24,000 bases of DNA, from NCBI GenBank assembly GCA_002729495.1, contig PBYE01000061.1, forward strand, positions 2,629 through 26,628, read 5' to 3'. Both the position numbers and the translations under genes were made by a program. The notes under the pieces were generated by a model. The model made no database searches. It was not told the DNA's origin and saw only the letters and a list, made by a program, of their open reading frames with translations. The stretch comes from Chromatiales bacterium. GTDB lineage: Bacteria; Pseudomonadota; Gammaproteobacteria; Steroidobacterales; GCA-2729495. This document shows positions 1-24,000 of the stretch, piece by piece. The stretch's first letter is position 1; each line of letters opens with the position of its first letter.

Positions 1-2
1 AG

Positions 3-368
3 GGACGCGTTTATAAAAACGGCAGGCATGTCGGCAATGTAACGATGGCCCAGATATCAATTGGCTTTCAGTTCGGTGGCCAGGCCTACAGCGAGATCAT
101 CTTCTTCAAGGGCAACGATATCTTTAACGATTTTAAGGGCGGAGATTTCGAGTTCGGCGCGGATGCGAGTGCCGTTGCGCTGACTGCAGGAGCCCAGGCG
201 TCGGCTACCACTAAAGGTGTCACGGCCAGTGCAGGCACCAGCGACACTGAGACAGAAATATCGGCGGCCGAATGGTTCCGAGGTATGGCGGTGTTCACGA
301 TCGCCAAAGGTGGCCTCATGTACCAGGCCACTGTCGGCGGGCAGGCATTCGACTACGAGCCTTTATAA
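3..368 (+). CDS. C-terminal part of a SYLF/Ysc84 (DUF500)-like lipid-binding domain protein. It is 5'-truncated by the window edge.
   Basis: The frame is open from nt 3 with no upstream stop. The pattern ISIGFQFGGQ...FGADASAVALTAGAQ...GGLMYQATVGGQ resembles the repeated G-x-Q / GxDxSxA glycine-rich strands of SYLF domains. Stop TAA at 366-368. Confidence 0.45.
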   Translation, partial: GRVYKNGRHVGNVTMAQISIGFQFGGQAYSEIIFFKGNDIFNDFKGGDFEFGADASAVALTAGAQASATTKGVTASAGTSDTETEISAAEWFRGMAVFTIAKGGLMYQATVGGQAFDYEPL

Positions 369-378
369 AGGTTGGCTG

Positions 379-1377
379 TTAATACTGGCGCTGCGTAGAG
401 AAATGCGCGAGGCCGATTAACGATTCCTTGAACTCGGAATCGGGCAGGGCATCCAGGGCGTTTATCGCTTCGCCCGCTGCTTTTTCTGCCCTGCTAACTG
501 TATAGGCCAGTGCGCCGGTTTCCTGAATCGTTTTGGCAATGCGCTCAATGTCTTCGAGTCCGCCGTTAATGATCGCTGTGCGTATTACGATCTGGTCATC
601 TGCAGATGCGTTACGCAGTGCATGAATTAACGGCAGGGTTGGCTTGCCTTCGGCAAGGTCATCGCCAATATTTTTGCCAAGGTCGTCGCTGTTGGCGCTG
701 TAATCCAGCGCATCGTCAATCAGCTGAAATGCGCACCCGAGTTTGCGGCCGTATTCTGCCAGTGCGTTTTCGACCGCCTGGGTCTGGCTGGCGAGAATGG
801 CGCCAATGAGCATGCCGGCCTCGAACAGCTTTGCTGTCTTGCGATATATCACTTCCATGTACTGCTGCTCGGTCGTTTCCGGCTCATTACAGTTCATGAG
901 CTGCAGGACTTCGCCTTCGGCTATGGTATTGGTGGCGTCGGCGAGTACATCCATGATGCGCATGTGGCCGACTTGTACCATGAGTTGAAATGAGCGTGAG
1001 TATAGAAAGTCACCGACCAGCACACTGGCCTCATTGCCGAATACGCTGTTGGCCGTTTCCTGGCCGCGCCTGCGATCCGAAGCATCTACGACATCATCAT
1101 GCAGCAGGGTAGCAGTATGAATAAATTCGATAATGACCGCGGTGGAAATGTGTTTGTCACCCTGGTAACCGCATGCGCGGGCAGCCAGTAAAACCAGGAG
1201 CGGGCGAAGTCGCTTGCCCCCGCTGTTGACAATGTAGCGGGCAACGCTGTTAACGAGCGCAACGTCACTTTGCAGGTAGTCGATAATCTGTTGATTAACA
1301 TCTGGCCAGTCCGTCCCCAGTTGGGAGCGGACAAAATCCAGGTCAAACCCGGTGGGCTGTGGCTTTACAAGTTCCAT
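379..1377 (-). CDS. ispB: Octaprenyl-diphosphate synthase (trans-polyprenyl diphosphate synthase)
   Basis: 332 aa. Both aspartate-rich motifs are present (LLHDDVVDASDRRRG and FQLIDDALDY). It is divergent from rplU-rpmA, as in E. coli and Pseudomonas. Confidence 0.92.
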   Translation of the reverse strand: MELVKPQPTGFDLDFVRSQLGTDWPDVNQQIIDYLQSDVALVNSVARYIVNSGGKRLRPLLVLLAARACGYQGDKHISTAVIIEFIHTATLLHDDVVDASDRRRGQETANSVFGNEASVLVGDFLYSRSFQLMVQVGHMRIMDVLADATNTIAEGEVLQLMNCNEPETTEQQYMEVIYRKTAKLFEAGMLIGAILASQTQAVENALAEYGRKLGCAFQLIDDALDYSANSDDLGKNIGDDLAEGKPTLPLIHALRNASADDQIVIRTAIINGGLEDIERIAKTIQETGALAYTVSRAEKAAGEAINALDALPDSEFKESLIGLAHFSTQRQY

Positions 1378-1399
1378 GTTGTGTCCAATAATGCCTACG

Positions 1400-2245
1400 A
1401 TGCCCCGTGCTGTAAAACAAATTACGGTAATCCTGTCCGCAATCTTCCTGGTTTCGTGGAATGCTCCCTCCTACGGCTTCGGCTCCGAAGCGCACCGGAT
1501 CGTCGGACACATTGCCGATCGCTATACCTGTGCGGGAACCCGTGAGGCGCTTGAGCGGTTGACACCGGGAGAAAACCTGTCCGTGGCAGGCCTCTGGGCT
1601 GATCGAATCCGCGGCGATAAATCCTGGCTTCATGCACAGCCCTGGCACTATATGAATGTGCCGGATGATACAGATATTGCCGATCGTGAGATAAGTGCCG
1701 ACGGCGACGTACTGCTGGCCATTGAACGCTTCCGCGCGGAGTTGGAAGACCAGGAATTATCCGCAGAGAAGCGTGCGAATGCGCTCCGTTTTCTCGTGCA
1801 TTTTGTTGCCGATATTCATCAGCCGCTGCACGTGGGAAGGCGCGGTGACCTGGGTGGCAATACCATCGATGTCCGTGTCGGGCGCGATAAAACAAACCTG
1901 CATGCTTACTGGGATAGCTACGCGCTGGAACAGGTTGTGGAAAGTTCCGGCGCCTATGCGGCCAGGCTCGTAAGGAAGGGGTATCCGAGTGAAACCGATG
2001 GTCGCGCAATGGAGCCGGTCACCTGGGCGGACGAGTCGAAGGAGTACAGGGACGAGGTCTATGCCTGCCCCCTGGACCCCGACTCTGGTGATGCCGTGCC
2101 GGATGCCGCTTACCGCGCCAGGGCCCTTGAAATCATTGACTTGCGGCTGTACCAGGCCGGCCTGAGGCTGGCTCAAACGCTGAATGGAATTTTCTGCAGT
2201 GCAGAGGCCGGCAGCAGCCCCCGGCCTGCACGCCTAAGCCATTGA
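1400..2245 (+). CDS. Secreted S1/P1-family nuclease (zinc-dependent endonuclease)
   Basis: S1/P1 signatures are present: (W/F)GxxAHRIVGHIA near the mature N-terminus, HYMNVP, LRFLVHFVADIHQPLHVG, GGN, LHAYWDS. I chose the ATG at 1400 (1391 is an alternative), which gives the signal peptide MPRAVKQITVILSAIFLVSWNAPSYG. The 1352 start in the ORF track would overlap ispB. Confidence 0.8.
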   Translation: MPRAVKQITVILSAIFLVSWNAPSYGFGSEAHRIVGHIADRYTCAGTREALERLTPGENLSVAGLWADRIRGDKSWLHAQPWHYMNVPDDTDIADREISADGDVLLAIERFRAELEDQELSAEKRANALRFLVHFVADIHQPLHVGRRGDLGGNTIDVRVGRDKTNLHAYWDSYALEQVVESSGAYAARLVRKGYPSETDGRAMEPVTWADESKEYRDEVYACPLDPDSGDAVPDAAYRARALEIIDLRLYQAGLRLAQTLNGIFCSAEAGSSPRPARLSH

Positions 2246-2270
2246 TTTGCCCCGCCTGAGTCATTAGAAT
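2242..2270 (+). promoter_or_regulatory. Candidate sigma70 promoter for rplU-rpmA
   Basis: TTGATT (2242-2247), a 17-nt spacer, then TAGAAT (2265-2270), about 67 nt upstream of the rplU ATG. A GGAGAA Shine-Dalgarno precedes the start. Confidence 0.45.
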
Positions 2271-2336
2271 TCCCGCTCTTTTTCGGGCTCACTGGGCCCG
2301 CTGGTTCAGGGGCTTAAGCCCACTGCGGAGAAACTC

Positions 2337-2726
2337 ATGTACGCCGTATTTAAGACGGGCGGTAAACAATACCGCGCGGCCAAGGGCGACAAACTAAAAA
2401 TCGAAAAGCTCGATGCGGCCGAAGGCGACAGCGTTGAGTTTAGCGATGTGTTGCTTGTTGGCGAGGGTGACGGCGTTAAAGTCGGTACTCCGCTGGTATC
2501 CGGCAGCAAGGTCGAAGCCCGGGTGCTGGTGCAGGCGAAGGATAAGAAGATCGATGTAATCAAGTTCCGTCGCCGGCAGAATTACAGGCGCACCTACGGC
2601 CATCGTCAGGAATTCAGCCTGGTTGAAATTACCGGCATTACCGGTGGTGCAGCGAAGAAGAAAGCGGCTGCCAAAAAGACGGCTACTAAAGCCGACAAGG
2701 CAGAGCAAGAGGCCGATAAGGAATAA
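2337..2726 (+). CDS. rplU: 50S ribosomal protein L21 with a Lys/Ala-rich C-terminal tail of about 27 aa
   Basis: MYAVFKTGGKQYR...KFRRRQNYRRTYGHRQ...EITGI is colinear with E. coli L21 (103 aa). The extra tail is GGAAKKKAAAKKTATKADKAEQEADKE. Confidence 0.95.
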   Translation: MYAVFKTGGKQYRAAKGDKLKIEKLDAAEGDSVEFSDVLLVGEGDGVKVGTPLVSGSKVEARVLVQAKDKKIDVIKFRRRQNYRRTYGHRQEFSLVEITGITGGAAKKKAAAKKTATKADKAEQEADKE

Positions 2727-2732
2727 CCCGCC

Positions 2733-2996
2733 ATGGCACATAAAAAGGCAGCAGGTAGTACCCGTAACGGACGCGATTCCCAATCCAAACGACTTGGCGT
2801 CAAGAAGTTTGGGGGCGAGGGTGTTGTGGCCGGAAATATTCTGATTCGTCAGCGTGGCACCAAGTACCACGCGGGCGTAAACGTGGGCATAGGCCGCGAT
2901 CACACGTTGTTTGCGAAAGCAGATGGTGCGGTGAAGTTCGAGCGCAAGGGCCCGCGTAAGCGAATGTTCGTCAGTGTCGTTGCTAACGGGGCTTGA
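2733..2996 (+). CDS. rpmA: 50S ribosomal protein L27
   Basis: [29 protein letters not shown]...[15 protein letters not shown] is the canonical L27 N-terminus. It lies 6 nt after rplU. Confidence 0.96.
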
Positions 2997-3035
2997 GCGA
3001 ACCGGAAGAATAAGAACCAGCCAGAAGAAGAGTGA

Positions 3036-3061
3036 AGCCGGGCATTGCCCGGCTTTTTTTT
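3036..3061 (+). terminator. Rho-independent terminator after rpmA
   Basis: Stem AGCCGGGC / GCCCGGCT with loop ATT, followed by a run of 8 T (3054-3061). Confidence 0.8.
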
Positions 3062-3098
3062 GGATGACGCCATTTTTTTATGCGGCAGAAAAATGCAT

Positions 3099-3300
3099 GA
3101 AAAAATTTGAGGCGGAATTTACTTCGGCGGAACCACTGGTTTCGCCGAAGCCTGTAGTTAACAACCACCAGTTAATACTATTTTTTCAAGCAACAGAAAA
3201 TGGCTTGAAAAAATCTGTGGCAGAACTTATGTCGAAAAAGCACTGCTTTTCCGAAGCCTGTAATTACCAACAGGGGGTTAACGGTGGGCTTTCAGGCGGC
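3099..3300. repeat. Two tandem copies (period 108 bp) of a degenerate hairpin-containing element. It could be a structured RNA or a REP-like element.
   Basis: Copy A starts at 3099 (GAAAAAATTTGAGGCGGAATTTACTTCGGCGG...) and copy B at 3207 (GAAAAAATCTGTGGCAGAACTTATGTCGAAAAAG...). Each has a long hairpin with the same ACT loop: 3122-3150 (13 bp, one G.U) and 3232-3254 (10 positions, one mismatch). Each hairpin is followed by the conserved CCGAAGCCTGTA(G/A)TTA(A/C)CAAC. Confidence 0.6.
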
Positions 3301-3303
3301 AGC

Positions 3304-4596
3304 TTAATCAAGCCGTCGCATCTCCGCCTCAAGCACTCCCTTCGTCGACGTATGCAGATTCCGCGGATAAGAGGCCGGCAGGTCTTTTTTCATCTTGCGG
3401 GCGAAGGTATCGGCTTCTTCTGAAAGGCGCAGGATAAATTCCAGGTTGCCCTTGTAGCTGGGTGCCGGTGCGTACCCGATACTCAGCACGTCGAAGGGCA
3501 GGCCCGTGCCGTACTCTGCCAGTATGCCCGCGAGCGACTGCAGCGGACCGCGCATATGTCTCTGGGCTACTGCATTCAGTGCTTCGCTCCCGGTGCGGTA
3601 ATACAGATTCAGCAACATCAGCATCGTCCAGTAGTGCAGGTTGCTGAGCCACCCGAGTGCGCGGGCTTCAGGCGACTTGATTTGATTGGCATGTCCGAGA
3701 AAAGCTGATGGATTAGGCGTTACCGGAAAAGAGGGGTAGTCCGGGTGGTCCTCGGCGAGGTCCCAGGGATTTGGTTGTCCCGCCAGCATCGGATGTTCTC
3801 CGGTGAACACACTGCGAAAAAAACTGAAGTGCTGCTGCTCACCTTCGTTCGTGATGTACTTGAGCTTCTCTAACCATTCGTCGGCACCGTCGAGCTTCAC
3901 CGTGCCATCGGCGATCGCGGACTCAAGCTGGTCAACAAAAACTCCGTACAGGCCGGGCACGTGGTTCATACGTGTATTGCTGCCAAGTACTGCGGTTAGC
4001 TGATCACAGAACAATTGGTCGGCGGGCCGGCTTTCTTTCGTGAAGGGTATGCTGTTCTGGCCGGCCTCGACGTAGGTATAGCGCGCCAGCGTTAGTTTCG
4101 TGAGGCGCTCCAGGCTGAATTCAAAGGGGTAGATATCGGGTTCCGTGGGAAAATCCTGGCGCTCGAGGTTGGGGGCGCTGCCTAGCGCAACGAGGAGTTT
4201 GTTAGCCGCTGCCAGATGCTGCATTTCCTGGACAGCGACGCCCAGAAAGCTGTCGCCAGTTGGCTCTGCGGAGCCAACCAGCCCCTGGTATTGGGGCTTC
4301 AGGGTGAACGCAGCAAAGATGTACTGAATCATCAGTGCATGTTCGATCTCGCTGGCCTCTTTTAAAAGGCGAATCAATTCCAGGTAGGGATCGTAGAAAT
4401 CGCGCGCGATTACCCCGTAGCTCGGTTGCACATCGCCCGTAGATGTTCTGCCGCAGCCGCGGCGTTGCGTCGAATGCTCCTCCGAACCATCCGCCCCGGC
4501 TTCTGCAACCTGGCTGAGCGTCGGCGAGAGCAGGTAAGCGGATGGAAGCGCAATACCTTTAAGCCAGAGTGAACGCAGGAATAATCGTCGTTTCAT
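3304..4596 (-). CDS. Tat-exported ferritin-like domain protein (putative di-iron protein, VioB-N-terminal-like 'Ferritin-like' family)
   Basis: 430 aa. The N-terminus MKRRLFLRSL... matches the twin-arginine motif (RRxFL), with an AEA|G cleavage-like site. Two ExxH motifs sit in predicted helices (ASEIEHALMIQY and VQEMQHLAAANKL), typical of ferritin-like four-helix-bundle metal sites. A GAGG Shine-Dalgarno lies 5 nt upstream. Confidence 0.6.
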   Translation of the reverse strand: MKRRLFLRSLWLKGIALPSAYLLSPTLSQVAEAGADGSEEHSTQRRGCGRTSTGDVQPSYGVIARDFYDPYLELIRLLKEASEIEHALMIQYIFAAFTLKPQYQGLVGSAEPTGDSFLGVAVQEMQHLAAANKLLVALGSAPNLERQDFPTEPDIYPFEFSLERLTKLTLARYTYVEAGQNSIPFTKESRPADQLFCDQLTAVLGSNTRMNHVPGLYGVFVDQLESAIADGTVKLDGADEWLEKLKYITNEGEQQHFSFFRSVFTGEHPMLAGQPNPWDLAEDHPDYPSFPVTPNPSAFLGHANQIKSPEARALGWLSNLHYWTMLMLLNLYYRTGSEALNAVAQRHMRGPLQSLAGILAEYGTGLPFDVLSIGYAPAPSYKGNLEFILRLSEEADTFARKMKKDLPASYPRNLHTSTKGVLEAEMRRLD

Positions 4597-4765
4597 TTAA
4601 GCCTCAAACCAAAATTAGTTTCACTAGTTTGCCAGTGCATGACCAATGCTAAAAAGCATTCAGGGACTTCGGCAATCTAACACGGAGTTTGTCTGTGGAA
4701 TAGGCGTGGTATCAATCCGATGGTAAGTAGTAATGCGTAGGTTCCACTCCTGACCCGGGTTCGAT

Positions 4766-5542
4766 CTAGTCGGCTGGCCTGCTCCCAAGTATTTTTCTTG
4801 TCAGCAAGACCGTAACCGCCAGAGAAGCAAGGCCGGCGGTTACAATGAGCGCAATCGTTGCGCTCGAGAGTTCCGAATAAAAAATCGGCCCGACGAACCA
4901 GACCCAGAAGGCGAACACCAGGTTGCACAGACCGTGCACGATCAGCGGTGGCCAAAGGGACTGGGTCAGCCAGCGCAGGTAGGTCCAGGCGCCCAGGATG
5001 ACAAAGGCGCCGAACGCGTTCTGTACGAGTTCCGGGGTCCAGCGGTGCGCCACCAGGTTGATGAAGGCAACGATGCACACCGTCGGCCCGACACTGAGGA
5101 CCGTGTGCATTCGGGTTTGCATAATGCCACGAAAGGCGACTTCGGCCAGGACCGCAGCGAACACCGACATCACGAATGCGTAGGTCATCTGAAACAGCGG
5201 GCTGACATCTGCGCTGTAGACTTCGACGGCGCGGACCTTATCCGTAAAAATACCTTGCGTGGAAGTGACACAGACCCCGAATACAGTCAGGGCGATACCA
5301 ACGGCGTACATCTGTGCCCGCGAAATACCTGCCGGGTGGGAAAGACCAATCTGCCAGCGTTTTTCAGCCCAGATCGTCGATGCAATCAACAGGGCAATCA
5401 CCGGGAGCGGAAACCACACCAAGTCGGGTGACCAGCGAGCATTGAACATTACGCAGGCCGTGGATACACCCATGACCACGGTAAAAAATACCAGTGAAAC
5501 AATTACGGCGCTGGCCAGTGTCCGGAGAGTTTGCGTGTTCAT
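4766..5542 (-). CDS. CPBP-family (CAAX protease/Abi-like) intramembrane protease
   Basis: 258 aa and polytopic. Three CPBP motifs occur in order: AEVAFRG (E-x3-R), FINLVAH (F-x3-H) and HGLCN (H-x3-N). A strong AAGGGGGG Shine-Dalgarno precedes the ATG. Confidence 0.7.
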   Translation of the reverse strand: MNTQTLRTLASAVIVSLVFFTVVMGVSTACVMFNARWSPDLVWFPLPVIALLIASTIWAEKRWQIGLSHPAGISRAQMYAVGIALTVFGVCVTSTQGIFTDKVRAVEVYSADVSPLFQMTYAFVMSVFAAVLAEVAFRGIMQTRMHTVLSVGPTVCIVAFINLVAHRWTPELVQNAFGAFVILGAWTYLRWLTQSLWPPLIVHGLCNLVFAFWVWFVGPIFYSELSSATIALIVTAGLASLAVTVLLTRKILGSRPAD

Positions 5543-5649
5543 CGATCCCCCCTTGATGCATTTGACTGCTACATCCTGGTTACGATATCTCCGGTACAGA
5601 TTTTACCTGACTCGACAACCCGCGTATTGATTCCCCGCAGGTTCAACTC

Positions 5650-6558
5650 CTAGGCAGCCGACCTTATGGCATCCGCCGGCGCTTGGGGCCTGACGGTGTC
5701 TTTGATTGCGACCCGGTGGTTCAACCGGTACTGCGGCTGGAAGTCCGGCATGACCTCGTGCTGCGCAGAACGGTTGTCCCAGATTACCAGCGTGCCTGTC
5801 TCCGGCCAGTGCAGGCGTACCTGGAACTCCGGTTTCTTCAGGTGGCGGATCAGGAACTCAAGCAGGGTTTTACTTTCCTCATCCGGAATGCCGACGATCC
5901 TGGTCGTCACCATCTCATTCACGTAAATGGATTTACGGCCGGACTCGGGATGTACGCAGATGACGGGATGTATCACGGGCGGATAGTGTTCGCTGATTTT
6001 CACGCGTGCTTCATGATCCGCCATACCCCATTTGTTCAGGCCGAATTTATCGGCCAGATCGTGCACGGCCGTCAGGCCGTCGAGCATGGCCTTCATCGGT
6101 TCGGACAACGCAGCATAAGCTGCTTCCGTGTTGATCCAGATAGTGTCGCCACCGGCCGGTGGCATCTTCACGCCGTACAGCAGGGAACACTTTGACGGGA
6201 TTTCCTTGAAGGTGTCGTCGGCGTGCATGTTGACGTCGCCGCCGATGCCGGCCTGCTGCGTGTATTCCTGTTTTTTAACTTCAGGCTGTTCTTCCAGCCG
6301 GGGAATCGTGCCACCCATCTGCACGTCACCGAAAACTTTCGCGATCTGCACATGTTGAGCCGGCGTCAGGTCGAGGCCATGAATAAACAGCACGTGGAAG
6401 TGCACCATCGCCTGCCGAATTTCCTCGGCCGCCTCATCGCTGAGCGGCTGACTGAGGTCCAGGCCTTCAATATCCGCGCCTAATGCACCGGCAACCGGTT
6501 TCGCGGTGAAGGTCTTGAACTGGGGATCCTGGCGTACGGCAGAGATTTCGTAAGTCAT
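5650..6558 (-). CDS. TauD/TfdA-family Fe(II)/2-oxoglutarate-dependent dioxygenase
   Basis: 302 aa. It has the HxD iron ligands (NMHADDTF), GGDTIW, a distal His in VIWDNRSAQHEV, and R in RLNHRV. Overall it is colinear with E. coli TauD. Confidence 0.8.
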   Translation of the reverse strand: MTYEISAVRQDPQFKTFTAKPVAGALGADIEGLDLSQPLSDEAAEEIRQAMVHFHVLFIHGLDLTPAQHVQIAKVFGDVQMGGTIPRLEEQPEVKKQEYTQQAGIGGDVNMHADDTFKEIPSKCSLLYGVKMPPAGGDTIWINTEAAYAALSEPMKAMLDGLTAVHDLADKFGLNKWGMADHEARVKISEHYPPVIHPVICVHPESGRKSIYVNEMVTTRIVGIPDEESKTLLEFLIRHLKKPEFQVRLHWPETGTLVIWDNRSAQHEVMPDFQPQYRLNHRVAIKDTVRPQAPADAIRSAA

Positions 6559-6698
6559 GATATTTGCTCCGAGGCGTAGGTTGCCATCGTATTAGCAAGC
6601 CATTTTGGCGTAAGCCAAAGATTAAATCAAGTGACTTATTTTATAGCCAGGCTTATTCATCCTTTGCCATTGCAGCCCTTTGCGCTAGGGCTTACAGC

Positions 6699-7313
6699 TT
6701 AGTTGTTGAATACAATATTGAGGGAGGTCGGATTGGCCAGGAGGTCCTGACCGTAGGCGTGGATGGTAATACAGCGACTCGGCGTATCGTTACCGACCCG
6801 GTGCAGATCGTCGATCCCGGGCCGCACGGTGGTGATGTCTCCGGGTTTCAGGAGCATTTTCATTTTGCTGCGCAGGCCAAGTGCTGCGTGCTCGTTCTGC
6901 CAGGTATCAAAGTTCTCACCGAACGGGGAGCCTTCGTGGACTCCGACCGCGCCCCAGGCTGTATGGCCGTGCACGGGAGTTACCTGGCCCGGCATCCAGA
7001 CGATCGCGATAAGACTGAGCGATCCATCGGGCGCTGCATAGAGTAAGTGCCGCTTAAAGTTCGTCGTGCTGCCTTCCTTGTGGCACAGGTCGAGCAGGAC
7101 GGGTTCGCATAAAAAACCGCGCATCGCCGCTTTGGCCGCCGCCGCAGCGCCGAAACCCGGGCACTTATTGACGGCAGACTGCATGGTCTCGGTCAGTTCG
7201 GCAAGCAGGGGCGTGGTGCCGGGTTGCAGGCCATAGGCCTGGCTTTCTGCAAAGATAGGCTCGGCCATGTTGCCGGGGAAAGGAGTGATATTGCTGTCGG
7301 TAGGTGTTATCAC
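6699..7313 (-). CDS. Cysteine dioxygenase type I-like cupin (possibly a thiol dioxygenase such as 3-mercaptopropionate dioxygenase)
   Basis: 204 aa. The cupin motif WMPGQVTPVHGHTAWGAVGVHEG (HxH) plus a downstream His in DDLHRVGN gives a 3-His triad typical of the CDO family. The start is uncertain (GTG 7313 or ATG 7268); neither has a clear Shine-Dalgarno. Confidence 0.6.
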   Translation of the reverse strand: MITPTDSNITPFPGNMAEPIFAESQAYGLQPGTTPLLAELTETMQSAVNKCPGFGAAAAAKAAMRGFLCEPVLLDLCHKEGSTTNFKRHLLYAAPDGSLSLIAIVWMPGQVTPVHGHTAWGAVGVHEGSPFGENFDTWQNEHAALGLRSKMKMLLKPGDITTVRPGIDDLHRVGNDTPSRCITIHAYGQDLLANPTSLNIVFNN

Positions 7314-7400
7314 GGCATCGAATCCATTGGTATAAGGGGCTCTTGAATAGCCGTTATTCTAGGGCTTGGAGCCCGAAGAATGTTCGCGAAGTTATCCTGC

Positions 7401-7459
7401 ATAATCACTAAATATAGAAAAATATTCCATATTTATTAAAAAAAGCGCAAAATAATATC
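7401..7459. promoter_or_regulatory. AT-rich divergent promoter/operator region between the cupin gene and the Lrp-family gene
   Basis: ATAATCACTAAATATAGAAAAATATTCCATATTTATTAAAAAAAGCGCAAAATAATATC contains the inverted repeat AAATAT-N13-ATATTT. AT-rich sites are typical for Lrp/AsnC binding. Confidence 0.35.
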
Positions 7460-7918
7460 GTGGATAAGAAAGATAGAAGAATACTGGAACTACTACAGCA
7501 AAACGCGATGCTGACTGCGGCCGAGCTAGCCGAGGAGGTGGGGCTGACCACCACGCCCTGCTGGCGACGCATCCAGAAACTCGAAGAGCAGGGCTACATC
7601 AAAGAACGTGTGGCGTTGCTCGACCACGAGAAAATGAATGTCGGCACAACTGTTTTTGTCGCTGTGCGGACCAGCCGCCATTCGGGTGACTGGCTAAAGC
7701 GTTTTATGACCGCAATTGAAAATACACCGGAAATACTGGAAGCACATCGACTGAGCGGTGATACCGATTACTTGCTGCGTATCGTCGTGCCCAGCATTGC
7801 CGAGTACGACCGCGTGTATCAGTACCTGATCAAGGAACTGGAATTCCTGGACGTGAGTTCCAGCTTTTCAATGGACGAACTTAAGTCGACTACCTCGGTT
7901 CCCGTGAAACATGCATGA
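7460..7918 (+). CDS. Lrp/AsnC-family transcriptional regulator
   Basis: 152 aa with a GTG start. The N-terminal HTH (DKKDRRILELLQQNAMLTAAELAEEVGLTTTPCWRRIQKLEEQGYI) is followed by a RAM/AsnC_trans_reg-like domain. Confidence 0.88.
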   Translation: MDKKDRRILELLQQNAMLTAAELAEEVGLTTTPCWRRIQKLEEQGYIKERVALLDHEKMNVGTTVFVAVRTSRHSGDWLKRFMTAIENTPEILEAHRLSGDTDYLLRIVVPSIAEYDRVYQYLIKELEFLDVSSSFSMDELKSTTSVPVKHA

Positions 7919-7930
7919 ACACATCTATAA

Positions 7931-8995
<1,065 letters not shown>

Positions 8996-9008
8996 TTTTA
9001 CGGTCACG

Positions 9009-9041
9009 CAAATAAAAACGCAGTGGGTAATAGCACTGCGT
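9009..9041 (-). terminator. Rho-independent terminator of rpsT. The hairpin is shared with convergent obg.
   Basis: On the minus strand: ACGCAGTG-CTATTACC-CACTGCGT followed by TTTTTATTT. On the plus strand the tail is weak (CTTATAC). Confidence 0.7.
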
Positions 9042-9071
9042 CTTATACATGTGAAATCTGTTCAGTCTTTG

Positions 9072-9338
9072 TCAGGAACCCGGGGCGCGAATACGTGCGT
9101 TCAGGCGACTCTTGGTTCTGGCCGCCTTATTTTTGTGCACGAGGCCTTTGCTAACCATGGTATCGATATGCGGCACGGCCGCCTTATATAAAGTGGCAGC
9201 TTCATCCGTATTGCCCTGTTCGGCAGCCTTCTCAACGCTTTTTACGGCGGTGCGCATGCGCGAACGCAGTGCAACGTTATGCTGGCGACGTTTTTCGGCC
9301 TGGCGGGCCCTTTTTGCGGATTGTTTGCTGTTTGCCAC
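9072..9338 (-). CDS. rpsT: 30S ribosomal protein S20
   Basis: GTG at 9338 is preceded by a GAGGAA Shine-Dalgarno and gives 88 aa, (M)ANSKQSAKRARQAEKRRQHN..., a typical S20. The 119-aa ORF in the track is an upstream over-extension. Confidence 0.9.
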   Translation of the reverse strand: MANSKQSAKRARQAEKRRQHNVALRSRMRTAVKSVEKAAEQGNTDEAATLYKAAVPHIDTMVSKGLVHKNKAARTKSRLNARIRAPGS

Positions 9339-9482
9339 GAACGCTTCCTCTGGATGCAGGCCCCGGGGAATATGGCCCGGGAGGCGCGCATTCTGGTCAT
9401 TTGGCACCCTGATGTCAATAGAAACAGGCACCTGGGAGTGCCGGATTCGATACTGCTCGCCCGCCTTTAGCGAGGGACCCGC

Positions 9483-11138
9483 GTGAGCCAGGACAAACCA
9501 GATCAGGCACCGCCACCGTCCAGGTCCTCCGGCCTGCTCAGGTCAACGGCCGTGGTCGGCGCGATGACCCTGTTGTCCAGGGTGCTCGGCCTTGCCCGGG
9601 ACATGGTTTTCTCCCGGTTTTTCGGTGCCGATGCCGCCATGGACGCGTTTTTCGTGGCCTTCAAGATTCCGAATATTTTCCGCCGCTTTTTCGCCGAGGG
9701 CGCGTTTTCGCAGTCTTTTGTACCGGTGTTTGCGGAATACGACGAGACGCGGGATCCCCAGGAGGTCCGCGAGCTTGCGGCCCGGGTGGCGGGTACGCTC
9801 GGGCTGATCCTGTTCCTGTTTACGCTGCTGGGCGTTATCGGTGCGCCGATACTGATTTCCATTGCAGGTGCCGGCTGGATACTGAACCCGGAAGCCGGCT
9901 CCGCCGAAAAGTATGAGCTTGCGGTCGACATGCTGCGCTTCACCTTCCCGTACCTCTTGTTCGTATCGCTTACGGCACTGGCCGGTGCCATCCTGAATAC
10001 CTACAAACGATTTGCAATGGCCGCGTTCGTGCCGGCCGTCCTGAACGTCGTGCTGATCATTTTTGCGGCATTTATCGCGCCGGAATACCCGCGCCCGGGA
10101 CTCGTACTTGCCGTGGGCGTTTTTGTAGCAGGCATCGTACAGCTTCTCTGCATGCTGCCTGCGCTTGCCCGCGTAAAAATACTGGTGCGACCCCGGTGGG
10201 GGTGGAGTCACCCGGGTGTACGGCGCATCGTCAGGCTGATGGTTCCCGCAATTTTTGGTTCGTCGGTTGCCCAGATCAACATCCTCTTCGACACCCTGCT
10301 GGCATCCTTCCTGGTCACAGGCAGTATCAGCTGGTTGTACTACTCCGATCGGCTGATGGAGTTTCCGCTGGGTGTGTTCGGCATTGCGTTAGCCACCGTT
10401 ATCCTGCCGAACCTGTCACGAGAGTACGCGGCCCGGACGATGGAGGGCTTCTCTGCCATGCTCGACTGGGCACTGCGGCTGGTCATTCTGATTGCCGCGC
10501 CCGCCGCCGTCGGACTGTTTGTGCTGGCAGGTCCCGCGTTAACGACAATTTTTTATGGCGGCCGGTTTACCGGCGACGATGTTGCCATGGCCACGATTAG
10601 CCTCATGGCCTATTCCTTCGGTTTGCTCGGCTTCACGCTCGTGAAAGTGCTGGCACCGGGTTACTTTGCACGACAGGACACAAAGACCCCGGTGCGGATT
10701 GGCCTGATCGCGCTTGCAACCAACATGGCCCTGAACATTGCGATCGTGATTCCCTGGTATCAGTCCGGCGCAGCCGGGGCACACGCTGGCCTGGCACTGG
10801 CAACTTCATTGAGCGCGCTTCTGAATGCAGTCCTGCTTTATCGCGGCCTGCGCAAAGATAATGTGCTTAAACTCAGCCACGGCTGGGGCCGGTTTGTACT
10901 CCGGGTGGCTCTCGCGTGCGCGGTTATGGCCATGCTGCTGAACTATTTTGTCCCGGAGCAGGCCTTGTGGCTGGAGGCGGGTCTCTGGCAGAGCTGTCTG
11001 TGGCTGATTATGGCCATCGTCGGCGGTGTGATCGCATACATTGCAACGTTATTCGCAACCGGCGTACGTCCGGCGGAACTCAGTATGAAGCCGCCTGTGC
11101 TGAAGACCCCGGCGGACTCCGGGCCGGGTACCGATTAA
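9483..11138 (+). CDS. murJ: Lipid II flippase MurJ (MviN)
   Basis: 551 aa and polytopic. It has SRVLGLARDMVFSRFFGA and FFVAFKIPNIFRRFFAEGAFSQSFVP, hallmarks of MurJ. The start is GTG, with a short N-terminal extension. Confidence 0.92.
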   Translation: MSQDKPDQAPPPSRSSGLLRSTAVVGAMTLLSRVLGLARDMVFSRFFGADAAMDAFFVAFKIPNIFRRFFAEGAFSQSFVPVFAEYDETRDPQEVRELAARVAGTLGLILFLFTLLGVIGAPILISIAGAGWILNPEAGSAEKYELAVDMLRFTFPYLLFVSLTALAGAILNTYKRFAMAAFVPAVLNVVLIIFAAFIAPEYPRPGLVLAVGVFVAGIVQLLCMLPALARVKILVRPRWGWSHPGVRRIVRLMVPAIFGSSVAQINILFDTLLASFLVTGSISWLYYSDRLMEFPLGVFGIALATVILPNLSREYAARTMEGFSAMLDWALRLVILIAAPAAVGLFVLAGPALTTIFYGGRFTGDDVAMATISLMAYSFGLLGFTLVKVLAPGYFARQDTKTPVRIGLIALATNMALNIAIVIPWYQSGAAGAHAGLALATSLSALLNAVLLYRGLRKDNVLKLSHGWGRFVLRVALACAVMAMLLNYFVPEQALWLEAGLWQSCLWLIMAIVGGVIAYIATLFATGVRPAELSMKPPVLKTPADSGPGTD

Positions 11139-11199
11139 CGACTATGATTGTGTCTGAAATGAGTACATATAGAGTCAACCAGGTTCCGGGCAGTCGGTC

Positions 11200-12132
11200 A
11201 TGCGCCTGATTCGCCGCCCGGGCGCGCAGTTACAGGGGCCCACCAAAGGCTGTGTCGCGACCATCGGCGCCTTCGACGGCCTCCATGTCGGACATCAGCG
11301 CATCCTGGAGCGGGTACTCGAGGTTGCACGCGAGCAGCAACTGCCGTCGCTTATTTTTTCCTTTGAGCCAACGCCCAAGGAATACTTTGCACCGCAGTCA
11401 CCGCCGGCGCGGTTGATGCGATTCCGCGAAAAATACCAGGCCCTGGAAGAAACCGGAATCGATTTTTTCTATTGCCCGCATTTTGAGCCCGCGCTGGAGG
11501 GGCTCGAACCGGACGTATTCGTGGACAACCTGCTGGTTGGACTGTTGCATATACGGCATCTCGTAGTTGGCGATGATTTTGCGTTTGCACGCAAGCGGAT
11601 AGGCACGATTGACGACCTGAATCGCAAGGGAGCCGAGTGTGGCTTCGGTGTAGAGCAGGTGGGAAGTGTTATCCAGCAGGACGAACGGGTCTCGAGTTCG
11701 GCGGTGCGCGAGGCTTTGTACGTGGGTGACCTTGACAAGGCACGCCGGCTGCTGGGCCGCTGGTATTACATGTCCGGAAAAGTTGTGCTGGGTAACAAGC
11801 TGGGCAGGACGCTTGGCATGCCGACGGCGAATGTAAAGCTGAATCGCAGATTGAGCCCGGTCCACGGCATTTACGCAGTTAGGGTGCGGGGCCTGGATGA
11901 CGACCGGCTGGACGGTGTCGCGAGTGTGGGAACCCGGCCGACGATTGGTGGTGTGGAGCCCCTGCTCGAGGTATATATTTTTGATTTCGACCGGGATATT
12001 TACGGAGCGAATATACAGGTAGAATTCGTCGCCAAATTGCGTGATGAAGTTCGCTTTCCCGACCTGGAATCGCTCCGCGAGCAAATGTTTAAAGATGCCG
12101 AGCAGGCGCGCGAGATCCTTGCGGCTGCCTGA
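11200..12132 (+). CDS. ribF: Bifunctional riboflavin kinase / FMN adenylyltransferase
   Basis: 310 aa. It has ATIGAFDGLHVGHQ (nucleotidyltransferase) and a C-terminal riboflavin kinase region (GRTLGMPTAN...PTIGG...LEVYIFDF). Confidence 0.93.
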   Translation: MRLIRRPGAQLQGPTKGCVATIGAFDGLHVGHQRILERVLEVAREQQLPSLIFSFEPTPKEYFAPQSPPARLMRFREKYQALEETGIDFFYCPHFEPALEGLEPDVFVDNLLVGLLHIRHLVVGDDFAFARKRIGTIDDLNRKGAECGFGVEQVGSVIQQDERVSSSAVREALYVGDLDKARRLLGRWYYMSGKVVLGNKLGRTLGMPTANVKLNRRLSPVHGIYAVRVRGLDDDRLDGVASVGTRPTIGGVEPLLEVYIFDFDRDIYGANIQVEFVAKLRDEVRFPDLESLREQMFKDAEQAREILAAA

Positions 12133-12181
12133 GCGGTATTCATTCGGCCGTTGATACCGATATACAACCACGGATATATAA

Positions 12182-15010
12182 GTGACAGACTACAAGGACA
12201 CGTTGAATCTGCCGAATACGGCCTTTCCGATGCGCGCCAATCTTGCGCAGCGCGAACCCGAGATGCTCAGGCAATGGGCGCAGGACGATATCTATGGCCA
12301 GATTCGGGAGACAGTGGCCGGCCGGAAAAAATTCCTGCTGGTAGACGGTCCTCCGTATGCGAATGGCAAAATTCACCTGGGCCATGCTGTAAACAAGGTC
12401 CTGAAGGATATCGTCGTCAAGTCGCGCACGCTGGCGGGTTTCGACGCACCATTTATCCCCGGCTGGGATTGTCACGGCCTGCCCATCGAACTGCAGGTCG
12501 AAAAGAAAAAGGGCAAGGTGGGTACCAAGCTCGATGCACGCGAATTTCGCCAGGCGTGCCGCGACTATGCGTTGCGCCAGGTAGACAGTCAGCGTGAGGA
12601 TTTCAAACGACTTGGCGTGTTCGCCGACTGGGACAATCCCTACCTGACGCTGGACCACGTCTTCGAGGCCGAGCAGGTTCGTGGTTTCGCCCAAATCGTT
12701 GCCAACGGCCACCTGCAGCGGGGCTTCAAGCCGGTGCACTGGTGTCTCGATTGCGGCTCGGCCCTGGCCGAGGCTGAGGTTGAATACCAGGACAAGACGT
12801 CGGTTGCCATCGATGTGCGATTCCCGGTGGTCAATCGTATCGAACTTTTTGAAATGGTCGGTGATCGTTTCAAGGCCCTGCAAAAAGAATCGGAACTGGA
12901 AGCCTCGATTCCTATCTGGACGACCACCGCCTGGACCCTGCCGGCCAACCAGGCTGTCGCACTGGGCCCGCATATTGCCTACGTGCTGGTTGAACTGACG
13001 ATCGACGGGCACGAAGAACTGCTGGTTCTGGCCGAGTCTGTCGCCGAAGAAGCCATGAGCCGTTACGGCGCGACCAGTTCCCAGGTGCTCGCAGAGTTCC
13101 CGGGCGAAGCGCTGAAGGGCCTGGAACTCAAGCACCCCTTTATGGACCGTATCGTACCGGTCATTGAAACGGACTTTGTCACCGTCGAAACCGGAACCGG
13201 GGCCGTTCATATCGCGCCGGGCCACGGTCACGACGACTTTGCTGCGGGTCTTGCCCATGATCTGCCGCTCGATAATCCGGTTGGCGGTAACGGCGTGTAC
13301 CTGGAATCTACCGAGCATTTCGGCGGAACGCATATTAATAAAGCGGGTCCGGAAATCATTGCGTTGCTTGAGAAAAACGGCCACCTGTTGCACCAGAACC
13401 CTTTCGGACACAGCTACCCGCATTGCTGGCGCCATAAAACGCCATTAATTTTTCTCGCGACTCCGCAGTGGTTCGTAAGTCTCGATCAGAACGGCCTGCG
13501 CGGGCAGGCGATGGCGGCTATAAGGGGCGTGGAGTGGATTCCCGGATGGGGGCGGCAACGCATTGAAGCGATGATCGATGCGCGCCCCGACTGGTGTATC
13601 TCGCGGCAACGCACCTGGGGTGTGCCGCTGCCGCTGTTCGTGCACAAAGAGAGCGGCGAGCTGCACCCGGATACAAATGGTTTGCTTGAAGCGGCTGCGC
13701 AACGGATCGGAAAAGAGGGTATCGACGGCTGGTTTGAAATGGAAGCGGAAGAATTGCTGGGCGACGATGCAAAAGATTACGACAAGGTTGTCGACACGAT
13801 GGATGTGTGGATGGATTCGGGCATGGTCCACCATTGCCTGACAAAAATACATCCGGTCATTGATGACGTAGCGGATTTGTACCTGGAAGGATCGGATCAG
13901 CATCGCGGCTGGTTTCAGAGTTCGTTGCTGACCTCAATTGCGATGCATGGCCGTGCGCCGTACCGCCAGTGCATGACTCACGGCTTCACAGTGGATGAAA
14001 AAGGCCACAAGATGTCGAAGTCACTGGGCAATACCATCGCGCCGCAGAAAGTAATGAACAGCCTGGGCGCTGACATACTGCGTTTATGGGTGGCGGCAAC
14101 GGATTACAGCGGTGAGATGAGCGGCTCGGACGAAATCCTGAAACGGATGGCCGATTCCTACCGGCGCATGCGCAATACTGCGCGTTTTCTCCTGGGCAAC
14201 CTGCACGGCTTCGATCCGGCCAAAGACCTGGTGCCAGTCGGTGAGCTGGTGGACCTGGATCGCTGGGCGATACAGCGTGCCGCGAGTTTGCAGGAGTCTA
14301 TCCTGCAGTCGTACGAAAGTTATGCCTTCCACCGGGTCTACCAGGAGTTGCACAATTTCTGCGTTGTTGACATGGGCGGGTTCTTCCTCGACATACTGAA
14401 AGACCGCCTGTACACGACCGGCGCTGAAAGTCACCCGCGCCGGTCCGCGCAGACGGCCATGTACCACATCGTCGAGGCGATGGTCCGCTGGTTCGCGCCG
14501 ATTCTTACGTTTACGGCGGAAGAAATCTGGCAGGCCCTGCCGGGCGAGCGTGAAAAGTCGGTATTCCTGGCAACTTTTAAAGAGGTACCCGGGGGCGACA
14601 AGAAAGTCGTCGACTGGGACAGGCTCATCCAGGTGCGTGAGGCCGTGGCGAAAGAGCTGGAAACGCTACGCGATGCAGGCGATATAGGTTCGCCGCTGGA
14701 AGCTGTCGTGACGGTCTACGCCGACGGCACACTGCGCGATTCCCTCGCAGCTTTGGGCGATGAACTGCGCTTCGTTTTCATTACCTCGGAGGCGGATGTG
14801 AAGCCGCTCAGTGAGGCGCCCGCCTCTGACGACAGCAATGCCGAAACAAACGGGGGCTATTGCGTCGTTACCGGTCCGAGTGAGCATGCCAAGTGCATAC
14901 GCTGCTGGCATCGGCGCGAAGACGTCGGGAGCGTTGATGGCCATCCGGAGATCTGCGGTCGTTGTGTCGAGAATGTAGATGGCAAAGGCGAAACGCGCGC
15001 CTTCGCGTGA
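12182..15010 (+). CDS. ileS: Isoleucine--tRNA ligase
   Basis: 942 aa. It has a HIGH-type motif ([14 protein letters not shown]), KMSKS, and a C-terminal Zn-finger (CIRCWHR...CGRC). The start is GTG. Confidence 0.97.
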
Positions 15011-15016
15011 CGAATT

Positions 15017-15562
15017 ATGAACGCACCAGAGAACCGGCCCGATTTAGTCGTGACACCAATAGCAGGATCAGGTTCGTTACGCTGGCTGATATTGTCGCTG
15101 GTGCTGGTGATTGCCGACCAGGTTACCAAGTTGCTGGTTGTCAGCAACCTGGACGAGTTCGAGCGCATCAAGTTGCTGCCGGTTTTTGACCTGGTTCGAT
15201 TCCACAATACCGGTGCTGCATTCAGTTTTCTGGCCAACGCCGGTGGCTGGCAGCACTGGTTGTTTACCGGCATTGCCATCGTCGTTAGCGTCGGTATCGT
15301 CTGGTACCAGTGGGGCCTGCCGCAGCAGGGTTGCCGCACGCTGGCGGCCGGCCTGGCACTCGTGCTGGGCGGTGCCGTGGGTAACCTGATCGACCGGCTG
15401 CTACAGGGCTACGTTGTCGACTTTCTGCTGGTGTATTACGGTGACTGGCACTGGCCTGCATTTAATGTGGCCGACAGTTCGATAACCGTGGGTGTAACGC
15501 TGATCATCATCGACAGCATGTTCCTGGAACGTAAACGAGTGGCGGCCGCAGCGTCGGAGTAA
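15017..15562 (+). CDS. lspA: Lipoprotein signal peptidase (signal peptidase II)
   Basis: 181 aa, 6 nt after ileS. It has FHNTGAAFSFL and FNVADSSITVG, the catalytic Asp-containing motifs. Confidence 0.92.
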   Translation: MNAPENRPDLVVTPIAGSGSLRWLILSLVLVIADQVTKLLVVSNLDEFERIKLLPVFDLVRFHNTGAAFSFLANAGGWQHWLFTGIAIVVSVGIVWYQWGLPQQGCRTLAAGLALVLGGAVGNLIDRLLQGYVVDFLLVYYGDWHWPAFNVADSSITVGVTLIIIDSMFLERKRVAAAASE

Positions 15563-15565
15563 TTC

Positions 15566-15985
15566 TTAACTTCGCCAGCATTTCGTGGTCGTATCTGTAC
15601 CGTCCGTCGAGCGTGACCAGCGGCGGCCGGTCTCGTCGATGCCAAAGGACCAGCATTCGGTATCGTCGTGTTGTTTACCGTTAAGATCGACTGTAGCTGT
15701 TGCTTCGAATCCTGCCGTTGTAACTACGACACGCATTTCGTAGTGTCCGTCACTGGTATTTCCGGTGGTGCCGAGTGTCTCTGTGTTCGCATAGCGCTGG
15801 TCCTGTAACCGAAACTGTTCCTGCCGGGCGGCGATATGAAGCAGGGCGCCCGTTGCATCGATGCGCCGGGCAGCCTGAATGTAGTCCCGCCAACTCGGCA
15901 TAGCTATCCCTGTAATGATCGCGATGATACTGACAACTATCAACAGCTCGATCAGGCTGAAACCTTTGGCATCAAGCATCGTCAT
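15566..15985 (-). CDS. pilE: Type IV pilin-like protein PilE (minor pilin)
   Basis: ATG at 15985 (15979 is an alternative) gives MTMLDAKG|FSLIELLIVVSIIAIITGIAMPS, a class III signal with Glu at +5. The 194-aa ORF in the track is over-extended. Confidence 0.8.
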   Translation of the reverse strand: MTMLDAKGFSLIELLIVVSIIAIITGIAMPSWRDYIQAARRIDATGALLHIAARQEQFRLQDQRYANTETLGTTGNTSDGHYEMRVVVTTAGFEATATVDLNGKQHDDTECWSFGIDETGRRWSRSTDGTDTTTKCWRS

Positions 15986-16484
15986 GTACCGTCCAGTAGC
16001 TCTCAACCGGGAAGCTCTCGATACCGGTACATGGGCCCGGACAGACCTCCCTGCATATATAGAAACCCTGGATGTGGGTTTGCCGAAGCAAATCATCAAC
16101 TGAAGCAACCGAATGAATTTCATAGTGCAGTCGCTCGACCGGCAAGACATCCATCATCGGGCAATAGTTATCGATGGCAGTGTGTGACAGCGTCGCCTCG
16201 ACCGTGCCCCGGCGGTTGGGATTAACGATGCTCAGTGTTACCGGCAAGTCGGTGGGCAAGTCGGTTGGTAAGCCTGACGGGTTTTCGTAAGCGAAACGCA
16301 GGCCCGCCATGATGCCAAGTTCAGCCGTTTCGAAAACCTGGCCTGCAACCAGTAGCGAGTCGATGAGACGCGACTCCGCGATGGCCGTGCGCAGTGCATT
16401 CGCTGCGAGCAGGCTTAGTATCATGAGTAGCATCAATACGATCGGCAGGGCAGAGCCAATTGCCCGATTTATATTTATTCCCAT
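15972..16484 (-). CDS. pilX: Minor pilin PilX (PilX N-terminal domain protein)
   Basis: The ATG at 16484 lies 1 nt after the pilW stop. MGININRAIGSALPIVLMLLMILSLLAANALRTAIAESRL matches the PilX_N pattern. It overlaps the pilE start by 14 nt. Confidence 0.65.
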   Translation of the reverse strand: MGININRAIGSALPIVLMLLMILSLLAANALRTAIAESRLIDSLLVAGQVFETAELGIMAGLRFAYENPSGLPTDLPTDLPVTLSIVNPNRRGTVEATLSHTAIDNYCPMMDVLPVERLHYEIHSVASVDDLLRQTHIQGFYICREVCPGPCTGIESFPVESYWTVHDDA

Positions 16485-16485
16485 A

Positions 16486-17382
16486 TCAGGCAGCCGGCTG
16501 ATTGCGTAAGTAGATCGTGCGCGTGACGCTGATACGGCGGTAACCATCATTGGGCCGCAGCGGATTGCGTGCATCGGTGTCTATGCTATACCACGGGCCG
16601 GAATCCCGGTGTCCCGGTTCGGGGCGCGCAGAGCGAAGGAGTAACCAGACGCTTACCGCTAGCACGGGGGCGTCGCCCCGGTTGTTGCCATCGACAAAGC
16701 CGTCAATCTGTTGATCGCCGTCCCGGTCGATACCGAGTAATACCTGGAAATCTTCGACGCCCGGAATGATTTCCTGGTTCTGCATGAGTCCGTTGTTTGC
16801 CAGCGTAAAGCGACGCAATGCGGGCATGCCGGGCTCTGATGATGCGGTGTCGAGGTGCCAGGCATTCACCTGCAGGTCAAAATTTTGCGCACCGGCTATT
16901 TCAGGTATAAGCCCGTTCCTGAATACGGCACCAGTGCTTTCATTGGTAGTAATACCGATACGATCAGGGTTATCGGTGTTGCCCGAACTCGCATGCCGCA
17001 CGACCAGCACGTCAGCACCCGCTACGAAGGCGTTAGCCGGCGGACAGGGCAGCGCTGCAAAATCATCATTAACATCGATCGCCTGCACGAGTTGCAGGGC
17101 CCATACGCTTATATCCCTGCCGGCACAATGCACCCGGATGTCGCCGGGAATACCGAGCAGCCCGGCATCGCTGTGCAGACCCCAGAAACCTGCAAGCCGC
17201 AGGTCATCTTCGAGCGCCGTCAACGCAAACGCACCGCGCTCCTGCAGCGAGGCGATCAGCTGCGCACTTTCGTATGCAGCCCTGGCCGAGCTGAATAACC
17301 GGAGTGCCCCGGCAATCATGATGCTCCCGAGCAACAGCGCAACCATGAGTTCGACCAGCGTGAAACCGGCAGCATCCTTCAT
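16486..17382 (-). CDS. pilW: Type IV pilus minor pilin PilW
   Basis: MKDAAG|FTLVELMVALLLGSIMIAG is a prepilin signal. At 298 aa, its size and position after pilV are typical. Confidence 0.8.
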   Translation of the reverse strand: MKDAAGFTLVELMVALLLGSIMIAGALRLFSSARAAYESAQLIASLQERGAFALTALEDDLRLAGFWGLHSDAGLLGIPGDIRVHCAGRDISVWALQLVQAIDVNDDFAALPCPPANAFVAGADVLVVRHASSGNTDNPDRIGITTNESTGAVFRNGLIPEIAGAQNFDLQVNAWHLDTASSEPGMPALRRFTLANNGLMQNQEIIPGVEDFQVLLGIDRDGDQQIDGFVDGNNRGDAPVLAVSVWLLLRSARPEPGHRDSGPWYSIDTDARNPLRPNDGYRRISVTRTIYLRNQPAA

Positions 17383-17846
17383 CGCCCGTCCGTCCCGGCC
17401 GGTAGCGGTATATAGGCGACACGCCGCAGCACTTCGTTGCCGGGCGCTTCCCAGCTAACGCTGAGTTGCAACAAATCAATGCCACTTCTTTCGACAATCT
17501 GCAGTTGTCCCTGACCACCGGGCAGGGTACGGGCAAGAGCTGTCGACCAGGAGTGGAAAACATGTCCGAACAGTTCTTCGGGATCGCAAACATTACTGGT
17601 GCAACTGGCGCCAGTCACGCGTATGTCGCCACGAAGAGTTTCTCCAGGTATCCCCCTGGCAATTTCAGCCAGGTCTCTAATCGCCGATGCCGCCCGCTGT
17701 TGTTGCCCGGCTGTATTTAATGAGGCGATACTTTCGGTGAGCATGCGCAGATTTGCGTACATTCCCAGTGACAGGATCACGAGTGCGACCAGCATTTCGA
17801 CCAGCGTCATGCCTGCAGCGTTACGCATTCGACGTTTGTTGCTCAT
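17379..17846 (-). CDS. pilV: Type IV pilus minor pilin PilV
   Basis: MSNKRRMRNAAG|MTLVEMLVALVILSLG is a prepilin signal. There are 4-nt overlaps with both neighbours, suggesting translational coupling. Confidence 0.78.
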   Translation of the reverse strand: MSNKRRMRNAAGMTLVEMLVALVILSLGMYANLRMLTESIASLNTAGQQQRAASAIRDLAEIARGIPGETLRGDIRVTGASCTSNVCDPEELFGHVFHSWSTALARTLPGGQGQLQIVERSGIDLLQLSVSWEAPGNEVLRRVAYIPLPAGTDGR

Positions 17847-18379
17847 AGTTCGGCGGGGCAGGTCAATGACCGGTTACTGGCGCCGGCGCCGATGACCCGT
17901 GGTTTCCCGGTGTAACTAAGCACTATCGCACGTGCGCTGCTGACCCCCCGGCGATCGCAGAACGTAATGGTGCCGTTGGTTGCGCGTTTACCGAACGGGC
18001 GCATGCTAAAAGCACGCCGGTTTGCGGAGATATGCAGTCCATGCAGTGAACCGCTGGTGACCAATAGCTGCTCGGTGGGGTCGATTTGCGGCGGTTCATC
18101 CCGGTCCCTGTTGGCAAAAAGCAACCATCCGTCGTGCCAATCGGCAGTCGAACTGCATTGCAGGCCGTTTGCACTCTTACAGAGCGAAATATCGACCCCA
18201 AGTGCACGCGATTTTTGGCGCGCTAAGTGAAGAGTATGAACTAAGTCATTGACCTGACTGGTCATACGCGTATTCGCAATGAGTGTAGAAAATCCCGACG
18301 CTGACAGCGATATGAGCACTCCAAGGACGGCCAGTGCCAATAAAAGTTCTGCAAGAGTTGTTCCAAGTTGTTGTTTCAT
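17843..18379 (-). CDS. fimT: GspH/FimT-family minor pilin
   Basis: The ATG at 18379 gives MKQQLG|TTLAELLLALAVLGVL. It also has LHLARQKSRALG...DWHDGWLLF, typical of the GspH/FimT/FimU family. The GTG at 18412 is an alternative start. Confidence 0.72.
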   Translation of the reverse strand: MKQQLGTTLAELLLALAVLGVLISLSASGFSTLIANTRMTSQVNDLVHTLHLARQKSRALGVDISLCKSANGLQCSSTADWHDGWLLFANRDRDEPPQIDPTEQLLVTSGSLHGLHISANRRAFSMRPFGKRATNGTITFCDRRGVSSARAIVLSYTGKPRVIGAGASNRSLTCPAEL

Positions 18380-18416
18380 GTTGCAGCCGGTTTTCTTTGT
18401 CTCACTCTGCACGCGA

Positions 18417-18446
18417 ATTAGAAATTCTGCGATAAAAATTTCTAAT
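18417..18446. promoter_or_regulatory. Perfect 10-bp inverted repeat (ATTAGAAATT-N10-AATTTCTAAT), a candidate operator between fimT and the Irr-like gene
   Basis: The two arms are exact reverse complements. Each arm contains TTAGAA/TTCTAA. The left arm also forms the palindrome GAATT-AGA-AATTC (18415-18427). Confidence 0.45.
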
Positions 18447-18479
18447 ACAAGTGACTTGAAACAAAAATTGCGTGAGGCA

Positions 18480-18509
18480 TTTACAGTCGTCTCGGCATGT
18501 GGCTAAAAT
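18480..18509 (+). promoter_or_regulatory. Candidate sigma70 promoter of the Irr-like gene
   Basis: TTTACA (18480-18485), an 18-nt spacer, then TAAAAT (18504-18509). This supports the ATG at 18535 (Shine-Dalgarno GGGGGA) rather than the upstream ORF-track start. Confidence 0.4.
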
Positions 18510-18534
18510 GACCGCGCAGTTATCTCGGGGGACG

Positions 18535-18948
18535 ATGACAGTGGAATATAAACAGCAGGTCGAACAACAATTACGTTCCAGCGGTGTCCAGCCAACGAAG
18601 CAACGTATGGAAATAGGAATATTGTTGCTCGCCACTCCGCAACACATGTCAGCCGATCAGATTCTTGGAGAGCTACGTACAGCAGGTAGCCGGGTTTCCA
18701 AGGCAACTGTGTACAACACTCTCAATCTGTTTGCATGCCGTGGCCTGGTTCGTGAAGTGTCGGTTGACTCAACTCGTCAGTTCTTCGATTCCACAATTCA
18801 TCCGCACCATCATTTTTATAATATCGACACGGGCAAACTAACGGACATAGGTATAGACGAACTCGAGTTCAGCCAGTTGCCGGAACTGCCTTCCGGTACG
18901 GAAGCGCAAGACGTCGAAGTCATCGTTCGCGTCCGGAACAAGCACTGA
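18535..18948 (+). CDS. irr: Fur-family regulator of the Irr (iron response regulator) type
   Basis: 137 aa. It has the Fur winged helix (PTKQRMEIGILLL...SKATVYNTLNLFACRGLVREV) and no CxxC zinc motifs. It has a HPHHHF triple-His motif and, as I recall the sequence, is colinear with Bradyrhizobium Irr (...ATVYNTLNQL..GLLRQVSVDG...FDTN..HHHYY...). Confidence 0.7.
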   Translation: MTVEYKQQVEQQLRSSGVQPTKQRMEIGILLLATPQHMSADQILGELRTAGSRVSKATVYNTLNLFACRGLVREVSVDSTRQFFDSTIHPHHHFYNIDTGKLTDIGIDELEFSQLPELPSGTEAQDVEVIVRVRNKH

Positions 18949-19034
18949 CCCAAATCACTCCGTTCCAAAGGCGATTGGTGTCGGGTAACCGGCCCGATTG
19001 CCGGACTTTGTAACTCCCCCTATACTTCGCCCCA

Positions 19035-19051
19035 CGCCGGGGTTCCCGGCG
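19035..19051 (+). terminator. GC-rich hairpin, a possible weak terminator after the Irr-like gene
   Basis: CGCCGGG-GTT-CCCGGCG followed by GCGTTTCT. The T tract is poor. Confidence 0.25.
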
Positions 19052-19065
19052 GCGTTTCTAAATAT

Positions 19066-19141
19066 GCCGGAATAGCTCAGGTGGTAGAGCATCTCATTCG
19101 TAATGAGGAGGTCGGTGGTTCGAGTCCACTTTCCGGCACCA
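19066..19141 (+). tRNA. tRNA-Thr (anticodon CGU)
   Basis: A manual cloverleaf fold works: acceptor GCCGGAA/TTCCGGC, D stem GCTC/GAGC, anticodon stem TCTCA/TGAGG with loop TT-CGT-AA, T arm GGTGG-TTCGAGT-CCACT, discriminator A, and an encoded CCA. Confidence 0.93.
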
Positions 19142-19157
19142 AAGTTATTGAGAAGTA

Positions 19158-19354
19158 CGGCTGTGGCCCTAGCGGAGCTGGGGCCAGGGCCGACTTCGAA
19201 AAACTTTAAGGACTTGGCAGCCGTAGCTGGCTATATCTAAAGCACTCAGATCGCACTTTTCACCAGATTCGGTAGGGCTATGGCCCAAGCATTGCTTGGG
19301 TCGGGACCCTAGTTTGAAAAATTTTAAGGACTTGGCAGCCCGTCTTGGCTATTC
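19158..19354 (+). repeat. Two direct copies of about 80 bp, spaced about 117 bp apart, of a hairpin-containing element just downstream of tRNA-Thr
   Basis: Copy 1 spans 19158-19236 and copy 2 spans 19275-19354. They share GGCT(G/A)TGGCCC, a hairpin (19167-19183 CCCTAGC-GGA-GCTGGGG; 19284-19300 CCCAAGC-ATT-GCTTGGG) and a near-identical block GAAAAA(C/T)TTTAAGGACTTGGCAGCC. Confidence 0.65.
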
Positions 19355-19660
19355 CTGATTGGTTCAAACACACTTCTCCCAAGCTTTCAGAATGGACACG
19401 GAATATGTTTCCTGCAGCACCCATCCTAACCCCTTGATTCTTGGCCGATACCCCATTTTTCTCACCCATATGAATGATTCTAAGTGCTTGCTGCACTTGC
19501 TAAGTTGTGTTCATGCAAACGGTGCTGCGCCTTTGGAGTTCAGTCGCAGCAGCCAGGAGTGAAATGTGAGATTCGCTCCCTGACCGGATGCAACGAGTGC
19601 AGTCGGGTCCATGACCTGAATCTTAGAGGGAAATTCTTCCTATATTGAATTTCCTCCTTT

Positions 19661-19686
19661 GCCCGCTTACCCGCGGGCATTTTTTT
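19661..19686 (+). terminator. Rho-independent terminator closing the non-coding tract
   Basis: GCCCGC-TTACCC-GCGGGC followed by A + TTTTTTT. A second hairpin precedes it (GGAAATT...AATTTCC, about 19626-19657). Confidence 0.75.
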
Positions 19687-19787
19687 GCCTGATGGATGGG
19701 GCGGACGCCCCGATTGACCTTTAGTCAGGCCTCTTCCAGACTCGAGTCGGATTCAGGCATACGAGTTTGTATACGGAGGAATGCGTC

Positions 19788-20708
19788 ATGCGCCAGAAAA
19801 TGCGCAAGAATAATAACAATCGGGCAGTGATTACCGCAGGCCTGGCAGCCTTGGCGCTGGCCTTCCTGGCGACGTCCGTCTATGCGGGCGCTCACGAAGG
19901 GAGTGCGGGCACGCTGGGCAAGGAAGATCGCGTCATGCTCAGTACCTTCATGGAAGATTTCGTTACCGGGATGGATGCGAAGTACTTCGGGCGTGTTGAG
20001 CAGATGAACGGCGGCATCGAATTCGAAGACCGCTTTGTCGAAGGCGAATACGGAGATTACAAACTCAGGGTTGCCCGCGGCGAGATCATGGAAAAGGCCG
20101 GTCGCATGAACACGATCGGCAGGATAAATACAAGGGGCGAAGGCGTGCTGACCTGGGGCAAGTTCTATTCCCTCGATATGCATCCGAAGACCCCGCTGGT
20201 CGGCATGTTGCATGCAACGATTGTGTTGCAGATGTTCGAAGACGGCTCGGTGGCCACGGGAGGCTGGCTGGGCGTTATGCCGGGTGCGAAAGTCGAAGAA
20301 GACCTGGCGTTACTGAAAAAGCTGACTGATGACTATTTTGCAGCGCACGACAAGGACCCGGCGCTCTACCGGCGACTCATTTGCAAAGGCACCGAAGACA
20401 CGATTGCGGAGTTCAGGCGCAAGCCGGCCTGTTCGGGCGTGAGTTTTTACGGTCCGCCGGTTTACAGGGGTGACCCCGAAGCATCCATAAAGTTTATTGC
20501 CGGGCTGTTTGACGAGTTCGTGGACGCGTACATAGACATTACCGAAAAACGTTCCACCGAAGGTTTTACCGAGGCTGATCTTGCCGCCCAGGAAAAAATG
20601 CGGCGTAACTGGTTAATTGACCAATTGTTTTCAGATCCGTACGCTAAGGCAATCGTGCCTTTCGACGTCTGGAGTTTCGCGAACGTCCCGCCGGTGATTA
20701 AGTTCTGA
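19788..20708 (+). CDS. Exported, divergent coproporphyrinogen III oxidase (HemF)-fold protein
   Basis: The ATG at 19788 has a GGAGGA Shine-Dalgarno. The signal peptide is MRQKMRKNNNNRAVITAGLAALALAFLATSVYA|G. The body is colinear with E. coli HemF: EKAG...N, SLDMHPKTPLVGMLHA (vs SLVVHPHNPYVPTSHA), GGW.G (vs GGGFDLTP), FVDAYIDITEKR (vs YTDAYLPIVERR), EKMRRNWLIDQL (vs LYRRGRYVEFNL), VPPVIKF (vs MPPLVRW). Several canonical catalytic-segment residues are replaced. Confidence 0.65.
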   Translation: MRQKMRKNNNNRAVITAGLAALALAFLATSVYAGAHEGSAGTLGKEDRVMLSTFMEDFVTGMDAKYFGRVEQMNGGIEFEDRFVEGEYGDYKLRVARGEIMEKAGRMNTIGRINTRGEGVLTWGKFYSLDMHPKTPLVGMLHATIVLQMFEDGSVATGGWLGVMPGAKVEEDLALLKKLTDDYFAAHDKDPALYRRLICKGTEDTIAEFRRKPACSGVSFYGPPVYRGDPEASIKFIAGLFDEFVDAYIDITEKRSTEGFTEADLAAQEKMRRNWLIDQLFSDPYAKAIVPFDVWSFANVPPVIKF

Positions 20709-20724
20709 CCTGGCACATCGGCGC

Positions 20725-21351
20725 ATGACAAGAATCCGCCGCCATCTCGGGTTGCTGGTTGCGTCGCTGGTTGCGCTGACGGTCGGTGCATGGCTGGCGC
20801 CTTATGTGACAGCCTGGGAGCGCGTCAGCGTCGTATCTGCCTGGCTGTGCCTGGGATTTCTGGCCTCGGCTTTGCTCATCGGCCCCCTGCAGCGCATTCG
20901 TGGCGATGATCCGCCGCTCAATATTTACCTGCGGCGCGACATAGGTATCTGGGCTGCCTTGCACGGGCTCCTGCATTTTTATGCCGGCAACGTGGTCGCG
21001 ATGAATTCTGTTTACGTGGCAGCCTTCGTGCGTACACCCACGCCGGAACTCCCGGTCACGATTCGCGACCCGTTGTTCTCGTTCGGTGCGACAGCGGGGC
21101 TGGTCATTGCCATTATATTTTTACTGCTGCTGGCGATTTCCTCCGATCGCGCGCTGCGCTGGCTGGGCCCCAAAAAATGGAAATGGCTGCAGCGCTCGGC
21201 GCATGCGTCATTGTGGCTGACGGTAACGCACGGTATCGCGTACCAGTTACTGGAAGCACGAATGCTGCCACTGCTGGCAACAGTTCTGCTGAGTATCTGG
21301 GTTATCGCGACACAAATCCGTGCCCGCCGGGCGGCGAAGCAATTAAACTGA
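20725..21351 (+). CDS. MsrQ/YedZ-like ferric-reductase-type transmembrane (haem b) protein
   Basis: 208 aa with about 5-6 TM segments. It has RRDIGIWAALHGLLHFYAG and SSDRALRWLGPKKWKWLQRSAHASLWLTVTHGIAY, colinear with E. coli MsrQ (RRLLGLWCFAWATLHLTSY; STQAMQRKLGKHWQQLH...PIHY). It starts 16 nt after the HemF-like gene. Confidence 0.65.
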   Translation: MTRIRRHLGLLVASLVALTVGAWLAPYVTAWERVSVVSAWLCLGFLASALLIGPLQRIRGDDPPLNIYLRRDIGIWAALHGLLHFYAGNVVAMNSVYVAAFVRTPTPELPVTIRDPLFSFGATAGLVIAIIFLLLLAISSDRALRWLGPKKWKWLQRSAHASLWLTVTHGIAYQLLEARMLPLLATVLLSIWVIATQIRARRAAKQLN

Positions 21352-21358
21352 ACGGCAA

Positions 21359-21715
21359 CTAATTCTTACGCTGAATCTGGCACTTTACCTGGTCGGCAAC
21401 GCAGTCGGCCAGCAGCTCTTTTTGTTCATCAGTGATGCCCGGTTCGGCATCGCTCTTACCGTAGGAAATCAGCGCCCGCACCTCGGCTGCGTTGGCCGTA
21501 AAGGGCAGTTCCCGGTCCGGGAAAACAGCATCTGTGACTTCATCCTCGAGCCAGATTTGGGCGTAAGGCAGGGACTCTTCGTCGTCTCCGCCGAGCGGTA
21601 TCTCGGTTGATACCGAGCCGCCGATGTTGCCGCCAAAGCCGCCAACGCCTATGTTCAGGCTCGAGCCGCTACAGGCGGCAAGCCCCAGGGCAAGCGTAAG
21701 AAGTGTGTATTTCAT
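21359..21715 (-). CDS. Small lipoprotein of unknown function
   Basis: 118 aa. MKYTLLTLALGLAAC|SGSS has a lipobox (LAAC), followed by a Gly-rich linker. The 270-aa ORF in the track is an out-of-frame extension across the upstream gene. Confidence 0.7.
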   Translation of the reverse strand: MKYTLLTLALGLAACSGSSLNIGVGGFGGNIGGSVSTEIPLGGDDEESLPYAQIWLEDEVTDAVFPDRELPFTANAAEVRALISYGKSDAEPGITDEQKELLADCVADQVKCQIQRKN

Positions 21716-21749
21716 GGCTAAACCTTTGCATTCCTGGGGAGGGTTTATT

Positions 21750-22211
21750 CTAACCGGCCGCCCGTTTTCCACGCCAGAAAATGATCGCGATAAAGCCCAT
21801 ATAAGAGACAAGCATGAACCAGAACTCGGAATACCCGAGCGTATCGACGCCGTAGCGCGCGATGTTCTCAAAACTGATGAATGTGACCGTGTACACAATC
21901 GCGCCGACCATCGCTCCGATCTGCCAGCCGACACTGCGGCCATGCCCCCTGACACACAAGGCGTACCACACCAACAGGAAATAGAGCGTATAGATTCTGA
22001 GTAGCGGCGACCAGAACTCCGCCTGCTGAAAATAGTGGTTGACCCAGAAGGCACCGGCACCGATGAAGTTGGCGAGCACGTAGCGCCATTCCTCCAGCGG
22101 CTGCCGTAATGCCTTTTCCCAGAACAGCACGAGGAAAATATAGGCAAGCCAGGTTCCGAAAACGAGTTCATAGAACTGAACTGTTCCCTCCCACGCAGGA
22201 TTGATAATCAT
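21750..22211 (-). CDS. Trp/aromatic-rich integral membrane protein (4-5 TM), function unknown
   Basis: 153 aa, hydrophobic with many W/Y/F residues. The coding-like frame is on the same strand as its flanking genes. Confidence 0.6.
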   Translation of the reverse strand: MIINPAWEGTVQFYELVFGTWLAYIFLVLFWEKALRQPLEEWRYVLANFIGAGAFWVNHYFQQAEFWSPLLRIYTLYFLLVWYALCVRGHGRSVGWQIGAMVGAIVYTVTFISFENIARYGVDTLGYSEFWFMLVSYMGFIAIIFWRGKRAAG

Positions 22212-22274
22212 GCAGTCTGCCTGTAGCTAACCTTGTCGCTATCTTACTTGATCGGGGGTCGGGCTGTGTAGGTG

Positions 22275-22636
22275 TTATTTTTTCCAGCCGCGCCGCAGGT
22301 TGCCGGTGTCATAAGGGTTGTGCTGGTCGTCGATTTCTTTTTCGGTGGCTTCACCGATCTGAATGGTCTTCAGTTTGCGCGTGTCATTCTCCGGATCCAG
22401 TTCCCAGCTATAGCTCTGGTAGGGATCGTCTTCCGGCGTGCCATCAGTTTCCAGCTGGATGGTGTCCAGCGAATCGTCCGGAAACGGGTTGGTTTCTTCA
22501 TCGCTGACCGGCAGCGACTCCGCTTGCTTCGCACGTTTTTTGGGCGCAGGCCTGTCCGCCTCGGGAGTGATAGCCCATTGCGGCGTTTCATCCTTATTCT
22601 TGCCCAGTAATGACTTGAGGAATTTTATTTTTTCAT
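22275..22636 (-). CDS. Small acidic protein (about 120 aa) that needs a -1 shift or 1-nt correction at ATG-AAA-AAA-TAA. It could be a frameshifted CDS, a recoding candidate or a pseudogene.
   Basis: The minus-strand frame is open from 22694 to the stop at 22275-22277. It encodes a natural-looking sequence (..KIKFLKSLLGKNKDETPQWAITPEADRPAPKKRAKQAESLPVSDEETNPFPDDSLDTIQLETDGTPEDDPYQSYSWELDPENDTRKLKTIQIGEATEKEIDDQHNPYDTGNLRRGWKK*) with GC-rich third positions. It contains no in-frame ATG, GTG or TTG. The ATG at 22636 is in the adjacent frame, followed by A6 and TAA. Confidence 0.45.
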
Positions 22637-22888
22637 GCCCTGAAAGTCGTCCGAAAAATGTAGCGCGCCGCGGGCGTTCCGGGTGTGCTTTAGCTCACAT
22701 ATGACGCAGTTGATCCATGTATAAGTCACTGATTTATAGTCCTTTTAGGCAATTTTTTGACGAGTGGCTCCAAAAGCCGGACGAACGGTAGCCCGGAGCG
22801 GGTGCATTTCGGGGCGCGTTGCTGCATGGTGTCCAACCAATAAACGGGCAATGTCCGGCCCGGTTTAGCCGCAAGGGGGCGTACAAGA

Positions 22889-23650
22889 ATGAAGATACTC
22901 GTGGTTTATGCTCACCCGGAAGCGAACTCCTACAACGGCACGCTGCTGGCGGCAACTCGTGAAACGTTGGCCGCCGAAGGCCACGAATTGGTTGTCAGTG
23001 ATCTGTACGCCCAGGGCTTTAACGCCGTCGCGGGTCCGCATGATGTGACGGGTCGTGCCGATAAAGACCGTTTCAGCCTGGGCGTTGAGCAGATGCATGC
23101 GGCACAGACGAACGGTTTCGCTGCCGACGTGCAGGCAGAACTCGACAAGCTGATGGCAGCCGACGTTCTGATACTGCAGTTCCCCATGTGGTGGTTCTCC
23201 ATGCCCGCAATAATGAAGGGTTGGATAGACCGCATCTTCGCGTGCGGGGTTGCGTACGAACACGGCCGAACCTGGAAAAAGGGGGTCTTTGCCGGCCGGC
23301 GCGCGATGATCGCTATAACAGTTAGTGCGCCTGCCGAAGCGTTCCTACCGGATGGCAAGAATGGCGACATGGAGCGTGTACTCTGGCCGGTTCATGCAGG
23401 CGTTCTCGGTTTGTGCGGATACTCCGTGCTGCCGCCGTTTGTCGCGCATGGCATACCTTTTTGCGGTGAAGAGGCCATGGCCGCACAACTGGAAACTTAC
23501 CGCGACCGCCTGCGCAGCCTCGAGTCAACCGAACCGTTGTTTTTCCATATGGGTGACGACCTCGACGAGCACCGGCTGCGGTCGGACGTCGAACCGCGGA
23601 CGCCGGGCCAGCACCGGGGGCCGAGGTACCACATGGCTGAACCGCACTGA
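22889..23650 (+). CDS. Flavodoxin-like fold NAD(P)H:quinone oxidoreductase (NQO1/MdaB/KefF-type, Flavodoxin_2 family)
   Basis: 253 aa. It has MKILVVYAHPEANSYNG...DVLILQFPMWWFSMPAIMKGWIDRIF, typical of the NAD(P)H dehydrogenase (quinone) family. Confidence 0.8.
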   Translation: MKILVVYAHPEANSYNGTLLAATRETLAAEGHELVVSDLYAQGFNAVAGPHDVTGRADKDRFSLGVEQMHAAQTNGFAADVQAELDKLMAADVLILQFPMWWFSMPAIMKGWIDRIFACGVAYEHGRTWKKGVFAGRRAMIAITVSAPAEAFLPDGKNGDMERVLWPVHAGVLGLCGYSVLPPFVAHGIPFCGEEAMAAQLETYRDRLRSLESTEPLFFHMGDDLDEHRLRSDVEPRTPGQHRGPRYHMAEPH

Positions 23651-23754
23651 ATAAGGGATTCACGCAGCGGATAGCGCTGCGCGAGCGGCCTTTCAGTTCC
23701 GTGCCGAGGTTAGAATCGGTGTTAGAGGAATAATAAGAATATGTGCTCAGAAAA

Positions 23755-24000
23755 ATGCGTTTAATAGTCGGAATCTCGGGCGCCAGTGGGGTCATTTACG
23801 GCATCCGCATGCTGGAAGTGTTGAAAGACCAACCGGATGTGGAAACACACGTGGTGATCAGCAACGGCGGCAAACTGAATATCGCAATCGAGACCGATTG
23901 GGATGTTAACGACGTCGAGGCACTTGCAGACGAAGTACACAGTGACCAGAACCTTGCTGCCACCATCGCAAGCGGCTCGTTCAAGACCGGCGGCATGGTC
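23755..24000 (+). CDS. ubiX: Flavin prenyltransferase UbiX, 5' part, truncated by the window end
   Basis: MRLIVGISGASGVIYGIRMLEVLKD...HVVISNGGKLNIAIET...ASGSFKTGGMV is the canonical UbiX/Pad1 N-terminus. The frame stays open to nt 24000. Confidence 0.85.
   Translation, partial: MRLIVGISGASGVIYGIRMLEVLKDQPDVETHVVISNGGKLNIAIETDWDVNDVEALADEVHSDQNLAATIASGSFKTGGMV

Follow-up and report, generated by a model that had tools for sequence, protein, structure and literature searches.

A probable lineage-specific operon of an exported, non-canonical HemF-like protein and an orphan ferric-reductase-domain membrane protein in a gammaproteobacterial MAG

The region described here, part of a 24 000-nucleotide stretch of DNA (the window) from a marine bacterium, is best explained not as a conserved system but as a two-gene, lineage-specific operon that joins an exported, non-canonical HemF paralogue to an orphan ferric-reductase-domain (FRD) unit. 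The HemF-like protein belongs to a discrete, uncharacterised, exported clade in the coproporphyrinogen oxidase (CPO) superfamily (HemF, PF01218). We put the probability of this explanation, taken as a whole, at about 0.6. The features of the region are as follows.

18535–18948, forward strand: gene for an Irr-like Fur-family regulator, 137 aa (Pfam, NCBIfam, conserved promoter).
19066–19141, forward strand: tRNA-Thr (CGU) (ARAGORN; Rfam tRNA, 67.9 bits).
19460–19506, forward strand: putative promoter of the leader and operon (conserved in six lineages; alignments).
19513–19695, forward strand: conserved structured non-coding leader or sRNA, with an intrinsic terminator at its end (stem 19660–19679, then U7) (terminator scan, CM, alignments).
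19788–20708, forward strand: gene for the HemF-fold exported protein, 306 aa (profile searches, AF2, Foldseek, alignments).
20725–21351, forward strand: gene for a six-helix FRD (YedZ/MsrQ/STEAP-like) membrane protein, 208 aa (profiles, AF2).
21750–22211, reverse strand: convergent gene for a membrane protein of unassigned family, 153 aa, given as context and not as a demonstrated part of the system.

The HemF-like ORF starts at ATG 19788, preceded by a GGAGG Shine–Dalgarno sequence, with an alternative TTG at 19767. Its product scores 29.3 bits against Pfam Coprogen_oxidas, just below the gathering score of 31.8, and 38 against the NCBIfam HemF model (cut-off 297). A profile of the family matched the Leishmania CPO in the PDB (E=4.5e-8), and an AF2 model (pLDDT 85.8, pTM 0.82) retrieved solved HemFs in Foldseek at TM 0.68–0.73. 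The HemF fold proposed from the sequence alone is thus borne out by profile homology and structure, although the Pfam score falls just short; that search, and structure prediction of this product on its own, were both checks that the sequence-only reading had suggested. A second structural tier (TM ~0.4–0.5, probability 1.0) comprises the bilin reductases (PcyA, PebS, HY2) and red chlorophyll catabolite reductase. These enzymes also bind tetrapyrroles, in their case linear ones, on the same kind of alpha/beta/alpha sandwich; they require ferredoxin, however, share no sequence similarity with the HemF-like protein and resemble it much more weakly than HemF does. Clustered at 90% identity, the family falls into 496 or more groups. 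About 35 representatives (50% identity) were recovered at E<1e-30, followed by a gap in scores before canonical HemF, which comes in at about 40 bits. Members, which carry the JGI label coproporphyrinogen III oxidase, number up to five per genome, some in tandem.

A Sec signal peptide is predicted at residues 1–33 (nt 19788–19886), leaving a predicted mature N terminus of G-A-H. The basic n-region, hydrophobic core and AxA-type site recur in 56 of 57 homologues, which excludes an artefact of start-codon choice and upholds the signal peptide noted earlier; members from Woeseiaceae have lipoboxes instead. The protein would therefore reach the periplasm via Sec, and some relatives would be lipoproteins. 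Cys199 and Cys215 covary (Cys/Cys in 48, Val/Pro in 12, both cysteines absent in four others), and a disulfide between them probably stabilises the protein.

The HemF-like and FRD genes are separated by 16 nt in the window, as had been read in the sequence, and overlap by 4 nt in locus L075. A terminator scan revealed no terminator-like site between them, and they are probably co-transcribed. The further proposal that they form a conserved module fails on co-occurrence: in tblastn and HMM searches an FRD gene was found at one of 62 other HemF-like loci (L005), and a HemF-like gene at two of 87 FRD loci (L075 and L076). The pair is limited to three related lineages, and FRD occurs alone in the sister lineages L070, L077, L078 and L071. 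Where present, the pair has been kept despite divergence (identities of ~70% for the HemF-like protein and 54–60% for FRD) and is more compact in L075, which argues for more than accidental adjacency.

A leader of ~180 nt is kept in seven distinct loci, always just 5' of an FRD gene or of the HemF-like and FRD pair, and a CM search (R1) of 870 kb returned those seven loci only (91–118 bits). In the leader alignment 89.9% of cells are paired, with compensatory changes at five pairs; indels are not multiples of three, the MFE is −70.9 kcal/mol (z = −4.1) and comparison with Rfam gave no match. The element could be an independent sRNA instead of a cis-regulator. Upstream, an imperfect palindrome of the type TCATC-N6-GATGA, perfect in L005 and L070, occupies the −35 position, and an extended −10 (TGnTAnnnT) is conserved at 19498–19506; positions 19460–19506 are thus a putative promoter. 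Since FRD stands alone behind the same leader in sister lineages, the HemF-like gene lies between leader and FRD in one subclade only. The FRD tree is star-like and gives no direction, whether gain of the HemF-like gene in this subclade or its loss elsewhere. In the pair-bearing subclade, both genes would be transcribed together and co-regulated by the leader.

Alternatively, the HemF-like gene may simply have ended up, or persisted, in the 5' part of the FRD transcription unit, so that the products act independently and only transcription is common. Each gene does overwhelmingly occur without the other, and FRD is absent from L006 (76%) and L009 (74%), whose HemF-like copies are closer to that of the window than the L075 copy is. 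In addition, the locus is adjoined by a tRNA gene and 56-nt direct repeats, typical of an integration hot spot. Such an accident is nevertheless unlikely, as gene order and tight spacing have been kept, and even compacted, over 54–60% FRD divergence, and the HemF-like gene, sitting precisely between leader and FRD, shares a single control element with the latter.

The FRD protein gives weak profile scores (Ferric_reduct, 20.3 bits; MsrQ, 19 bits) and an AF2 model (pLDDT 93.5), the best structural matches of which are STEAP4, STEAP1, STEAP2 and the NOX5 transmembrane domain. The only invariant histidines in its alignment are His84 (TM3) and His169 (TM5) and, with topology assigned by the positive-inside rule, this fits a single haem b located in the membrane's periplasmic half. 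The earlier description as an MsrQ/YedZ-like haem-b protein therefore holds for the domain and its two histidines, the protein resembling STEAP and MsrQ; an MsrQ orthologue is ruled out by the score of 19 against a cut-off of 130. Like MsrQ of the MsrPQ (YedYZ) system, FRD has six helices, would bind one haem b through two histidines and has a gene that immediately follows one for a periplasmic protein. Unlike in MsrPQ, there is no molybdoenzyme partner here, the Sec-exported partner has no known cofactor and the pairing is not conserved. No recurrent neighbour that could be an MsrP was found among the 87 loci of the FRD subfamily; therefore nothing has been swapped, contrary to the suggestion that a HemF fold had replaced MsrP. 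Copies of the 153-aa membrane protein, 53–86% identical, adjoin FRD in L070, L071, L072, L075, L076 and L078; a Pfam search assigned it to no family.

The mechanical ORF of the Irr-like gene begins at GTG 18472, but a conserved promoter at 18480–18509 indicates that ATG 18535 is the probable start. The product scores 72 bits against Pfam FUR, and in NCBIfam PerR and Fur fall well below its two top matches, IrrA (138.5 against a cut-off of 150) and Irr (126 against 170). It shares with Irr (Fur family, Rhizobiales/Rhodobacterales) an HHH-type motif, read as HPHHHF, and the absence of CxxC zinc-site pairs. It differs in falling just under both curated cut-offs, in lacking the Cys-Pro haem regulatory motif and in its gammaproteobacterial MAG host, and no ICE box (Irr box) occurs in the window. 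The gene is syntenic with a GspH/pilin cluster, also in L071, where the HemF-like gene is absent, and a tRNA, a separate promoter and an intrinsic terminator intervene between it and the operon. An Irr-like Fur paralogue is thus present, as reported; the control of the pair attributed to it is not supported, and both the regulator and tRNA-Thr count as syntenic neighbours, neither with a demonstrated role.

These observations bear on the possibility of a dedicated periplasmic tetrapyrrole-modifying system, in which FRD would supply quinol electrons to the HemF-like enzyme in place of MsrP, under haem or iron control by the Irr-like protein. The close linkage here and in L075, the common leader, the predicted periplasmic-side haem, the Irr-like regulator and a fold superfamily that handles tetrapyrroles would all suit it, as would the genes for SOUL haem-binding proteins that adjoin HemF-like genes in two independent lineages. 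It is distinctly unlikely, given that FRD is missing from 61 of 62 other HemF-like loci and a HemF-like gene from 85 of 87 FRD loci, that FRD has no recurrent MsrP-type neighbour, that the exported protein has no evident redox cofactor, and that the Irr-like gene is separated from the pair, kept without it and unaccompanied by an ICE box.

A role in copper or iron handling is less probable again. The predicted mature X-X-His terminus would be a flexible tail carrying a Cu(II)/Ni(II) site of the ATCUN type, and FRD would be a periplasm-facing cupric/ferric reductase, the two jointly capturing and reducing metal ions. X-X-His directly follows the predicted cleavage site in ~34 of 57 homologues (GAH, GGH, SGH, SVH; read from the N termini), the STEAP metalloreductases are the closest solved structures to FRD, and the retained cross-strand His132 and His142 match proposed metal ligands of E. 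coli HemF (PMC10548856). Distant FRD homologues lie directly 3' of YHS/HMBD P-type ATPases in ~8 loci, and one adjoins CusBA; these FRDs are, however, just 35–40% identical. Many members lack the tail, having acidic ADERL-type N termini or being lipoproteins, the cleavage site is itself predicted, and the large HemF domain would be left without a role. FRD shares a single, predicted outer-leaflet haem with STEAP but differs from STEAP and NOX proteins in being bacterial, just 208 aa long and without a fused NAD(P)H/FAD dehydrogenase domain.

The active site of the HemF-like protein has diverged as the sequence-only reading described: the alignment confirms HATIV for HxNxR, GGWLGVMPG for GGGxDLTP and RRNWLIDQL...SDP for RRGRYVEFNL..YDRG. 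Equivalents of human CPOX Ser244, His248, His258 and Asp400 are present, as are the RG..EKAG, GG and C-terminal PP motifs, while Asn260 is replaced by Thr, Arg262 by Val, Asp282 by Gly, Arg401 by Pro and Gly402 by Tyr. The importance of these human residues has been described (bioRxiv 10.64898/2026.07.02.735896). At the Arg262 and Arg401 positions none of the 66 aligned family members has Arg; the GGGxD Asp persists in one third. The alignment supports loss from this exported protein of the residues for coproporphyrinogen recognition. Because the Arg and Asn that recognise the propionates and, in the subclade of the window, the essential Asp are replaced, the protein would not be the haem-biosynthetic enzyme. 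That it is still a coproporphyrinogen oxidase, its export mis-annotated or its substrate an exported porphyrinogen, is highly improbable: the JGI annotation, the retained catalytic His, Ser244 and Asp400 equivalents and the persisting Asp would fit, but the sub-threshold scores, the replacements at Arg262, Arg401, Asp282 and Asn260 and the family-wide signal peptides or lipoboxes argue against it. Overall, the family resembles HemF/CgdC/CPOX in fold (TM ~0.7), profile homology and these retained residues and motifs, and departs from it in export, the covarying Cys pair, active-site replacements, low model scores, paralogue number and gene context, HemF-like genes not having been found in haem-biosynthesis contexts.

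In the operon favoured here, FRD would be an orphan single-haem-b protein, its haem facing the periplasm, that may pass electrons to the HemF-like protein or to its ligand. The HemF-like protein most likely works in the periplasm on a planar ligand, less acidic and more hydrophobic, that it binds or oxidises; our best guess, from weak hints, is an exogenous tetrapyrrole. The SOUL neighbours are one such weak hint. Gene contexts are otherwise mixed (UbiD, Rieske/VanA, PQQ dehydrogenases, FGE-sulfatase-cytochrome c and housekeeping genes), and no tetrapyrrole-specific context was apparent among these neighbourhoods. A diverged HemF paralogue that takes a different tetrapyrrole into an altered pocket has a precedent in the tolyporphin cluster: its HemF2 is neofunctionalised and acts on protoporphyrinogen IX, decarboxylating the propionates of rings C and D (PMC10548856). 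Compared by description only, HemF2 is cytoplasmic and encoded in a tetrapyrrole biosynthetic cluster, unlike the exported family described here, which lacks a cluster of this kind. A tetrapyrrole role is possible, as a candidate only, and the novelty of the locus lies in an uncharacterised family of exported HemF-like proteins and not in a conserved tetrapyrrole system.

The window comes from the MAG of a marine Chromatiales-like gammaproteobacterium, and the same DNA is present in GCA_036011225.1 and in Tara assemblies. In this stretch a HemF-like protein, predicted to be exported, and an orphan ferric-reductase-domain (FRD) membrane protein are encoded in what appears to be a lineage-specific operon behind a candidate new leader RNA. 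The features of the locus are as follows.

18535–18948, + strand: Irr-like Fur-family gene (mechanical ORF start at 18472, likely ATG at 18535)
19066–19141, + strand: tRNA-Thr(CGU)
tRNA-Thr to the HemF-like ORF, + strand: 625-nt tract without a credible gene
19430–19695, + strand: conserved non-coding element upstream of the HemF-like and FRD pair
19788–20708, + strand: HemF-like ORF, 306 aa
20725–21351, + strand: FRD ORF, 208 aa, 16 nt past the HemF-like ORF
21750–22211, − strand: gene for a 153-aa membrane protein without a Pfam family, convergent to the FRD gene

Minor-pilin genes (GspH, PilW, ComP-like) form a divergent cluster upstream of the Irr-like gene. Downstream of the FRD gene are two convergent genes, encoding a 118-aa lipoprotein and the 153-aa membrane protein, and past these lie Flavodoxin_2, UbiX-like, PNPOx, SDR and UbiD genes. 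No neighbour accompanies the FRD gene more consistently than the gene of the 153-aa membrane protein, which is 53–86 % identical in six related loci. Immediately 3' of the tRNA-Thr gene there is a 56-nt direct repeat in two copies (19179–19234 and 19297–19352; 75 % identical, 118 nt apart), and similar repeats are present in the related locus L005. The two copies could have been left behind by an integration event at the tRNA, or could be a small element that is repeated. Two small ORFs in the non-coding tract, of 67 aa and of 54 aa (Cys-rich), were dropped because the indels between homologous regions are not multiples of 3.

HemF, the enzyme for the oxidative decarboxylation of coproporphyrinogen III, is regarded as free of cofactors, as having a single job and as located in the bacterial cytoplasm or in eukaryotic organelles. 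Single-sequence scores for the HemF-like protein are marginal, at 29.3 bits with Pfam Coprogen_oxidas (PF01218), below the gathering score of 31.8, and 38.1 bits with NCBIfam HemF (NF003727; cut-off 297), but a profile built from 20 homologues matches Leishmania coproporphyrinogen oxidase (E=4.5e-8). An AF2 model, with 57 homologues as input (pLDDT 85.8, pTM 0.82), matches 19 HemF chains in Foldseek with TM scores of 0.52–0.73 and E values down to 1.5e-9, and every solved HemF superposes on it. The profile match and the superposition therefore bear out the HemF fold, a flat antiparallel sheet with helices on its flanks, proposed in the sequence-only reading. Besides HemFs, the only Foldseek matches at E<=0.001 are PcyA bilin reductases; RCCR and other bilin reductases come next, with E values up to about 0.1, and all of these proteins bind tetrapyrroles.

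The family comprises at least 496 clusters at 90 % identity, and about 35 representatives at 50 % identity have E<1e-30, with a clear score gap to the canonical HemFs (~40 bits). All 65 loci from species-representative genomes are in MAGs, mostly of marine or deep-lake Gammaproteobacteria (Woeseia, 'Chromatiales') and Alphaproteobacteria. Some genomes carry multiple copies, tandem pairs included (L016, L033 and L034 are among the multi-copy loci), and there are five in one alphaproteobacterial MAG (L020, L034, L035, L054 and L060). Many homologues are named coproporphyrinogen III oxidase by JGI, and the NCBI name is hypothetical protein. Searches of the literature for HemF-like or periplasmic proteins did not turn up an account of such an exported family. 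The nearest precedent is HemF2 of tolyporphin biosynthesis (PMC10548856), which is cytoplasmic, whereas the present family is predicted to be exported. This exported branch of the HemF superfamily is real and apparently undescribed.

Canonical bacterial HemF/CgdC is likewise cytoplasmic and lacks a signal peptide, in contrast to the signal peptides or lipoboxes predicted in the HemF-like family. On a heuristic reading, 56 of 57 homologues begin with a basic n-region, followed by a hydrophobic core and a cleavage site of the small-x-small type; lipoboxes (LQGC and ISSC among them) are found instead in Woeseiaceae members. There is no twin-arginine motif in these signal peptides, and export is therefore predicted to proceed through Sec. 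Cys199 and Cys215, which are not found in canonical HemF, covary over 66 family members (48 Cys/Cys, 12 Val/Pro, four others without both Cys and two with a single Cys). Covariation of this kind is what a periplasmic disulfide would produce, and the two residues probably form one. The signal peptides, the lipoboxes and the covarying cysteines together indicate that the signal peptide, also recognized in the sequence-only reading, is a trait of the family and not an artefact of start-codon choice.

Cleavage, placed by the −3/−1 rule, is predicted between VYA and GAH, giving a mature N-terminus of G34-A35-H36 (codons 19887–19895) that forms a low-confidence flexible tail in the model. About 34 of 57 homologues (~60 %) have X-X-His directly after the predicted cleavage site (GAH, GGH, SGH or SVH); other members have an acidic A-D-E-R-L start or are lipoproteins. 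The ATCUN Cu(II)/Ni(II) motif consists of a free N-terminus with His at position 3 and no Pro at position 2, and the X-X-His tail would fit this pattern if cleavage occurs as predicted.

For the active site, the family was aligned with canonical HemFs and then mapped to human CPOX via the S-L-V-x-H-P-K-N-P...H-x-N-x-R register; the human residues used are discussed in bioRxiv 10.64898/2026.07.02.735896.

Human CPOX Ser244: Ser128 in the window protein, kept
Human CPOX His248: His132, kept
Human CPOX His258 (catalytic His): His142, kept
Human CPOX Asp400: Asp283, kept
Human CPOX Asn260: Thr144, replaced
Human CPOX Arg262: Val146, replaced
Human CPOX Asp282: Gly162, replaced
Human CPOX Arg401: Pro284, replaced
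Human CPOX Gly402: Tyr285, replaced

Among the replaced positions, Arg262, Asn260 and Asp282 of the human enzyme, along with Arg401, count as substrate-recognition or essential residues. His142 and Asp283 are present in 66/66 family members, and Arg occurs at positions 146 and 284 in 0/66. Position 162 is Gly in 45 of the 66 and Asp in 21; every distant paralogue and the lipoproteins of Woeseiaceae are among those with Asp. The motif substitutions first noticed in the sequence are correct in this alignment. Judged from these residues, it is very unlikely that the protein recognizes the propionates of coproporphyrinogen, and it retains enough of the catalytic scaffold for a potential enzyme, with a more hydrophobic pocket. 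A 2-His-1-carboxylate site (Asp130-x-His132...His142) was rejected as family-defining because Asp130 is Ala in 6/66 members and Asn in two single homologues, P0240 and P0231; it is retained solely as a subfamily idea.

The 208-aa FRD protein has a weak match to Pfam Ferric_reduct (20.3 bits) and scores 19 bits against the cut-off of 130 for the NCBIfam MsrQ equivalog. A sequence search of the PDB gave no match, but a fold search did: the best Foldseek matches of its AF2 model, which has six helices (pLDDT 93.5), are the transmembrane domains of STEAP4, STEAP1, STEAP2 and NOX5. Two His only are invariant in 25 homologues, His84 (TM3) and His169 (TM5), and the positive-inside rule places both in the membrane half that faces the periplasm. 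MsrQ and STEAP bind a single haem with this layout, which suggests that a haem is bound here also. The six-helix fold and the two invariant His uphold part of the initial description as an MsrQ/YedZ-like haem-b protein, but the protein belongs to the FRD superfamily and is not an MsrQ orthologue.

There is no msrP gene in the window, and among the recurrent neighbour clusters of 87 related FRD loci none could be a molybdoenzyme or MsrP. Just two neighbours recur in these loci, namely the 153-aa membrane protein and, in about 9 of them, a YHS/HMBD Cu-type P-ATPase. The suggestion that MsrP has been exchanged for a porphyrin-enzyme fold is not supported by these loci. Distant FRD homologues (35–40 % identity) are encoded directly downstream of YHS/HMBD heavy-metal P-type ATPases, at L144 1494–3971 and about 8 other soil-metagenome loci, and in one case a distant homologue lies beside CusBA (P0190 contig). 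A role in copper handling is thereby hinted at for the orphan FRDs of the subfamily.

Co-occurrence of the two genes was scanned with tblastn and HMMs in 62 HemF-like loci outside the window's own species and in the 87 FRD loci. On the HemF-like side, an FRD gene is found only in L005 (1/62), where the HemF-like protein is 85 % identical to that of the window. On the FRD side, only two loci have a HemF-like gene (2/87): L076, which shares its species with L005, and L075; in L075 the HemF-like and FRD proteins are about 70 % and 60 % identical to those of the window and the genes overlap by 4 nt. The HemF-like proteins of L006 (76 %) and L009 (74 %) are nearer to that of the window than the L075 copy, yet these loci lack an FRD gene. 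Conversely, L070, L077 and L078 encode FRDs (55–59 % identical to that of the window, 68–86 % to each other) without a HemF-like gene, as does L071 (52 %), which otherwise has the synteny of the window (GspH, Irr-like, ..., FRD, 153-aa, 118-aa, Flavodoxin_2, UbiX, PNPOx). A conserved HemF-like/FRD module was rejected on these scans, and what survives of that proposal is a tight local pair. From the scans of both sides and the lack of an MsrP-like neighbour, the pair is therefore lineage-restricted and no usual partner has been swapped. Within the lineage, three features point to co-transcription: the two genes are closely spaced, they overlap in L075, and the copies of the pair have an upstream element in common.

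A general link between HemF-like proteins and a downstream membrane redox protein was also rejected. A polytopic downstream protein is encoded in 18/66 loci, about the background rate, and the 18 proteins, from six lineages, fall into six families that are not related to one another. The Woeseiaceae lipoprotein members (L022, L025–L030, L032, L036 and L062), which retain the Asp of GGGxD, have a conserved DUF2269 membrane protein of ~200 aa encoded 4–11 nt downstream. It has two invariant His within one helix and is unrelated to the FRD protein (hhalign probability 1 %), making this a second, unrelated pairing of a periplasmic protein with a membrane protein.

Irr is usually taken as alphaproteobacterial and binds haem through an HxH/HHH motif, to which the Bradyrhizobium type adds a Cys-Pro haem regulatory motif. 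The Irr-like protein of the window contains a Fur-family DNA-binding domain (PF01475, 72.4 bits) and does not reach the NCBIfam cut-offs for IrrA (138.5 vs 150) or Irr (126.4 vs 170), although these are still its best Fur subfamilies by >45 bits. Its sequence includes HPHHHF, with no CxxC pairs and no Cys-Pro. This Irr-like Fur paralogue in a gammaproteobacterial MAG is 69–85 % conserved beside the minor-pilin cluster in related MAGs. Control of the pair by this regulator, as originally envisaged, finds no support: the ICE operator of Irr target promoters, TTTAGAA-N3-TTCTAAA, does not occur anywhere in the 24 kb even when 3 mismatches are allowed, the Irr-like gene has its own conserved promoter, and in L071 it is still beside the pilin cluster though the HemF-like gene is absent. 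An inverted repeat at 18418–18445, between the pilin gene and the Irr-like gene (TTAGAA-N16-TTCTAA, also given as TTAGAAAT-N12-ATTTCTAA), has half-sites like those of the ICE box but a wider spacing, and no shuffle of the window gave such a match. It was rejected as an Irr operator, being species-specific and not conserved in L005 or L071.

The non-coding element (about 19430–19695) is conserved with L005 and with L075, where the upstream gene is different, and its 3' domain also immediately precedes the FRD genes that stand alone in L070, L077, L078 and L071. Counting the window, the element is present in seven lineages; its other copies are as follows.

L005: 5620–5896
L075: 2170–2464
L070: 4660–4946
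L077: 240–524
L078: 3660–3944
L071: 4640–4759

In the promoter region, an operator-like palindrome of TCATC-N6-GATGA type, unrelated to that at 18418–18445, lies at the −35 position, and an extended −10 (TGnTAnnnT; 19498–19506 in the window) is conserved. Hairpins take up about 180 nt, and there is an intrinsic terminator (19660–19679, then U7) 60–250 nt ahead of the first gene. A covariance model of the 3' domain matched seven loci, and no others, in 870 kb (91–118 bits). In the alignment 89.9 % of cells are paired, against 31–56 % in slid controls, with compensatory changes at five pairs; the window copy folds with z = −4.1, and indels disrupt every reading frame. A scan of the window region, L072 and L077 against the Rfam 15 covariance models (E<=1) returned nothing relevant. 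These seven sequences are suggestive, though not proof, of a transcription-attenuating leader of the FRD unit, the alternative being an sRNA. In the subclade of the window, the HemF-like gene is situated exactly between the putative leader and the FRD gene. Whether leader, riboswitch or sRNA, the conserved RNA is a separate candidate regulatory element and is directly testable.

With regard to function, what the analysis shows is the fold, the predicted export, an altered pocket, a pairing of restricted occurrence and a leader in common. The HemF-like protein is inferred to have a planar, less acidic ligand and to act on it in the periplasm. The best guess for this ligand is a tetrapyrrole, because every structural relative binds one and genes of the SOUL haem-binding family adjoin HemF-like genes in two unrelated lineages. 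The SOUL genes are 0.2–3 kb off (L157 103–753/L006 2037–2684, HemF-like protein 76 % identical to that of the window; L064 1638–2204, − strand, 36 % identical), and two such lineages compare with roughly 0.1 expected by chance on a rough estimate. Other neighbours include UbiD decarboxylases (4 loci), Rieske/VanA oxygenases (6 loci), PQQ dehydrogenases (4 loci), FGE-sulfatase-cytochrome c (4–5 loci), MFS transporters and housekeeping genes. These contexts are not tetrapyrrole-specific, and some hint at aromatic-acid catabolism. Multi-copy HemF-like genes are often beside the oxygenases, decarboxylases, PQQ dehydrogenases and MFS transporters.

Handling of a metal by the HemF-like and FRD proteins is a less likely explanation. 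It would account for the X-X-His N-terminus of ~60 % of members, the resemblance of the partner to STEAP and the copper ATPases encoded beside distant FRDs, but it leaves the HemF domain unexplained and the X-X-His tail is absent from many members. In the most far-reaching form of the tetrapyrrole reading, to which a probability of only about 0.12 is given, these proteins would be a new periplasmic family of enzymes or carriers for environmental tetrapyrroles (such as haem, porphyrin or chlorophyll breakdown products), with an N-terminal ATCUN copper site in many members, and in this lineage wired to a STEAP-like haem-b reductase, with a hitherto undescribed riboswitch-like leader RNA switching both.

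The JGI name coproporphyrinogen III oxidase is probably wrong for these homologues, and metagenome counts of the potential for aerobic haem synthesis could come out too high through it. A secreted, probably disulfide-bonded and often multi-copy family indicates that the HemF scaffold has been reused outside the cytoplasm for another purpose. If the ligand is a tetrapyrrole, the family bears on the scavenging or detoxification of haem and chlorophyll debris by pelagic and sediment heterotrophs, and so would be relevant to iron acquisition.
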